NCBI GenBank assembly: GCA_000002445.1
Contig: CM000208.1
Coordinates: forward strand, 3,808,001 to 3,872,000
DNA from: Trypanosoma brucei
Taxonomy: Eukaryota
Length of the DNA stretch: 64,000 nucleotides
Direction: 5' to 3'
The notes beneath the pieces are model-generated. The model worked only from the letters and a program-made list of their open reading frames with translations, ran no database searches and was not told where the DNA came from. The translations under genes and the position numbers were made by a program. Within the stretch, counting starts at the first letter, position 1. Each line of letters begins with the position of its first letter. This document shows, in pieces, positions 1 through 64,000 of this stretch.

Positions 1-2142
1 GATGCTTCGCCGAGTGAGAAGAAGCAAAGCGAGGGTGGACAATTGAAGGGATCCAACAGTGGAACGGCGGCGGGTAATAGTCAAGAAGCCGGTGACACCA
101 CAAAGGAAGGGACTCTCCACAGCTGGGATGTGATATCTGCTGTTCATCAGCGAAAGGCAGTTGGGGCAGTGACGTGGGGTGTAGGCGCGGCCGCCCGTCC
201 GGTGTCCATGCACAAACAATCCGTCTCAAAAGAATCATCAAACACGACGATGAAGCTATCTCGGGGAAGACAGCACGGTGGCGCTACGAGGCGCCGTAGT
301 GCGGGCACCGGCAAATCGTTTAACGTCACTCCAGCCTCATCAGCACCCGATTCGTGGCGTAGCGGTGCAGATGGAAAGCCGAAGTCATCGCCATCGAAAC
401 GGAGACTGTCACTGGAGGGGGGGCCGGGAACGGGCGGAACTAGTTTCACTTCGCCCTCGAGAGGTATGAGGCTTTTCTCGATAACCCCTGAGGTGCGGGA
501 GCAGCCACGTTACTTCGCGTACTATCTCTGTGATTGGGCTCTTCATACCACCTTACTGCTGCACGCACCATATCCGTCAATGAGAATGATAGAGACCCTC
601 CTGCACCTCATGGACAATCGGGCTCCCCTCAGTGCATCCGCGATACACATGTTCCTCGCGGCCTCGCGCCCAATGAATCACTGGTCCTCTGGCGAAGGTG
701 AACATATCACACTTAACTACACCACGCCCACACACGGTGATACGATTCTGCATCTTCTGGTGCAGAACCACCAGATACAATTGGCACGGTACTTCCTCGC
801 CGCGGCGCACTGCTTCTTCGCCTGCTACCAATACGACCAGCCGTCTACCGTTCCGCCGAACTTCCCGGTGAGCAGCGAGAGGGGGACCTGTGGAGACACA
901 GTAGACAGTGACTCTAGATATCCTGCCGTGTTCTTGCGAAGCATGCTGCGCACAAATAAACATGGGCTGACAGCTTTTGATTATGCCCGGGGGATGATGG
1001 TGTCGGTACTACAAGAATACGGATGTGTTCCACCAACCTACCGCCCCAACCCCCGTGAGTTTTGCCACACCGTTCGGCTCGTTGATGGCATGAGTACCTT
1101 CCAAAGAGTTCCTCAGCTTCTTCTTGTCTCCCCAGACTTTGTGAAACTGCGTGACAACGTGCGCACAAATACAAAGCAGCAAGACCCGTCGGTCAAACCA
1201 GTTATCACAGACGCCACGATACAACGGAATCAAGCAGCTGCACTCCGCATCACACGGTCACATATCCTCACCACCATCCTTGCAGATGATGTTAGCTTGC
1301 TGCACCTTGGCCTCTGTGCTGCGGATGACGAGCTCGTGCTTGAAAATATTGAACGTAGAAGAAGAAAAAGAGCAGCTGAACTTTACCATCCTGCTGCTGC
1401 TTCAGGACGAAGCATGTCAAGTCCGCGAGGGCCCTCAATACGGGACCAGCAAGGTGGCAACCAAAGGTTAACTCGCCTTCCGCACATCGGCGGCGCAGCA
1501 GAAACTGCTGCTCGGACGAGTACCCCGGCCAGTGGTGGTCGGAAGGTTGACAAGGAAATGCACAGCATGATGAAACTCATTGACTCTCTTCAAAAACGTG
1601 GTCTTGTTGTATTCCCGCTGCTACTACCCGCGACAGAAGATGACAAGAAACGCACGGCAGCAATACATAGCAATGATGGATTAGCCCTCCAACTGGCCAT
1701 GACACCTATGACCGTAGCACTCCAACAAGGTGCAGTTAAGCTCGAGGTGGCGACTGTAACTTCCCCCAACCCCACACAACAACAGCAGCAACAACACCGC
1801 AGTCCTGTAAGTGCTACCGAGCCCTTGGACAGCATGTACAACAATGACGTGCAGGACGCGACAATATCACCACGCTCGCTACAGCCTTACACGTTCCCAC
1901 CGAAAGACACCCCCAGACAGCACCCTGCCAATATGCTGGAGGCATGGTTAGCAAGCAGCAAAATGCAAAAGGGAGTGCACACCAAAGTAAGCCAGGAGCT
2001 ACATCAGAATACTCAGGCGATAATAAGAGTCATGGAAAAAGGAAACTGTTCTCGGTCAGCAAAACAAATCGGACTTACTGTGTCAATGCCGTACGAAATA
2101 CGCAACGAAGAAAGCACCACTAAAGAGTCATTCAGAAAATAA
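1..2142 (+). CDS. Hypothetical protein, 5'-truncated at the window edge, with possible ankyrin-like repeats.
   Basis: Frame 1 is open from base 1; the 43 start in the track is a TTG, so the real start is upstream. Ankyrin-like segments HGDTILHLLVQNHQIQLARYFL and NKHGLTAFDYARGMMVSVLQEYG. Gln-rich tract QQQQQQ near the C-terminus. Stop at 2140-2142. Confidence 0.5.
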   Translation, partial: DASPSEKKQSEGGQLKGSNSGTAAGNSQEAGDTTKEGTLHSWDVISAVHQRKAVGAVTWGVGAAARPVSMHKQSVSKESSNTTMKLSRGRQHGGATRRRSAGTGKSFNVTPASSAPDSWRSGADGKPKSSPSKRRLSLEGGPGTGGTSFTSPSRGMRLFSITPEVREQPRYFAYYLCDWALHTTLLLHAPYPSMRMIETLLHLMDNRAPLSASAIHMFLAASRPMNHWSSGEGEHITLNYTTPTHGDTILHLLVQNHQIQLARYFLAAAHCFFACYQYDQPSTVPPNFPVSSERGTCGDTVDSDSRYPAVFLRSMLRTNKHGLTAFDYARGMMVSVLQEYGCVPPTYRPNPREFCHTVRLVDGMSTFQRVPQLLLVSPDFVKLRDNVRTNTKQQDPSVKPVITDATIQRNQAAALRITRSHILTTILADDVSLLHLGLCAADDELVLENIERRRRKRAAELYHPAAASGRSMSSPRGPSIRDQQGGNQRLTRLPHIGGAAETAARTSTPASGGRKVDKEMHSMMKLIDSLQKRGLVVFPLLLPATEDDKKRTAAIHSNDGLALQLAMTPMTVALQQGAVKLEVATVTSPNPTQQQQQQHRSPVSATEPLDSMYNNDVQDATISPRSLQPYTFPPKDTPRQHPANMLEAWLASSKMQKGVHTKVSQELHQNTQAIIRVMEKGNCSRSAKQIGLTVSMPYEIRNEESTTKESFRK

Positions 2143-2351
2143 ATGTTCAAAACACACAAAAAAATGTAAACAAGCACTTACTAATTATCAAAATTAAAAA
2201 TCACATTTTCACAATAGAAACAAGTAACGGAAAAAAATGCTGAAAAATAAAAAATATACACCCAAACCTACAAAAACACTTTATCACTCTACAACAGACA
2301 GGAAGAAAAAAGACACCTAGTTTGTAAGGAATGTTGTGGCCTGGAAACACT

Positions 2352-2465
2352 GTCGCGCATGATGTGCTCAACTGGAATTACCATCTGAACGCGGGATACC
2401 GCAAGTCGATGAATTAATGCTACGTGCATTACCTCCGCTGTTACTCGTATCACTGACACCGCGAC
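2352..2465 (+). ncRNA. Candidate box C/D snoRNA, first in each repeat unit. Equivalent copies at +1208, +2416 and +3624.
   Basis: The 5' flank GTCGCG precedes a box C-like ATGATGT (2359-2365). Box D' CTGA is at 2385-2388, a C'-like GATGAA at 2409-2414 and box D CTGA at 2453-2456. The 3' flank CGCGAC (2460-2465) is the exact reverse complement of the 5' flank GTCGCG (2352-2357), giving the classic C/D terminal stem. Length is about 114 nt. Confidence 0.35.
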
Positions 2466-2495
2466 TGTTTCCTTTGTTTTGAGGCCCTCAGGGAA

Positions 2496-2580
2496 GCGCG
2501 TGATGACATACAAAGTTGTTTGCACATTTTCCGACACACCGTGAGCGAGTTACAATATTACAAGAACACCATCTGAATTT
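2496..2580 (+). ncRNA. Candidate box C/D snoRNA, second in each repeat unit.
   Basis: Perfect box C TGATGA at 2501-2506 (gcgcgTGATGAcat) and box D CTGA at 2573-2576 (caccatCTGAatt), 67 nt apart, which is a typical trypanosomatid C/D snoRNA size. No clear terminal stem. Confidence 0.3.
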
Positions 2581-3211
2581 TTGTCGACTCTACCCCTTCC
2601 TCCTTATTGGTGATGGCACAATGCATCTGTTCCCTTCTTTTATTTGGACCCTCTTCTTCCTACCCACTTACATACATGCACACACGTCTCTGTGTAAATG
2701 TATGCAGATATGTATACACACACACACTCTCTCTCTCTCCCGAATGCCGAGGCCTTTCTGTCTGTTCCCGGTCGGTGATTAGCAGTGCGTCTTCCACCTA
2801 ACGACCCTTGATGATTATGATACGATGCCTGGTCAACAGAACTATACTACACCAAATTTAGTAAATGAGACCACAGTGCAGGCAGAGGCTGGCAATCCTC
2901 GTCCGCCAGCAGCCGCCCCGGGCAGGATGGCGCCCGTGTCCCTGGCGTGACGTCTAATCGGTGCGGCGAGATGTGCTGACACTTTTGCGTCGCGTGATGA
3001 GGTGCAGAAGGCATGTCGCCGCTACGGCGGTGGCTCGCGTAGCCGTCTGGCTGTGCGCGTACTGTGAGCTACTGTACTCCATGGGTGAACAATCTCTGAT
3101 GACGTGTCACAGCGGGAGCAGTGTCGCTATGCGTTCCCGTCAGTAATACGGGCTAACGGTACGAAGCACGTGCGAGAGGTAAGTGGAAATCCGCTGCCTG
3201 TGAACACAGCA

Positions 3212-3300
3212 GGTACACATGATGCACACAATTCAATACTCACTCTGAACATCACTTGTCAGGAGGAATGTGATAACATGCACCACCAGCTGATCACATC
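3212..3300 (+). ncRNA. Candidate box C/D snoRNA, third in each repeat unit.
   Basis: Box C-like ATGATGC at 3219-3225, D' CTGA at 3245-3248, C'-like TGTGATAA at 3269-3276 and D CTGA at 3290-3293 (ccagCTGAtcac). Additional perfect TGATGA boxes at about 2809, 2995 and 3097 in the same unit lack an obvious CTGA partner. Confidence 0.25.
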
Positions 3301-6300
3301 CACGTGCATACATGCACACATGCCCTATCCCGCTTCCTTCACTTTTTCACACAGTCTGTGTGTCTGTGTGTCTGTGTGTGTGTGTGTACACCCGCATGTT
3401 TGTATACTTGTTTGTGACCATGCCAATGGACCCTTAATTACTCTATTTTTTTTTTCTCGTGGGCGGCTTTGAGACTGAGTGTGCGTCCTTAATACGCGAA
3501 CAACAAGCAAGGCCTCGTTGTTTGCTAGTTTGTAAGGAATGTTGTGGCCTGGAAACACTGTCGCGCATGATGTGCTCAACTGGAATTACCATCTGAACGC
3601 GGGATACCGCAAGTCGATGAATTAATGCTACGTGCATTACCTCCGCTGTTACTCGTATCACTGACACCGCGACTGTTTCCTTTGTTTTGAGGCCCTCAGG
3701 GAAGCGCGTGATGACATACAAAGTTGTTTGCACATTTTCCGACACACCGTGAGCGAGTTACAATATTACAAGAACACCATCTGAATTTTTGTCGACTCTA
3801 CCCCTTCCTCCTTATTGGTGATGGCACAATGCATCTGTTCCCTTCTTTTATTTGGACCCTCTTCTTCCTACCCACTTACATACATGCACACACGTCTCTG
3901 TGTAAATGTATGCAGATATGTATACACACACACACTCTCTCTCTCTCCCGAATGCCGAGGCCTTTCTGTCTGTTCCCGGTCGGTGATTAGCAGTGCGTCT
4001 TCCACCTAACGACCCTTGATGATTATGATACGATGCCTGGTCAACAGAACTATACTACACCAAATTTAGTAAATGAGACCACAGTGCAGGCAGAGGCTGG
4101 CAATCCTCGTCCGCCAGCAGCCGCCCCGGGCAGGATGGCGCCCGTGTCCCTGGCGTGACGTCTAATCGGTGCGGCGAGATGTGCTGACACTTTTGCGTCG
4201 CGTGATGAGGTGCAGAAGGCATGTCGCCGCTACGGCGGTGGCTCGCGTAGCCGTCTGGCTGTGCGCGTACTGTGAGCTACTGTACTCCATGGGTGAACAA
4301 TCTCTGATGACGTGTCACAGCGGGAGCAGTGTCGCTATGCGTTCCCGTCAGTAATACGGGCTAACGGTACGAAGCACGTGCGAGAGGTAAGTGGAAATCC
4401 GCTGCCTGTGAACACAGCAGGTACACATGATGCACACAATTCAATACTCACTCTGAACATCACTTGTCAGGAGGAATGTGATAACATGCACCACCAGCTG
4501 ATCACATCCACGTGCATACATGCACACATGCCCTATCCCGCTTCCTTCACTTTTTCACACAGTCTGTGTGTCTGTGTGTCTGTGTGTGTGTGTGTACACC
4601 CGCATGTTTGTATACTTGTTTGTGACCATGCCAATGGACCCTTAATTACTCTATTTTTTTTTTCTCGTGGGCGGCTTTGAGACTGAGTGTGCGTCCTTAA
4701 TACGCGAACAACAAGCAAGGCCTCGTTGTTTGCTAGTTTGTAAGGAATGTTGTGGCCTGGAAACACTGTCGCGCATGATGTGCTCAACTGGAATTACCAT
4801 CTGAACGCGGGATACCGCAAGTCGATGAATTAATGCTACGTGCATTACCTCCGCTGTTACTCGTATCACTGACACCGCGACTGTTTCCTTTGTTTTGAGG
4901 CCCTCAGGGAAGCGCGTGATGACATACAAAGTTGTTTGCACATTATCCGACACACCGTGAGCGAGTTACAATATTACAAGAACACCATCTGAATTTTTGT
5001 CGACTCTACCCCTTCCTCCTTATTGGTGATGGCACAATGCATCTGTTCCCTTCTTTTATTTGGACCCTCTTCTTCCTACCCACTTACATACATGCACACA
5101 CGTCTCTGTGTAAATGTATGCAGATATGTATACACACACACACTCTCTCTCTCTCCCGAATGCCGAGGCCTTTCTGTCTGTTCCCGGTCGGTGATTAGCA
5201 GTGCGTCTTCCACCTAACGACCCTTGATGATTATGATACGATGCCTGGTCAACAGAACTATACTACACCAAATTTAGTAAATGAGACCACAGTGCAGGCA
5301 GAGGCTGGCAATCCTCGTCCGCCAGCAGCCGCCCCGGGCAGGATGGCGCCCGTGTCCTTGGCGTGACGTCTAATCGGTGCGGCGAGATGTGCTGACACTT
5401 TTGCGTCGCGTGATGAGGTGCAGAAGGCATGTCGCCGCTACGGCGGTGGCTCGCGTAGCCGTCTGGCTGTGCGCGTACTGTGAGCTACTGTACTCCATGG
5501 GTGAACAATCTCTGATGACGTGTCACAGCGGGAGCAGTGTCGCTATGCGTTCCCGTCAGTAATACGGGCTAACGGTACGAAGCACGTGCGAGAGGTAAGT
5601 GGAAATCCGCTGCCTGTGAACACAGCAGGTACACATGATGCACACAATTCAATACTCACTCTGAACATCACTTGTCAGGAGGAATGTGATAACATGCACC
5701 ACCAGCTGATCACATCCACGTGCATACATGCACACATGCCCTATCCCGCTTCCTTCACTTTTTCACACAGTCTGTGTGTCTGTGTGTCTGTGTGTGTGTG
5801 TGTACACCTGCATGTTTGTATACTTGTTTGTGACCATGCCAATGGACCCTTAATTACTCTATTTTTTTTTTCTCGTGGGCGGCTTTGAGACTGAGTGTGC
5901 GTCCTTAATACGCGAACAACAAGCAAGGCCTCGTTGTTTGCTAGTTTGTAAGGAATGTTGTGGCCTGGAAACACTGTCGCGCATGATGTGCTCAACTGGA
6001 ATTACCATCTGAACGCGGGATACCGCAAGTCGATGAATTAATGCTACGTGCATTACCTCCGCTGTTACTCGTATCACTGACACCGCGACTGTTTCCTTTG
6101 TTTTGAGGCCCTCAGGGAAGCGCGTGATGACATACAAAGTTGTTTGCACATTTTCCGACACACCGTGAGCGAGTTACAATATTACAAGAACACCATCTGA
6201 ATTTTTGTCGACTCTACCCCTTCCTCCTTATTGGTGATGGCACAATGCATCTGTTCCCTTCTTTTATTTGGACCCTCTTCTTCCTACCCACTTACATACA

Positions 6301-7258
6301 TGCACACACGTCTCTGTGTAAATGTATGCAGATATGTATACACACACACTCTCTCTCTCTCTCCCGAATGCCGAGGCCTTTCTGTCTGTTCCCGGTCGGT
6401 GATTAGCAGTGCGTCTTCCACCTAACGACCCTTGATGATTATGATACGATGCCTGGTCAACAGAACTATACTACACCAAATTTAGTAAATGAGACCACAG
6501 TGCAGGCAGAGGCTGGCAATCCTCGTCCGCCAGCAGCCGCCCCGGGCAGGATGGCGCCCGTGTCCCTGGCGTGACGTCTAATCGGTGCGGCGAGATGTGC
6601 TGACACTTTTGCGTCGCGTGATGAGGTGCAGAAGGCATGTCGCCGCTACGGCGGTGGCTCGCGTAGCCGTCTGGCTGTGCGCGTACTGTGAGCTACTGTA
6701 CTCCATGGGTGAACAATCTCTGATGACGTGTCACAGCGGGAGCAGTGTCGCTATGCGTTCCCGTCAGTAATACGGGCTAACGGTACGAAGCACGTGCGAG
6801 AGGTAAGTGGAAATCCGCTGCCTGTGAACACAGCAGGTACACATGATGCACACAATTCAATACTCACTCTGAACATCACTTGTCAGGAGGAATGTGATAA
6901 CATGCACCACCAGCTGATCACATCCACGTGCATACATGCACACATGCCCTATCCCGCTTCCTTCACTTTTTCACACAGTCTGTGTGTCTGTGTGTCTGTC
7001 TGTGTGTGTGTACACCTGCATGTTTGTATACTTGTTTGTGACCATGCCAATGGACCCTTAATTACTCTATTTTTTTTTTCTCGTGGGCGGCTTTGAGACT
7101 GAGTGTGCGTCCTTAATACGCGAACAACAAGCAAGGCCTCGTTGTTTGCTAGTTTGTAAGGAATGTTGTGGCCTGGAAACACTGTCGCGCATGATGTGCT
7201 CAACTGGAATTACCATCTGAACGCGGGATACCGCAGGATGATGTCTTGAAACTATACT

Positions 7259-7289
7259 CTTTTCCTGCGCCTTTTTATTTTTCTCTTAG
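7259..7289 (+). promoter_or_regulatory. Polypyrimidine tract plus AG: putative trans-splice acceptor region for the downstream gene.
   Basis: tttcctgcgcctttttatttttctcttAG lies immediately upstream of the ATG at 7308. This is the standard kinetoplastid spliced-leader addition signal architecture. Confidence 0.4.
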
Positions 7290-7307
7290 TGTTTATTTAT
7301 TATTCTG

Positions 7308-8861
7308 ATGTCTGGAGAAAACTTGAATAAATCGATGAGTGCTGAAAGGGTTGCTGGGTCGTTGTCCGTAGGTCATGGCGTAGATCATGGTTCTCGTAAA
7401 CGAGCTCGTTCTATTTGTTTGAAGCAAAATTTTTCTCGACTTTTGTACCAGATGGTTATTCGTCAGCTGCATCATGATGGTTTTCTTGCTGCTGCATCCG
7501 CTGTCGCAGACGCTACTAACGTTGTTGTTCCGAGGCTGGAGGAAAATGCTGATCGATTGTCGAAGGTGGTTAGTTGGGGTCTCGCTGTGGAGGAGAGCAG
7601 TGTGGTTGAAATTGAGAACTTCTTCAAATTTGAAGTTGTTGAGCGATATTTGAGTGCATCGAGGGTATATATGCCGCTACACCTATCAGAGAGTGCAAGG
7701 GTGGGATCCATGGCGTATCGTATGCGAGAGCGTTTTATTACCTCATCTCTAGGTGGTGTTGTTCGACGTCTGGCATTTTCTTCGGATGGTTCGCTTATTG
7801 CATGTGGGGGAACTGATGGTCTGTGTGCCATTTTTTCTTTGAATACAATTGAGGATCTCAGTGCCCTTGAAGAAGTGCGGCAGGAGCAGCACTTTAACGG
7901 ACTTGATGGGAGTAACCCTAGTAATATTGGGGTGGGCAACGCAAGCAACAAAATTACGGAGCTCGCTGAGGCCCGTCGCTTTCATGAACACACGCACTCT
8001 GTGGAGGCTATTTCCTTTCATCCAACCAAGCAGCTTCTTGTCACTGGAGGTTTCGAGGGAGATTTGTACATTCGTGACTACAGTCAACCAGACAACCACG
8101 TTGTACACAAATTACGTGATGCTTTTCCTGTACGTTCCGCCGTTTTTCATCCCTCTGGAGAATACGTGCTGTACGCTACAGATCACACCACGCCAAGGCT
8201 TCTGAACCTCCGGAGTGGATCAGTGGTGGCCCCTGTGGCACACTCCGATAACGCTGCAGCAACCTGCGTAACCGCGATGGCAGGAGGAAAGGGAGTAGCT
8301 CGTGGTGCTTCTCAGAGGAAAGGCTGTGACGCAGGCCACGCGGCTGCTCTATGTGACGTGGATTTTTCTCCCGACGGCCGGACCTTCGCCTCATGCGGTC
8401 TAGACGGATCACTGATTGTGTATGACGGAGTCAGTAGTCGCATTGTGGCGAAGGTAAACAATGCACACTCAAGTGTTCCGGTAACCAGCGTAAAATTTAG
8501 TCGAACTGGTAATATTCTCCTCACCGCGGGCATGGACTCAGTTGCTCGGCTGTGGGACCTGCGGCGTGGGGATGGTGGGTGGGGCTGTACAGAAGTTATG
8601 TCGTTCGGCGAGCCTGGAAAATGTAATCACCGCAGCTTCCGTGCTTCTTTCAGCTGCAACGAAAGCCACGTCCTCTCCCAGGACACTTCCCTGTTTGCCA
8701 TTCACGCACACTGCGTCTACACAGGGGATACCTCATACACACTTACGGTGCCCAACCACATGCAGCGGGGCTTTGCCCCTGCGCCTTTTAGTAATGTAGT
8801 CGTTAGCGGTGGCGACGACTCACGTATGCGGCTATGGACACCGGCATGGACCACGGCGTGA
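7308..8861 (+). CDS. CSTF50: WD40-repeat protein resembling cleavage stimulation factor 50-kDa subunit (CstF50).
   Basis: N-terminal segment LYQMVIRQLHHDGFLAAASAVADAT resembles the CstF50 dimerisation domain (human [21 protein letters not shown], recalled from memory). Several WD repeats follow, e.g. LLTAGMDSVARLWDLRRG and VVVSGGDDSRMRLWT. ATG verified at 7308. Confidence 0.6.
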   Translation: MSGENLNKSMSAERVAGSLSVGHGVDHGSRKRARSICLKQNFSRLLYQMVIRQLHHDGFLAAASAVADATNVVVPRLEENADRLSKVVSWGLAVEESSVVEIENFFKFEVVERYLSASRVYMPLHLSESARVGSMAYRMRERFITSSLGGVVRRLAFSSDGSLIACGGTDGLCAIFSLNTIEDLSALEEVRQEQHFNGLDGSNPSNIGVGNASNKITELAEARRFHEHTHSVEAISFHPTKQLLVTGGFEGDLYIRDYSQPDNHVVHKLRDAFPVRSAVFHPSGEYVLYATDHTTPRLLNLRSGSVVAPVAHSDNAAATCVTAMAGGKGVARGASQRKGCDAGHAAALCDVDFSPDGRTFASCGLDGSLIVYDGVSSRIVAKVNNAHSSVPVTSVKFSRTGNILLTAGMDSVARLWDLRRGDGGWGCTEVMSFGEPGKCNHRSFRASFSCNESHVLSQDTSLFAIHAHCVYTGDTSYTLTVPNHMQRGFAPAPFSNVVVSGGDDSRMRLWTPAWTTA

Positions 8862-9834
8862 AATATTGTCCCCTTGGTGGCCCAGTAACTTCAAACTAGT
8901 TCTGCTTTTTAATGGCGGAAAGGAACGACAAACTCTTGTGGATTCCTCTTGCCTGGAGCCTCGATCAAGTGACAGAGCGTCGTTGAAAAGGAGGAAACAA
9001 AGGGGAGGGCGGTTGAATCTTACATCTGGGATCTGCATTCGATGCCATTTGTGGACCTCTGTTGAGCCATGCTTCGTTAGAGCCAACAAGGCCCAAAAGT
9101 TGCAACCGTTACAGGAGACACGTGTATCATGTTGTGAATCGGTTTCGTATGATTGACCGCGCTGGTGGCATAACGATTTCAGGTCCCCCTCTTTTATTAT
9201 TCTTAAATCATTTTCACGCGCGCACATTGCTTCCACTTGCGGGCGGGGGTTATGCATTTCATCAAAATGGGCAGTCTGCTTCTGATTAAATTTCAACTGA
9301 TCGTTATCTTGTTCTCTTCTTATGTGTTTTCGCTGATTACCCTTCGTCTTCATCGTGAATTCCTCACCCGTCCTACAAAGGACGGAAAGCAAGGCCAGTG
9401 GGAGAAGGTAGGGTCAAACCTTGAAGATAAGTTCATAATTATCCGCCTAGCAAAAGAAAGGGGAAACAGGCCAGTGTGAAAGGGGAGTGAGGGAAGCTGC
9501 AGCAGTGCTCGCTCCCTTCCTCTCTTCTGTTGAAGCTACTGGCCGCCGCGGGGCGTCGAGGTGTTTCGTGGGGGAGGCGAAGGGAAAGGGAAAAGAGGTT
9601 TAGTTAGTCCCTGCAAGAAGCAGGGGCTCATTGCTATTCACTGTGCCACTTCTCTGGGGGTGGGGCACGGCAGCTGTGACTTTCGGAAGTAACCAAAGGA
9701 AAGCTGGTGCATTAATAACGGCACGTAGAAGTACAACACGGGGAGGAATCTTTTTGCTGTCTGGAGTGCGACCCAAGGCAATTTCGTGTATACAGTAGGT
9801 AATTCCTGACGTATCCTTTTGATACCTGTAAATT

Positions 9835-12800
9835 ATGTCTGGTCTGACTTCACACAACATCTCAGCTACATCTATTCGTGTGCATGGAATCACACGTGAA
9901 CGTGATATGTGCGTTTTCTGCCGGAAGCGCTCTTCGCCACCACCTAATGATCCGCTGGCACCAGTATTTGCCTTCTTCTCGCTGGTTGACTGCCGTCACT
10001 ACGCGTGCCAACCGTGTGCTCTCGTGCATTGCGACAACGCTGGGCGGCATATACGTTGCCCCGCGTGTTGCGCGATTTCTCGTCTCGCGCAGTCGGGCCG
10101 CCGTCGCGGAAACCGTGTGGATGAACGAGTGCCAATAGATGACGGCGTATCGTCGGCGGCATCGCAGAGCTCAAAAAGAGTGTTGGCCCCACCGAAGCGT
10201 TCACTCTCCGTCACTGACCGGCGGAGACGTACGTCATCTGTTCAGTTCTCAACAAACTTAACATCGCCCAGTGGGCAGAAGGAGGCCCTCAGCACCGGCG
10301 GCTCTAACACGTCATTGACACTTGCCGCGGTCGGCCGGCTGCCAACCGACCCTAACTATAGCAAAGGCAAAGGGGATGAAGGAGGAACCGTTGCGGCCTT
10401 CAGCGAGGAGGAACGAATATCGGTCGATTTGTACACCATTAAGGGCACCGCTGCAAAACGCCCGCGTCGCACAACAGCTGAACGTGCCCGCAGTCAGCCG
10501 CTTCCTCCGGCAGAATATCGCTATTTGCCACCACCAACGCCGTTCCATCGCCCGCCGCCGCTAGTAATTCACACGATTGAGGAGGAAGAAGAGGTTGCGG
10601 CTTCATTCCAACTCATTGTAAGGGAAATCGAGCAAACTATCGCTGCTACGCTAGTAAAGGAGGCAGATGAGCGTGACACAATCGGAATTGCGGAAGCACA
10701 CCGCCGCAACGTCCTTTCAAAATTACGTGAAGAGGATGAAAGAAAGAGATTTGCAGCACATCACGAACTCAATGACGAGTTTTCTGATGCCAAATTAAGT
10801 CCTCGCACAACAACAAACGCATCAGACGGCCAAGTCAGTGAAACATCCGATGAAGGAATGTCAGAACTCTCAACACAACAAGACTCAATTCAAAAGAACT
10901 ACAAACAACCCATAGATCAAAAAGCAATGATCACAAAGGAAAGAACAGGAACACCTACCGCAGCGGAAAAACAAACAAAACACCAACAACAAACAATCAC
11001 CAAACAGAACACTGAAGAAGAAAAAAAAGAAGCAAAAAATGAAAACAATAAGGAGAGTAAAAAAAAACGGCGTGAGCGTGTTGAGGTTGCTACATGGGAT
11101 TCGGAACAACAGCTGCGGCTCTTTGAACAACTTATGGATCTCGCTCGTGATGAACAACAGCACCGTGCCAAAATACAGCGTGACGAAACTCGTATGCATG
11201 CGGAAATGGAACGAAGTGAGGCTAGCGATGTTGCAACAATCAAGGCTGCAATGGAGGCCATGGCAGAGTCAGCACGTAGAGAGCAGGAGGAATTATTGCG
11301 TGATGAGAAGGAAGAACGCTACACCATCCAAGAGGATGAGCGACGGCTACGGCGCAACATAACGCGACAGAGCGCGGAGCTCTCACTCGACGTCAGCATG
11401 CAGCATGTGCAACAACGTGGTAAGGAGGACGCACAAAGGGAATTGGATATGCTAAGGGTTGCACTGGAATCAACTGCTGTTGAAACCACTTCGCGCGCTC
11501 GCCTCAACCTCATTGTAACGGAGGAACTGAGGGCACGTGATTCCCTGTGCAGTGACGAAGCAAGTGAACGAGCCATGCACGCAGCAGAAGAGCGACGTGA
11601 GCGTGTTGAGGTTGCTACATGGGATTCGGAACAACAGCTGCGGCTCTTTGAACAACTTATGGATCTCGCTCGTGATGAACAACAGCACCGTGCCAAAATA
11701 CAGCGTGACGAAACTCGTATGCATGCGGAAATGGAACGAAGTGAGGCTAGCGATGTTGCAACAATCAAGGCTGCAATGGAGGCCATGGCAGAGTCAGCAC
11801 GTAGAGAGCAGGAGGAATTATTGCGTGATGAGAAGGAAGAACGCTACACCATCCAAGAGGATGAGCGACGGCTACGGCGCAACATAACGCGACAGAGCGC
11901 GGAGCTCTCACTCGACGTCAGCATGCAGCATGTGCAACAACGTGGTAAGGAGGACGCACAAAGGGAATTGGATATGCTAAGGGTTGCACTGGAATCAACT
12001 GCTGTTGAAACCACTTCGCGCGCTCGCCTCAACCTCATTGTAACGGAGGAACTGAGGGCACGTGATTCCCTGTGCAGTGACGAAGCAAGTGAACGAGCCA
12101 TGCACGCAGCAGAAGAGCGACGTGAGCGTGTTGAGGTTGCTACATGGGATTCGGAACAACAGCTGCGGCTCTTTGAACAACTTATGGATCTCGCTCGTGA
12201 TGAACAACAGCACCGTGCCAAAATACAGCGTGACGAAACTCGTATGCATGCGGAAATGGAACGAAGTGAGGCTAGCGATGTTGCAACAATCAAGGCTGCA
12301 ATGGAGGCCATGGCAGAGTCAGCACGTAGAGAGCAGGAGGAATTATTGCGTGATGAGAAGGAAGAACGCTACACCATCCAAGAGGATGAGCGGCGGCTAC
12401 GGCGCAACATAACACGACAGAGCGCGGAGCTCTCACTCGACGTCAGCATGCAGCATGTGCAACAACGTGGTAAGGAGGACGCACAAAGGGAATTGGATAT
12501 GCTAAGGGTTGCACTGGAATCAACTGCTGTTGAAACCACTTCGCGCGCTCGCCTCAACCTCATTGTAACGGAGGAACTGAGGGCACGTGATTCCCTGTGC
12601 AGTGACGAAGCAAGTGAACGAGCCATGCACGCAGCAGAAGAGCGACGTGAGCGTGTTGAGGTTGCTACATGGGATTCGGAACAACAGCTGCGGCTCTTTG
12701 AACAACTTATGGATCTCGCTCGTGATGAACAACAGCACCGTGCCAAAATACAGCGTGACGAAACTCGTATGCATGCGGAAATGGAACGAAGTGAGGCTGA

Positions 12801-15081
12801 CGGAATCTTGGCATGCGGTGCTCAGAGTGAAGGAGCCGATTCTTTTGAAGTTGCTTCTTCGGGGTGTGATTGTGTTTTTCGTCCTTCTGGTGCTGATTGT
12901 GCCTCTTTCTCTCCGTATGTTTGTCGAGGGGGTGGTGTTTTGCCGCTTGATGTTGAAATTCCTGTTGGTTTGGCGTATTCAGCGCATGGCAGCACATCAG
13001 CTGAGGTTATTTCAGTTGACTATACCTCTTTTTTGCCTATTGTTGGCAGTGACGCTCAGGGTGAATCATCTTTGTGGAATACTCTTGACGATGATGGTGG
13101 CGTTGTTTTTGGTGATGTTTGCGCGGGTGGGGACGATGTTGGCATTGATGTAAATGACGTTGAGAGTGTGCACATCAGCAGGGGATGTTCAACCGTACTT
13201 GACGCCGGTGGCGTTGGCGCAACTGCTGAAGTATATGCTTTAGATGAAAAGTGGCGTGATGGGACTGCGGTAAGCGCTGAGCCCCCTCGCATTCCAGCAA
13301 GTAGGATTTGTCGTACTTGCTTCTCCACTGATACGAGTAGATGTGCGCGTTGTGGCACAATGGTGTGCTCTCATTGTATTCCTTCAGGTTCGTTTCGTCA
13401 GTGCTGTACGTTACATCACCTTACCATTATCAACAAGAGGTGCAGGGTAATGACTGAAACGAGGGTGCACGCTAGGTGGGAGTGCCGGAGGTTGTTTAGG
13501 CAGTTCCGACTCGAGCAACGGATGAGAAGGCGGAGAGAAAATGTGGTAAACACTCGAGGGTTTGATGTAGTCGTTCTTACACCGGAGCAAAAGGGTGACA
13601 ACTCTAACCTGCACGAGGTTAAGACGCCTCCTAGAGTCACTCGTCGATTCTTAAACCAAGAAAATGACAGTGAGGAAGATGCTGCATGGAAATCACATTA
13701 TCTTGAGTCATGGCCATCTGATTCGGGGCAGATGCCACCTTGCGGACTCAAACAAGAGCGGTTTGATGAATTTAATGATGCCGAAAATAGTATGAACCTA
13801 ACGGCAGATAATGAGCCCAAGACCGAAAGAAAAAGAGCCACAGCATTCTTTGTACCATTAGGTAATAGCGCCGAACCAAGGAGGCCCAAACCTCCGACAC
13901 CTAGAAACTATGTTCCCGGAATTATCCACAATTGTACGAAAGCTCCGCAGAGCAAGCGAGCAGTTTCAAGAATGCGTTTCCGGCGCCTTCGGAGGCAAAA
14001 CGCAACGGGTAATACTAAGAACACAACGTTGAATTCTGCTGCTGCAGGAAGAAATGTACAGGAACATCGCGCCGCAAGCAGTTCCAAGCCGCGGCCACAA
14101 GAAAGCTGGGCACGGCAAAGACCTGTGCAGCGTCAGGGTGCCTTTATTACGGCAGACCCCGTGAGAGGGATCACGAGAAGCGGCCCAACGTCCAATTCCT
14201 GGCGCCGCCGGAATTTCCGCACGAAAAGCCGGTCACCAGCTGGGTATGGCGGCAAAGCAAGTGCTTGCAATTTCCACGGTGATCGATGCGGGGACGCCAT
14301 GGCACTGGGACGCACATATTACGACGGTAACCCCGTGAGGAGTAAGGGGTTGGCTTACGTTCTGGACGAAGAGCCACCACAGAGAGGATATGAGCCGACG
14401 CCACCAACCAGACTGCAGAGCAACCGGGTAGTCAAATCGGGGGTACACAGCGGCGAAGAACATACAAGGATGGGGTGTCAACACGAGTGGGAGCCTGACC
14501 AGCAATGTGTACCATTATTTGAGGAGTTTCATGCGTCTTCCTCGACCCCACCCTGGCGGCCTCCGTTCTCGCGTGACCCACCACCTCCGCGCCGCAACCA
14601 CAGGAACACAAACATAGGAGGTCGAACACACCGTACGCTAGCCCCCTTTCCAGCACGCCAACGCCTTTGCCACCCGCGGCAACGCAGTGCCGCCGACCTC
14701 ACACGCAACGCAAGTCCCGGGCAGGCGTGCAGCAGATTCCATTACAATCCACTGGACGACGTTGATCGTGCTGCCTTCGTTGGTGGACCGCGCGGAGCAC
14801 AACGGCAACCGCCTACGAGTGTAGCGGAGCCATGTATTACCGTGCATCTCTTTCCGCCTTCTTCGTACGGAGGGGGAGCGGGAACTTCTGGACGGCATCC
14901 GTTGCGGGGTCCAACCGCAAGGAGACACTCAAGTCGTGCCCACAGGCCCTCACCAGCTCGAGCGGCTTCACCTCCGTGGCGAACAGACCTAAACACCCCG
15001 TTCATTTGTCCCCCATGGAACGCGAACCGGCCTGACACGTTTATTGCAAAGCCGTATACCCGCACCACGTGCAGAAGGTAG
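9835..15081 (+). CDS. Large RING-finger protein (1748 aa) with internal 175-aa charged tandem repeats and a low-complexity C-terminal half.
   Basis: N-terminal C3HC4-type RING signature (CVFC...CRHYACQPC...CPACC). About 3.3 perfect copies of a 175-aa E/R/Q-rich helical repeat. A second Cys cluster CRTCFSTDTSRCARCGTMVCSHCIPSGSFRQCC. R/P/S-rich tail. A 5.2-kb ORF cannot arise by chance. Confidence 0.6.
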   Translation: MSGLTSHNISATSIRVHGITRERDMCVFCRKRSSPPPNDPLAPVFAFFSLVDCRHYACQPCALVHCDNAGRHIRCPACCAISRLAQSGRRRGNRVDERVPIDDGVSSAASQSSKRVLAPPKRSLSVTDRRRRTSSVQFSTNLTSPSGQKEALSTGGSNTSLTLAAVGRLPTDPNYSKGKGDEGGTVAAFSEEERISVDLYTIKGTAAKRPRRTTAERARSQPLPPAEYRYLPPPTPFHRPPPLVIHTIEEEEEVAASFQLIVREIEQTIAATLVKEADERDTIGIAEAHRRNVLSKLREEDERKRFAAHHELNDEFSDAKLSPRTTTNASDGQVSETSDEGMSELSTQQDSIQKNYKQPIDQKAMITKERTGTPTAAEKQTKHQQQTITKQNTEEEKKEAKNENNKESKKKRRERVEVATWDSEQQLRLFEQLMDLARDEQQHRAKIQRDETRMHAEMERSEASDVATIKAAMEAMAESARREQEELLRDEKEERYTIQEDERRLRRNITRQSAELSLDVSMQHVQQRGKEDAQRELDMLRVALESTAVETTSRARLNLIVTEELRARDSLCSDEASERAMHAAEERRERVEVATWDSEQQLRLFEQLMDLARDEQQHRAKIQRDETRMHAEMERSEASDVATIKAAMEAMAESARREQEELLRDEKEERYTIQEDERRLRRNITRQSAELSLDVSMQHVQQRGKEDAQRELDMLRVALESTAVETTSRARLNLIVTEELRARDSLCSDEASERAMHAAEERRERVEVATWDSEQQLRLFEQLMDLARDEQQHRAKIQRDETRMHAEMERSEASDVATIKAAMEAMAESARREQEELLRDEKEERYTIQEDERRLRRNITRQSAELSLDVSMQHVQQRGKEDAQRELDMLRVALESTAVETTSRARLNLIVTEELRARDSLCSDEASERAMHAAEERRERVEVATWDSEQQLRLFEQLMDLARDEQQHRAKIQRDETRMHAEMERSEADGILACGAQSEGADSFEVASSGCDCVFRPSGADCASFSPYVCRGGGVLPLDVEIPVGLAYSAHGSTSAEVISVDYTSFLPIVGSDAQGESSLWNTLDDDGGVVFGDVCAGGDDVGIDVNDVESVHISRGCSTVLDAGGVGATAEVYALDEKWRDGTAVSAEPPRIPASRICRTCFSTDTSRCARCGTMVCSHCIPSGSFRQCCTLHHLTIINKRCRVMTETRVHARWECRRLFRQFRLEQRMRRRRENVVNTRGFDVVVLTPEQKGDNSNLHEVKTPPRVTRRFLNQENDSEEDAAWKSHYLESWPSDSGQMPPCGLKQERFDEFNDAENSMNLTADNEPKTERKRATAFFVPLGNSAEPRRPKPPTPRNYVPGIIHNCTKAPQSKRAVSRMRFRRLRRQNATGNTKNTTLNSAAAGRNVQEHRAASSSKPRPQESWARQRPVQRQGAFITADPVRGITRSGPTSNSWRRRNFRTKSRSPAGYGGKASACNFHGDRCGDAMALGRTYYDGNPVRSKGLAYVLDEEPPQRGYEPTPPTRLQSNRVVKSGVHSGEEHTRMGCQHEWEPDQQCVPLFEEFHASSSTPPWRPPFSRDPPPPRRNHRNTNIGGRTHRTLAPFPARQRLCHPRQRSAADLTRNASPGQACSRFHYNPLDDVDRAAFVGGPRGAQRQPPTSVAEPCITVHLFPPSSYGGGAGTSGRHPLRGPTARRHSSRAHRPSPARAASPPWRTDLNTPFICPPWNANRPDTFIAKPYTRTTCRR
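11068..12800 (+). repeat. In-frame tandem repeats of 525 bp (175 aa), about 3.3 copies, inside the RING protein CDS.
   Basis: The unit starts RRERVEVATWDSEQQLRLFEQLMDLARDEQQHRAKIQRDETRMHAEMERSEASD and ends DEASERAMHAAEE. Period 525 is seen in ORF-track recurrences (11537/12062/12587; 11844/12369). Nucleotide copies are identical apart from 1-2 SNPs. The antisense ORFs in this span are repeat artefacts. Confidence 0.9.
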
Positions 15082-15171
15082 CAATCCTGTGAAGAAAGGG
15101 GAGACCTTACTTCATATAAGTACGTTTTGTTCCCCTCTTTCGCTCACTCTGCGAATGGATGTAATTGGTAT

Positions 15172-15239
15172 TGTTAGTTCAAGGGCGCTGGCGTAACTTT
15201 GCCAGCTGTTAAGTTACGCCAGCGCCCTTGAACCTAACA
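15172..15239. repeat. Near-perfect inverted repeat (hairpin): a 23-bp perfect stem plus a 5-bp extension with a 1-nt bulge, and an 11-nt loop containing palindromic CAGCTG.
   Basis: gttcaagggcgctggcgtaactt (15177-15199) is the exact reverse complement of aagttacgccagcgcccttgaac (15211-15233). The flanks tgttag and ctaaca extend the stem. It lies 90 nt downstream of the stop of the RING-repeat gene. Confidence 0.85.
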
Positions 15240-16086
15240 GTACCAAAGATTGTGAGAGAGGTGTGAGCTATCAATACGCTCGCAGATGATACTTTAGCCT
15301 ATGGATTACTCGAGATGGAGAAAGAATGTTCTGTTGATATTTTTTATCTTTGTGTATAGGTGGTAAGGTCAAAGATCAAGTAAGGCACGAGTGACGTTTG
15401 CGTGTCGGGAGAGTATTGAATAAAAAAGGGAATAGAGGTATGCGTGCCTCGTTTGCGTATATAGATAGAATGTGAGGGTGATCATATGTATTTGGAGTTT
15501 GAAAGGAAAAAATAAAAGAAGTGCATCTTGACGTAGGGAATTTCACTCTGCCGTTAACTACATGGATATAGAAGGGGATAAAAAGAATATCATAGACGCG
15601 TAATTTGAAGGAAGTAACAATACTTTTGAATTTGACTAGACGTCGTCTTTTTTTTTTTTTAATGTCACCATCGTTACTTGTTATTGTTTCTCACCCGTAT
15701 CATTTCCCCCATTCGTATTCTTGTGTGCGTAACGTTACGATTTGGCAAAGACGCGAAATCAATGAACTTTGTCAGTGATTTTCTGTTGAAGTCTTTTTCG
15801 CCTTGTATTTATAGGGGCTCACGTGAAACTACTTTGCCTATTTCTTCCTTGTCTCTTACCATCTGTATCATGCACTACGCGTGGTGTGTTCGTTAGTTAA
15901 GATCAAATCATTAAAAGGGATATAGAGGAGCACAAGACAGAGGAAGCAAAGGACACATATATATATATACATCTGTACATATATTTTCAGTCCAAGGTTA
16001 CAAGGGACAGAAAGAACTTCATCATCAATAACAGTAAAACATATTACTCAAGGGGTGTTTCACTTCAACGGTTTACTGAAGTAAAT

Positions 16087-17034
16087 ATGAAATCAGAGGG
16101 GACGCCGATACCGACGAGAACGCCGAAGAGCGGGAAGAAGAAGAAGGAATTCACGCAGTTGGCACTCGCGAAGGACCATCGTTTCAACTGGATGGGTCAT
16201 GATGGTACAGAGTCGGAGACGCTCAACCTTGATCTCCTCCGCATCACCAATGAGGGCTGTCTACGCTTCAGTGATCAGGCTCGCCGCGACTACGTCATAA
16301 CGATGATTCGTGCCCGCCTTGGACAAATCAAGCTCGCCCTCGGTCTCTGCACGGAAGAGGACCTCGAGGATGATGAGGATGAAGACGACGACGAAGAGAA
16401 CAGCGAAGCCCAGGTTCTGTGGAGACTCGCCGTCAGGAGAGTAGAATTGCAGCAGGAGGCAGAGGAAAGGGGAGACAGCGGGGAGCCCCTTTACTACGGG
16501 ACGCCTACTGAGGAGGAAGTGGCAGAGGGCTACAGGAACTTCGTCAAGGGCACGCGTGTACTGCTGTCACATCTGAAGCAGACGTTTGTCTCGTACATCG
16601 ACGGCCGTGAATTCAACACGGTTGCGCAGTTGGTGGAGCATAACAATGCTCTTCGCCCAACGTATGAGGAAACTGCCGCCGCTGTCCAGCACCCCAAGTT
16701 CGAGCTGCCGCCTGTGGAAGAGTTTGACGCAGAACCCCTTCAGGCCTACGTTGAAAAGAGAAATGAGTGTCGCATGAAGATTGACGCGCTGCGCTGCTGC
16801 GGCGGTGGCGCGTACGCAATGCGGTACATGCGTGAGGAAGAGCTTGACGAAATTGGAACCCCACGTATCTACGTTGATATGGAGGACACGGAAGCCACTC
16901 TTGACGAAGAACTCCAGAACGCCCGCCAGAACCTTGCGAAGGAACGCTGGGAGTACAACTGCCGTGCGGCGAGGGTTTACCGCCGCTTGCAGAAATTCCT
17001 GGCCAGGCGGGCCGCCGCTGCTGAGCAATCGTAA
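16087..17034 (+). CDS. Hypothetical protein with an acidic tract.
   Basis: ATG verified. Acidic run EDLEDDEDEDDDEENSE. No recognisable domain. The overlapping minus-strand ORFs (16567-17379, 16613-17122) are judged antisense artefacts. Confidence 0.5.
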   Translation: MKSEGTPIPTRTPKSGKKKKEFTQLALAKDHRFNWMGHDGTESETLNLDLLRITNEGCLRFSDQARRDYVITMIRARLGQIKLALGLCTEEDLEDDEDEDDDEENSEAQVLWRLAVRRVELQQEAEERGDSGEPLYYGTPTEEEVAEGYRNFVKGTRVLLSHLKQTFVSYIDGREFNTVAQLVEHNNALRPTYEETAAAVQHPKFELPPVEEFDAEPLQAYVEKRNECRMKIDALRCCGGGAYAMRYMREEELDEIGTPRIYVDMEDTEATLDEELQNARQNLAKERWEYNCRAARVYRRLQKFLARRAAAAEQS

Positions 17035-18265
17035 GTTTATCACTTGACAAGTATGGTAACAGTGATGAAGCGGACCGCAAAGAAACCATTGGAAGGTGAA
17101 GAAGGAGCAGAGGCGGTAGCAAAAGGAGTGCGTAGGCATGTGAGTGGAATTTCGATGTGCTGGACTAGCTTGATTTGATTTTTTGTTTTTTGTTTTTGTT
17201 TTTTTCCCTCCTCTTGTTTGTCCTCCTCTGGTCACCCAGCAGACCTCTCGAACGGTCTCCTGCTCATCACGCAAGAGGGTAAAAAGAAACGGGATGTGCA
17301 AATAAAAGCGTGAACAAGAAGGATGAAAGGGGGGAAGCAAATGAGAAGTGAAGGGGAAAATGTATTTATAGTTTGACACTCACGTACACCCATACAAAGG
17401 TACGTGATGCCAAAGCATCAGCGTATAACGTGAATGTCTGCTACACTGTCTTTCCAAATGTCAAAAAAAAAAATACAGTAAACGACAGAGGAGCCAAAAA
17501 GATTAGGAAGGGGAGACATGCTTATATATATATCTAAATATATATATGTGAGACACGAAAAATGTACGGAGTGCGCAGAGTATGTCTCAGAAGAAAAAAA
17601 CAAGGAAGGCTGTGCAAACGAATAATGTACTACGGAGGGAAATATATGGGATTTGTTAATAAACCAAACCAAACGAACAAAAATAAGACAGAACAAAATG
17701 AAAAGTAGTGAAAAGGGGAAACTGATGAAATATCTCGCCCGAAATATTGCGTTGGTCACTAGGGGGAAGGGGAGTTACAATTAAAGAGAATGAAAGACGA
17801 TAGGACAAATATTTGTATTCATTTGCAAGATGGGGAAAGAGGGAAGGGAACATTGGCTTTTCCCTCTTGTTTTTCTTTCTTTTAAAAACAAAGTGTGTGA
17901 AAGCTGCAGTTGGGGCTTTCGCGTGCGGTGAGAAAGAGGATCTACTTGAGCGCCATCAATTTTTTAAAAAACAACAAAGTTACATAAATATATTACTTTT
18001 TCAGCCCTTCTCCCTATTTTGTGCTGGTGTGTCACTAACTTGCCCAGATCTCTCAGCCTTCTCGCTGCCAAGGAAAGAACAAGAAAAGAGAGGAGGCGAT
18101 AATCATTCTTCTTTTCCGCTTGTAATCTTGCCCCTTTTTGTGAAAGGATGGATTGAATTTTTGTAGTAAATCCTGGTGACGCACATATTTCCCCAGGCTC
18201 TGTATTTCTTTGGGATTTTTGTACCCTTAAACGGTGTTCGTTGAAGAGAAATGGCGGGGGGCGTG

Positions 18266-18305
18266 TCTCCTCTGGTTCCTTTTATGTCTTTGCTACTCAC
18301 CACAG
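18266..18305 (+). promoter_or_regulatory. Polypyrimidine tract plus AG: putative splice acceptor for the 18464 gene.
   Basis: ctcctctggttccttttatgtctttgctactcaccacAG lies about 160 nt upstream of the ATG at 18464. Confidence 0.3.
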
Positions 18306-18463
18306 ACGTATTAATTAGCTGCTATTCATTTTGTGCGACTCTTACGCAAATTCATTTGCTCCATTCGTTGTCTCCACCAGGGCGAGTACCACTTAACCGC
18401 CCCGCCAAGTGAAGGACGCTCACCAACCGGTAAGAACTGTAGTAAAAAAAAAAAAAGGAATTC

Positions 18464-19858
18464 ATGATCCAGTCGTCTAAAGAGCGAAAGAAACATAGAG
18501 GGACGTTGGCACGTGGTCGATCCTGTTTATACTGCCGTCAACAAAGCTGCCCCGGGACTCACAACTGCGCGGGTCGTTTGCATCCCAAACAGCCACTTCG
18601 GCGAGGGCAGTCCCAGAAGGTGGGTGAAGCAGCACAGCAACGGCAGTGGGGAGGGTGGCTAGAGCGAACGAGACGAGTTATAGAAGAGAGCATGCAACCT
18701 CAGGCCTCTACTTTGGATCGGAAACTGAAACTGTTGCGCATGCGGCGCATAAAGCCTGGTAATGGCTCGTTCATCTGCACGGGAAATCGGACAGGTGAAT
18801 CTCAGCCCCATGCCACGGACGGTGGTGAGCGCGCCGCCGGACACCGAGCGGAGAGCACGGGGACCTTAACCACGGGTCAGGGAGCATCAACGATGACCGG
18901 CATGGCCAGTTCACTCGCCCCCTCCTTGACACCAACTCAGGAATCCGCCCTGTTGTCAAAAATAGAAAGTCTAGAAAATATAGTAAAGGAGCTCGCGTTA
19001 CAGAACACGACGCAGTACCAGGCGATATCGGAATTAAAATCGTCATTGGAGCATTGCAACAGCCCCCCAAAGCAGGTGACCTCACTGTCACAACCGGGAG
19101 CAGAGCCTTCAGGGGGAATCACCTCTCTACTACCTACAAGAGAATGTGGAGTGCACGCGCCCCTTGCAATGGACGACATCTCGCGGTCGGGGACCTTCTC
19201 TACGAGTTATAGTGGGAAGAGGGAGATAATCTCGCAGGCTGCGAAGGGAATTGTATCAGTGCAGCCTTACGAGAGCTTGGGTCACGATGCCCCTCCGTCG
19301 CTCGACTTTTCCGATGCAGCTAACAAGGTCGGAAAGGGTGGCTACCCCGCCCAAGAAAGTTCACTTCAGAAAATTTTTGATTCCACCAGTGATAATTTGG
19401 CTGACGAAACATTGCAGTTACGAAAGCAGCTGCGAGCGGCGGAACGGAAGGTTTTAGCATGGGAAAGGTGGTACGTGCGTCAAAAGCAGCAGGCTGATGA
19501 AAAAATGAAGCCGCTAACGCCGTCCAGGAGACCAACGAAGGAAGAGCCACCAACGTTTGGTCCCGATGCTCATCGCGGGGAGGGACGCACTGTTTCGGAA
19601 GCGGAGCGGGGTCCAAAGCAACAGGAACAGCCGCGGGTGCTATTTCGGGCAATGCCTGTTGGAGGGCTTACGAGTCGGTTGAAGCGTGGTAATGAGACGC
19701 GTGACGGCGCTATGAACCTGAACGCGGGCGCGGGTAACACGCTGGCACTCGATGCTTACACATTGTTGGCCCGCGAGGCCGCCTGGAGGGAAGTAGCAGC
19801 CGACGAGAGGGCATCTTTTTTAGAAACTTTTGCCAATGCAGGTCACGACGCCGTGTAG
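18464..19858 (+). CDS. Hypothetical protein with a predicted coiled-coil segment.
   Basis: ATG verified at 18464. Central segment LLSKIESLENIVKELALQNTTQYQAISELKSSLEH looks coiled-coil. No family recognised. Confidence 0.45.
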   Translation: MIQSSKERKKHRGTLARGRSCLYCRQQSCPGTHNCAGRLHPKQPLRRGQSQKVGEAAQQRQWGGWLERTRRVIEESMQPQASTLDRKLKLLRMRRIKPGNGSFICTGNRTGESQPHATDGGERAAGHRAESTGTLTTGQGASTMTGMASSLAPSLTPTQESALLSKIESLENIVKELALQNTTQYQAISELKSSLEHCNSPPKQVTSLSQPGAEPSGGITSLLPTRECGVHAPLAMDDISRSGTFSTSYSGKREIISQAAKGIVSVQPYESLGHDAPPSLDFSDAANKVGKGGYPAQESSLQKIFDSTSDNLADETLQLRKQLRAAERKVLAWERWYVRQKQQADEKMKPLTPSRRPTKEEPPTFGPDAHRGEGRTVSEAERGPKQQEQPRVLFRAMPVGGLTSRLKRGNETRDGAMNLNAGAGNTLALDAYTLLAREAAWREVAADERASFLETFANAGHDAV

Positions 19859-20341
19859 TGGACAGAGCATAGAGATAAATGATGTGCCATGAGCAACGCG
19901 CAGAAGCGGGCCTGAGGCCGTCCCCAAACTCAAAAACTCTGATGATCCCCGTCTCGAAGCCATTTTGCGCCCCCCACATCACATAGATTCAGGGGGTTGG
20001 TTCTTTCATGTGTGTCTCTTCAACACTTAATCTACTATCCCACGTCCCCCTTTCTCTTGATGCCACCTACTCATTTCTGCATTCACCCTCACTTTCCCCT
20101 TGATCACCTTGTCGCACGTTATTTCTAATGCAGAGCCAGAGGCACACAATTTTAATGTATATTCTTCATCCCCTTTGTTTCGTACCGATGGACCGTGCGT
20201 CGTAGTTTTATTAGGGTAAGGCGATTACCACCCCTGCGTCACCCTAACGGCCCCAGCCGGATACGTAGCCGGCACGTGCAACCACGCGAAAGCTGTAGCA
20301 GAAATTGACCGGGGGCTCACGCTTGGTGATACTCTCACGTG

Positions 20342-22684
20342 ATGTCTCTGGGATGTGATCAACACACGCACAACAGATTTAATGGACCCACAGAACACAG
20401 TGCCAGCTCGCACGGTATGCCATCTGAAGCCGGAGAAAAACGTTATGCCGCAGTGCATGATGCACAGCCGATTCAGGGTAGTGGTAAGCCGGCGGACAGT
20501 TCGGAATCACATGACCAGGCGCCCTACCCAGGCCCAAATCTGGGGCTGGTAACGGAGGCTATGACAATGGAGCGTGCGGTTCGCGTCCCACGGGCACTAC
20601 GAGCGGCAACGAGGCGAACGATGCTTGACGTGCTCGGCCACCTACATCTCACTGGTTGCCGCGAAGCCCACAACCACAGAGCCAATGCAACTTCCTGGCA
20701 AGATTACGCCCCACAGCGGCAGCAGTGGGAACACCAAATAGCAAGAGACACACGTACAGAGCACCATGGGTCGGACGAAAAGGAAGGAACAATACGCCAG
20801 CCCCCAAAGGATTTGTCGAGAAGCCTGCTGCATCTTCTACCCCCACGGCGAAGTGAGGTATCTGGTGGGTGTTTTGGTTTCAGCACAAATTCACGAGACT
20901 ACGGTGATGGTATCCCACCTTACGATTCCACAGCCGGTCCTGATGATGTCCGACCGAAATGGCGGCAGGGGATGGCAAATGCCGCGGAACGCGAGCAAAG
21001 CGATCGTAGGGTTGAAAGACAGCAGTCGAAACAGCGTTCATTGCTTTCTATACTCGAGGAAAGCGACTCAGAACCGAAGCACAACGCACGCCAAAAGTCT
21101 GGGCGCCAGTTCAATGAATTAGGCAATGTTGCACAAAAAAGGGGGAGGTGCTGTCCGTTGGATATGGATCTGGAAGATCCCCGTGATTCAGCCGGAAAGC
21201 CAGTAAAGCGTGCTACATCCTCATGGGGACGCTGGGAGGGCAATGATCTGATTGAGCCAGCACATTCCATTGCAGGCAGTGGGCCTCCCGCAACGCGTCC
21301 AAACAGAGTAGAGGTATTATTGGATGACGGAACATTGGGTCGGGGGTCAGTTTTTACCAGAAGTAGCACAGGTTCAACTGCGTCAGGAAGGGGTGAAGGC
21401 AGACATAGTTTAGCTGATATCCTCGCAACCGACGATGCGGATGATCGTTTTCGTGCCACGAATACGGTAGAGAGGCCAGAGGTGACTGCGGGGCGCGCAA
21501 AAGGTTCCGCTGCAATAAGGCGGTTGGCAGGTAACCCAACAGCGGAGCGAGTCATTGCCTACCTTACTCGCTCATTCAATGAATGGAAATTGAGTAGAAG
21601 TCTGTCTCATGCCCCTAAAAGGAATGATGAAACATACCCGATAACAGGGGCTACGTGTAGCTCGGCCATGCCACAGGGGTCTGGCACAGTTAGGGTCCAT
21701 TTGGGCTTTTTGGTTTCAAAAGTTGAGTGTGCTTTTTCTCTCTACATGCTCCGCGGGAGAATTGTGTGGGCGGATGAAAAAGTCAAAAGGGAAATTGAAA
21801 GCGACAACTTTCGCTCGTGTTTTACAGGGTTAAGGAGTGATGAACAAGGAGACTTCCTTGAACAGCAACAGCGGGGGATAGCAACAAACATTGAATGGAC
21901 CATCGTTTTAACGACCGATGCGTTCCGCCCGAATGTTGTGTCATCGGGTAAGAACATTTACCTCTCCCGACCGTTCTTCGTGTATCCTGCTGCACATGTT
22001 ATTGTTTCTTCCCTTAACATCACCACAGACGCTGCACAGATGCCCAATGGGCAGCACACCAAACGTCACCACTTCGAGAGCGGTGACGGGTTTGGGGAGT
22101 CGTGCAGTGACAAAAACAGGAATCACACTGATCACGCCAAAGGCGCGGCGACAACGGATACGATAACACCAGACCGCCGTCACACGGTCTCGCATGCCTT
22201 TTCCACTGATCCCTCTCCGTCTTGGGTCTACGACCCCCTGGTGCGCGAGGTCAAAAATAGGACTCCAACAGGCAGTTCGCACGGCATGATATGTGGGAGA
22301 GAACAGGGGAGAACCACCGTCATGCGATTGGGGCCACACATCGGACTCCACCCATGTGGAGAAGGGGCCGACAGTACCAAAAAACCTTCACATTCAGCGG
22401 CAAGCGACGCCCTTCATACAGACGTGGAAAACGACCCGGTGGGTGCCGGATTTCCCCGCGGCCCCGGGGAGGAATGGGAAGTTCCACTGGAGCTACTCTT
22501 GTCGCTGAGATGTCAGATCGCCGATAACATCCTCTCACCTTCCCCAAAGACCTCGCAGGGATGGGGTGGAGAAGCCATATTGGCTGAGGGTCATTCCTCT
22601 GATAGTCAGTTCTTGACTCCACCTCGCTCGCAGTTGAGACTGTCCTCGTCGCTTTCTTCTTTGCTAACGCCTGATGGTTGTTGA
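20342..22684 (+). CDS. Hypothetical protein.
   Basis: 780-aa ORF. The track start at 20339 is GTG; the first ATG is at 20342. No recognisable domain; a long uninterrupted ORF co-directional with its neighbours. Confidence 0.45.
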   Translation: MSLGCDQHTHNRFNGPTEHSASSHGMPSEAGEKRYAAVHDAQPIQGSGKPADSSESHDQAPYPGPNLGLVTEAMTMERAVRVPRALRAATRRTMLDVLGHLHLTGCREAHNHRANATSWQDYAPQRQQWEHQIARDTRTEHHGSDEKEGTIRQPPKDLSRSLLHLLPPRRSEVSGGCFGFSTNSRDYGDGIPPYDSTAGPDDVRPKWRQGMANAAEREQSDRRVERQQSKQRSLLSILEESDSEPKHNARQKSGRQFNELGNVAQKRGRCCPLDMDLEDPRDSAGKPVKRATSSWGRWEGNDLIEPAHSIAGSGPPATRPNRVEVLLDDGTLGRGSVFTRSSTGSTASGRGEGRHSLADILATDDADDRFRATNTVERPEVTAGRAKGSAAIRRLAGNPTAERVIAYLTRSFNEWKLSRSLSHAPKRNDETYPITGATCSSAMPQGSGTVRVHLGFLVSKVECAFSLYMLRGRIVWADEKVKREIESDNFRSCFTGLRSDEQGDFLEQQQRGIATNIEWTIVLTTDAFRPNVVSSGKNIYLSRPFFVYPAAHVIVSSLNITTDAAQMPNGQHTKRHHFESGDGFGESCSDKNRNHTDHAKGAATTDTITPDRRHTVSHAFSTDPSPSWVYDPLVREVKNRTPTGSSHGMICGREQGRTTVMRLGPHIGLHPCGEGADSTKKPSHSAASDALHTDVENDPVGAGFPRGPGEEWEVPLELLLSLRCQIADNILSPSPKTSQGWGGEAILAEGHSSDSQFLTPPRSQLRLSSSLSSLLTPDGC

Positions 22685-23147
22685 TCAGGACGGCATCCAT
22701 GTGCATGCGTGTAGCCGCTTTTCTAGTCCTTTGTATCAGTTATAGTGGAGGGGTGCGTATACCTTTTCAGTGTTTGGTTGCATTATTATTATTTTTTTTT
22801 AACAAACAGTGACGCTCTTTATGTGCTTACTGATGTGCGGCAAGCTACGATGCTCCGGGTCATTGCCTGCTTTTATCCCCTTCTATGTGTATTCGTTTTC
22901 TCATATTCGTGACCCTCAGCGGTGAAGTTGCACGTGAGGCGATTCAACTGCGCAAACACAACGTGTCCCTTGTTGATCACAATTTATTTCACGACAGTGA
23001 TGGTGAGTAACGTTTTTACTTCCCTGAATCCTGACAACCCTGGCCTAACTCACCGAGACCGTCGTTACCAAGGAGTAAGATAAACAGATAGGTACACCGC
23101 CAAAAAAAAAAGCAAGAAGCTACACAGAGCAAAAGAGGAGAAAAGAA

Positions 23148-23585
23148 ATGGCAAATGGCGTAACGGCAAACAGCATGCGGGTGAGTGTTAAGGCCCCAGA
23201 TCTCGGAGCATTTCCACTTGACCACTATCGTGAGTGTAAGAGCGAAATTGAGGAATATTACACGTGCCTCAGGAGTAACGATTACGTCACTCCCATGTGT
23301 CGTGAGCAGGTGCGGGCGTATTTGCAGTGTCGTATGGACCGCGGTCTCATGAAACCTGCTGATATTGAGGGCTTTGGTATTCCAGAAACAGAGTTTGTTC
23401 CAATGCGCCAACACCGCGCAGACATACGACAGCAGTGGTTACGGCAGAAGATGAATCAAGTCACGGCGGTGTGGGAAAGTTATAGGCGAGACGACTTGAA
23501 CGTCCCGGACGGTTATGAGCGGCCGAGGGGCAGCGACTCCGGTGGAAGACCGCAGCCGCTACCCGGCGAAACGAACAAAACATGA
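23148..23585 (+). CDS. COX19: COX19-like twin Cx9C (CHCH) protein.
   Basis: GAFPLDHYRECKSEIEEYYTCLRSNDYVTPMCREQVRAYLQCRMDRGLM contains two Cx9C motifs and the FPLDH motif. It aligns with human COX19 [22 protein letters not shown]...CRKESKEYLECRMERKLM (recalled from memory). Confidence 0.8.
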   Translation: MANGVTANSMRVSVKAPDLGAFPLDHYRECKSEIEEYYTCLRSNDYVTPMCREQVRAYLQCRMDRGLMKPADIEGFGIPETEFVPMRQHRADIRQQWLRQKMNQVTAVWESYRRDDLNVPDGYERPRGSDSGGRPQPLPGETNKT

Positions 23586-24352
23586 TGAGTGCCCAAGTGT
23601 GGCGCGAACAAGGCAGCAGTGATGGAGGTCTGTTGTCCATCCCTTTCCTTCTTCTACAACTCCCTTCTGATTAGCGCACGCGTGTAAAAAGTAGGGAAGA
23701 ATCATTACCACTTCGCAAGACGTGCAACGGCAGCACGACACATGTTTCTTTTTTGGCGCGCGATATCGGTCTGTTTTTTTTTTACTTTTACCGTTTTTTT
23801 TTTTAATCCGTTGGACGCACGTTGAGTTCCCTGTTCTATATTCCAATTTTGCTCGGTTTTGCGCAGCATGACCGTGTTTCATCCCTATCCCGGGCCTAAC
23901 TCTTTGGCCCAGTTTGTTGTTAAGGATACATTATAGTTAAATAATGGGAACCAAGGGTGTGACAAAAAATAAACGAAGAGGAACGGTGTATGAGTGAGAA
24001 GCACAAGGTTTTCGCCTATTTTTTGTTAGGTGAAAACGGAGGAAGCTGGGCTTTACGACAAACGCGTTCCCCCTCTCCGTGTTTATCTTTGCTAAGACGT
24101 ATAGTCTTTTTCCCGAGTGGCTGATGGCTGGTCACGGGGGTGGATCAGGGAGGGAAAAAAGGACATTGCATAAAAAACATATTCGTACGTTACACCTTTT
24201 TTTTATTCACAGCTGAAACTTTACTCATGTCTCACCCCCTCTTTTTAAAAAAAAAAAATAAGAAACTTTTCCTGGGCGTTTGGTTGGGTGGTAAACGGCC
24301 CTTTCCGGTGCAAAAGGGCAAAGCAACGGAAGACACGGTGTGACGTGGTCTA

Positions 24353-25555
24353 ATGAGCGAAAAGCTCCCCGTTGTGCTAGACAATGGGAGTGGCTTTCTC
24401 AAGTGTGGTTTTGCGGGGTCAAACTTTCCTGAAGTCTTCTTTCGGACCGCCGTCGGCCGCCCCGTTCTCCGCCAGACTAAAGTGAGTGAAGGCAGGAGTA
24501 GCAAAAGAAAAGATACACAAGTGGATCCACTGACGAAAGACCTTGTATTGGGTGATGAATGTAATGGTGCTCATCATCTTCTAGACATGACCTTTCCAAT
24601 ACACAATGGCGTCATCCAGAATATGGACGACATGCGTTATCTGTGGAAGCATGCTTTTCACAATTTGCTTTCTATTGAACCAGAGGATCACAGCTTACTA
24701 ATATCGGAGGCACCGCTCTTTAGTCACAAAGACCGCGTTAAGTTGTACGAGGTCATGTTCGAGGAATTCAAATTTCCATTCGTACAGTCCACACCGCAGG
24801 GAGTCCTCTCGCTGTTCTCCAACGGCCTGCAGACGGGAGTTGCAGTCGAGTGCGGCGAGTGCGTGTCGCATTGCACACCCATTTTTGAGGGTTATACAAT
24901 CCCCAAGGCGAACAGACGGGTAGACTTAGGTGGGCGGAATATCACCGAGTTTCTTGTCAGGCTTATGCAGCGGCGCGGATATAGTTTTAACCAAAGCAGT
25001 GATTTTGAAACGGTGAGGTGTATTAAGGAGCGGTTCTGCTACGCTGCTGTGGACCCCAAACTGGAGCAGCGACTAGCGCTTGAGACAACGGTGCTAGAAA
25101 AGACATTCCTACTACCGGATGGTTCCAGTTGCAGCATCGGACAGGAGCGCTTCGAGGCGACGGAGGCGCTGTTTCAACCACGTTTAATAGACGTCGAGTG
25201 CGAGGGCATTTCCTCCCAGCTCTGGAATTGCATTCAGGCCACAGATATTGACGTGCGGTTTGCTTTGTATTCGCACGTTGTACTTTCCGGTGGCTCAACC
25301 ATGTTCCCCGGTTTTCCCAGTCGTATTGAGCGCGACATGCGAGCCGCCTATTCCGAGAGAATAGTTAAGGGGGACCCAGAGAGGCTCTCTCGTTTTCCAC
25401 TGTGTGTTGAAGATCCACCTAGGCGTCGCTGGATGTCGTTTTTAGGTGGAGCAGCCCTTGCGGCGGTGACGGCTGGCAATCACGACATGTGGCTTAGTAA
25501 GAAGGAGTGGGATGAAGGCGGTGCTTCTGCCATACAGGCCCGATTTGGGGTTTAG
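24353..25555 (+). CDS. Actin-related protein (ARP).
   Basis: N-terminus LPVVLDNGSGFLKCGFAGSNFPEVFFRTAVGRP matches actin [32 protein letters not shown]. C-terminal LSGGSTMFPGFPSRIERDM matches actin LSGGTTMYPGIADRMQKEI. Confidence 0.75.
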   Translation: MSEKLPVVLDNGSGFLKCGFAGSNFPEVFFRTAVGRPVLRQTKVSEGRSSKRKDTQVDPLTKDLVLGDECNGAHHLLDMTFPIHNGVIQNMDDMRYLWKHAFHNLLSIEPEDHSLLISEAPLFSHKDRVKLYEVMFEEFKFPFVQSTPQGVLSLFSNGLQTGVAVECGECVSHCTPIFEGYTIPKANRRVDLGGRNITEFLVRLMQRRGYSFNQSSDFETVRCIKERFCYAAVDPKLEQRLALETTVLEKTFLLPDGSSCSIGQERFEATEALFQPRLIDVECEGISSQLWNCIQATDIDVRFALYSHVVLSGGSTMFPGFPSRIERDMRAAYSERIVKGDPERLSRFPLCVEDPPRRRWMSFLGGAALAAVTAGNHDMWLSKKEWDEGGASAIQARFGV

Positions 25556-25988
25556 ATCCCTTGCAAGTGTTCCTGTGGCCACATCGAAGATGGGGATCGA
25601 GTTGAGATTCTCCGCTCAGTGTGTGAAGGTGTCCACTCTTTGTTTTCGCCCACTCCTCTTTACAACACCCCTTAGCTGCGGTGATATTAGTGCCCACTTT
25701 ACTTAAAGTGATTAATGTCGTGTTATTCCCTTCCTTAAATCAGCTTTACCTCTTCCAGCTTCATCCCCACCTGCTTGTTTACACCTTTTCATTCAATGCA
25801 CACACACACCCCACACACCCATACACACTACTTTTAAGTCGTGGCTAGTGAAGTGAAGGAGGTGCAGCATCTCCGTCAAGGGGGGGAAAATTGAGGGCAC
25901 GCTAACAAGTGCCGTTCTACGCTGCAACATAACACAAAGGCACGTGTGCAACAGCATTTACCGCGGTTGCAGGGGTGCACAGGAAACC

Positions 25989-26612
25989 ATGGGTAAGAAA
26001 AAGAACACGGCGATGCACGCCATTAAAACTGTTTTGATGAAGGAAAAGAACCTTGCACAGAAAAAGAAGCGGGAAATGGATAGCCATCACGAAGTACCGG
26101 AGCAGGTGCTAACGAAGGTGAAGGATACTGCTGCTGTGCGCTTTCAGCGGAACCAATTAACCGTCGCAGCGCCGCTGCAAACGAACATGTTTCTCTCCTA
26201 CAACAAGAGTCTTGGACCGCCATTCCATATTTGGCTTGACACAAACTTCATAAACTTCTCCATGCAGAACAAGATTGAAATTGTGGAAGGATTGATGGAC
26301 TGCATGCTTGCGAAAGTCATCCCGTGTGTATGTGATTGCGTGATGGCAGAATTAGAAAAACTCGGAAAGAAATTTCGGATCGCGCTGAAAATCGCACGTG
26401 ACAAACGTTTCAAGCGTTTGACATGTGACGGCAAGTACGCGGATGACTGTGTTGTACGGACTGTAACACAACATCCAATTTACATCGTGGCAACATGCGA
26501 CCAGGAGCTTAAGCGGCGTCTGCGTAAAATACCTGGCGTACCCATCATGTACATTTCAAAGCATCGCTACACCATTGAGCGGTTACCAGAGGTCTATGGA
26601 GCTCCAGCTTAA
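25989..26612 (+). CDS. FCF1: rRNA-processing PIN-domain protein FCF1/UTP24.
   Basis: HIWLDTNFINFSMQNKIEIVEGLMDCMLAKVIPCVCDCVMAELEKLGKKFRIALKIARDKRFKRLTCDGKYADDCVVRTVTQHPIYIVATCDQELKRRLRKIPGVPIMYI is near-collinear with yeast and human Fcf1. The track start at 25944 is GTG; the ATG followed by GKKKN is at 25989. Confidence 0.85.
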   Translation: MGKKKNTAMHAIKTVLMKEKNLAQKKKREMDSHHEVPEQVLTKVKDTAAVRFQRNQLTVAAPLQTNMFLSYNKSLGPPFHIWLDTNFINFSMQNKIEIVEGLMDCMLAKVIPCVCDCVMAELEKLGKKFRIALKIARDKRFKRLTCDGKYADDCVVRTVTQHPIYIVATCDQELKRRLRKIPGVPIMYISKHRYTIERLPEVYGAPA

Positions 26613-26937
26613 CGATGCCCACACACAGCGGTAAATATGGCGGAAACACATTTCTGTGGGAATGCGTACAGGCACCTCCAAGCGGGTGGGTTTGTCTGTC
26701 TGTTAACTAAGTCGAGTAATCCGATTACCGTGAGGGGACGAGTGCATTGCGGTTGGTTAAGGTCTCAGTCCCTTCTGGGGTGGGGGAGGGAGAGTTTGCC
26801 TCAGCTGTGCGTTTTTCCTCCTCATTCTTCTGACCTGTGTATAAACTTATACCTGGGTACGACTCCTTATCGGTTTAATTTCATCGTTATGTCTTCTGCT
26901 CCCCTTTTACTGGCCTCCTACTGTCTCTCGGAAAACA

Positions 26938-27762
26938 ATGTGCCGGAAGCAGCCAGCTGCCGTTAGGATGACAGCAGTACCTGTGGCAGCTGCGGTCTTT
27001 GTCCTTCGTGGCGGCCCTGTACACTACGAAGGTGCCTGGCGCCGCGGTGCACAGTCTCTGGTTACCTTTAGCACACATGTGGGCTTGACACCGTCCTTCT
27101 CCCCTTCGGCAGTCCACATCGCCCCGCAGCTGTTCCAACGGCGGTGCCGCAGCTTTCACTTTTATCTCAATCTTAGCGATGCGGCGGAAACGCGGCGACA
27201 CGTCGAGGAGGACCTCGCACGTATCGACCAGGAGCACCAGCGCGGAACTATGACTCACCTCCATGCGCTGTTAAACCTTGCGCTCGCGCATTACCAAGGC
27301 GGGGATTACGTAGCGGCCCGGGAGTACGCGATTCACGTCCACGAAAGGACGTTGCAACACAGCAAGGATGCAACCTTCCTGTACTTCACGGCTACCACTT
27401 GTGCAAGGTGCGCTGGGGCTTTGGCCGATGCCTACGAGGCGCATGTGCGTGAAACAGAAGAGGCTGCTGCTGTGTCCTCAACATTAACACCACCCGTGTC
27501 AACTCTCCTTAGGGCAGAGCGGGTTATTGCGAAGCTTCGGGAGGATGCCAGAAGGTACGAAGGTATTGCGCAGCGAATGCTTAACCGACCGGATAAGGCC
27601 TTTATGCGGAAGGTGTCGACAACATGGACAGAAGACTCGCGGCAGGACGATGAGGAGCCGCAAGAACCTTTCGGAGAACAGTGGAAAGAGCGTCGCAAAC
27701 GACCGGAGCATGCGGCCATCCGGCAGCACTACAAGAATTGTGGTATTGGTGTACCGAAGTGA
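26938..27762 (+). CDS. Hypothetical protein, possibly TPR-like.
   Basis: ORF with ATG at 26938; the true start may be a later ATG. The helical segment LNLALAHYQGGDYVAAREYAIHVHERTL is TPR-like. Low confidence. Confidence 0.35.
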   Translation: MCRKQPAAVRMTAVPVAAAVFVLRGGPVHYEGAWRRGAQSLVTFSTHVGLTPSFSPSAVHIAPQLFQRRCRSFHFYLNLSDAAETRRHVEEDLARIDQEHQRGTMTHLHALLNLALAHYQGGDYVAAREYAIHVHERTLQHSKDATFLYFTATTCARCAGALADAYEAHVRETEEAAAVSSTLTPPVSTLLRAERVIAKLREDARRYEGIAQRMLNRPDKAFMRKVSTTWTEDSRQDDEEPQEPFGEQWKERRKRPEHAAIRQHYKNCGIGVPK

Positions 27763-28269
27763 ATGAAGTGGAGGTGCAACCACTGCTAGCACTAAATGGG
27801 AGAGATGTCACACTGATGTGGGGGACGTGGGGATGCCCACGGGGAAGAATAAGTTGCGTTGTTTGGTGGGGATGTTGGTCTCTGATATCCTTATTGAGAG
27901 TTGCAACGCGGCCCAACCTGACAGCTAGAAGTACAGGGTCGCGAGCGGCGTGTGTGTGTGTGTGTGTGTATGTGTATGCGTTGGGTGCTCATCACTGTGA
28001 TTGTCGCTGTTGTGGTGTGTTGCGTCGTAGAAAGAGCTGGTGCTATGGATCCCTTTGCTCTGTCATTTGTTTTACAACGTTTTTCTGCTCTAGCTATTAT
28101 AGCACCTCTCTTTCTCTGGAAGGTATTTCGAAGGGGCGGCACGTGGTCCTATTTCCTGAGGAGGACGCTGACGCACGTTGACAGTCGCAGAGGGTGACAA
28201 AAGTTGTACTAGTTTGTGCACAAGGGATACAAGACGGGAAAGAAGTTGGGGAACGCAGTTAAGGAAAAC

Positions 28270-29070
28270 ATGCGACGCTGCGCGGCATGCCTTACTTCGT
28301 TGACCGTTTCGAGCCCCACCGGTGCCGCTGTTGGTGCCTCTGCCGCGCCCTTGAAAACTCAAGCACCGAGCAATCGATCGCTTCTCGGGTACCCTCTGCG
28401 CCGTGCAGCAGCCATGGAGATGCTTTATGGTGGTATCTGTATCCAACATCTTGCACAACCGCCGTTCCCGCTGCGTACAATACAGTCGGAAAGCCTCCCA
28501 CCTCCATCACTACAGGGGGAACGTGATGACTTGGAGCTCGAAGTAAAAGACTCCACAGGTAATGTCATGGGGTATCGACTATTCCCCGTTAACATCGGCA
28601 TACGAGCCCGCACAGAATCCGTTCGAGTACGTAGTGAGGACTGTTATAAGCGCTTCTTGGCTCAAAAGCACTGTGCAGCGGCGGGTGTCCCTCTGCAGTT
28701 CCCCGCACCGTCGAGCATAACGAACAGCAACTGCCTCGCCACTCCAAGGGCCGCCTCTCACTTTCACCCGCCATCATCAAGTCTATCCCTCTTCACACGG
28801 CCAGCTGACTCCCAAGGTGGTGACGTTGGCCGAACGACGCCAGCAGATGTGGCCGCGTACCATCCGCGTGCATGGCGGCCTTATCAGATGCTGAAGCCAA
28901 TGCCACACAACTGGGGCCCAGCCGTCCGGTCCTCCGGTGTACGTGGGCCTCACATGCAGTTGTTGCAGGAACGGATCGACAAGAAGGGTTTTGGGTGGAA
29001 ACGCAAGTCTCGATCGCTGTGGCAACAGGATATTTCGACAGCTGGGTTTCGGCCCAAACGGTACTTCTGA
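28270..29070 (+). CDS. Hypothetical protein.
   Basis: The track start at 28216 is GTG; the first in-frame ATG is at 28270. No recognisable domain. Confidence 0.35.
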   Translation: MRRCAACLTSLTVSSPTGAAVGASAAPLKTQAPSNRSLLGYPLRRAAAMEMLYGGICIQHLAQPPFPLRTIQSESLPPPSLQGERDDLELEVKDSTGNVMGYRLFPVNIGIRARTESVRVRSEDCYKRFLAQKHCAAAGVPLQFPAPSSITNSNCLATPRAASHFHPPSSSLSLFTRPADSQGGDVGRTTPADVAAYHPRAWRPYQMLKPMPHNWGPAVRSSGVRGPHMQLLQERIDKKGFGWKRKSRSLWQQDISTAGFRPKRYF

Positions 29071-29296
29071 GGTTGGGGAATATATATGGTTGTGGTGGAC
29101 AGCAACAACTTTCTTTCCCTCCATTTTCTTTCGTGGGAAATGGACTGCCGTAACCATCGATTGGGCACAACAGGGATCACTTTCACTTTCCTATCTTCTT
29201 TGTTGAGAATATGGAGTAATCGTGTGCTTCACCGCTGTCGCCATTACCACTACCTAAAATACCCCTTAGTAGCAGTAATAATAGTGACAAGCAGTA

Positions 29297-31891
29297 ATGG
29301 ATTTCCGAACTATCCGGCAATTAGTTGCCGTTGCAGAAGAACTGTATGCTTGCGGTCATTCGCTCCATGCCTTCGCCACGCTGAACGCGCTGCTGGAACG
29401 CGGGACGACCATTCCCAGATGGTATTGGGGAGAGGAAATATACATTAGGGTGAGAGCCGCAGAAATGCTGTTGGAGTCAGATCAGTTGAGTGGTGCTTCC
29501 GAGGCTGCGCGCCTCGACTTAGTTCATTCGGTGCTTGCGCCAGTGTTTTCTCGTCGCTTCTTTGAGAGAGTCACCATGGAACCAATTGTATGGGAAAAAA
29601 ACAACGATGCAAGTAATGGAAGTATTCATTGTAACGGCACGAGTGCTGGTATTACCGCCAGCCGCGTTACCAGAGGGAGAAAAGGCGGGGGCCCACGAAG
29701 GGGAAAAGGGCAACACAAAGAATGTAGGGACAAGGAGGAAAATGAGGAAAGGGAAGCTGACAATGGCAATGTCGTCCCTATCGCTCTTGTTTGCAGGGCG
29801 TACGCCCTCAACGCAGCAGTGCATCGGCGTTGGTTGCGTTACGCGCAGGCAATTAAGCTACTGGAAACGGCGCAACACTGGTGTTCCATTGTTTTCGCGG
29901 CGCTTCCCAGGGCCCCGCAAAGGCTAGAAGGGACTGATAATGTGGAGAAGCAGGAGTACGAAGAGCGTCACTGTTGCGAGGCGTACCTTGCTGCAGAGCT
30001 ATGCCGCGTGTACTACGCACAACTTATGACCACACTAGGAACAGCAGCGGATGGCCACCTAAGTAACGCGGTGGCTCTTCACCAAACCCGCCGGCAGGCC
30101 CTGGATGGACTGCTCCGAACCGCAAAGGAGTACCCGAAGTTTGTGAACTCGCACTCCGTCAGCTCGATCAAAACGGAGAAACGCTGCTCAGCTCAGTGCC
30201 TCTCTTCAGCAGAAAACCCCTTCTCTACCAGGGCAGCAGCGCGTCTCCTCGGTCATTATTGTTGCTGTGCACTTGCTTTTGACTATCGGCTTACTGATGT
30301 TGTTAGGCAGCTCGAGCAATGCGAGTCTCTTTTTGGGCACTCGCGCGAGTTGAGCTATATGCGACAGCTCCTAACGGCGGCGCACCACGGCCCACAAGCA
30401 GTGACAGCCATAAGAAACGAACCTTGTCTCAAGCGTTCGCGGGATGAGTTAGAAAATGGTGTCGATGTTAGGGTCGGGTGGGTCTCTGACGGTGTGTTGA
30501 ACGCCCTGGAGACGTATATTACGCTGTACTTGGCGGTGGGAACTGGGGAAAATGTGGAGCACAACAAAGCCAGCGCCGAAGGTGAATGCAACGTGGACGT
30601 GAAGCGGGTCTTTCACACCACGATGGAACGTATCGATGAGCAAATGACTCTCTTGACCACTGCGGCGTCTTGCGGCTCGAAGGAGAAGCTATTGTCTCCA
30701 ACTTTACTTTGTAGTTCCCCCTCGTCGAACATTCGTTTTCTTGTCATATTAAAGTGTGCGACTCGTTTAACGCTGATATGCCACAGCCTTTCTCAGCTCT
30801 ATGTTGGGGAAGCGATCCTTCACCTCTCGCAGCTCAGGCGCTACATGGAAGTCTTCACCAAAGACACACAACGGTTGTCAGCATATTACCACTTGTTGGC
30901 AGCCCAAACGGCGGCTATGCTTTCACTACGCCATATCCCAGGAACCTTGATGACACCGAATGATAGGTCCCGAGTTGCTGGTGGTAGCGACAACGCCGAG
31001 CAGGCTGGTACCTATTCAAATCACGGAAGCTTCACAGTTGAAAAAAATGATATGGAAGACACTGCAGGGTTTGATGTGGGTTTACCATATGCTCATATTA
31101 GGGCAGCGGAGGCTGTCGCGGCCCACAGCGTTCAGCCCTGCAACCCATCTTTCAAACTGCTCGTGTCCCTCATGAAAGGAGCCTTACTACAACACGCGTC
31201 ACATGTTGGAGCCACGCTGCAATTAGTCAACGGTGGCTTTACGGTTTCACCACTCCCTATCAACCAGCGCCGTCGGTGCGCAGCTGCTTTCGAGGACATT
31301 ATAGATGCACTGAGGCTAAGTGAGGCAAAAACGAATGTAAAAGAAGAGGAGATGGGAAGAGGGGCGCTGGCTAAGGCAGAGTTTGAGGAGGCGTTGCAAT
31401 GCGCGTGGAATGTTGACAATCGGCTCTTGTTGTTACTGATGCGCGGGCTCCTAACTTTAACCGAAGGGAAGGATGGACACACAGCCAACCTGTTCTTTAC
31501 CGAAGCAACAAGGCAGGCGCTGAGCTGCTTTGGTACAAAGAGTAGTATCACTGCGGAGTGCCTACATAGGCTTTCAGTGGCTCGCCGGGATTGTGAGCAG
31601 GTGCAGCTTCTGCCACCGGATCCCTCATCCGTGTCGCCTGTCTTGTTTGGTAGCTTGCAAGAGCTGCTCGACCACACGGACATCGTTGTGGGGAGTGCTC
31701 AGCGTACCTTCAGCATCGCTGCACAGCTGGCCTCTTACGGTAACCGTGCGGTGATGCTGCATTGCGTTTCGAGTGCGGGGATCCCCACCGAACAGGAAAT
31801 GTGGAGCCAAATTGTTAGTGAGTGGGACAGTGAAGTACATCACGTTTGCACGACATTTAGAGGTGACTTGATACATGCACTATCGCTTTAA
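29297..31891 (+). CDS. Hypothetical protein, 864 aa.
   Basis: Long ORF with ATG verified, co-directional. No domain recognised. Confidence 0.5.
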   Translation: MDFRTIRQLVAVAEELYACGHSLHAFATLNALLERGTTIPRWYWGEEIYIRVRAAEMLLESDQLSGASEAARLDLVHSVLAPVFSRRFFERVTMEPIVWEKNNDASNGSIHCNGTSAGITASRVTRGRKGGGPRRGKGQHKECRDKEENEEREADNGNVVPIALVCRAYALNAAVHRRWLRYAQAIKLLETAQHWCSIVFAALPRAPQRLEGTDNVEKQEYEERHCCEAYLAAELCRVYYAQLMTTLGTAADGHLSNAVALHQTRRQALDGLLRTAKEYPKFVNSHSVSSIKTEKRCSAQCLSSAENPFSTRAAARLLGHYCCCALAFDYRLTDVVRQLEQCESLFGHSRELSYMRQLLTAAHHGPQAVTAIRNEPCLKRSRDELENGVDVRVGWVSDGVLNALETYITLYLAVGTGENVEHNKASAEGECNVDVKRVFHTTMERIDEQMTLLTTAASCGSKEKLLSPTLLCSSPSSNIRFLVILKCATRLTLICHSLSQLYVGEAILHLSQLRRYMEVFTKDTQRLSAYYHLLAAQTAAMLSLRHIPGTLMTPNDRSRVAGGSDNAEQAGTYSNHGSFTVEKNDMEDTAGFDVGLPYAHIRAAEAVAAHSVQPCNPSFKLLVSLMKGALLQHASHVGATLQLVNGGFTVSPLPINQRRRCAAAFEDIIDALRLSEAKTNVKEEEMGRGALAKAEFEEALQCAWNVDNRLLLLLMRGLLTLTEGKDGHTANLFFTEATRQALSCFGTKSSITAECLHRLSVARRDCEQVQLLPPDPSSVSPVLFGSLQELLDHTDIVVGSAQRTFSIAAQLASYGNRAVMLHCVSSAGIPTEQEMWSQIVSEWDSEVHHVCTTFRGDLIHALSL

Positions 31892-32804
31892 ATATACGGT
31901 ATATACGATGATATGCGGAGCATGCCCGTATAAATTTCCTTCAATGGTTTCTTTTCAGATAGCAATCCTGTGAGATCTTGCTCGCTTTGTGAGAGTGTTC
32001 TTGATGACGAAGAGGAAAACGCGACGCTATAGCCTTGCTTGTCCTATATCATGTGCAGGCTTATTTCCTTGTGAGTTGGAGGTGGTCTCTCCATGTACAC
32101 GCTCTTAGTTACACCCATAGACACTGGGGGTTGGTACCGCAACAACGGTCGGAAAGTGTGCTCTACCCGGTCCGTCACCACTTGGCAGGAAGAGTTAGCA
32201 CCGACAAGAGATGGTCGTTATACCATGGAGAGTCACTGATCCCCAATTTTTTATTATTTGATTATTCCTCTCCGCGATTTCATTTGGTTGTGTCACACAC
32301 ACATTTTGTCAAGACTAATGCTGTATGCTAACTATGATTTCCCCTCCCCGTCTTCACACGTGGCACAGCTCCTGACTCGTTTCCCATGAGATACCCGTGA
32401 TTACCCAGCACATGTGCAGCTGACTTATCGTTCGCGTCTCCGAGCCACCCGTCAACAATTTAATAGGGAAGTGAAGGGGTTGAAATCATAAAGAATGGAC
32501 AAAGTTATATATAACAGATGAGTCATCAGTTGCGTTGTTTCTTGTCTGTAGGAACTTTTTTGGCCTGCGGACACTTGTGAGAAGCGTGCATTTGTCAATG
32601 AACAGTGGCAGAGCCCGGGCCGCGTTAACATTTAATAACCCCGGTGTGCCTGTATCTTTGGCGCACAAAGTGGGTGTGTGCCTATCCGGCATTGGTGGGA
32701 CTCCTGCGTTTGCTATTCCCTCATCGTTATCTCTCCATTTTTTTTCCCCCACCAACTATGAGTACAACACCAGTAACTGAAATATTTGACCACTGACAAG
32801 CTTA

Positions 32805-33992
32805 ATGATAGAGAGTAACTTGCTCTCGCAGGTTAACACCGCTTCCCCCCTTCCCACCTTTATGGAAGTGGAGCTTGTGAACTCCATCAATACCACCGTG
32901 GGAAAAGCCTTCCAGTTCGCTCATGTCTTTCTCGCTGAAAAGTGCGACTATTTGGCAGCGCTTTTACCCTATAACTCGGAAATTTGGTTGGTTCTTCATG
33001 CATTACTTGAACACCGCCTACTTTTCCACGCCGATACGTCCTTTGCCGAGATGATGTTCAGCCTCTGTCGTGGGACAATCATTTCGCCATCACGACCGCT
33101 ACCCAGTCAAGGGAGGCTGTCATGGCTGCTGCGTGGCCCGCCACCCGTCCCCCCTTTAGAAGCCCGAATGATGGACACACCCGCAGCGACAGACTCTCGT
33201 GCAGTAGGCGAAGCCATGGTAGGTATGAAGGCAGGGGAAATTGCAGCAGCGGATAGGGCCCCATACGGGCACCTGAAATTCCGACCCCTTACCAACCGAC
33301 AGAAGTACATTACACTCTTTCTCCTCACGGTGAAGCCGTACCTACAGCAGCGCCTTGCTTCATGGTATGAGGCAAACAAAGACGCACAAGTGGCGGGAGA
33401 ATCACAGTCTGGTAGCGCTTTGAGTCGGCAAACCCTCGGGGCACGCTTGAAACAACTCGCTCTGCAGCTCTACCCAGCGCTCCACGCCGGTTGGGAAGGC
33501 CTCAATTTAGCCTTCAAGATCCTCTTCCTTCTAGAACTGACGCCTTATACAGCACCGCTCCACCGGATTTTTAGTATTGTGCTTCGTCGCCCCACAGGTG
33601 ATGACCTCATCGCTGCTTCAAATCCGCGTGCTCAGGCTGCCCTAATGCTTGGCCGTGTATTGATTGTCGTGCTTCTCCTTGGTTTCCGTCTAATGGAATT
33701 CAGTGGCAACACGGGTGGGGCTAGTCCTTCTCATGCCAACAGCGATGACCTGGCCATCCCACGCCCGCCTGAGTGGGGCGTCGATGTGGTAGTCCCACCG
33801 GGCACACCGGACCCTCAGCCGGGTGTCTGTCCCGTTTGTGAGCGACCAGTTACCAATGCCGCGGTGTGTACCGTGAGTGGGGTGGTGGGATGCTATCCCT
33901 GTCTCACACAATTCGCACGGGAGAAGAATGCCTGCCCGGTTACACGGGCACCCATGTCGTTGGAGTGCGTTCGACGCATTTATGAGTGCTGA
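32805..33992 (+). CDS. PEX12: Peroxin PEX12-like protein (glycosomal import RING peroxin).
   Basis: C-terminal degenerate RING VCPVCERPVTNAAVCTVSGVVGCYPCLTQFAREKNACPVTRAPMS parallels human PEX12 [42 protein letters not shown] (recalled from memory). The N-terminal two-thirds is hydrophobic, consistent with the Pex2/Pex12 domain. Confidence 0.7.
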   Translation: MIESNLLSQVNTASPLPTFMEVELVNSINTTVGKAFQFAHVFLAEKCDYLAALLPYNSEIWLVLHALLEHRLLFHADTSFAEMMFSLCRGTIISPSRPLPSQGRLSWLLRGPPPVPPLEARMMDTPAATDSRAVGEAMVGMKAGEIAAADRAPYGHLKFRPLTNRQKYITLFLLTVKPYLQQRLASWYEANKDAQVAGESQSGSALSRQTLGARLKQLALQLYPALHAGWEGLNLAFKILFLLELTPYTAPLHRIFSIVLRRPTGDDLIAASNPRAQAALMLGRVLIVVLLLGFRLMEFSGNTGGASPSHANSDDLAIPRPPEWGVDVVVPPGTPDPQPGVCPVCERPVTNAAVCTVSGVVGCYPCLTQFAREKNACPVTRAPMSLECVRRIYEC

Positions 33993-34626
33993 AGGCCACA
34001 CGGTCTTGGCGCTAGTGGATGGAAAAAAGCACCGGACCCAAATACGAGTACGGTGTTAGTGGTGTGCTACATAACCGCGGATGTGTGCAGGTTTGGTAGG
34101 AACAGCGCTATCTGCTGATCCCTTGTCGGTGCTCGTTCGTTGGAATTATACTAAAAACGTGTGAAGGCAAAGACACATAGGGAAGGGGAAACAAACAGGA
34201 AGAAGGGTAACAATAAGAAAATTAGCTGGGTGTGGTGTTTGAATGTATCCTGATGACGAGTTAGAACCGAAAAAGTGACGCGTAAGTGGTGCCCTCCAAG
34301 GATGAATAAGGGGATGGGTCCCTAATGGATTGGGGTGGGAAGGGACAAAGTGGGTGGTGCCGTTTATTCGGACGTACACGAGGAGAGGGAACAGTCGCGA
34401 GTTGGTAAAGGGCGGGAACTACTTGCACTTATACGTTAACGGTGGAACAGCAAACTATCCGCCACACTATCCCACGTGTTCAACCTTTCCATAGTCTCTT
34501 CGGCGTTCTTTAATTCTCTATGTGGGGTGATGAGTGAAGTACAGAAGGAAAGACGAGGAGTTCTTCCACGGTGGCGCACCGGTTGGCAGTAGGGTTAGGG
34601 TGAAGAGACCGGTGGTCCCTAGCGGT

Positions 34627-35097
34627 ATGCCAAACATAAAGGGAGGGGTTGGTAGCTTCTTGATGCGCCGCGCTGCACCAAAGAGCATACGTCAGAAATA
34701 TCAGACAGGCCCACAATTCTATAAGCGCAAGTTTTTTCAGTTCCAAAAGGGCCACCACCGCCTGCACCGTCGTATCAGTGGAGTTCAAACCGGATCCCCA
34801 ACACACCAGAGGGAGTACGAGAGGTTCCACCACCTCCCGGGCGATGTCCGTACGCGACCACAATTCGACTTTACCTTCGGTGAAACCCGGGCGGACCGGG
34901 TGATGTTCGCGTGGCGAAAGCGGGGGGACCTTCAACTATACCAAATGAGCGGCAGAGGTGAAACGTTCGTATGCTACCGCTGTGGTTATCCCGTGCGTAG
35001 CCAGCTTGTGGCGGTTAAAGCTGACAATTGGGATTACCGTATGTGTTATCGCTGCTACACAAATACAGTGCACCGTGGAATGGAAAACGATACGTAG
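34627..35097 (+). CDS. Small hypothetical protein with a C-terminal CxxC...CxxC zinc-ribbon-like motif.
   Basis: The track start at 34534 is GTG; the first ATG is at 34627. C-terminus CYRCGYPVRSQLVAVKADNWDYRMCYRCYTNTV. Confidence 0.3.
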   Translation: MPNIKGGVGSFLMRRAAPKSIRQKYQTGPQFYKRKFFQFQKGHHRLHRRISGVQTGSPTHQREYERFHHLPGDVRTRPQFDFTFGETRADRVMFAWRKRGDLQLYQMSGRGETFVCYRCGYPVRSQLVAVKADNWDYRMCYRCYTNTVHRGMENDT

Positions 35098-35504
35098 GCT
35101 TGTGGCGAGTAAATGGTGCTGAAAAAGATGTCGAAGTACGAGACGAATAAAAGCCTATCTCGTCCACTGAGAAAGGAAACGTGACTGCTGCGTACCCGAC
35201 TTTTTTCAGTTTAACGTGGGCGTGTACGGTTTGTCCTTGGTTTTGACCAGCACATCATTTGTCTGTGCATGTGTCAGGGTGGTTGCGGAATGAATGATTA
35301 TGGCAATGTCACCATTACACCTCTGTACTGCATACCCTGCCCCCCGTAGTCATCTGCTTTTCTGTCTTCAAGGCTCCTTTACCCAAACATATCGCTTTTT
35401 ACCCACTGTGCGTTCGGCCGTAACATACAAATATACATTAGTTGCACAAGCACGCGTGTGAATCCAGGGAGGCGAAGTTGTTTGGCATTTGGCGGGGTGA
35501 CCTG

Positions 35505-36230
35505 ATGAACTACGCCGACGGTAACTACTACGACTCCCAGCAGGCAGCGGGTTATTACTACCCTGAGGGGCAACAGGTGGACGACGGTTATACAATTGAC
35601 CTCCGCCCACCTGATATCACTGAACAACAAGACAATATCATTCAATTAGTTGCAAAGTACGTGGTAGCGTCGTGTGATGGTGCTCGGTACCAGAACAAGC
35701 TAATGAAGAAGACGAAGTTTAATTCATACTTTGCCTTCCTCGCCTCACCAGAGCATAAGTATCACGAGTATTACCAGTACCTTGTTCGTAGTTATACACA
35801 CTGGCGCCACGTCGCTGCAGCGAGTGCCGCCAACCAGGACAACAATGAGGGTTACGCCTTCTACACGGAGCAGCTTCAGCAGCAAATGTACGATGCCAAT
35901 ATGTATTATGCCCATGCCTACAACATAGCTGCAGCAGATAACTTGGCGGCATCCGCGTCAGCAGTGGTTGGCACGGCAACGGGTGGATATTATGATGCCA
36001 ACAGCGCTTTTCCCCTTCATAACCAACAGCCACAACCCGAGCCGCTGAGCGGTAAATCCGTTCTTGGAAATGCGAGCGACGCAATTAGTCAACCACTCGG
36101 GGAAGCTGAAAGCAGAAAACGTGCCCGCTCTGCAACACCATTGGAAAGCAGCGATGATGAGGAAGAGGATCAAGGAGTGGAGTTTGTCATGGAAAATGGT
36201 GTCGCCAGGGCTGTCCCAAGGAGATCTTGA
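35505..36230 (+). CDS. SURP (SWAP) domain protein, possibly a splicing factor SF3a subunit-1-like protein.
   Basis: IIQLVAKYVVASCDGARYQNKLMKKTKFNSYFAFLASPEHKYHEYYQYLV fits the SURP module (SF3A1: IIDKTAQFVARNGPEFEARIRQNEINNPKFNFLNPNDPYHAYYRHKV). The track start at 35442 is TTG; the first ATG is at 35505. Acidic DDEEED tail. Confidence 0.6.
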   Translation: MNYADGNYYDSQQAAGYYYPEGQQVDDGYTIDLRPPDITEQQDNIIQLVAKYVVASCDGARYQNKLMKKTKFNSYFAFLASPEHKYHEYYQYLVRSYTHWRHVAAASAANQDNNEGYAFYTEQLQQQMYDANMYYAHAYNIAAADNLAASASAVVGTATGGYYDANSAFPLHNQQPQPEPLSGKSVLGNASDAISQPLGEAESRKRARSATPLESSDDEEEDQGVEFVMENGVARAVPRRS

Positions 36231-36609
36231 ACAGTGCGAAGTGAAGCACCTCGAAAGGAACATGGGGAAGTGGAACGAATGTTGCATAAGCGTCGTACTG
36301 TCAAAAGAAACGGAAGTGGGAGACCCAAAGGGGGAATGCCAAAAAAAAGTAGGCAACTGCTTCCCATCGATATTCGGTGCCTTTGGTTGCGGCACTCGCT
36401 GCAACGCCTGCAGCTCTGCGGTTTAACTGCCAGGAGCAGGGCTACACCCTGACCTCTGCGTGCCCTCCCTCACTTCTTGGCGCCTAATTGCGCTCTTCTT
36501 TAAACACATTCACGTACCGGTCCTGTAACGCAGGAATGTGAGAATGAAGCTGCCTCTTACTCCGCCATTCCTTCATTCTTCCCCACCTTCCTGACTTAGT
36601 TGAAAGAAT

Positions 36610-39048
36610 ATGTATTTAAAACCATATAACAATCCCTACCCCGTCGTAAGTGACAGACTGGAGGTTATTCTTGAAACCATGCGAAAAATTAATGGAGACA
36701 GCGGTTCCCCCGTCGAAACGCCACCAGAAAGGGTACCGTGCATTGGCTCCGGTGCGTTTGCTACCGTTCGTGTTGGCTGGGTGCAGGAGCGGTGGCACAG
36801 TCAAGGCAAGAATGAAGAACCTGGACAACTCACCTTCGGAACTACAGCCGCAGTGGCCGTGAAGCGCGTGGTTGTTCCAGGGAAGTTGCGAAGTCCCCTT
36901 GACGGTTGTAGGCAGCGGCTGCTCCGCGAGCTGCAGGTAATGGAACACATCAGAATCTGTCCACATCCGAATGTCGTGCAGTGCTGGGGGTTTGTCTTCT
37001 ACAAGGCGGGCGATAGAGCAAGTATCGGCAGAGAAGTAACAGATAATTTGCTTGGTGAGGTCCTCACAAACTTTTCCCAATTGCGCGAGCAGCAAAGGGT
37101 AATAACAGGGAACATGGACAAGGAGAAAATTGGAAACGAGGTCCTTGATGGGGTCTCTTGCTTTGATGTGTGTCTCTCGTTGTGCACAGGCGGTACTTTA
37201 ACCGAGTATGTCCGCCGAGTAGCCGATGCAGCGCTCCGTGCGACGCGCACGTGCATACAGGAGCGGATAGTCACTCAACCGAAAAACACGAGCATGACTG
37301 ACTCCACACTTGGGGAGTCACCCACTGGACATAATCAGGGTCTGACCAGCAGCTCAAGTGATGCTGGGATCGAACCTAAGGGGGCGCTGCTCGGGCTTAA
37401 AACAAGAAAATTGACACCGATTAGAAAAGATGTTTCGGGAGAATTTTTCACACAAAAAGACTCCACTTTAGTTGTCTCCCATCTCACAATCCGCGAAAAA
37501 GACATTGTCGCCATTGCGTATGCGTTGTGCAACGCCCTTCGTCACACCCATGAAACGCTACGGACGCTACACCGTGACATCAAACCAGCCAATGTGTTAA
37601 TATGCGATGGGATCGGAAAGATACCGTCATATACATCGCGTGCCACTTCATGCGACTTCACGGCCAGAACCACAGCAAGAGCCCGAGGTGCTCCAACTGA
37701 GTTGGAAAACAAAAAAGCAGACGGCAGCAAAGCGGTTGAGTTGGTGCTTTTCTCAGACCTTCGCGACGCGCTGGGTAATCCACAGGAAGGAGGGAGCGCT
37801 GATGATAAACTCACTCCTGATGTGTTGGTTGTGCCTGCTGAAGCAGGATCACATCGTGTGCTGTGTAATTCATCTGATTCGCCCCCATACGTGCTGGAGT
37901 GTCTGCCCCAGGTGGACGCCTGGCGCCTGCAGTTGGCGGACTACGGCATCGCGTCAGGTTTAGATCACATGGAGGCCTCGGGTCGCTGTGGTACATTCCC
38001 TTTTATGGCACCCGAGGTGGAGGACGAGGACTGCACCGGGTCCACGTACGGACCTAAAGCTGATATTTATAGTCTGGGGGTCACAATTCAGCATGTTATT
38101 GTGAATGCTACCGTTGAGTTTAACGAGGTGGCTCAGGCGCTACCCAGGCGGGCAGATGCTTTGGGGCGGCAGTGGGTTGACGAAGAAGACAGGGAGACAA
38201 GCGAAGTGGACAATGACTCCGGCACCAGTGGTGGCGTAACAGATGAAACGAAGAGGAAGCGGACGTTTAACCTCCCCGGCAACTGGCGCTGTAAGCGGGA
38301 GCTTAGCGACAGGGACTATGTTCGCGACATATACTCTCATCTGTCACATCCACTACCGCACGATGACTGTGCTAGATCATTTACCGTACCGCGCTCGTGG
38401 CGTTGCCATGATGAGTTAGCCTCCGGCAACTGCGTTGAAGGTTTAAGCACTGACGGCAGGACTGACACTGACAATGCTGGAGACAAAAGGGGCCATCTTC
38501 AACCTCAAAATTCCGACTACCGTGATAATATCAAGGCGCTAAACTTTAGAAAGGGCCAAGGGGCTCGGTGCAGGTCTTGTGGGAAGCTCCACCGAAACCT
38601 TATCGAGCTTCTCAACGCCATGACGGCCCCTGATCCCTCACAGCGACCGACATTGTCGTGTATATTGCGTGACACAGCGGTCATTGAGCAGGGAACGTTT
38701 GTTGATGAACCAAGGGAATCCAGTTTCCCCTTCTCCAGAAGTAGCAGTAGCAGCAAGCACGCGAATGCGGTGGCAAACACTTCAGGGCGCAGGAACACAA
38801 CAAACAGCACAGCATGCAGCCCAAAACAGCTGTCGCATACAAGTAGAGGGACCGCACCCTCACCAATGGCGGGCCGCAATCACCGTTCCAGTTGCTCTGG
38901 GGAATGTAAGGATCAGAAAACTCACGACGGATCGAGTGAAATGTTTGGCGGTGTTAACAAATACGACGGGTGGCGCGAAGGCGTGTTGTGGCGCCCGCCT
39001 TCGCTCAAGTTTCTTCGTCGGTATAGTGGACAGGAGGGGCGTTGCTAA
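36610..39048 (+). CDS. Ser/Thr protein kinase-like protein with long inserts and an atypical DYG motif.
   Basis: GSGAFATVRVGW (Gly loop), AVAVKRV (VAIK Lys), HRDIKPANVLI (catalytic loop), LADYGIASGL (DFG to DYG), GTFPFMAPEV (APE). A large insert separates the catalytic loop and the DFG motif. Low-complexity C-terminus. Confidence 0.7.
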   Translation: MYLKPYNNPYPVVSDRLEVILETMRKINGDSGSPVETPPERVPCIGSGAFATVRVGWVQERWHSQGKNEEPGQLTFGTTAAVAVKRVVVPGKLRSPLDGCRQRLLRELQVMEHIRICPHPNVVQCWGFVFYKAGDRASIGREVTDNLLGEVLTNFSQLREQQRVITGNMDKEKIGNEVLDGVSCFDVCLSLCTGGTLTEYVRRVADAALRATRTCIQERIVTQPKNTSMTDSTLGESPTGHNQGLTSSSSDAGIEPKGALLGLKTRKLTPIRKDVSGEFFTQKDSTLVVSHLTIREKDIVAIAYALCNALRHTHETLRTLHRDIKPANVLICDGIGKIPSYTSRATSCDFTARTTARARGAPTELENKKADGSKAVELVLFSDLRDALGNPQEGGSADDKLTPDVLVVPAEAGSHRVLCNSSDSPPYVLECLPQVDAWRLQLADYGIASGLDHMEASGRCGTFPFMAPEVEDEDCTGSTYGPKADIYSLGVTIQHVIVNATVEFNEVAQALPRRADALGRQWVDEEDRETSEVDNDSGTSGGVTDETKRKRTFNLPGNWRCKRELSDRDYVRDIYSHLSHPLPHDDCARSFTVPRSWRCHDELASGNCVEGLSTDGRTDTDNAGDKRGHLQPQNSDYRDNIKALNFRKGQGARCRSCGKLHRNLIELLNAMTAPDPSQRPTLSCILRDTAVIEQGTFVDEPRESSFPFSRSSSSSKHANAVANTSGRRNTTNSTACSPKQLSHTSRGTAPSPMAGRNHRSSCSGECKDQKTHDGSSEMFGGVNKYDGWREGVLWRPPSLKFLRRYSGQEGRC

Positions 39049-39771
39049 CCGATCGGCATTTAGGGGCCTGGCGGGTGTCTCTTGTTTCACGCGTTCACCA
39101 TCCGATGCGGTGGTCTCTAAATTTCCTCACAATATTCATTACCTTTACTTACTTTCTCTGCCACACGGCGCAAGCGGCTCCTGCTTGCGGGCGGGTTTGC
39201 TTAACGTGGGTTGTGCTTTTTTGCCGCTTGCTCTCATTGTCCGAGTGGTCACTTCTATTTTTTTTTCTTGTTGACGTTTGACTGTGGTCAGGGGACATCT
39301 CATTGTTGTTATTTTTGCTTTTAATTGTTACCTAAACATGTTTCTTCGCCTAAACGGAGGCGGGTGGGGCCTCGCGCACTTACAAGAAACGTCTGTAGAG
39401 GTGGTCATTTGGGTCAGGTGGAGAGGGAAAGCTTGTTTGCTTGTTCAACTTTACGCTGTGAGTAGTCCTCCCTTCCGTGCATCATTCTTTGGACTTTTTT
39501 TTTCTTTTACCGCCCATCCGTTGGGCTGTTCGTTTATTTTTTCTATCAGGCTATGTCAAACATCAGCCCCGCCAGTGGGCTACGGCCCCGCTACTCTCTG
39601 AAGGCATTTAAATGTGTGGTCGTGTATACCTGATGCTTCATTTTTATCTCGGCCCCCTTTCTTTCCCTTCCTATGCATTTCTCCCCCTCGAACAATATAT
39701 GATTAAACGAAATGAAGGCCACAGGGATAGAGAAGTAGTAGGTGCGACGTCTCCATCCCGGTGCGTGTGGT

Positions 39772-41025
39772 ATGCGGTCATCTTCCGCCGCATCATCGAC
39801 TAGAGCCCTTACCCCTGGGAAGTTGAAGCAGCCAGGCTCCACGAGAGGGCTGAAGAGTACGCACTCCGGCAGTGAAGAAGCCGTCCTGAGCGATAAGTTG
39901 CTGCTGTTTTTACAGCAAAGTCGGGAACGGACATCCCATAATCATGCCGCGCGAATTTCCCTGCTGGAATCTCAGTACACACAAAGCCTCCACGGACTCT
40001 CAGGGGCCCGTGGTTCATCTACCCTCTTCACCGAAGCTTCACTGAATGCGCGAAAAGGTGGACGTCACGGCAGAGACCCTGCAGGAATTGTTGACAAGGA
40101 GATTGTTATTGAGGTTGATATGAGTGAAAGTGAGGATGAAGTATCGTCGCAACCGATAGAAACGAATCATAGGGCACAGCAGCGGGAACATGCAGCAACG
40201 CAGTTTTCGTCGGTTCGCCTGACGGCATCGTCCTGCAGGGTCACTGCCACCGCTGCTGCTACCGATCTCTCACCTCAGAGTCTGTCCGAATCGTATGGTG
40301 TATCTCCGGAGGTTCGTACACCCATTTCCCCTTTTATAGAAAAGATGCATTACCGCGAGGTTCTGTGCGCGCCTGAGCTGCCTCAGGGTCCTGAAAAGCG
40401 CAACAAGACTACAACCCACTACACGGCAACGGAATTGTCTCTTGGGAGGGCACAGGCGGGGGTGCGTGCCAATGTCGGGAGGGGTATGGTGTCCTCACTC
40501 CCCCCGTGTGCTGCGGCACGTAACGAAGTTTCTGTTTCACTAGAGCGAGCCATCAATGAGGCAAGGGACAAGCACAACTGGAGTGAGTCAACGACGGCAA
40601 ATGTTATGAGCCGTGGTACGACGACGGCCCCGCCCATGCTACCCCGTACCAATGCAGTGACATCTAAAGTGGATGACGAAGTGCAGCACTCCCCCCTCTT
40701 TCCGCACGAACCGGAGATAGAGGAGTTTCTCGCGTGGGAAGCGGCAAAACCCGCTGAGCTACTCAAATGCTTGCGTGCGGGCTTTAGCAACCACTGCCCC
40801 ATCGCAACCGCGTATGCCGCCGTGCGCCCCGAGGTCCATTGGCTCTCTCTGCTCTGCAACAGTGAATCGGATGTCAAGAGTGAAGCAAAGGGATCGCCAC
40901 TTCGACCGGACTCAGCTCCCTCGCGATTCATTGAGTGGATCGCATCTGACGTGGACTGCTATGAGGGACTGCTACTGCAACGGGGGGCTGTAGCGCCAAT
41001 TGTTGCCAGAAGTGCGAAGTCATAG
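39772..41025 (+). CDS. Hypothetical protein.
   Basis: The track start at 39742 is GTG; the first ATG is at 39772. Ser-rich, no domain recognised. Confidence 0.4.
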   Translation: MRSSSAASSTRALTPGKLKQPGSTRGLKSTHSGSEEAVLSDKLLLFLQQSRERTSHNHAARISLLESQYTQSLHGLSGARGSSTLFTEASLNARKGGRHGRDPAGIVDKEIVIEVDMSESEDEVSSQPIETNHRAQQREHAATQFSSVRLTASSCRVTATAAATDLSPQSLSESYGVSPEVRTPISPFIEKMHYREVLCAPELPQGPEKRNKTTTHYTATELSLGRAQAGVRANVGRGMVSSLPPCAAARNEVSVSLERAINEARDKHNWSESTTANVMSRGTTTAPPMLPRTNAVTSKVDDEVQHSPLFPHEPEIEEFLAWEAAKPAELLKCLRAGFSNHCPIATAYAAVRPEVHWLSLLCNSESDVKSEAKGSPLRPDSAPSRFIEWIASDVDCYEGLLLQRGAVAPIVARSAKS

Positions 41026-41371
41026 CGGTGACGGCATCCCCGTGCCGCTTAACCCCGTTAAGAGAGGGAGAGTTGGCACACACGCACACAGCGAACACTG
41101 ATTTTGCTGTTGTCAATAGAAAGTTATGTGTACGCATCTGTACGCACATTGATTCTGCAAAGGCCTTCGCAGATTACAATTCTGCTGCCGGGCTTGCTGC
41201 TTCATCACTGTCGGCGCTTTCAACATATTTGAACATGAAATGCTGTGATATTCTCATCAAACTGATGGCAGTTTTTTTTTTTCACTCAATCTTTATTTCG
41301 TGATTTGAGAAATTCTGTGCTTAGGAAGGATAAAGGAAGGGAATATACATAAATAAAGTAATATATAATAT

Positions 41372-41592
41372 ATTACTTTCCTCAGGCATAAAATGTTTGG
41401 ACGACGCGTTTACGCCAGTGCGGCAGTTCCCCGCCGTATGTGGCCGGCACTTCACATTCAGAGCAGTAGCCAAGCACTGCGTATCCTTCCTTCACTCGCA
41501 CCACTTCACCCGACTATAACTCGGCATGTTGCACTTGTGTCCGCCCCGCTCACAAGCCTCTCCGCGGTCGGTTTGTGTGAATCCTCAACGGA
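41372..41592 (+). repeat. Copy 1 of a 221-bp perfect direct duplicate; the second copy is at 45868-46088.
   Basis: ttactttcctcaggcataaaATGtttggacgacgcg...gtgtgaatcctcaacgg is identical base for base in both copies. Each contains an ATG (41393 and 45892) starting the same 66-aa N-terminus. Confidence 0.9.
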
Positions 41593-41725
41593 GTTATGCA
41601 AAGATACAACGCAGTCGCAGGGCTGTGTCGTCCTGTCGCTCATCTCAGCCTCGTGGTGCCAACCGCACAATTTTCTCCCTCCATTTGTGGCAGAGTGCAC
41701 AGGGGTAAAGAAAGTGCTTCACTGA
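41393..41725 (+). CDS. Small ORF (110 aa) with a presequence-like N-terminus encoded in the duplicated segment.
   Basis: MFGRRVYASAAVPRRMWPALHIQSSSQALRILPSLAPLHPTITRHVALVSAPLTSL is Arg- and Ser-rich with no acidic residues, resembling a mitochondrial targeting presequence. The unique C-terminus begins after residue 66. Confidence 0.3.
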   Translation: MFGRRVYASAAVPRRMWPALHIQSSSQALRILPSLAPLHPTITRHVALVSAPLTSLSAVGLCESSTELCKDTTQSQGCVVLSLISASWCQPHNFLPPFVAECTGVKKVLH

Positions 41726-42421
41726 AAAGCTTCTTCTCATTATAAAAGAGGGGGGCTGAAGGTGAAGGGCCCCCCCCCCCAACAGGGAGGTTTGAAGGGA
41801 TGAGATGCTTGGATCGCCTACATGTCGTTCGTGTTGATCGGCTATTCTTCACAGCTGCATCATGTCCTCGCTTCACTTTCATTTCAACGGACGGTGGGGC
41901 TTTCCTCCCCGTGCATGCGCTCCCCTCACCACTCCGTCGCGGGTGTGCGCTCACAAAGCACACAAGTTTGTAATGTGTGCTTGTGTACATACGCACGTGC
42001 GTGTGCCCGCGCTCTTATCGCAGCAGTAGTAAATTTAAGTGGCCAACAAAAGTGATACTAAAACTACAAAAACAGTCGTTTGGGAGTAAAAATGTCTTGG
42101 TATGAGTGGGCCCGGACTGTGTGGCCCAACCAGAAAAACTTTTGGCATTTTCTCGCCCATGAGCCCACGCCCGAAGGGGTGAGGAAAATTCATTACATAC
42201 ATTTATGCATACACATCTTACCCCCTCCCATTGTGGATGTTACATTCCTCTTCTTTTCAACGGGCGGCCCAATCCCTTAACGAAGCCGCCTTCTCACCTC
42301 GTGAAGAGCATCATTTGAGGGCTAGCGTGTACGTATACCTTCTTTCCGTATTTGCTACCCGCGCTTATGGTTTTTGTAACGGTGAAAGAAAAGGCAACTA
42401 ATATAATTGCTTGCATATATT

Positions 42422-42424
<3 letters not shown>

Positions 42425-42461
<37 letters not shown>
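42425..42461. repeat. (TA)18 microsatellite.
   Basis: Read directly from the sequence, about 110 nt upstream of the GUP1-like ATG. Confidence 0.95.
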
Positions 42462-42464
<3 letters not shown>

Positions 42465-42572
42465 CGCACAGCATTAACTGCTGCTATTGCCTCATAAACT
42501 TTCGAGAAGTGCAACCTCAGCGTACAATTCCGTGCAGGTGTGTGAATTGGTGAGGGGAGAGTGCTGTTGGGT

Positions 42573-44402
42573 ATGTCAGACGACGAGCACAAACGACACC
42601 CGCACGCACAACGTTCCCGCCATTCAACAGCGTCGCCAGGCATGATCGGTCATGATGGAAACTTCATGGAGAGCTTCAAAGACATGCTGGGCGATATATA
42701 TGCCCCGCTGAAGACAGGTCTGAAGTTGGAGCACGTAATTTATAATGCATGTTATATGCTTCTCATGTTATATGGTTTCTTTGATGTTGCAGATGCGTCA
42801 AAGCAGTGGGCGTCAGAATTCTACATTGAGCCACCGCGTTGGAGCATACTAACCATAACCTCTCTGGGTTCCACCGGCTATAACGGGACTGGGGACGCGC
42901 AATGGACTTCCATCGACAGGGGGTTTGGTCTCCTCCTCTCTGCGCTGGCGTTATTCGTTATCGGGGCCCGTGGTGTCCGCAGTGTTTTCCATGGGGAAAA
43001 TGGCGTGAAGGCGCTCCAGCGGTACTACTTGTTCGCCGGATTCCTCTTCACAGCCTTCTTGCACGGGCCCATGTTCTGGCTGCCGATTACCATAATTGCA
43101 CTTAACTACGTCTTCATTATAATCTTGCTGAAGATCAAGATGCCTCACTGGGTGCACATGGCAGTTATGTGGACGGCAGTGGTGTCGCTGATGCTTAGTG
43201 TGGGATACTATGGAGGTCGGTTGATCATTGGTCCGAGGAGACTTGGCTTTTGGGGAGGCATGGCCAGCTGGGTTCCCACGTTTAACATGTCTATCCTTCG
43301 CATGATTTCGTTTAACACAGATCTGTATGAAGCGATACACGCGAGCGCTCCTGCGCGGGCAACAACTACGAGGAAACACGATAACGGTTGCTTGGATTGT
43401 GCACGACTACGTGACAAACACCCGGAAAAAGAAGTAACTGCCGTGCGGTGTTACAAGTTTCGTTCAGAATACCCCCGCAATGTCAATGAGTACAATCTGC
43501 TGAGCTACATGGCGTACATGCTCTACCCGCCGCTGTACATCGGTGGGCCCATGTCTTCCTTCAATGCGTTTGCTTCACACTGCCAATATTCTACTGTTGC
43601 CATGACGAGGTCGCAGTTGATCGTTTACGGAATATTCATTATTATTCTATACGTTACTCAGGTGAGCATGCTACACTTTGTGTACCTGAGTGCTCTGCGG
43701 CAAAGGGGCGATCTCGTCATGAAACTGAGCACAACGCAAGCTGCTTTCATGCTGTACTATTCCTTGGCCTTCCTTTGGCTGAAGTTCTCCTTGGTTTGGA
43801 AGACGGGTCGCTTGGCTGCTGTTGCGGACGGGGTTGATGTGCCAGAGGACATGCGGCGCGCCTACAGCAACACGTTAAGTGTGCGAGACTTCTGGCGTGA
43901 TTGGCATGCCTCATTTAATGTGTGGGTTGTGCGCTACATGTACATTCCCATGGGGGGAAATAGACGGAAGTATTTCAGCATCCTTCCCATATTCTTCTTC
44001 ATTGCGGTATGGCATGATTTGGAACTCCACCTTATTGAGTGGGCGGTATGGATTATTGCCTTCTTTTTAGTTGAGCTTTTTGTTGGGTATCTATGGGGCC
44101 TGCCGTTATTTGCGCCGGTACGACACTCAAAGTACGAGCGCCTGCTAAGAAGTCTTGCTGGAATGGTCAGTGTTTTTGGACTTACAATCACGAACATGAT
44201 CGGCTTCGCTACCGTGGCAGCACCTCACGGAGGTTCATTGACAGCGCAGATTATTCTGCATATCCTTGGGACTCTTAACTTAACTCTATTCTTCTTCTTT
44301 TTACTATTTTTCTTTTTGCTCTCTGCCACGGGTGTTTTGCTTCGTGATGAAGAAGCAAATCAAATAAAGCAGCTCAAGGAAAGGTACGGTATAGTTCGTT
44401 GA
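42573..44402 (+). CDS. MBOAT-family membrane-bound O-acyltransferase, GUP1/HHAT-like; GUP1 is the GPI lipid-remodelling acyltransferase in trypanosomes.
   Basis: Multi-pass hydrophobic protein with the MBOAT signature DFWRDWHASFNVWVVRYMYIPMGGNRRKYF, matching GUP1/HHAT FWRxWHxSxxxWxxxYxYIPLGG. A conserved His lies in the downstream WHDLELHLIEW. The track start at 42561 is GTG; the ATG is at 42573. Confidence 0.8.
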   Translation: MSDDEHKRHPHAQRSRHSTASPGMIGHDGNFMESFKDMLGDIYAPLKTGLKLEHVIYNACYMLLMLYGFFDVADASKQWASEFYIEPPRWSILTITSLGSTGYNGTGDAQWTSIDRGFGLLLSALALFVIGARGVRSVFHGENGVKALQRYYLFAGFLFTAFLHGPMFWLPITIIALNYVFIIILLKIKMPHWVHMAVMWTAVVSLMLSVGYYGGRLIIGPRRLGFWGGMASWVPTFNMSILRMISFNTDLYEAIHASAPARATTTRKHDNGCLDCARLRDKHPEKEVTAVRCYKFRSEYPRNVNEYNLLSYMAYMLYPPLYIGGPMSSFNAFASHCQYSTVAMTRSQLIVYGIFIIILYVTQVSMLHFVYLSALRQRGDLVMKLSTTQAAFMLYYSLAFLWLKFSLVWKTGRLAAVADGVDVPEDMRRAYSNTLSVRDFWRDWHASFNVWVVRYMYIPMGGNRRKYFSILPIFFFIAVWHDLELHLIEWAVWIIAFFLVELFVGYLWGLPLFAPVRHSKYERLLRSLAGMVSVFGLTITNMIGFATVAAPHGGSLTAQIILHILGTLNLTLFFFFLLFFFLLSATGVLLRDEEANQIKQLKERYGIVR

Positions 44403-45702
44403 GCTGCTTTATTTGATTGGAAACTGAGAGCTGATTGCGCTTCAGTAGTTGCACATTCCTTGTGTGTTCGCGCAACACATGAACCGTAAGATGTCAGACG
44501 TCTTGTGTGAAGTTTTTATACTTCATTTCTGAAAATCGTATAGTCATTTATCCTCTATCTCATCATTATTCTTTCCCTTCCTCTTTTGTTGCCGTTACTT
44601 AAATGGCTTGTTTGATTGTGTGTTTGTTTTCTTCTCGCTTAACCGTTGAATTCTATATACTTTGTTAATATTTTTTAAAAAAAAAAAAGGAAAAGGAAAG
44701 AAAAAAGGAAAACGGAATAAATGCACGGTGTGGGGGCATAATGAATTCCACAGAATGAAAAAAAAGGGGGGAAAGTAACTTGTAGGCAAGAAGCGGATCA
44801 AAATATCCGTAAAGGCGGTGGAATGAAAACAAGTAAAATAGAGGGCGTACGAAACGCTTTAAAAAGATAAATAAATAAATAATGGCGGTGTAGTCGAATA
44901 TATTTAACGATTATGACAAAGAGGGAAAAAAGAAAAAGAAAAAGGTAAGAGAAGGGCAGTCGGATTGTAGGGGTGTTTGTATGCACTACCCGACTCCGCT
45001 TTTGCGGCATAGTGATGATGACAGATGCGGGCAAGTATCTAAGTAAAATTAGTTCAGTCATCAATTTGCTCCTCTACTACCGCTCTTCGTCTGATTCCTA
45101 TTTTCGCTATGTGTTGTCATTTTCTTTTTTTTCTTTGTTTGCTTGTCTTTCTATCAGTGTTTTTTGTTTCTTTTTCTTTTTTATTTTTGTTTTTTCTCTT
45201 GATTTATCTCTTTTTTTAATCTTCACATTTCATTACTCGAAGTTGATTGAATGGAATTAACACATGGAATTGCAGCAAAAAGCAGAACACGGAATTGGAT
45301 AAAAATGGATTAGGCGAAACGCTTCACAAATGCTATTTGCATTTTGGCTCATACCAGACCGGGTAACCACCGCTACCGTCATCAACACTGCTGCCGCTGC
45401 TGCTGCTGAATCCTGAGTGAAGGTGCCAAAAAAAAAAAAAAAGAGAAAAGAGAAGAGAAGAAAAGAAAAATCAAACAAAAGAAAAAAATAGCACGGCAAC
45501 ATTTTCTCACCGCGACGAAGTCACCCAACAGCGCTTAAGACAAACAGCCAGTGGAAGATGTATTAAGTGTAATCGTACCGCTCCATTATTTTACGGTGCT
45601 GTTTTATTCCTTTCATTCTTTTCTTCGCCCCTTTGCTAGGCAGTGAAACGGGAATATACATATATGTGTGTATGTGTGTGTGTTTTTACTGTTGGTGCTT
45701 AG

Positions 45703-45770
45703 GCTGCTTTCTTTTCTTTTTATTTCTTCTTTTTTTGTTTTGCTTCCTATCTTCATGTCACTACAACCAC
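45703..45770 (+). promoter_or_regulatory. Long polypyrimidine tract upstream of the second presequence ORF: putative splice acceptor region.
   Basis: ggctgctttcttttctttttatttcttctttttttgttttgcttcctatcttc is followed by A-rich sequence and AGs before the ATG at 45892. Confidence 0.3.
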
Positions 45771-45867
45771 TCTCCAAAAAAATAAAAACAACAACAACAA
45801 CACAATCCCAAGAAATCGACAGAGAAGGGGCTCAACCACAGTTCCACTCGCGCGTTGCTTTTTTACT

Positions 45868-46088
45868 CATTACTTTCCTCAGGCATAAAATGTTTGGACG
45901 ACGCGTTTACGCCAGTGCGGCAGTTCCCCGCCGTATGTGGCCGGCACTTCACATTCAGAGCAGTAGCCAAGCACTGCGTATCCTTCCTTCACTCGCACCA
46001 CTTCACCCGACTATAACTCGGCATGTTGCACTTGTGTCCGCCCCGCTCACAAGCCTCTCCGCGGTCGGTTTGTGTGAATCCTCAACGG
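45868..46088 (+). repeat. Copy 2 of the 221-bp direct duplicate.
   Basis: Identical to 41372-41592. Downstream sequence diverges immediately after cctcaacgg. Confidence 0.9.
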
Positions 46089-46273
46089 CGCTGGAACCTT
46101 TACAAGGCGATGGCAGGGGATTCCTCGTCTCACATGCAGGCGGTTGGTACAATTGCGCACGCGCGTTGCTCACAAATGTCAGTACGGCTCCTATGAGGAC
46201 TATAATTTGGAAACTACACAATAAAGCGCAAGCCCCGTGGTCGCTACCGCGCCTTCAAACTACCCGAGAATAA
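45892..46273 (+). CDS. Small ORF (126 aa) sharing its first 66 aa with ORF 41393 and then diverging.
   Basis: Same N-terminus, then ALEPLQGDGRGFLVSHAGGWYNCARALL... A good polypyrimidine tract lies upstream. Confidence 0.3.
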
Positions 46274-46337
46274 AGCGTCCGAAAAATAGGGCCGATGGGG
46301 GGGAGGGAGACGGAATAATCATGTAAGTGGAGAACAA

Positions 46338-46339
<2 letters not shown>

Positions 46340-46379
<40 letters not shown>
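46340..46379. repeat. (TA)20 microsatellite.
   Basis: Read directly from the sequence, about 70 nt downstream of the stop of ORF 45892. Confidence 0.95.
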
Positions 46380-46382
<3 letters not shown>

Positions 46383-46951
46383 CCCGGTGAAAATAATGGA
46401 GGGGAGATGAAATAACTGGGACAGAGTGGCTGGGAGCATCAATAACTATCGTATGCTATTTTGTGTTCACAGAAGGAAACATAATTAATAATTTGATTTG
46501 TGTTTACATTTCATTCTCTGGTTGCGTAGGGACATGCGTGCACTCAATTTTAGTGTGCGCGCTTTCCCACGTTAAAAACCAAAGTTTAACACCAAAGTGA
46601 AACGCCGGCGCCAGGAAACCAAAGAGTGAAAAAGGGAAAGGAACGAATATGTTGGATGCGTGAAAGAAAAGAGTTGGAAAAGCTCTTAGTGTAAGTCGAA
46701 TATTTCCCGTGGTGAGTGTACGCGTTGGCCTGCTCTCCGTATGAAGAGAAGGGAATTAAACAAAATGTATCGCACAGGGTTTTATACCCACGCTAACTGT
46801 ATGAAGGGAAAATGTGCAGAGAGGAGAGAAGAGGAGGAAAAGAAAGGAAGTGATACACGACCTTCCACCAATTCTGTTGTCCGTCCCAAACGTCGTTTTC
46901 TTGACCCACTCTTTTCTTTTGTGACTTTGTCATCTTCACCCGTCCACTTTC

Positions 46952-46954
<3 letters not shown>

Positions 46955-46990
<36 letters not shown>
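46955..46990. repeat. (GT)18 microsatellite.
   Basis: Read directly from the sequence. A shorter (TG)10 lies at 27950-27969. Confidence 0.95.
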
Positions 46991-46992
<2 letters not shown>

Positions 46993-47569
46993 CCTTTCAA
47001 CCTATGGCTTGGGGTTCATACCGGCAAGGCTTGTTGATGGTGACGAGACCGTTTGTAAGCATTCCTTGTCTCCGAACGGTTTTTTTTTGCATCTATTGTC
47101 CATACTGAAGTTGCAAGCGCAAGGCTGCACATGAAGAAGCTTGCACGGAAAGAAAAAAAAAGTAAAATGCTTCCCAACTTAGCTAACCGTTATCGTATTT
47201 ATCGCTCATTCCCCGCTGTAAGCTACGCAATTCGCAACATATCCTCCTCCTTTTGGGTACACCCACCGAAAGAAGGGGAAAAAAACACTTTGCATTCGAC
47301 GCAAGGGGCTGAAGAAAGTGAGTCACAGATACCTGAAAAGCAACCAGCAGAATATACAAAAATAAAGGGGAAGTGAGCCAGCGGTCTCAGTGTTGACGGT
47401 ACGAAGACCCTGCAGCAAACCCACCCCGTATGCCGGTTGGCGTACATGTTGGATCATTTTACCATTATTGTTATTATTGTTATTATTTTTTCTTCTATTT
47501 TGTTCTTTCTCTTAAACTTCGAACAATGCGGTTTTGTTGGTGCCGTTGTTAGAAAATAGGGGCGACAAA

Positions 47570-49027
47570 ATGTTATGGAGCACACCGCCACAGTCCGAAA
47601 GGGTACCGCAGGTTTCGACGACGATGGAGGAGCTCGCCAGCACCAGCAGTACACTCGAGCAACTTCAGAGTTTCTTCGTTCTTCACACATTTGATACGTC
47701 AGGGCCATTCTCAGACCTTTTCTCCGTGCTCCTCTCATGCTGCAAACATTTGGTGGATTCAAGCGTAAGTCAAAACACTGTCATATGCGGACAAGCGCGT
47801 GAAATTGAGCGTTTGGCGCGTGAGGTTGAAGAACTTCGCGGCACACTTGTCTCTCAGCAGAGCTACTTTCAGGATCTGGAGAGTCGTAGATTAGCACACT
47901 CAGTGGCTTCAGCAGAGGAAGCGCAAGGAATCAACGCGGAAGTAGTGGGAAGACGCCTCAACAAACTTGATGAAGCCGTTCATGCCGTACAAAAGACTGT
48001 AGAGGAATACCGTCACCCCTGTACGGGAGGAGTAAATGAGGAACGAGGGATGTGGGAACGCGTTAACCGGTTGGAGGTGGATTTGGAAAGTCTCAAAGAA
48101 AGGGTTTCATCCACCACTGAAAATATTAGGGCAGAAGTGGCGACAATTGGCAACGCAGTGAGTTCGATCAAAACATCGAGTGCCCCAGACTACATCCTAG
48201 CATCTCAATCTTACACTGATGCGAAGATGGCAAATGTGAGGGAAGAGATTCTCATGGCCAAGCAATCGAAGACGAGCACCGCCGACGATAGCAAGCTTTA
48301 CACGGGCACGTCACCTCCACAAAACTGGAAGAGTGACACAGAGTGTGTGATGAACAGGAGCACACGAAGTTTAGAAAGCGGGGACCCCAACGAGAAATGT
48401 GGCCGGGCGGGTTATCGGCCCTGTGGTACGGAAGTTTGGGAAAATATTCCTGCGCGGCTTGACGAGTTGGAGAGCCGCTTAGAAGTACTGGAAGTGTATG
48501 CCCCCCACCACTCTGCCATGGCCGCGCGCCCACCTCTGCTTGGTGTTGAGCTGCGGGACGAACGTGGTGGTGGTGTACGGGTACATGAAGTTTTTAGTGG
48601 GTTTGCCGCGCATGCCGCTGGTGTGCTACCCGGTGATGTGGTGGTGGCGCTCAACGCCCGTAATGTAAACACACGAGCCGAGATGTACGCCCTTATTGCA
48701 GAACTTACGCAGGAAAATGAGGTGAAGCGGCGTCTTCTGATGCAAATGTACTATGAAGAACATTCTGGTACTTGTAGAAATGAGGAAGCAAAGGAGGGAT
48801 GTTGCTTCCTTCAAGCGCCCAATAGCGCCGCAGTTAGTGGAAGGTGGTTTGGTAGCGGTTCAGGCACGGCTGGTGCGGGTAACGTTAGGACAATGAACAA
48901 AGCGGAACTGACCGCAGGTATGGCAAGGAGATGGGACCTTCCTAAGCTCCAGTTTGCGCTTCATCTGAAGCGGGGTGTTTTTTTGCATGAAGTAGTGGTA
49001 ATTTGTGAACGTGCGTCGGGTTCTTGA
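47570..49027 (+). CDS. Coiled-coil protein with a C-terminal PDZ-like domain.
   Basis: The track start at 47534 is TTG; the first ATG is at 47570. The long helical region (EIERLAREVEELRGTLVSQQSYFQDLE...) looks coiled-coil. LGVELRDERGGGVRVHEVFSGFAAHAAGVLPGDVVVALNARNVNTRAEMYALI has the PDZ pattern (GΦxΦ, hydrophobic binding groove, GD motif). Confidence 0.45.
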   Translation: MLWSTPPQSERVPQVSTTMEELASTSSTLEQLQSFFVLHTFDTSGPFSDLFSVLLSCCKHLVDSSVSQNTVICGQAREIERLAREVEELRGTLVSQQSYFQDLESRRLAHSVASAEEAQGINAEVVGRRLNKLDEAVHAVQKTVEEYRHPCTGGVNEERGMWERVNRLEVDLESLKERVSSTTENIRAEVATIGNAVSSIKTSSAPDYILASQSYTDAKMANVREEILMAKQSKTSTADDSKLYTGTSPPQNWKSDTECVMNRSTRSLESGDPNEKCGRAGYRPCGTEVWENIPARLDELESRLEVLEVYAPHHSAMAARPPLLGVELRDERGGGVRVHEVFSGFAAHAAGVLPGDVVVALNARNVNTRAEMYALIAELTQENEVKRRLLMQMYYEEHSGTCRNEEAKEGCCFLQAPNSAAVSGRWFGSGSGTAGAGNVRTMNKAELTAGMARRWDLPKLQFALHLKRGVFLHEVVVICERASGS

Positions 49028-49673
49028 TAGCGGGGGTGGAGAGCGATACGCGTGATTCAGCCACCCTGTGTCACCCAGAGTGAGGTTAATGGCCGCGAAA
49101 CTCAAAAATGAGCCAAGAGGTTGTACTGTAGAAAGACTTGTTTTCAAGGAACACCACGTCAATTCATGTATCAACACCATTGGGTGTATGTATGTGCATA
49201 TGTTTTCCGTTAATGTTGTCCACTTGCACTCGTGCAACTTGAAGCTGCCCTCCGAGCGAACAAGGTCGTTGTAACACGCTCCGTTGGGGAATGTGCCGCA
49301 GGTGTACTTATTTATGTTATTTTTCTCCGTTCGAGTTTGTACCCGTTTTCGATTATTTGGTATTGTTGCATTTGGTGTTGTTCCCCTCCGTGGATGGGCA
49401 ACATGCAGGGCCGGGACTGCAAGGAGTCTTTATTGTTTGTTGCATTTTATCTGTCTCAGCAGCCGCCGTCACGCGTGCCTTTTCGTTGCTGTTGCTGTTT
49501 CAATGAGATTGATCTTCCATTCGTAGCAGAGTGCATCACTTCAAACGGGGATGCAGGTGATTGAAGTGGAATATAGCGCATGGCAAACGATTCTCCTCCT
49601 ACCCTACTTTGCTACCTAATGACACATATATTTTAATATATACATGTGTGTAACATTCAGACATTAGGTTTAA

Positions 49674-51089
49674 ATGCGGCGACGGCTCCATAACGTAGTC
49701 ACAAGCATAACTTCCCGGGTTGGTAACCCCCATGATGACGGTAGGGGTGCTCGTCATCTGAGCCACGGCCACAGCCATAGTCATGGTCATGGTCATTCTC
49801 ACACACTGGAAGACACCGTGCAGGGGAAGCAATTACGGTTGTGTCAAATTGCCACAGCAGTTGGTGGAGCAACGAATATCTTCTTTTCCACAACGAAAAT
49901 TTGGTTCGGCCTTAGCGGTGGGTCTGTGGCGCTTGTCGCAGATGGCTTCCATGCCCTGGTGGACCTTCTAGCGGATGTTGTCTCTTACATGGCGCTTACG
50001 GTCTCCACTAAGCGATTACCGCGTTGTCGATTTCCATTCGGCATTGGTCGCACCGAAACCGCAGGTGCAGTTATCGTCGCTAGCATGCTGCTCTTCGGCG
50101 CTGTGACGCTTCTTTTCACTTCAATGCAAGAGTGTACTCGAGAGCTTCTGAAATTGATAAACCCCAATGGCGAGTCTTCGGCCGCCTCTACGGGAGCGCA
50201 CAGTCACAACGAGCATGTCCCCAACCACCATCAGCACCACGGGAACGCCATGGGTGGCCACCCCCACGAGCATGCACACCACAGTCACTCACATTACCAG
50301 GTAGCGCAGACGGATGAAATGGGGCGTGTGACGATAATGTGGACGATGGTGGCATTAGCTGCTGCTTCTGTCGTTTGCAAAGAGGCTCTCTTCCGCTGGA
50401 CAAAACGTGTGGGAGAGCGAGCAGGGTCACGAGTTGTCGTGGCAAACGCATACCACCACCGGGCCGATGCATGGTCCGGCGCCATCGCCCTGGTGGGTGT
50501 AGCCGGGCAATGCATTGGAATGCCGGGGATCGACGGTCTGGCAGGACTCTTTGTTTCCGCCAGCATTTGCCAAATCGGTTACGCTTTAATGCGCGACAGT
50601 GTGTTGGAGTTCTTCGACTTCCAGCGTGCAGAGGAGGTGGCAGCAGTGCGCCGGGTGCTACAAGATTACAACAAGTTGCATCTTGTCAATGTTTTTCTTA
50701 TTCGGCACGGGCACTCATACGCCCTTCACGTCACACTGCTCACGGAAATGGACACCGCCGCGATGGTACTCGCCAGAACCTCCAATGAGCTGACAACACT
50801 TGCGCAAAGGAGTGTTCGAGTGGCCGACACCTTCACAACTATAGCCCCATGCGACCGCGGAAGTGAAGAATCTCTGAGCAACATACTGAGGCTTGTCGAA
50901 GAGTTTCACGGGTTGCAGCCCATTCCATTTGACTGGGGAACAAGGCGGATTTCCCTGCCACAGACAATAGATGAGGAGTGCATGAGAGATGTGAAATCTA
51001 TTGCCGCTTTCTTCGAACTGGAAATAGACATCGTTGCGGGGGAAAACGATTTCAAAGGGACTGCTCATCCTTCAGTGGGTTGTTGTTGA
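49674..51089 (+). CDS. Cation diffusion facilitator (CDF/ZnT-type) metal transporter.
   Basis: His-rich N-terminus HGHSHSHGHGHSH. CDF signature GSVALVADGFHALVDLLADVVSYMAL, then RFPFGIGRTETAGAVIVASMLL and ANAYHHRADAWSGAIALVG (the HxxxD metal site in TM5). A second His-rich loop HSHNEHVPNHHQHHGNAMGGHPHEHAHHSHSH. Confidence 0.85.
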   Translation: MRRRLHNVVTSITSRVGNPHDDGRGARHLSHGHSHSHGHGHSHTLEDTVQGKQLRLCQIATAVGGATNIFFSTTKIWFGLSGGSVALVADGFHALVDLLADVVSYMALTVSTKRLPRCRFPFGIGRTETAGAVIVASMLLFGAVTLLFTSMQECTRELLKLINPNGESSAASTGAHSHNEHVPNHHQHHGNAMGGHPHEHAHHSHSHYQVAQTDEMGRVTIMWTMVALAAASVVCKEALFRWTKRVGERAGSRVVVANAYHHRADAWSGAIALVGVAGQCIGMPGIDGLAGLFVSASICQIGYALMRDSVLEFFDFQRAEEVAAVRRVLQDYNKLHLVNVFLIRHGHSYALHVTLLTEMDTAAMVLARTSNELTTLAQRSVRVADTFTTIAPCDRGSEESLSNILRLVEEFHGLQPIPFDWGTRRISLPQTIDEECMRDVKSIAAFFELEIDIVAGENDFKGTAHPSVGCC

Positions 51090-51655
51090 TTGAAAGGTAT
51101 GTCTTTTTGTTCTATCGAAGATGACTTTACCGGATTACACATGAGTGCACTGAAGTTGTGTGGATGGCCCCCACTGAAAAGGAAGGGACGGATTTTTTTT
51201 TACACTAAGGAGTACCGTGGTAACCCTGATGAGAAAATAGTGCGTACCCATCTTGGAGAAGGGTGTTTCTCAGCGGCCATTATTTTCTGCTCGTTCCCTT
51301 TTTTCTAGTTTGTTATCTGGGTGCACGCTGACCTTCTGTATCGGCATTTATTGTCACCTTAACGAAAGTCGAAAACGCTGCAACAAGGTTGATGTGGGAA
51401 CCACCGTAGCATCCCTTTTCCCTCGTTGCCCACATGCGGCTAGTAAGCCACAAACACAAACTTGTAATCATGTGTGTTCGAATATCTCTGGTTTATCACA
51501 TCCCCCCTTTTTTTTTGCTTTCTTTTCTCCTCCCACACCAGGTCTTAAAGGGAACAGAAAACTCTTGCTCGGACGCCAACTAAAGTACGGAAGTAAAGGT
51601 AGCATCTCACCTGGGGATAGTGATTATTGACCCTGAGGAGGAAACAAAAAGAACG

Positions 51656-52444
51656 ATGGACAATGACTTCACTGGAAACTTTGACATGGACGAGAATGAC
51701 TTCTTCATAGATGAAGATGAGGGTGATATGGACTTCCTGCAGCGTGCAGCCGGCGCGTCAGGCGTATACGTAGACGCTGCACCGAAGGTGGTGATGGAGA
51801 ATAATGAACAAATGAAAGGGGAATGTAGTGATCGAGTAGCGGAGGTAAACATACAGGAGCTATTTCCGAATGCGGATCCAGCCACTGTGCCACTAGTTGT
51901 AGGTATCATTGCCCAAGCGAAACTCGGTGTGGGCGTGGACCTACGGGCCTTGAGTTGTGCGACGAGAAATGTCGAGTTCACCCCGCGTGTCCGCTGCCCT
52001 GCAGCCACACTTCGACTTCACGAACCGAACGCTGTCGTTCAGGTCCGCACCTCTGGTCTTCTTGGCATCATCGGGTCCACCAGTGTTGGTGAGGCAAGGC
52101 AAGCAACGGAGCTTGCCGCCCGTATCATCCGCAAGGCGCTCAATCTCAACTTCTCCAGCGTCCAGTTTCGTGTCCGTTCCCTGATGGCACGCTTTGACCT
52201 CTGCCATCCTATACGACTAGACGAGCTGGCCAAGCATGAAGGAGTGTTCTGCAGCTATGAGCCAGACAGGTTTAGTGGGTGTATCGTGCGGCTTTCTGGA
52301 AGCTCGCGGGGTAATCAGTGGCAGGTTTGTTGCACTGTGTTTGTGACAGGAAAGGTGATTGTGCTTGGAGCGCGGAGCAGAGAGGAGTTGTTAGATGCCT
52401 TTTACACTGTTTTGCCTATCATTGCACAGTACGCAAAGAGGTAA
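51656..52444 (+). CDS. TRF4: TATA-binding-protein-related factor, TRF4-like, the trypanosomatid TBP homologue.
   Basis: Two TBP-like direct repeats. Repeat 2 FRVRSLMARFDLCHPIRLDELAKHEGVFCSYEPDRFSGCIVRLSGSSRGNQWQVCCTVFVTGKVIVLGARSREELLDAFYTVLPIIAQYAK parallels TBP [32 protein letters not shown]...[29 protein letters not shown] (recalled from memory). Repeat 1 is also present (…LHEPNAVVQVRTSGLLGIIGSTSVGEARQATELAARII). The track start at 51620 is GTG; the ATG is at 51656. Confidence 0.8.
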   Translation: MDNDFTGNFDMDENDFFIDEDEGDMDFLQRAAGASGVYVDAAPKVVMENNEQMKGECSDRVAEVNIQELFPNADPATVPLVVGIIAQAKLGVGVDLRALSCATRNVEFTPRVRCPAATLRLHEPNAVVQVRTSGLLGIIGSTSVGEARQATELAARIIRKALNLNFSSVQFRVRSLMARFDLCHPIRLDELAKHEGVFCSYEPDRFSGCIVRLSGSSRGNQWQVCCTVFVTGKVIVLGARSREELLDAFYTVLPIIAQYAKR

Positions 52445-53019
52445 TGGAGTCTGACATTTTCGGCGTGATACGGTCGATTCATTCCGACTCCTTTCATCGG
52501 CCACAGGATGTTTAGGCCGTCCTGATGAGATAGAGGAAGAGAGTGGCAAATTCGGAGACAGTAGGCGCTCCACTTGACCTTACAGGCTCCCTCTCCCTTC
52601 CAATAATCTTTTTGTGCTCACCCTCTTCGTCGGAAGGTACGAACCAAAAGGTAGGGGAGGGTGGGATAGCAGCACATGAAACACGGTGGGACGGACCGAT
52701 GTGTGATGCAAAGTGGCCACTCTGTTCAAGTGAAGTTTTTTCCTCGTGAAGTTTTTGTGTCACGGCTTTGTAGTGCGTATAATGCGGTCTCTTCGTTACT
52801 CTTGCGATGTTGTTTCTAGTGATGTCGCCACGCTCGCTCCCTTCTATTAAGTTACGCTCACTCTTACTAGTAGCCCGTGTAAAGAGTATAAACAACGCTA
52901 TCATCAGGGAAAGGGGGGAAAAGGGAAAAGCTACTGGGAGGTTAAGGAAGAAGGGCATACAACAAATATAACGAAAAGTAAAACAGGAAGACGGTGGTTC
53001 CAAGCACGTAGGGACAAAG

Positions 53020-53712
53020 ATGTCTACGTGGGAGCAGGCAGTGGAGGAGGCTGACAAAGCCTTCGCAAAGCGTGACTGCAAAGCCGTTTGTGAGATCATT
53101 GAAAAGGCCGAGAGCGATGGCACTTGTCACGTACAACTTATGTGGCGTAGGGCCCGAGCGTTGCACACGTTGGGCGACGAGTCCCTGGACAAATCTGAGA
53201 AGGAACGGTACGCGCGTGATGCGGCGGTTGCAGCTGAGAGGGCAGTGGAGGAAGACCCGACATCTGCGGAAGCCAATCTGTGGAAAGCCATTTGCATCGG
53301 CATACTGTGCGACTACCTTACGACTAAGGAGAGGATGTCCAACGTTTATGTCATTCGTGACCATCTGCTCAGGTCGTTGGAGCTAAAGAGCGATAACCCC
53401 GATGCACTTCATGGCATGGGGATGTGGAGTTTGAGTCTCCTTCAGATAAGCTGGTTTGAGCGCAGTGCGGCCAGTCTACTCTTCGGAAGCCTTCCAACAG
53501 TTTCGCATGAGGAGTGTCTCAAGTATTTTCTCGCTTCCCATGAACTGAGGCCCTCTATTCGTAATTGCCTTGCGCTGGGCAATCTGTTCCGGTACCAAGG
53601 AAACTGGACTGAGGCAAAGACCTGGTACCAGAAAGCGCTTGACATTCCAGCGGAAACACACGCGCATAAGCAAAAGCAGGACGAGGCAGTGCAACTCCTC
53701 AACTCGTGTTGA
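53020..53712 (+). CDS. Regulator of microtubule dynamics (RMD/FAM82) family TPR-like protein.
   Basis: Collinear with RMD1-like proteins: ...ALHGMGMWSLSLLQISWFERSAASLLFGSLPTVSHEECLKYFLAS... and a C-terminal ...QDEAVQLLNSC. RMD family: ...HLLGRWCYQV..WLEKK.A..LF..PP.ST.E.AL..F... and ...QLLTSFS (recalled from memory). Confidence 0.65.
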   Translation: MSTWEQAVEEADKAFAKRDCKAVCEIIEKAESDGTCHVQLMWRRARALHTLGDESLDKSEKERYARDAAVAAERAVEEDPTSAEANLWKAICIGILCDYLTTKERMSNVYVIRDHLLRSLELKSDNPDALHGMGMWSLSLLQISWFERSAASLLFGSLPTVSHEECLKYFLASHELRPSIRNCLALGNLFRYQGNWTEAKTWYQKALDIPAETHAHKQKQDEAVQLLNSC

Positions 53713-54485
53713 GCAAAGGTATACTTAAGTGTGCAAGATGTGGAGGCGCACATCTTCATTCCCTCTCACCATTCATATTTTTATCCAGTTTGTTTGTGTG
53801 ATTCCTCTCCCACTATTTTTGTTATTCATTTTTTCTTTACGTATAATGTCACGTTTCTCCTTACTTACACATGTGGCGAAGAAGGGGAGAGCAGTATTTA
53901 CTTCATCGCTTTATCCGATACACGCATCTCATCTGAAGTTGTGCTAGGAAGACAGCAGCGGTGTCAGTGTCTGCACCGTAGTTTGTTTACATTTTTCGGG
54001 GCGCGGCAGAAAATGCGATTTGATCCCCTCCCGCACGCGCACGCCCAACGAAACATCCCAATCACTATAACATGTTTTACTTTGGTTTTCCTCTCATTTC
54101 AAAGAACCGGAGTGGGGAGAAAGGACTCCTCATCATATTTACTTAACCTTGTATTTTTCTTTACTCTGTATCCCATGGACACCTTTCTTCGCCACACCTT
54201 TCACCCTCCCTCTCTAGCAGACGTCTGGGCTCTACACCTCCCAATCGCACCGGGAGGTGCTTTTGCTCGTTCTCTTTAAATTCGATGCACATGTTTGTGT
54301 TTCTAATTCATTTGCTGCTGCACTGGGGAAGACTCGTCCCCTGTTTTGCTTCGATTGTCTCTTCCTCTTCACCGTCATTTGCATCGCGAGCTTGTTTCAC
54401 CTCTTCCACTGCAATTAACGTTACATTGGCGGCATATGATGTGACCGCCCAAATAGTTTGAACGCGCGCATCATAGGGAACCGCC

Positions 54486-56180
54486 ATGTGTACGTGCACC
54501 TGCTGTAACAAAGCAATACAATACTGCTGTTGTCGCACCTGTTCCCGCTGCTCAAAACCCCTCAACCGGCTACCACGAGGCCGTCATTGTAAAAGGTGTT
54601 GGCGTAGCGTGTGCTCAGCTTGCACGACTCGGTGCCGGTACGTCAATATGCTGGGGCCGCCTGAGGTAGTGTGTGATGGCTGCGCTGTCCCGCACAGCAT
54701 TGCATTCCTCAACGAGAGAAAGAGAGGCACCCCGTTGTGGGGGCTCTATGTCCTCTGGGGCGCAACGGATGCACCGGCGGTATGCGTTACGCCGTCATGT
54801 GGCACCTACGCTTATACGACCTTGTGCCGTGCCTGCGGCCTACCCACCGTTTCCTCCAGGGCCCATGTAACCCGTAGCGTCCACGACACTCGGAAACCTT
54901 CTCCCCAAGTGACGGACGAATTAAGGTTCCTCGATGTGAGAGAATACCATGATCGTGAGGCTGTCGTCAATGGGTACAGTAGCGCTGATGTAGAAGAGAC
55001 CTTTCGCTCATGCTTTCCCCGTGGGGAAGACGTTGCCGCTTTCCCCCATATTGGTAGCGCTTGTGAGGTACGGAACTTGTTGATGTCGCTGGTGGCTGCC
55101 GGCTTGGCTTACGAATACAACCGCGCGCCGAGTTTGACTCTCTCTCTCTCCGATTTTCCGTTTGCCTGTTTGCTGAAGTTGGTCCGCTATAACCGTCGCT
55201 ACACCGTTCTAGAAGCACCCGGGAAAGTTAAGTTCATCTCATTCCCGGGGACACATAATCCCGAAACAGTGGCCGTGAGTTTGCGTCTTTCTCACGTTAA
55301 GAGGCAACGGTGGTTTTTCCACAAGGAAGGCGAGGCAGGAGCCAGCGCCTGCGCATCCTCCACTGACGTAATTGGTGACTGTAATTCCCGACCAGGTCTC
55401 CACCAACAAGTTGGCGGGTTACCCCTCCACTACCGCGTCCACGCCGGCTTCATTCGCGAGGCAGAAAACCTGGTCCCACAGATGGAAGAATTTGTTGGGG
55501 AGGCCATTCACCACGGATACAGACTTGTGTTTTCGGGGCACTCCCTAGGCGGCGCAGTCGCCACCCTGGTGGCATTACAATTGCTGCAAACCCATCCCGA
55601 TCTCGCAAGGGACAGAGTCAGGTGCTTCACGTTTGGAGCCCCACTAGTTGGCGACCGTCAATTGACTGAGTTGGTGCAAAGGTTTGGTCTGACGCCTAAT
55701 TTTCACCACATTGTACATCAATTAGATATTGTTCCCCGACTATTATGCACGTATGAATGGTTGCGCGGCTGTGTAGACGAGCTGGCGGGAAGGGCCACCT
55801 TGCTTTTTAGCTCAGTGAAAAGTTGGGTGGGACGGTTCTCTAGCGGTGAGGTCGATGAAGGCGGACATAGCGAAGAGGCGGACACGATCGAGAGCCGAAT
55901 CAGGAATGGTGAAGGCGCAGTGAATGCGGAGAGCCCAGTTGAAGTAGAAGACGGTGATGAGCCGCATAGTTCAGCGAGTGGACCAAGGTATGCATGTTTT
56001 GGGAATTACCACTTCCTCAGCGACGACGGTACTAAGTTTTTCTCGACAGATAATCCCGAAGCGGCCTATCAAACGCTCAGAGGCAGTGGCAATGAAAAAG
56101 CGGCAGTGAGGAGTCACCGTGTCTTCGCGTACAACAGGGCCATATTCCTTCGTGTGTACACCAACGGACGATCCACCTAG
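54486..56180 (+). CDS. Class-3 (fungal-type) lipase domain protein with an N-terminal Cys-rich zinc-finger-like region.
   Basis: Nucleophile elbow VFSGHSLGGAVATLVALQL (GHSLG). Upstream Cys cluster CTCCNKAIQYCCCRTCSRCSKPL...HCKRCWRSVCSAC. Confidence 0.75.
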   Translation: MCTCTCCNKAIQYCCCRTCSRCSKPLNRLPRGRHCKRCWRSVCSACTTRCRYVNMLGPPEVVCDGCAVPHSIAFLNERKRGTPLWGLYVLWGATDAPAVCVTPSCGTYAYTTLCRACGLPTVSSRAHVTRSVHDTRKPSPQVTDELRFLDVREYHDREAVVNGYSSADVEETFRSCFPRGEDVAAFPHIGSACEVRNLLMSLVAAGLAYEYNRAPSLTLSLSDFPFACLLKLVRYNRRYTVLEAPGKVKFISFPGTHNPETVAVSLRLSHVKRQRWFFHKEGEAGASACASSTDVIGDCNSRPGLHQQVGGLPLHYRVHAGFIREAENLVPQMEEFVGEAIHHGYRLVFSGHSLGGAVATLVALQLLQTHPDLARDRVRCFTFGAPLVGDRQLTELVQRFGLTPNFHHIVHQLDIVPRLLCTYEWLRGCVDELAGRATLLFSSVKSWVGRFSSGEVDEGGHSEEADTIESRIRNGEGAVNAESPVEVEDGDEPHSSASGPRYACFGNYHFLSDDGTKFFSTDNPEAAYQTLRGSGNEKAAVRSHRVFAYNRAIFLRVYTNGRST

Positions 56181-57889
56181 GCCAGACGGGAATGAGCCGC
56201 GTCAACGAGGAGCAAATACCTTTTCCCGCATCCTCACCCCCCCCCCTCCCTTTCACAATTCAGAGTGAAGAAGTTGTGGGGTGGAGCGGGTACAAGGCAT
56301 ATGTTTTCGTGAAAAGTGGAGTGTTTAATTATCTGTTAGGAAGAGTCTTGGAATTGTATGGATGTGTCAAGAACTGGTGGAAATACAATTGAACTCCAGG
56401 AGGTGGTTTTCAGTATTCCGAAACACCCAGGAGGTAGTTTGGGTGCTCCACAACACCTGCATCGAAGCTGCCGACAGTGTCATAGGAAGATTAATTGGGG
56501 CTTTAACTCAGCCAAATCGCATCACAACGCCGTGGCAAACAAGGATTACGACAAATGTGGTGTTCTTAACTTTCCCTGTTCTCATTACGGACGGAGCTCC
56601 CCGCGCGGGAGCCCACAATGGAACGTTCTCCCGGAAAAAAAAAGTTTACATGTGTCCTGCCATTTAAAAGCCCTCCAGCGCGCGCGCATTTACCTCTGCT
56701 CGCTCCTATCGCCGTGGTACTGCTGCTTTATTTTAACACGCAGGGCTTAACGTACCACGCAAACACATCTTCTTTTGGGCGCTGAACGCGACAGGAGGAG
56801 AGTCGTTGCGCACGTTAAGGGGGAGGGGAGAATGAGGGGTGACAAACCTAATAGGAACTATGTTAGGAAGCAACACACTCCCACACGCTCGCATGGGCCG
56901 CCACGTGTGTCCACATTTTGGGGAGTCCAAATTGGAAAATTCCTCTTTATTACTCCCAAATCTAAGGGATGTATTACATTCTGCTGGTGAAGAAAAAAGG
57001 AAAATAAAAGTTTGTCACGCACTCTCTTCCTCAAGAAGTCCGGGTGTTGATAAGAGGACAACCGGCACTTTGAAAACCTATGCAAAGGCGGACGCTGATT
57101 GGCGTTGGTTTCTTAGGAGATAATGGCACCTTTAGGTGAGTACGTGGAGACCGCTCAAATGGAGGGGAAAGCAATTGTAATAACTATAGTCGAATTGAAA
57201 TGTTTGCAAGCATTTGTTCCCTATAGGATTGTATCCCTCGGTTCAGGTTTGCAACGGCCGTACAGTTATCTGCTGTATTAGTTTAACGTCACAAGCTTCT
57301 CAGGTGACATTTAACCAGGGTCAGAAAGACAAACTGCAGTCGTGTCTTCACAGGGTTCGAAGTAGGCACATCATCTGTCGAATTAAGGTCCTGTTAACAT
57401 GCAAATCTGAGGTATCTCATTTTTTGTATAGGGCATCCGAGCACCACATTCATATGTGTACGTGAATGGCGCGGTCACTCGAACAGCTGACCATCCTTTC
57501 TTTGCTACCGTGGAAATTACCACGGATTGGCTTGTGTGTCTTCTCGCGAGGGGACTTGCAGTATTTCTGCTGGTCGCTTACAGCTACCACGCAAATAGCG
57601 AACTAAACGGTCGGATTGAGGGCGAAGAATTAAGCCCCGCGTCACGACTTTGTGTTTCCCGCCTCTCTCTACATGGGATCACGACACTGCGCGGGCCACC
57701 CTCATACAGCGAAAGCGACTACTGTCAGAGCCTCCTCACAGCACAATTCACCACCAGACGTCATTTTGTTGCGTGACTCATGAACCTTCGGCGTCCACCC
57801 CACTGCCCCTTTGACCTACTCGATTAATCGGGGAGGCGTCGGTCGCATTTGACAGCAACACACCTCAGCTCATACGGAAGGGGGGAGCA

Positions 57890-58750
57890 GTGACTACCAT
57901 ACGTGAAGATGGGGAAGGTGTTGGTAAATACCTTCCGATAAGTGGGACCGTGTTTGTCATTGGCCTTTCCGTTCCAGATGTGAGGGAAATCGCGAGGAAA
58001 CTTGAAGAACGCAACGATTTGCGTGTTATTGTTCTCTTCGGGGAATTTTCATTACTGTATGATCTGTTTACCACGGCCCTCAACAACACCGCAGGCGCCG
58101 CACGTCTTGTGTTTGCCACCAGCTTGCCACATTGGGGTGATACTGAAACCTCATCGAAGACTGCTCAACTGTTCCATGATGTTGAAAAAGACTCACGATT
58201 GTGGACACCCCTATCACTTCTGGCATTCGCAACCGGTCGATTGATGCGGGTAATACTTCTTCATGTAGAAGAAATGAGTCCAGACACGTTGGTAAATTTC
58301 TTCTATGCCGATTCTTCCATCATCTCTGATGACATGCGCTACGGCGTATTCGACGACACAAAATGCGACACCGCGGAGAAACTTCCGAAGAATGATTGTG
58401 CCTCAAACTATGGCGCAACGCAGGTATCCGTGTGGTCTATGGCCCGTGCCCTCAACGCCTCCATTCCTCCACTTGCAGATTGCTTTTCTTCCACTTGTAT
58501 ATATATATATATATGTATATATCTTCATCCATTAAATTCTCTGCTACCGTTTAAGTTTGGGTTGAGGCGAAAATGCCTTGGAGGCGAGGTGTGGAAATCA
58601 TCCAGGCAAAGGGTTATACGGGGTTACCTTCCAGCGTGTCTGCCATCAGTGATCTGGGTAGTGAAGCGCGGGTTGCTGGTGTGTGTCCCCCGTTTCGTTA
58701 CTGAATACGTCATGTCAGTCTTTCGGGGTTACGCAGCGTGTAGGAGGTAG
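57890..58750 (+). pseudogene. Receptor-type adenylate cyclase gene fragment. It is homologous to about aa 645-830 of the downstream adenylate cyclase and lacks the signal peptide, TM segment and catalytic domain.
   Basis: VFVIGLSVPDV...LVFATSLPHWGDTE...TPLSLLAFATGRLMRVI...NYGATQVSVWSMARALNASIPPL parallels VYVIGLTAADPV...VLFATNLPHWADEIT...TPLSLLGFATAYFMRVI...NYGATQISVWSMARALNASIPPL in the 59126 gene. No ATG (GTG-initiated ORF). The ORF continues into a (TA)n tract and unrelated sequence. Confidence 0.7.
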
Positions 58751-59125
58751 GGGAGGAAGGCAACCCATAATGCACATGCGAAGAAGGTGAAGTGGTGTGG
58801 GAACATGTGTGCCGGCAAATGTCGTCAAGGGGCAAAATATTACAGGCATCGCCCACGGTCGATGAGACGCAAACTGGACCTTCAGTGTATGGGGAAAGTG
58901 ATTACAAAGTGGCTCATGGGCATCGATAGCTTGCTCGGAAGCACGGGTCACGGATGGTGGCGTGTGTTCAGTTTGTCTCGAAACCGTGCGGTGCGGTGAG
59001 TGCGGACTTTACTGCACATGCCGTAAGTACTGATACTCTCCTCAGTTCGCGTTCCTCTCCCCTACCAAATCCCTTCCCCCTTTTGTCTCCACACGAACAT
59101 AGTTTACTCGGTTAAACAGAAGACC

Positions 59126-62100
59126 ATGTGCGTTGGCACCCGTGCTGCTGGTTTTGGCGGCAGTGCCGCAGACACATCCATCGTAGTCGGTCCAGCACGG
59201 AGGAGATCCTACTGCGGCCGCGCCCTTGTTGGAGCGGCGCCGTTGCCAGTCTTACTGCTTCTGTTGCTGTCGGTAATGTGTGTGAAAGCCGATATAGAGA
59301 TCGAGGTTTTCTCTCTATTGCACCATCAGAAGATAGAGAAAAGGTTCGTTGAAGCGGTTAACGCTGGCTTCAACGCTTCCATGACCTCGCGCCGGTGGAA
59401 GACGGCACCCAGTGTGCACATCAAAGTCATGCATCCATTTACGCCCAGCGCGTCACCTGTTAGTGGCTTCCAACAGGCTGTGGAACGCAACAGGGGCAAA
59501 CTCTTCGTTGTAGTTGGACCCCTGGGCGATTTCGGCACCGTCTCGTCGCTCATTACACTACTGGCAGAACAGGATGTGGTCGCCTTCGCGCCCCTAACTG
59601 GATCAAGTGGGGGTCGTGGGTGGAACCCTAATCTATACTTCACGCGTGCTTCTCCATCCGCAGAGCTACTGGCGCTCATCCGATACGCGTTGGGCCGGCT
59701 ACGTACAATTCGATTGGGTTTCATGTACCTTCACAATGTCTTCTTCGGGGTGGAGGAATATGACGTCGCCCAGCGCATATTGCGTCGCATGGGTTATGGA
59801 TTTTGCGGTGTTTTCACTTTAAGTAGCTCACTGACCGGGGTTGCGAGCACCAGACACTTCGATTCCGCTTGGAATACGTTTGTGGAAAGTCGTCCACAGG
59901 CTGTGATTGTGTTCGCTCCCCCCGTGGGGGATACGGCAAGGTTCATACGAAACCTGGTTGCTGACAGTCGCACGAGAAGTGCGTACGTGCTTGTTCCGTC
60001 GATGCTCCAGTTTGCCATTGAGAACATGTGGCGCGAGGCGCTGGCCTTTGCCGATAGCCCATTTGTGGATGGGCAAGTTGTGGTAACGGGAACCAACCCA
60101 CTTGCAAGGGACACACAGTATCACGCTATCCGACGGTTTCAGAGAGACGTGAGGTCGTATCTAAAATCGAACCCGGGTGTAACGGTCTTCAATGCCTCGA
60201 GCAATTTCGATCACGATGACATAGATGGGCAGTTGTTGGTTTATGGATGGATCACTGGTGAGGTGTTAGCTCAGGCGTTGAGCGTGCCCGAGCGTCTGAC
60301 TGACAGAAAAACATTTATGCAATCGTTGTATGACCAGCGGCGATACGTAATTGATGACCTTGTGATTGGAGACTATGGTGGTGAGTGCGCTGGTTGGGCA
60401 GCCGGTCAGGGAGCAATGTGCTGGTGCAACCAGGGGGGGAACACGGTGCACGTAAGGGTGATCAGTAGAGGCTACCGGCTGCTGGATGCACCCGATGGAA
60501 TTATGATGTTTGACTCTTCTCACTGCTACCCTAGCGAGGTCGAAATGCAGGCTCCGTTCAATGGTGTGTCTGTTCTGATACCGGATAGACCAACCGCATT
60601 GCATGCTGCTGTAGAAATGGAAGAGGGCGCCTCTCTACTCGAAGTGAGGGAGCACAACCAAGACAGCAGGCTGTTTTTCGACACCATCGTCTCGCCTTTC
60701 AGCGGAGCCGCCGAGGAGTTGCAGCGGGAGTGGTCCACGAAGATCACCACGGCTGTGCTGGGTGTTGTGGATGAAGCAATGCTAAAAACACCCGGTGTCG
60801 CGTTCATTGACCCGGTGCCGCTCGCGCCGCGACTGAACAAAATGGAAAGGAATGTTATTCATCTCTCGCCAACCCTGGAACAGCAATTTTATGTGTGCAC
60901 GTCGTATCTTTCGAGGAACGACAAAAAACGTCTGCATATCGTTATCCGCAGTATCGATGCGGCCGCAATCGAGGATGTTCTGAAGAAAACCCTTGCGACG
61001 TTCAGTGTGGAACCGCAGTCAGTGGTAGTGCTGGACGGCAACGCCACGGTAGAGGGCCACCTGCCTGACAGTGGGGATGTTTACGTCATCGGCCTCACGG
61101 CAGCTGATCCCGTAGTGATTGCGGCCCATCTCAATAGTCATGATAGTGCTCGTGTGTTCGTTCCATTTTTCGATGTAGTACTGCTTCATGAAGAATTTTT
61201 TAACGCGTTCGAAGGCGTCTCGAGTGCTGATCGCGTCCTCTTCGCCACTAACCTACCACATTGGGCGGACGAGATCACAGCGTCAGAGGTTGTACAGAAA
61301 TTCTACACAGCGGAAAGAAATGCATCACGGCGAACGCCGCTCTCGCTTCTAGGATTTGCCACAGCGTATTTCATGCGGGTTATTATTTCCCCGATGAAGG
61401 CTATGAACGCAACTGCGCTTGTTGACTCCATTTTTGCTCAATCTGTAGTCAACGTCGGTGAGATGCGCTACGGCCCCTTCGCCGATGACGGTTGTTTTCT
61501 GAAAGGAGTGCCGCGTTTGACAGGTTGTGCCGTTAACTATGGCGCAACGCAGATATCCGTGTGGTCTATGGCCCGTGCCCTCAACGCCTCCATTCCTCCA
61601 CTTACAAATCCCATGACACCGTCAATGAGGTACTTGGACCCGGACGCCGGTAAACTTTCACGGGGACAACTTGCTGGCGTAATCGCCAGTTCCATTCTCG
61701 TCGCACTGCTTCTTGTGGCTCTGACTACGGTGCTGCTGCATGTCTCGCGACACAACACCCGTGATAACAACAGCGCGCCAAAGGAGCCCACAGAGCCTGT
61801 GACAATTGTTTTCACAGATATTGAAAGCAGCACGGCACAGTGGGCTGCCCACCCCGATGTCATGGCTGATGCTGTCGCCGCACACCACAAGTTGATCCGC
61901 GCGCTGATCTCCCAGTACGAGTGTTACGAGGTGAAGACCGTTGGGGACTCGTTCATGATCGCGAGCCGAAGTGCGTTTATGGCGGTGCAACTTGTGCGGG
62001 ATCTGCAGAGGGCGTTCCTTCGCCACGACTGGGGCGCGTCCGTGTTTGACGAGTATTATCGCAGTCTTGAGCAGGACCGTGCGTCAGAAAGTGAGGGATA

Positions 62101-62836
62101 CGTGCCGCCAACCGCACGCCTGGACCCCGACGTGTACCGAAAGTTGTGGAATGGCCTCCGAGTGCGAGTTGGTGTGCACACCGGATTGTGTGACATTCGC
62201 CACGATGAGGTGACAAAGGGTTACGACTACTATGGTCATACGTCGAACATGGCTGCCCGCACAGAGAGCGCTGCGAATGGTGGACAGATATTGCTGACAC
62301 GTGCAACATACCTTTCGCTAAGCACAGCAGAGCGTGAGCAACTTGACGTCACTGCGCTGGGCGCCGTCCCACTGCGTGGCGTTCCCGATCCGGTCGAAAT
62401 GTACCAAGTTGATGCTGTGGTCGGTCGGTCCTTCGCTGCACTGCGCCTCGACGGGGAAGTCGATCTGGTCGCTGAAAGTGAATTAGCTGTTTGCCACGCC
62501 AGTGACACCAGTTCAGCTACTACTGCCCTGGATGAATCATCGCAGATCATCACCAGCTGCTTTGAGACGCTGCTTGGCGCATTCACTCCTTCCAAGCGGC
62601 GAGACCTGCTGTTGCCTATCTGCGAGCGTTGGCGTGTGACGTTGCCACAGAAAACCAAGTCCGTGTGGGATGATAACGACTGTCAGGAGGTTATGCGGCG
62701 TATAGCAACAAAAGTGGGCCGTGTGGTGGACTTCCATGTTGTGGATGACGGCGGTTGCTCGACGGAAACAGTAAGCAGTGCATCGGTGATTATTATATCT
62801 AATCATGTGGAGGATTTCACCGCGCATCAAACTTAG
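59126..62836 (+). CDS. Receptor-type adenylate cyclase (trypanosome GRESAG4/ESAG4-like): signal peptide, large extracellular periplasmic-binding-protein-like region, single TM, class III cyclase catalytic domain.
   Basis: N-terminal hydrophobic signal LVGAAPLPVLLLLLLSVMCVKA. TM segment LAGVIASSILVALLLVALTTVLLHV. Catalytic core IVFTDIESSTAQWAAHPDVMADAVAAHHKLIRALISQYECYEVKTVGDSFMIASRS...RVRVGVHTG...GYDYYGHTSNMAARTESAANGGQILLT is the hallmark trypanosome adenylate cyclase sequence. Confidence 0.9.
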   Translation: MCVGTRAAGFGGSAADTSIVVGPARRRSYCGRALVGAAPLPVLLLLLLSVMCVKADIEIEVFSLLHHQKIEKRFVEAVNAGFNASMTSRRWKTAPSVHIKVMHPFTPSASPVSGFQQAVERNRGKLFVVVGPLGDFGTVSSLITLLAEQDVVAFAPLTGSSGGRGWNPNLYFTRASPSAELLALIRYALGRLRTIRLGFMYLHNVFFGVEEYDVAQRILRRMGYGFCGVFTLSSSLTGVASTRHFDSAWNTFVESRPQAVIVFAPPVGDTARFIRNLVADSRTRSAYVLVPSMLQFAIENMWREALAFADSPFVDGQVVVTGTNPLARDTQYHAIRRFQRDVRSYLKSNPGVTVFNASSNFDHDDIDGQLLVYGWITGEVLAQALSVPERLTDRKTFMQSLYDQRRYVIDDLVIGDYGGECAGWAAGQGAMCWCNQGGNTVHVRVISRGYRLLDAPDGIMMFDSSHCYPSEVEMQAPFNGVSVLIPDRPTALHAAVEMEEGASLLEVREHNQDSRLFFDTIVSPFSGAAEELQREWSTKITTAVLGVVDEAMLKTPGVAFIDPVPLAPRLNKMERNVIHLSPTLEQQFYVCTSYLSRNDKKRLHIVIRSIDAAAIEDVLKKTLATFSVEPQSVVVLDGNATVEGHLPDSGDVYVIGLTAADPVVIAAHLNSHDSARVFVPFFDVVLLHEEFFNAFEGVSSADRVLFATNLPHWADEITASEVVQKFYTAERNASRRTPLSLLGFATAYFMRVIISPMKAMNATALVDSIFAQSVVNVGEMRYGPFADDGCFLKGVPRLTGCAVNYGATQISVWSMARALNASIPPLTNPMTPSMRYLDPDAGKLSRGQLAGVIASSILVALLLVALTTVLLHVSRHNTRDNNSAPKEPTEPVTIVFTDIESSTAQWAAHPDVMADAVAAHHKLIRALISQYECYEVKTVGDSFMIASRSAFMAVQLVRDLQRAFLRHDWGASVFDEYYRSLEQDRASESEGYVPPTARLDPDVYRKLWNGLRVRVGVHTGLCDIRHDEVTKGYDYYGHTSNMAARTESAANGGQILLTRATYLSLSTAEREQLDVTALGAVPLRGVPDPVEMYQVDAVVGRSFAALRLDGEVDLVAESELAVCHASDTSSATTALDESSQIITSCFETLLGAFTPSKRRDLLLPICERWRVTLPQKTKSVWDDNDCQEVMRRIATKVGRVVDFHVVDDGGCSTETVSSASVIIISNHVEDFTAHQT

Positions 62837-62918
62837 CTGGTATGCTCTTCTGTGGGTACATGTGTGGCTTTCACTTCCCGTGTGGCAGTTCTTTTCTGAA
62901 CTCCGTTTTGCTGTCCTC

Positions 62919-62935
62919 TTTTTTTTTTTTTTTTT
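62919..62935. repeat. T17 homopolymer in the 3' flank of the adenylate cyclase gene.
   Basis: Read directly from the sequence. It is a plausible poly(Y) element governing polyadenylation and downstream trans-splicing. Confidence 0.8.
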
Positions 62936-64000
62936 GAGCATCTTTTTCTTTTAAATAGCGTGCGAATGCAATAAGCCGCGTCTATATACCACCCCTCCAT
63001 TTTGTTTGTCCCCTTCACGGTGCTTTCCGCGGTTAAGCATATAGTGTTTCTATCAGTCACCCTCTTTGTCTCTTAAGTATTTGTTTTTGTTTTTACTTCG
63101 CTCATACATTGGACCATTCATGGTGAAGCATTCTCAATTTATGTCGCCTTCACCATATTATCGATTCTTTTATGCTGTTCTGACAAATGTGTTCAGTTAA
63201 GCCGCAATCGGGTGTCTTGTTTGGATTACTTTATGTTACGCTACCTACGTGCATTTCTTCCTCCTGTTGCATGCGAGGCCATATGACGTTTATTGTGTTC
63301 CTTATTTTATTTTTATTTGTTTGCTGTTCTGCTGCTAAGCTGGTGTTATACGGCGCCCACGGTCCTTAGTTTGTAACTGCACGCGATTGTGCAGTGGATT
63401 CCGTGCTTTTGATTCAACTGCGGGCTGTCCCCTTGCCACTCCGGTGCGGCCGTGCCATGGTTGTGTATTTGATGTGTGGTTAGCTTGATGTAAAGCCCCT
63501 TCTCTGAACCTGGATTTTTCAATGTCGTTGCGCTCCCACTATTTTTATTGCTTAGCGTTTTATGTGTGTCTTTATCAACAACCACCTTGCAGCAAGTGTA
63601 GAATTGTTTAAATTACTTTGAGGGGGCCGGTATCGCCGACGTTGTAAGTCGGTACCCTGACATTATGCTGAACTCGCGGAGCTTTCAGCATATGTAGGCA
63701 GCATGGCTTCGGTACGTTGGTGAAGTAGCGTGCCTGAGTTGACACATCATCTGCTGATGTTAAGAAGCTTCCCACACTTGTTGAATCCGCCATGCTCGCC
63801 ACCAATCACGCGGCATCCACGGACCACTTGTTTGTGTGGAACGGGGCTTTCGGTTGAATACGTATCACAACGCAACTCGGGGTTTCACCAATCGCAACGC
63901 GGCCACCAAGAGCGTTGTAAGAAACCAAAGCAACAAGAGAACGACTCCCACTCTTGATATCCGAGAGGCGGCGCTGAGCCTTCGCGGGTCCTCCACAAGA

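What the first reader, a model, noticed from the sequence alone, without database searches (positions are those of the whole stretch)
41372..46088. Identical 221-bp direct repeats flank the GUP1-like gene and each seeds a small ORF with the same presequence-like 66-aa N-terminus
The segment runs from 24 nt of 5' leader through the ATG and 198 nt of coding sequence. It is duplicated base for base at 41372 and 45868, and the downstream sequences then diverge completely, giving different C-termini of 44 and 60 aa. The shared N-terminus (MFGRRVYASAAVPRRMWPALHIQSSSQALRILPSL...) has the composition of a mitochondrial import presequence. This looks like a partial gene duplication, or gene conversion of a 5' module, generating two chimeric small proteins with a common targeting signal. 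Alternatively one copy is a dead remnant. As perfect 4.5-kb-spaced direct repeats, they are also substrates for recombination that would excise or amplify the GUP1-like gene, as occurs in Leishmania.
Basis: partly seen in the sequence, partly recalled or inferred. Interest (0 to 1): 0.6.

Follow-up and report, generated by a model that had tools for sequence, protein, structure and literature searches.

The report
Gene-converted 5' ends of two small genes
The two identical 220-bp repeats are the starts of two old, translated small-protein genes that bracket GUP1 in every trypanosomatid examined, and repeated gene conversion keeps those starts identical within each species, which is a clean but not revolutionary case of concerted evolution.

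Summary
The repeat is real: 220 bp, 100% identical, at 41372-41591 and 45869-46088, with two copies in the window. The window is Trypanosoma brucei TREU927 chr10:3879479-3943478. The repeats are the 5' ends (21 nt of leader plus 66 codons) of Tb927.10.15900 (110 aa) and Tb927.10.15920 (127 aa), which flank GUP1 (Tb927.10.15910).

This is not a recent partial duplication, and neither copy is dead. The same pair brackets the MBOAT/GUP1(-PAP2) block in T. vivax, T. theileri, T. melophagium, T. cruzi and Leishmania major. Each copy has its own C-terminal motif, recognisable across the trypanosomes.

In each of the six species compared as DNA, the two 5' ends are 96-100% identical, including synonymous sites. 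Between species, 9-21 of 38 codons carry synonymous changes. That pattern is concerted evolution by gene conversion restricted to the 5' module.

Published ribosome profiling shows footprints on both ORFs, higher in procyclic forms. TargetP and MitoFates flag 15900 as mitochondrial. No mass-spectrometry detection was found.

The N-terminal ~38 residues define an uncharacterised trypanosomatid-wide small-protein family with no Pfam or PDB relative. I rate it a new member of a known kind, of moderate interest.

The parts
41372..41591 (+). Repeat copy 1: 21 nt of 5' UTR plus the first 199 nt of the Tb927.10.15900 coding sequence. This is the current extent of the gene-conversion tract.
45869..46088 (+). 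Repeat copy 2: 21 nt of 5' UTR plus the first 199 nt of the Tb927.10.15920 coding sequence. It is 100% identical to copy 1.
41393..41725 (+). ORF1 = Tb927.10.15900 (EAN78948.1, Q387S4), 110 aa. This is the 'type B' paralogue that lies upstream of GUP1.
   Evidence: ORF; exact match to the annotated protein; chr10 3920871-3921203, ribosome footprints; orthologues
41654..41686 (+). Type-B motif WCQPHNFLPPF (residues 88-98). It is conserved as ..QPH.F..P(F/C) in trypanosomes and as SSPH in Leishmania.
45890..46273 (+). ORF2 = Tb927.10.15920 (CBH16844.1 in T. b. gambiense), 127 aa. This is the 'type A' paralogue that lies downstream of GUP1. The 172-aa GenBank model (EAN78950.1, from the ATG at 45755) is over-extended.
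   Evidence: (start moved +135 nt, 'Internal splice site only'; chr10 3925368-3925751; footprints)
46190..46219 (+). Type-A motif PMRTIIWKLH (residues 101-110). It is conserved as C(M/L)PLRTI(I/V/L)W in T. congolense, T. vivax, T. theileri, T. melophagium and T. grayi, with C replacing the final W in T. cruzi.
41310..41310 (+). Major spliced-leader acceptor of Tb927.10.15900 (first transcribed base after an AG; 83-nt 5' UTR). It lies outside the repeat.
   Evidence: (3920788)
45813..45813 (+). Major spliced-leader acceptor of Tb927.10.15920 (after an AG; 77-nt 5' UTR). It lies outside the repeat.
   Evidence: (3925291)
42573..44402 (+). GUP1 / sn-2 acyltransferase, Tb927.10.15910 (MBOAT family). 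This is the gene bracketed by the pair.

Best explanation
The repeats are the 5' ends of two ancient paralogous genes, Tb927.10.15900 (type B, upstream of GUP1) and Tb927.10.15920 (type A, downstream). The duplication predates the Trypanosoma/Leishmania split. Both genes encode small proteins of 110 and 127 aa. Each protein has a common N-terminal module followed by its own conserved C-terminal motif. The module reads as a very short Arg-rich mitochondrial presequence, MFGRRVY|ASA, followed by a conserved ~30-residue segment.

The base-for-base identity in T. brucei is not a sign of recent origin. It is the current footprint of recurrent intrachromosomal gene conversion, by homologous recombination between the two loci, confined to the 5' module. 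The tract's 3' end always falls inside the coding sequence (+103 to +211). I infer that this is because homology runs out there, and because conversions that overwrote a type-specific C-terminus would be selected against.

In the T. brucei lineage, a B-to-A event after the split from T. congolense appears to have extended the shared block from about codon 45 to codon 66.

What is shown: synteny, within-species identity, between-species synonymous divergence, and ribosome occupancy. What is inferred: the recombination mechanism, its direction, mitochondrial import, the cleavage site, and any biochemical role.
For: 1. Identity: the window matches T. brucei TREU927 chr10 proteins exactly. Coordinates tie to Tb927.10.15900/15910/15920.

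2. Orthologous pairs: T. congolense, T. vivax and T. theileri each have one type-A and one type-B protein. T. grayi, T. melophagium, T. cruzi and L. major do too.

3. Synteny: the order type B - MBOAT(s) - PAP2 - type A - PDZ protein holds in T. vivax, and continues into a cation-efflux gene in T. theileri and T. melophagium. T. cruzi has type B - MBOATs - PAP2 - type A. L. major has the same order with the two copies 35.6 kb apart.

4. Sharp identity blocks between the two paralogues within each species:
- T. brucei: -21..+198, 100%
- T. theileri: -104..+211, 95.9%
- T. melophagium: at least -1300..+204, 99.7%
- T. vivax: 0..+103, 97.1%
- T. cruzi: -18..+120, 97.1%
- L. major: -31..+110, 97.2%

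5. Codon comparison over the first 38 codons: 9-21 synonymous and 5-17 non-synonymous codon differences between species, against 0-3 synonymous within a species. This shows purifying selection on the protein together with homogenisation of silent sites.

6. T. theileri vs T. melophagium: dN/dS is about 0.06-0.09 for the module, 0.23 for the type-A C-part and 0.50 for the type-B C-part. Both T. melophagium copies share the same 3-codon deletion.

7. Direction of conversion: T. brucei residues 46-66 match T. congolense type B at 10/21 positions and type A at 4/21.

8. Translation (Jensen et al. 2014): normalised ribosome-footprint counts are 565-775 in procyclic (PCF) and 89-215 in bloodstream (BF) forms for 15900, and 1190-1476 (PCF) and 294-472 (BF) for 15920. 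Only 63% and 36% of reads are multi-aligners, so the unique parts are covered. Spliced-leader acceptors are mapped for both genes.

9. Targeting: Tb927.10.15900 is flagged by TargetP and MitoFates. The composition fits.

10. Family: a profile search finds 70 representatives at E<=1e-3. Nearly all match from at or near their own residue 1, or from an internal Met in N-terminally extended models.
Against: - No conversion event has been observed directly, and no population data were examined.
- T. congolense and T. grayi were compared only at the protein level.
- Neither protein appears in the mass-spectrometry tables I could search. These were the mitochondrial proteome columns of Peikert Suppl. 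Data 2a, the importome files held, the Zikova 2017 table, hyperLOPIT and the TrypTag supplements. Several of these files were truncated when stored.
- The type-B C-terminal dN/dS of 0.50 is only weakly below 1.
- AlphaFold is confident only for residues 11-30. Combined with no Pfam or PDB hit, this means function, import and cleavage site are inference.
- The multi-aligner percentages pool mRNA and footprint libraries.
Confidence: 0.85

Rival explanations
1. A recent, T. brucei-specific partial duplication of a 5' gene segment created one or two chimeric ORFs.
For: The two copies are 100% identical over 220 bp, with abrupt ends and unrelated flanks.
Against: The same two genes, with the same type-specific C-termini and the same positions around the MBOAT/PAP2 block, exist in T. 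vivax, T. theileri, T. melophagium, T. cruzi and L. major. Each species has its own species-specific shared block. Independent re-duplication at the same site in six lineages is not parsimonious.
Confidence: 0.03
2. One copy, most plausibly type B / ORF1, is a decaying remnant. It looks intact only because conversion keeps refreshing its 5' end.
For: The type-B C-terminal dN/dS is 0.50 between T. theileri and T. melophagium. After the QPH.F..P motif, the tails differ in length and sequence between species. No MS detection was found.
Against: An open frame of 105-131 aa and the ..LPL..(Q/S)(P/S)H.. motif persist from T. brucei to Leishmania, although silent sites are saturated. Ribosome footprints are present and 37% of reads are uniquely aligned. 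A spliced-leader acceptor is mapped.
Confidence: 0.07
3. The 220-bp block is a dispersed repeat or mobile-element fragment, or a conserved structured RNA or DNA regulatory element. On this reading it is not primarily protein-coding sequence.
For: It is a perfect repeat that includes some 5' UTR.
Against: - There are only 2 copies in 64 kb.
- T. brucei has three family genes in the protein databases searched.
- Between species, changes concentrate at third codon positions while the amino acids are kept.
- No Rfam family reaches its gathering score, and none of the weak sub-threshold matches (E<=1) falls in the repeats.
- The RNA folds no better than shuffles, z = +1.12.
- The multi-aligner fractions (63% and 36%) fit a two-copy block covering 60% and 52% of the coding sequences.
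Confidence: 0.02
4. The identity is maintained mainly by selection and not by neutral homogenisation. Both proteins must present exactly the same N-module to a shared partner, or must release the same N-terminal peptide. Conversion is then the means and selection the cause.
For: The module has dN/dS of about 0.06-0.09, far below the C-parts. It is the only region conserved family-wide and the only region AlphaFold models confidently. The pattern persists in every lineage sampled, even across 35.6 kb in L. major.
Against: Identity extends to silent sites and into the 5' UTR, and to at least 1.3 kb of intergenic DNA in T. melophagium. Protein-level selection does not explain that. The third paralogue has a diverged module (22 non-synonymous codon differences in 38), so identity between family members is not obligatory.
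Confidence: 0.2

Closest known systems
Partial (chimaeric) gene conversion among T. brucei gene duplicates (Jackson 2007, BMC Evol Biol 7:54; PMC1855330)
   Same: Paralogues on one polycistronic strand are homogenised over part of their length, which gives concerted evolution. 21 of 47 tandem arrays showed chimaeric copies.
   Different: Here the two genes are not adjacent array members. They are separated by unrelated genes, by 4.5 kb in T. brucei and up to 35.6 kb in L. major. Only the 5' ~100-220 coding nt are converted, and the C-termini are unalignable. The arrangement is conserved across Trypanosomatidae. The paper does not mention this pair: no hit for Tb10.61.03.. or 'glycerol uptake'.
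5'-restricted gene conversion between duplicated human fetal globin genes (G-gamma/A-gamma). This comparison is from my own knowledge and was not tested here.
   Same: It is a classic case in which a conversion tract covers the 5' portion of two tandem paralogues and ends abruptly. The paralogues within a species are therefore more alike at the 5' end than at the 3' end.
   Different: The globin paralogues are homologous along their whole length and encode near-identical proteins. Here the 3' halves encode different, separately conserved peptides.
Repeat-mediated extrachromosomal amplification or deletion in Leishmania (direct repeats flanking loci).
   Same: Direct repeats bracket a gene block (GUP1/MBOAT and PAP2) in the geometry needed for circular amplicon formation or deletion.
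   Different: The repeats here are short coding modules (104-320 bp in five of the six species), not the dispersed non-coding repeat families used in Leishmania. I found no amplicon, deletion or junction evidence. The bracket has been stable since the trypanosomatid ancestor.
Short trypanosomatid mitochondrial presequences (MFRR...-type, about 8-9 residues). The family description is from my own knowledge; the predictor flags are from PMC5436138.
   Same: The N-terminal MF(G)RRV(Y/F)|AS is Arg-rich with no acidic residues and fits an R-3 type cleavage context. Tb927.10.15900 is TargetP- and MitoFates-positive.
   Different: Conservation continues for about 30 residues beyond any plausible cleavage site (IPR.MW..LHIQS..QA.R.LPSL.PL). 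The module is therefore more than a targeting signal. Import and cleavage have not been demonstrated.

Membership tests
Concerted evolution by partial gene conversion | Paralogues within a species are more alike than orthologues between species, including at synonymous sites. | tested here: met
   0-3 synonymous codon differences within a species against 9-21 between species over 38 codons. Searches agree.
Concerted evolution by partial gene conversion | The duplication predates the speciations, shown by orthology or synteny of both copies. | tested here: met
   the order type B - MBOAT(s) - PAP2 - type A holds in five other species. Searches show the type-specific C-terminal motifs.
Concerted evolution by partial gene conversion | A discrete tract with abrupt boundaries and unconverted flanks. 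| tested here: met
   blocks of 104-320 bp, and at least 1505 bp in T. melophagium. Sequence outside the blocks shows only scattered base matches and no blastn alignment.
Concerted evolution by partial gene conversion | Lineage-specific indels or substitutions shared by both copies. | tested here: met
   a 3-codon deletion is present in both T. melophagium copies and absent from both T. theileri copies. Searches show species-specific residues shared by both copies in T. congolense, T. theileri and T. grayi.
Concerted evolution by partial gene conversion | Direct observation of conversion events, for example a polymorphism transferred between copies within a population. | not tested
   No T. 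brucei population data were available in these tools. The T. b. brucei, T. b. gambiense and T. equiperdum proteins are identical, so they carry no information on this.
MPP-cleaved mitochondrial presequence protein | An N-terminal Arg-rich, acid-free segment, positive in dedicated predictors. | tested here: met
   5 Arg and 0 Asp/Glu in the first 35 aa. TargetP and MitoFates columns are marked for Tb927.10.15900 in Peikert 2017 Suppl. Data 2a.
MPP-cleaved mitochondrial presequence protein | Experimental mitochondrial localisation, import or detection. | tested here: inconclusive
   Neither protein is marked in any proteome column of Suppl. Data 2a or found in the other importome files held. Neither is in the Zikova 2017 table, hyperLOPIT or the TrypTag supplements. 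Several of these files were truncated, and small proteins yield few peptides.
Dispersed repeat / mobile element | Many copies at unrelated loci, not tied to one gene family. | tested here: not met
   2 copies in the window; three family genes in T. brucei, the third with a diverged module and lying outside the window. A whole-genome DNA scan of T. brucei was not possible with these tools.
Thioredoxin fold (a lead from a weak PDB hit to ORF1) | A conserved CxxC (WCGPC-like) active site and a full-length Trx fold. | tested here: not met
   E = 0.09 only; the Cys is not conserved (the orthologous position reads WFQPH, FIQPH, LSQPH, CSQSH or FSSPH); the type-B profile has no PDB hit at E<=10; no fold is predicted.
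Leishmania-type repeat-mediated amplicon/deletion substrate | Direct repeats flank the locus, and junction or copy-number evidence shows rearrangement between them. | not tested
   The geometry is present. No read-level or copy-number data were available. MBOAT copy number differs between species (roughly one to four or more), but both small genes are always retained.

The most novel reading that the evidence does not exclude
The conserved unit of this trypanosomatid-wide family is the N-module itself: a very short presequence plus a ~30-residue mature segment, which is the only part AlphaFold models with confidence. On this reading, trypanosomatids, which essentially lack cis-splicing, maintain 'one N-module, alternative C-modules' by keeping duplicated 5' ends identical through selectively favoured gene conversion. 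This would be a genomic substitute for alternative splicing. The two GUP1-flanking proteins would dock the same mitochondrial partner with different effector tails, or both would release the same peptide.
Probability: 0.15. Interest if true: 0.65.

Novelty: new member of a known kind. Interest (0 to 1): 0.4.

Why it matters
The finding turns what looked like a young local duplication into a well-delimited natural example of 5'-restricted concerted evolution. That pattern has been sustained across the Trypanosoma-Leishmania divergence, with a measurable tract in each of six species. This makes it useful for studying homologous-recombination tract lengths and boundaries in trypanosomatids.

It also defines an uncharacterised, translated small-protein family, more highly expressed in procyclic forms, with a strikingly conserved N-terminal module and a predicted mitochondrial destination. 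T. brucei has three members.

There are practical consequences too. The 172-aa GenBank model of Tb927.10.15920 hides the presequence. N-terminal tagging would be uninformative. Short reads or peptides from the shared module cannot be assigned to one gene.

It does not change any major concept.

Tried and rejected
1. Thioredoxin lead. ORF1 gave a weak hit to plant thioredoxin h (E 0.09, 'SASWCQPHNFLPPF' vs 'WCGPC...'). I rejected it because the Cys is not conserved among type-B orthologues, the type-B profile finds nothing in the PDB at E<=10, and no fold is predicted.

2. Pfam scan of eight members: no family at E<=1. PDB searches with ORF2, the family profile and the third paralogue found nothing significant.

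3. AlphaFold of ORF2 and ORF1 with family alignments gave mean pLDDT 61 and 59 and pTM 0.26-0.27. Only residues 11-30 are confident. I did not run fold searches because the models are too poor.

4. Structured-RNA reading. No Rfam family reaches its gathering score, and none of the weak matches falls in the repeats. The fold z-score is +1.12.

5. N-module fused to large proteins:
- P0030 (L. donovani 'MBOAT', 632 aa) is a spliced gene-model artefact, with a 4343-nt range for 632 aa.
- P0041 (1751 aa) is a junk tandem-repeat translation.
- I did not follow up P0061 (657 aa).

6. Search for a PAP2 remnant between GUP1 and ORF2 in T. brucei: none found.

7. The third paralogue (P0106) is not in the window.

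8. Literature by gene id. No main-text mention of Tb927.10.15900 or 15920. The guessed old ids (Tb10.61.0370/0380/0390) were wrong leads; the true old id of 15900 is Tb10.61.0395. The TrypTag supplements, the Zikova 2017 table and hyperLOPIT gave no localisation.

Full report
**Observation.** The repeat exists as described, with small corrections. It is an exact 220-nt direct repeat at 41372-41591 and 45869-46088, 4497 nt apart. A 53-nt probe finds only these two sites in the 64-kb window, against 0 expected by chance. It comprises 21 nt of leader and 199 nt of coding sequence (66 codons plus 1 nt). ORF1 is 41393-41725 (110 aa) and ORF2 is 45890-46273 (127 aa). Outside the block, the two loci compared in register show only scattered base matches, and no further alignment is found by blastn.

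**Identity of the locus.** Exact protein look-up places the window in Trypanosoma brucei brucei TREU927 chromosome 10.
- ORF1 is EAN78948.1/Q387S4.
- The middle gene is the GUP1/sn-2 acyltransferase EAN78949.1.
- ORF2 is CBH16844.1 (127 aa, T. b. gambiense), and is contained in the 172-aa model EAN78950.1.

All are annotated 'hypothetical protein, conserved'. GUP1 is Tb927.10.15910. Coordinates in Jensen et al. 2014 give Tb927.10.15900 = chr10 3920871-3921203 and Tb927.10.15920 = 3925368-3925751. These map exactly onto 41393-41725 and 45890-46273, so the window is chr10:3879479-3943478.

**The pair is ancient and syntenic.** A homology search with ORF2 found two proteins each in T. congolense, T. 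vivax and T. theileri. The alignment separates two types.
- Type A (ORF2-like) carries a C-terminal motif C(M/L)PLRTI.W.
- Type B (ORF1-like) carries ..QPH.F..P(F/C).

Further members were found in T. grayi, T. melophagium, T. cruzi, Leishmania spp., Phytomonas, Porcisia and Angomonas.

The fetched loci show the same gene order around the pair:
- T. vivax: kinase, a 411-aa gene, type B, MBOAT, PAP2, type A, PDZ protein.
- T. theileri: type B, two MBOATs, PAP2, type A, PDZ protein, cation-efflux protein.
- T. melophagium: the same as T. theileri.
- T. cruzi: type B, two MBOATs, PAP2, type A.
- L. major: the upstream copy, an MBOAT array, PAP2 and the downstream copy, with the two small genes 35.6 kb apart.

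T. brucei has a single MBOAT and no trace of PAP2. The duplication therefore predates the Trypanosoma/Leishmania split. A T. brucei-specific partial duplication is excluded.

**Concerted evolution of the 5' module.** In each of the six species compared as DNA, the two paralogues share a sharply bounded block that starts at or upstream of the ATG and ends inside the coding sequence:

| Species | Block (relative to ATG) | Identity |
|---|---|---|
| T. brucei | -21..+198 | 100% |
| T. theileri | -104..+211 | 95.9% (3 gaps) |
| T. melophagium | at least -1300..+204 | 99.7% |
| T. vivax | 0..+103 | 97.1% |
| T. cruzi | -18..+120 | 97.1% |
| L. major | -31..+110 | 97.2% |

Over the first 38 codons, species differ by 9-21 synonymous and 5-17 non-synonymous codon changes. 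The two copies within a species differ by 0-3 synonymous changes. Both T. melophagium copies carry the same 3-codon deletion relative to both T. theileri copies. Species-specific residues are shared by both copies in T. congolense, T. grayi and T. theileri.

Saturated silent sites between species, identical silent sites within species, conserved amino acids and abrupt boundaries together are the signature of recurrent gene conversion restricted to the 5' module. The T. brucei 220-bp repeat is simply the present tract.

T. brucei residues 46-66 resemble T. congolense type B (10/21) more than type A (4/21). The block also ends immediately before the type-A motif ALEPLQ. I infer that a B-to-A conversion in the T. 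brucei lineage extended the shared region from about codon 45 to codon 66.

**Both genes are functional.** The type-specific motifs persist across the trypanosomes sampled, and type B is still recognisable in Leishmania, despite saturated silent sites. Between the close relatives T. theileri and T. melophagium (dS about 0.33-0.5), dN/dS is 0.06-0.09 for the module, 0.23 for the type-A C-part and 0.50 for the type-B C-part.

Published ribosome profiling gives these normalised footprint counts:
- Tb927.10.15900: 775/565/574 (procyclic), 133/89/142 (slender bloodstream) and 185/160/215 (cultured bloodstream).
- Tb927.10.15920: 1476/1299/1190, 298/294/339 and 472/413/335 in the same order.

Only 63% and 36% of reads are multi-aligners, so the unique C-terminal parts are covered. 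Both genes are called up-regulated in procyclic forms.

Spliced-leader acceptors are mapped at window positions 41310 and 45813, each after an AG and both outside the repeat. The same study moved the 15920 start by +135 nt to the ATG at 45890, because only an internal splice site exists. The 172-aa model is therefore over-extended. The 'dead remnant' alternative is unlikely, though type B is the less constrained copy.

**What the proteins are.** There is no Pfam family and no sequence relative among solved structures. AlphaFold is confident only for residues 11-30.

A profile search of 1.84 billion representatives finds 70 proteins at E<=1e-3. Most are 100-135 aa. Nearly all match from at or near their own residue 1, or from an internal Met in N-terminally extended models. 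They share MF.RRV(F/Y).S..IPR.M(W/Y)..LHI.S..QA.R.LPSL.PL and fall into several C-terminal classes.

T. brucei has a third, diverged member (P0106, C-terminus ...FMRVISDTMHTYSVLL) that lies outside the window and is on record on the TREU927 chr10 contig. In the T. equiperdum locus fetched, it sits next to an eIF4E gene. It is not converted with A or B.

The first 62 residues of ORF1 and ORF2 lack acidic residues and are rich in Arg, Ser, Ala and Leu. Tb927.10.15900 is marked TargetP- and MitoFates-positive in the mitochondrial reference set of Peikert et al. 2017. That table is a reference set, not a detection. I found neither protein in the proteomic tables I could search.

My reading is inference. 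MFGRRVY|ASA looks like a very short trypanosomatid presequence with an R-3 cleavage context. Residues of about 8-38 would then be a conserved mature module, because a pure targeting signal would not normally be this conserved.

**Rivals.** The evidence above argues against a recent duplication, a pseudogene copy, and a dispersed or RNA element. For the RNA reading specifically, no Rfam family reaches its gathering score, none of the weak matches falls in the repeats, and the RNA folds no better than shuffles, z = +1.12.

Whether selection for an identical module drives the homogenisation remains open. Against a purely protein-level cause, identity extends into UTR and intergenic DNA.

The bracket has been stable since the trypanosomatid ancestor, while MBOAT copy number varies between species.

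**Comparison with known systems, and verdict.** Partial gene conversion among T. brucei duplicates is documented: 21 of 47 tandem arrays (Jackson 2007). That paper does not mention this pair, and no paper in the library names Tb927.10.15900 or 15920 in its main text. An automated orthogroup already lumps 15900 and 15920 together.

This is therefore a new, unusually clean and deeply conserved member of a known kind of process, acting on an uncharacterised small-protein family. I score interest at 0.4.

Noticed in passing
window 44403-45868 (between GUP1 and ORF2): T. vivax, T. theileri, T. melophagium, T. cruzi and L. major all have a PAP2-family gene here. T. brucei has none: tblastn finds no remnant anywhere in the window. 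The interval is AT-rich, low-complexity sequence, with GC 0.40 for 44001-46000.
   Followed up: partly
window 45755-45889: The TREU927 GenBank model of Tb927.10.15920 (EAN78950.1, 172 aa) starts at an upstream ATG that lies 5' of the mapped spliced-leader acceptor (45813). Jensen et al. moved the start by +135 nt. The long model hides the presequence-like N-terminus, which may explain why only 15900 appears in the mitochondrial reference set.
   Followed up: yes
window 42573-44402 (GUP1) compared with 41393-41725 and 45890-46273: Regulation runs in opposite directions within one transcription unit. GUP1 ribosome footprints are 6-12 in procyclic forms against about 300-1985 in bloodstream forms. 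Both flanking small ORFs are 3- to 5-fold higher in procyclic forms.
   Followed up: no
window 42417-42464 and 46340-46381: (TA)n microsatellites of about 40-48 nt lie downstream of each small ORF, 0.7 kb and 67 nt after the stops. They are probably ordinary intergenic simple repeats and are not part of the shared block.
   Followed up: no
L008 (T. melophagium) 17-1518 and 8701-10205: In T. melophagium the block shared by the two paralogues is at least 1505 bp (99.7%). It covers the whole upstream intergenic region up to the end of PAP2 and runs to the edge of the fetched locus. It is either a recent large conversion or duplication, or an assembly effect.
   Followed up: partly
L009 4001-8343 (L. 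donovani RHLD01000033.1): TPP41749.1 ('MBOAT', 632 aa) joins the first 81 codons of the upstream small gene to the downstream MBOAT across about 2.4 kb. It is a spliced gene model in an organism with almost no cis-splicing, so it is almost certainly an annotation artefact.
   Followed up: yes
L005 6001-6378 (T. equiperdum); on record on the T. brucei TREU927 chr10 contig, outside the window: This is a third family member (125 aa, C-terminus FMRVISDTMHTYSVLL), next to an eIF4E gene in the T. equiperdum locus. Its N-module is diverged and unconverted. Its class is widespread, including a T. congolense protein annotated 'hypothetical protein, unlikely' and a Porcisia protein.
   Followed up: partly
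L001, L004, L003/L007, L008: MBOAT/GUP1 copy number between the two small genes varies: 1 in T. brucei and T. vivax, 2 in T. theileri, T. melophagium and T. cruzi, and at least 3 in L. major. T. theileri and T. cruzi also have an extra MBOAT or MBOAT fragment upstream of type B.
   Followed up: no

What the first reader, a model, noticed from the sequence alone, without database searches (positions are those of the whole stretch)
57890..58750. An adenylate cyclase gene relic lies upstream of the intact adenylate cyclase, ending in a roughly 70-nt patch nearly identical to the full-length gene
The fragment is only about 40% identical in protein to the corresponding part of the downstream adenylate cyclase (aa 645-830), so it derives from a divergent paralogue. 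Its last 72 nt (58407-58478, NYGATQVSVWSMARALNASIPPL) match 61538-61609 of the intact gene with 3 mismatches. Just past the patch the fragment runs into (TA)n at 58499-58520 and junk sequence. This is the signature of a gene-conversion or illegitimate-recombination breakpoint within the family. Trypanosome receptor adenylate cyclases form a large, rapidly evolving family of genes and pseudogenes, and this locus appears to preserve a breakpoint in the act.
Basis: partly seen in the sequence, partly recalled or inferred. Interest (0 to 1): 0.5.

Follow-up and report, generated by a model that had tools for sequence, protein, structure and literature searches.

The report
Dead ESAG4-like cyclase fragment beside mosaic cyclase
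A 583-base dead fragment of an ESAG4-like adenylate cyclase sits upstream of an intact Trypanosoma brucei cyclase gene, and its near-identical tail is the start of one of three stretches that the intact gene keeps almost identical to the ESAG4-like genes by gene conversion, which is an ordinary process in this gene family.

Summary
Window 57898-58480 is an adenylate cyclase fragment that is 49% nt identical to the downstream cyclase (59126-62836). Its last 75-85 nt are 93-96% identical, with all 22 synonymous third positions the same.

The interpretation needs changing in three ways.
- The window is T. brucei TREU927 chromosome 10. The fragment is a faithful partial copy (codons 644-837; 98% aa, 97.8% nt) of an intact ESAG4-like cyclase about 40 kb downstream, probably ACP2/Tb927.10.16190. 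In T. b. gambiense it is already annotated "ESAG4 (fragment)".
- The patch is not peculiar to the fragment. The intact neighbour shares three near-identical tracts with both intact ESAG4-like genes: 61535-61629, 61756-62467 and 62619-62720, each 97-98% nt. The stretches between them are about 50% identical. The fragment is uniformly about 98% like its parent, patch included, so it simply carries the first 75 nt of tract 1 before it is truncated.
- TREU927-versus-gambiense differences in the intact cyclase cluster inside the tracts and mostly match the ESAG4-like paralogue, which indicates conversion since the subspecies split.

The truncation point (58480|58481) is a separate event, although it lies near a module boundary that recurs in the family. 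This is a known kind of feature and of modest interest.

The parts
57898..58480 (+). Pseudogene fragment (relic) of an ESAG4-like receptor adenylate cyclase. It corresponds to codons 644-837 of the parent, i.e. the C-terminal half of the membrane-proximal periplasmic-binding-protein-like domain. It is in frame and ungapped but has no start codon, TM segment or catalytic domain.
   Evidence: 583 nt ungapped: 97.8% to the gambiense chr10 ESAG4-like gene (L004 11929-12511) and 93.7% to the chr11 gene. 98% aa to TREU927 P0062. Partial PF25493 only. It is the only cyclase-like segment in intergenic 56181-59125.
58396..58480 (+). The 'patch': the last 85 nt of the relic (core 58406-58480), near-identical to 61525-61609 of the intact cyclase. 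It represents the first part of conversion tract 1.
58481..58522 (+). 3' truncation junction (58480|58481), followed by a pyrimidine-rich 17 nt and (TA)12.5 at 58498-58522. An imperfect 18-nt repeat of the relic end lies at 58484-58501 (14/18 matches).
   Evidence: Homology to the parent ends at 58480. TRF result. The flank is not significantly similar to the parent's 3'UTR once the TA run is excluded.
57890..58750 (+). Mechanical ORF that gave the finding its coordinates. It is not a gene: GTG start, and the last 270 nt are non-homologous read-through.
59126..62836 (+). Intact receptor-type adenylate cyclase (GRESAG4-type), identical to TREU927 EAN78957.1/XP_828069.1. It carries PF25495, PF25493 and PF00211.
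61535..61629 (+). Conversion tract 1 (juxtamembrane, aa 804-835): 96.8% nt to both intact ESAG4-like genes. The looser edges are 61525-61639.
   Evidence: Other paralogues are 57-69% nt here.
61756..62467 (+). Conversion tract 2 (cyclase catalytic domain, aa 877-1114): 98.3% nt to the chr10 ESAG4-like gene and 97.8% to the chr11 gene.
   Evidence: The family baseline is about 69% nt and about 75% aa.
62619..62720 (+). Conversion tract 3 (C-terminal tail, aa 1165-1199): 97% nt to the chr10 gene and 92% to the chr11 gene.
59036..59094 (+). Polypyrimidine tracts with AG dinucleotides just upstream of the cyclase ATG. This is the likely trans-splicing signal of the intact gene, which would place the relic outside its mRNA (inference).
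   Evidence: sequence reading only.

Best explanation
The window is T. brucei brucei TREU927 chromosome 10, near its right end. Segment 57898-58480 is a non-functional internal fragment of the ESAG4-like cyclase lineage. Its closest relative is the intact ESAG4-like gene roughly 40 kb downstream on the same strand (P0062/EAN78976.1). By inference from the literature this gene is Tb927.10.16190 = ACP2, and its chr11 sister is Tb927.11.17040 = ACP1.

The relic predates the split of the T. brucei subspecies, because the same junctions occur in gambiense and the same 5' junction occurs in T. equiperdum. Its tail matches the neighbouring intact cyclase because that cyclase is a mosaic. Its sensor (extracellular) domain, TM segment and two linker stretches are anciently diverged from the ESAG4-like genes (about 50% nt). 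Three tracts are kept 97-98% identical to them by recurrent ectopic gene conversion among the three dispersed loci: the juxtamembrane patch, the catalytic domain and a C-terminal patch. The relic, a faithful copy of the ESAG4-like sequence, contains the first 75-85 nt of tract 1 and is then truncated.

Shown: the homologies, the tract boundaries, the homogenised synonymous sites, the lineage-specific sharing of variants, and the shared junctions.

Inferred: the recombination mechanism (homologous recombination or gene conversion, as is usual for trypanosome gene families), the gene names, and the relic's origin. On origin I slightly favour the view that the relic is what two deletions left of a once longer ESAG4-like copy, over capture of a 583-nt fragment at a repaired break. 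The relic has itself exchanged sequence with ESAG4-family genes since the subspecies split.
For: Organism and locus: the cyclase protein is identical to EAN78957.1. The gambiense orthologous locus is L001.

Parentage: the relic is 98% aa to P0062 and 88-91% aa to expression-site ESAG4s, but only 42-47% to all other paralogues. It is 97.8% nt, ungapped, to L004. The parent lies 19 protein accessions downstream in TREU927 and about 39 kb downstream in gambiense. Gambiense annotates the relic as 'ESAG4 (fragment), partial'.

Mosaic: sliding codon alignment, maximal segments, and an aa identity matrix giving 97-98% in the catalytic block only with the two ESAG4-like genes against about 75% for everything else.

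Not selection: third positions are identical at 27/28 (tract 1) and 200/206 (tract 2) against the ESAG4-like gene, compared with about 40-50% against three other paralogues and the T. congolense homologue.

Conversion since the subspecies split:
- The 32 TREU927-vs-gambiense differences in the cyclase fall at 31.7/kb in tract 1 and 20.6/kb in tract 2, against 5.0/kb in the N-terminal domain and 0 between the tracts.
- At 14 of the 19 in-tract differences the gambiense cyclase carries the gambiense ESAG4-like nucleotide.
- Residues 977 and 980 co-vary within each genome.

Relic patch is native: mismatches to the parent are 2/85 in the patch vs 11/498 outside it.

Relic age: the 3' junction is shared with gambiense and the 5' junction with gambiense and T. 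equiperdum.

Relic also exchanges sequence: 9 of the 17 TREU927-vs-gambiense relic differences lie within 87 nt (57984-58070). Three of the four amino-acid changes there (K, F, A) are residues found in expression-site ESAG4s but in neither ESAG4-like gene; the fourth (A) is shared by two of the ESAG4s and the chr11 ESAG4-like gene.

Literature: ESAG4 plus two chromosome-internal ESAG4-like genes = ACP1/ACP2 (PMC4534343, PMC6027212). 21% of T. b. brucei receptor cyclases are truncated and fragments are prevalent (PMC7719234). Concerted evolution of trypanosomatid gene arrays, including cyclases, is described in PMC4413820.
Against: - The DNA of TREU927's own ESAG4-like genes could not be fetched, so nucleotide comparisons use the gambiense copies. 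Within-genome donor/acceptor relations in TREU927 rest on protein only.
- The direction of transfer for tract 1 is unresolved. The two T. congolense homologues are equally similar to it (24/33 aa each, counted by hand from the alignment).
- The T. congolense 'orthologue' is not shown to be syntenic.
- The relic's end lies inside the 95-nt tract 1. If breakpoints fell at random along a 3.7-kb gene this would have a chance of about 3%, which hints at a mechanistic link that the main explanation treats as coincidence or a hot zone.
- The gambiense assembly shows a longer version of the relic before a 100-N gap. I read this as unmerged contigs, but it differs at 3 of 213 nt from the assembled parent, so a real longer allele or copy is not excluded.
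Confidence: 0.84

Rival explanations
1. One reading: the patch was created by a direct exchange (gene conversion or illegitimate recombination) between the relic and the adjacent cyclase 3.1 kb away, and the relic's truncated end is the preserved breakpoint of that event.
For: - The two are close together and on the same strand.
- The relic ends inside tract 1, close to the point where ESAG4, ESAG4-like and this cyclase all switch C-terminal modules.
- One synonymous site co-varies within genomes: 58453/61582 is C/C in TREU927 and G/G in gambiense.
- The relic demonstrably takes part in conversion elsewhere, in the 57984-58070 cluster.
Against: - Both intact ESAG4-like genes carry the same patch, and it extends about 20 nt beyond the relic's end.
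- The relic shows no identity step relative to its parent.
- At aa 810 the TREU927 cyclase has Ile, like the chr11 gene, whereas the relic and the chr10 gene have Val. The relic is therefore not the best donor for the present state.
- The junctions are fixed across subspecies.
Confidence: 0.12
2. There was no recombination: the patch is a functionally constrained juxtamembrane motif (NYGAT.ISVWSMAR.L) conserved by purifying selection.
For: The motif is conserved at the protein level across the whole family and across species.
Against: - Synonymous third positions are identical at 22/22 (relic vs cyclase) and 27/28 (ESAG4-like vs cyclase). Against three other T. brucei paralogues that encode much the same motif they are identical at only 4/19 to 13/27.
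- The boundaries are sharp.
- Variants are shared among paralogues within a subspecies.
Confidence: 0.02
3. The relic or its patch is an assembly artefact: reads from the ESAG4-like gene or from the cyclase were collapsed into the intergenic region.
For: Assemblies do confuse these sequences. Gambiense has overlapping contigs around a 100-N gap. T. equiperdum has a 10-N join between the relic's 5' junction and a piece of the parent gene.
Against: - The 5' flank/relic junction is identical in three independent assemblies.
- The relic/TA-flank junction is identical in two assemblies.
- The relic carries substitutions absent from the available ESAG4-like gene sequences. At 58285 and 58385 both the TREU927 and the gambiense relic differ from both gambiense ESAG4-like genes. 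58345, 58375 and 58391 are unique to the TREU927 relic.
Confidence: 0.02

Closest known systems
ESAG4-like (ESAG4L) receptor adenylate cyclases ACP1 (Tb927.11.17040) and ACP2 (Tb927.10.16190) of T. brucei
   Same: The relic is 98% aa and 97.8% nt identical to the chr10 member over codons 644-837, and 88-91% aa to expression-site ESAG4s. It is chromosome-internal, like ESAG4L.
   Different: It covers only 194 of about 1254 codons and has no start codon, signal sequence, TM segment or catalytic domain, so it cannot make a cyclase. The gene-ID assignment is my inference from chromosome, similarity to ESAG4, and reviews PMC4534343 and PMC6027212.
Truncated or fragmentary receptor-cyclase pseudogenes of salivarian trypanosomes (Durante et al. 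2020, PMC7719234)
   Same: It is an isolated fragment retaining part of the periplasmic-binding-protein-like domain and lying next to an intact family member. That paper reports 21% of T. b. brucei receptor cyclases as truncated and suggests rapid rearrangement.
   Different: Here the parent gene, both junctions, and the relation of the fragment's end to a conversion tract are defined at nucleotide level.
Concerted evolution / ectopic gene conversion in trypanosomatid multigene families (Jackson 2007; review PMC4413820; T. b. gambiense genome paper PMC2854126)
   Same: Within-species homogenisation of parts of paralogues, sharp tract boundaries, and variants shared among paralogues.
   Different: The partners are not a tandem array but three dispersed loci, two about 35-40 kb apart on chr10 and one on chr11. 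Homogenisation is confined to three discrete tracts, while the sensor domain and the TM segment stay about 50% identical.
Mosaic formation from pseudogene donors in VSG switching
   Same: Short segmental conversions occur between diverged family members, and a pseudogene takes part in the exchange.
   Different: There is no evidence that the relic donates to an expressed gene, and there is no link to antigenic variation or to an expression site.

Membership tests
Trypanosome receptor-type adenylate cyclase (ESAG4/GRESAG4 family), functional member | Two extracellular periplasmic-binding-protein-like domains (PF25495 + PF25493) | tested here: not met
   The relic matches only PF25493 profile positions 165-363 of 373 and has no PF25495. 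The neighbouring intact gene has both.
Trypanosome receptor-type adenylate cyclase (ESAG4/GRESAG4 family), functional member | Single TM segment followed by a class III cyclase catalytic domain (PF00211) | tested here: not met
   The relic's homology stops at parent codon 837, before the TM segment. The intact gene has a hydrophobic stretch around aa 846-868 and PF00211 at aa 886-1095.
ESAG4 / ESAG4-like subfamily (by descent) | Sensor-domain sequence groups with ESAG4 rather than with other GRESAG4 clades | tested here: met
   98% aa to P0062, 91% to P0063, 88-91% to ESAG4 P0007-9. The next best is 62% (a T. congolense ESAG4-like protein), and all others are 52% or lower.
ESAG4 proper (expression-site associated) | Located in a telomeric VSG expression site | tested here: not met
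   The relic lies in a housekeeping polycistron (cation efflux, TBP-like, RMD1-like and lipase genes upstream) on chr10, about 60-70 kb from the end of the gambiense chromosome record.
Gene-conversion tract | Abrupt step in nucleotide identity, with homogenised synonymous sites | tested here: met
   49% rising to 93% nt; third positions 21/58 rising to 22/22. Maximal segments.
Gene-conversion tract | Phylogenetic incongruence between the tract and its flanks, and paralogues more alike within a lineage than orthologues are | tested here: met
   Catalytic tract 97-98% aa to the ESAG4-like genes, against 42-44% in the sensor domain. Ortholog differences are concentrated in the tracts and mostly match the same-genome paralogue.
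Processed (retro-)pseudogene | Poly(A) tail, spliced-leader remnant, target-site duplication | tested here: not met
   It is an internal gene fragment. There is no A-run at the 3' junction, and no flanking direct repeat of 5 nt or more was found within 60 nt of the two junctions.

The most novel reading that the evidence does not exclude
The roughly 95-nt juxtamembrane tract acts as a recombination joint, where trypanosome receptor cyclases swap sensor modules against TM/catalytic modules. On this reading ESAG4, the ESAG4-like genes and this cyclase all change partners within a few codons of it. The relic would be the preserved by-product of an aborted or half-completed exchange at that joint, between the ESAG4-like gene and the neighbouring cyclase. 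The relic would then still serve as a local donor or acceptor in the conversion network.
Probability: 0.15. Interest if true: 0.5.

Novelty: new member of a known kind. Interest (0 to 1): 0.28.

Why it matters
Practical consequences:
- The intact cyclase at 59126-62836 shares a catalytic domain that is 98-100% identical in nucleotides with ACP1 and ACP2. RNAi fragments, probes, antibodies, peptides or short reads taken from aa 877-1114 cannot tell the three genes apart.
- The relic adds a fourth near-identical target for reagents designed on ACP2 codons 644-837.
- The relic and its parent also mislead assemblers, as the gambiense and T. equiperdum scaffolds show.

Evolutionary point: the locus gives a clean, nucleotide-resolved example of modular concerted evolution. 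The enzymatic core is homogenised among dispersed loci on two chromosomes, while the ligand-binding domain and the TM segment diverge freely. This fits the idea that the family diversifies what it senses rather than what it does. None of this overturns current understanding.

Tried and rejected
- Searching the big protein database with the fragment alone found nothing, although proteins 90-98% identical to it are in that database. This was a word-index miss. Searches with the full cyclase and with ESAG4 worked.
- Exact look-ups of TREU927 proteins failed, and ESAG4 P0007 has no DNA on record. Nucleotide work on the ESAG4-like genes therefore used gambiense.
- I first thought the T. congolense homologues showed that tract 1 in the cyclase was ESAG4-derived. 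A residue count gives 24/33 for both homologues, so I withdrew any claim about direction.
- I tested whether the relic's 3' flank is the parent's 3'UTR, which would indicate an internal deletion. Both have a TA run, but beyond it the local alignment score is no better than shuffles (34 of 300 shuffles reach it). Rejected as unsupported.
- I looked for further cyclase remnants in intergenic 56181-59125 with a family HMM on six-frame translations. There were none.
- I looked for an 'empty site' or synteny in T. congolense. The contig with the best homologue has no lipase or RMD1-like gene upstream.
- I looked for flanking target-site duplications or microhomology. Nothing of 5 nt or more was found. 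There is only an imperfect 18-nt repeat at the 3' junction.
- Rfam found nothing in 54000-64000.
- I considered the gambiense 'two-copy' relic as a real tandem duplication or a longer allele. I judged it more likely to be unmerged contigs: a 523-nt overlap at 99.6%, a low-quality contig start, and a tail 98.6% identical to the parent. This is not excluded.
- Searching the literature for the intact cyclase's gene ID, by guessing neighbouring IDs, found nothing.

Full report
**1. What is at the coordinates**

The stretch 57890-58750 is listed as a 286-aa ORF with a GTG start. Only 57898-58480 is homologous to anything.
- tblastn of the downstream cyclase protein (59126-62836, 1236 aa) hits 57908-58507 at 44.6% identity over aa 637-837.
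- A family HMM run on six-frame translations of the whole intergenic region 56181-59125 finds this one segment and nothing else.
- Pfam sees only the C-terminal part of PF25493 (profile positions 165-363 of 373). The intact gene has PF25495, PF25493 and PF00211.
- Beyond 58480 the reading frame runs through a pyrimidine-rich 17 nt, (TA)12.5 at 58498-58522 and unrelated sequence.

**2. The patch is real**

At a constant offset of 3129 nt the relic and the cyclase are about 49% identical, until 58396. From 58396 to 58480 they are 79/85 identical, and the core 58406-58480 has 3 mismatches in 75 nt.

In a codon alignment the upstream part has 244/498 identical nucleotides and 21/58 identical synonymous third positions. 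The patch has 78/84 and 22/22. Fisher p is 1e-15 for nucleotides and 6e-8 for synonymous positions.

The partner coordinates are shifted by 2 nt: the correct partner of 58407-58478 is 61536-61607.

**3. Where the window comes from and what the relic is**

The cyclase protein is identical to T. b. brucei TREU927 EAN78957.1 and 99% identical to a T. b. gambiense DAL972 chr10 protein.

The relic protein is 98% identical to P0062 (TREU927 EAN78976.1, annotated 'ESAG4, putative', on the same chromosome). It is 91% identical to the chr11 sister P0063 and 88-91% identical to bona fide expression-site ESAG4s. It is 62% or less to everything else, and only 47% to the neighbouring cyclase.

At the DNA level 57898-58480 aligns without gaps to codons 644-837 of the gambiense chr10 gene at 97.8%, and to the chr11 gene at 93.7%.

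The parent lies 19 protein accessions downstream in TREU927. In gambiense it starts about 35 kb beyond the cyclase's stop codon, on the same strand.

Reviews state that the ESAG4 subfamily comprises ESAG4 plus two chromosome-internal ESAG4-like genes, ACP1 (Tb927.11.17040) and ACP2 (Tb927.10.16190) (PMC4534343, PMC6027212). I infer that P0062 is ACP2 and that P0085/P0063 is ACP1.

Gambiense already annotates the relic as 'ESAG4 (fragment), partial', CBH16850.1.

**4. The patch belongs to the intact genes, not to the relic**

The cyclase was aligned by codon with the intact gambiense ESAG4-like genes.

| Region of the cyclase | Window coordinates | nt identity to ESAG4-like genes |
|---|---|---|
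| aa 1-795 (sensor domain) | 59126-61510 | 40-65% |
| Tract 1 (juxtamembrane) | 61535-61629 | 96.8% |
| TM region | between tracts 1 and 2 | about 50% |
| Tract 2 (catalytic domain, 712 nt) | 61756-62467 | 98.3% |
| Linker | between tracts 2 and 3 | about 45-58% |
| Tract 3 (C-terminal tail) | 62619-62720 | 97% |
| Remaining tail | after 62720 | divergent |

Third positions of identical codons match at 27/28 in tract 1 and 200/206 in tract 2. Three other gambiense paralogues and the T. congolense homologue show 57-72% nt and roughly 40-50% third-position identity in the same tracts. This rules out family-wide nucleotide constraint.

At the protein level the catalytic tract is 97-98% identical only among this cyclase and the two ESAG4-like genes, against about 75% for every other family member, expression-site ESAG4s included.

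The relic differs from its parent lineage uniformly: 2/85 mismatches in the patch and 11/498 outside it. Its patch is therefore simply ESAG4-like sequence. The relic contains the first 75-85 nt of tract 1 and then stops. In the intact genes the tract continues for about 20 more nucleotides, through ...TNPMTPSM.

**5. Conversion has continued since the subspecies split**

The TREU927 and gambiense orthologues of the cyclase differ at 32 positions. The densities are:
- 31.7 per kb in tract 1
- 20.6 per kb in tract 2
- 5.0 per kb in the sensor domain
- 0 in the inter-tract stretches

At 14 of the 19 in-tract differences the gambiense cyclase carries the nucleotide of the gambiense chr10 ESAG4-like gene. 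Residues 977 and 980 are Y and S in both the TREU927 cyclase and TREU927 ACP2-like protein, and C and R in both gambiense proteins. Other sites follow the chr11 gene. This is the pattern expected from repeated exchange among three loci.

The same modular behaviour appears elsewhere in the family.
- The T. congolense pair is 83% identical in the catalytic domain, against 71-73% across species.
- A gambiense expression-site ESAG4 shares a near-identical catalytic core with an unrelated GRESAG4.
- ESAG4 and the ESAG4-like genes share the sensor module up to about aa 840 and then diverge.

**6. The relic's own history**

The junctions are sharp. The 5' junction is 57897|57898 and the 3' junction is 58480|58481. 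The flanks show no similarity to the parent's flanks beyond a TA run. There is no retroposition signature.

The 5' junction is shared by gambiense and by T. equiperdum OVI. The 3' junction with the TA run is shared by gambiense. The relic is therefore older than the T. brucei subspecies.

The TREU927 and gambiense relics differ at 17 sites. Nine of these lie in 57984-58070, and three of the four amino-acid changes there (K, F, A) are residues found in expression-site ESAG4s but in neither ESAG4-like gene. The relic has thus itself been a partner in conversion since the split.

Whether it began as a complete gene copy later trimmed by two deletions, or as a captured 583-nt fragment, cannot be decided here.

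**7. Assembly caveats**

In the gambiense record the relic is represented twice around a 100-N gap. The first copy reads on into 213 nt of TM and cyclase sequence that is 98.6% identical to the chr10 ESAG4-like gene. The second copy starts inside the relic, with a 1-nt deletion at its very start, and ends as in TREU927. The 523-nt overlap is 99.6% identical. I read this as two unmerged contigs with stray parent-gene reads, but a genuinely longer allele is not excluded.

The T. equiperdum scaffold joins the relic's 5' junction, across 10 N, to a piece carrying the parent gene's upstream context. This is the same kind of confusion.

**8. Verdict**

Gene conversion is indeed the cause of the identity step, but the exchange is between the intact cyclase and the ESAG4-like lineage as a whole, in three tracts. 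The relic's truncation is a separate, old event.

The truncation point falls inside tract 1, next to a boundary where family members recurrently switch C-terminal modules. That leaves a modest probability (about 0.15) that the relic is a by-product of recombination at that joint.

Truncated cyclase genes and concerted evolution are both documented for trypanosomes (PMC7719234, PMC4413820, PMC2854126), and the relic is already annotated in gambiense. This is therefore a well-resolved new example of a known kind. Its main practical value is for reagent specificity and read mapping among this cyclase, ACP1 and ACP2.

Noticed in passing
window 61756-62467 and 62619-62720: Outside the finding's coordinates, the intact cyclase shares a 712-nt catalytic-domain tract (98.3% nt) and a 102-nt C-terminal tract (97%) with the two ESAG4-like genes (ACP1/ACP2-type). 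The stretches between the tracts are about 50% identical. Reagents or reads from these tracts cannot distinguish the three genes.
   Followed up: yes
L001 8003-9361 (T. b. gambiense FN554973.1): The relic is represented twice around a 100-N gap. Copy 1 continues for 213 nt into TM and cyclase sequence that is 98.6% identical to the chr10 ESAG4-like gene. Copy 2 is truncated as in TREU927. These are probably unmerged contigs, but a real longer allele is possible.
   Followed up: partly
L008 14750-15171 (T. equiperdum OVI CZPT02000608.1): The scaffold has the same relic 5' junction as the window. It is then joined, across 10 N, to a piece carrying the parent gene's upstream context. This looks like a mis-scaffold caused by the similarity between relic and parent.
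   Followed up: partly
window 57984-58070: Nine of the 17 differences between the TREU927 and gambiense relics cluster in these 87 nt. Three of the four gambiense amino-acid changes there (K, F, A) are residues seen in expression-site ESAG4 proteins but in neither ESAG4-like gene. This suggests a conversion tract inside the pseudogene.
   Followed up: partly
window 58463-58501: There is an imperfect 18-nt direct repeat across the 3' truncation junction: ATTCCTCCACTTGCAGAT and TTTCTTCCACTTGTATAT, 14/18 matches. Its meaning for the junction mechanism is unknown.
   Followed up: no
proteins P0002/P0014 (T. congolense) and P0009/P0017 (T. brucei): The catalytic domains of otherwise divergent paralogues are more alike within a species than across species (83% vs 71-73%). 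An expression-site ESAG4 shares a near-identical catalytic core with an unrelated GRESAG4. Modular homogenisation therefore looks general in the family.
   Followed up: partly
window 59036-59121: Strong polypyrimidine tracts and AG dinucleotides lie immediately upstream of the cyclase ATG. The relic is therefore probably outside the cyclase mRNA, in the 3'UTR or spacer of the upstream lipase gene (54486-56180). The intergenic region is unusually long, at 2.9 kb.
   Followed up: no
(tool behaviour): The word-indexed protein search with the 199-aa fragment returned no hits, although proteins 90-98% identical to it (P0062, P0082, P0007) are in that database. A negative result from that tool on a short query is not reliable.
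   Followed up: yes
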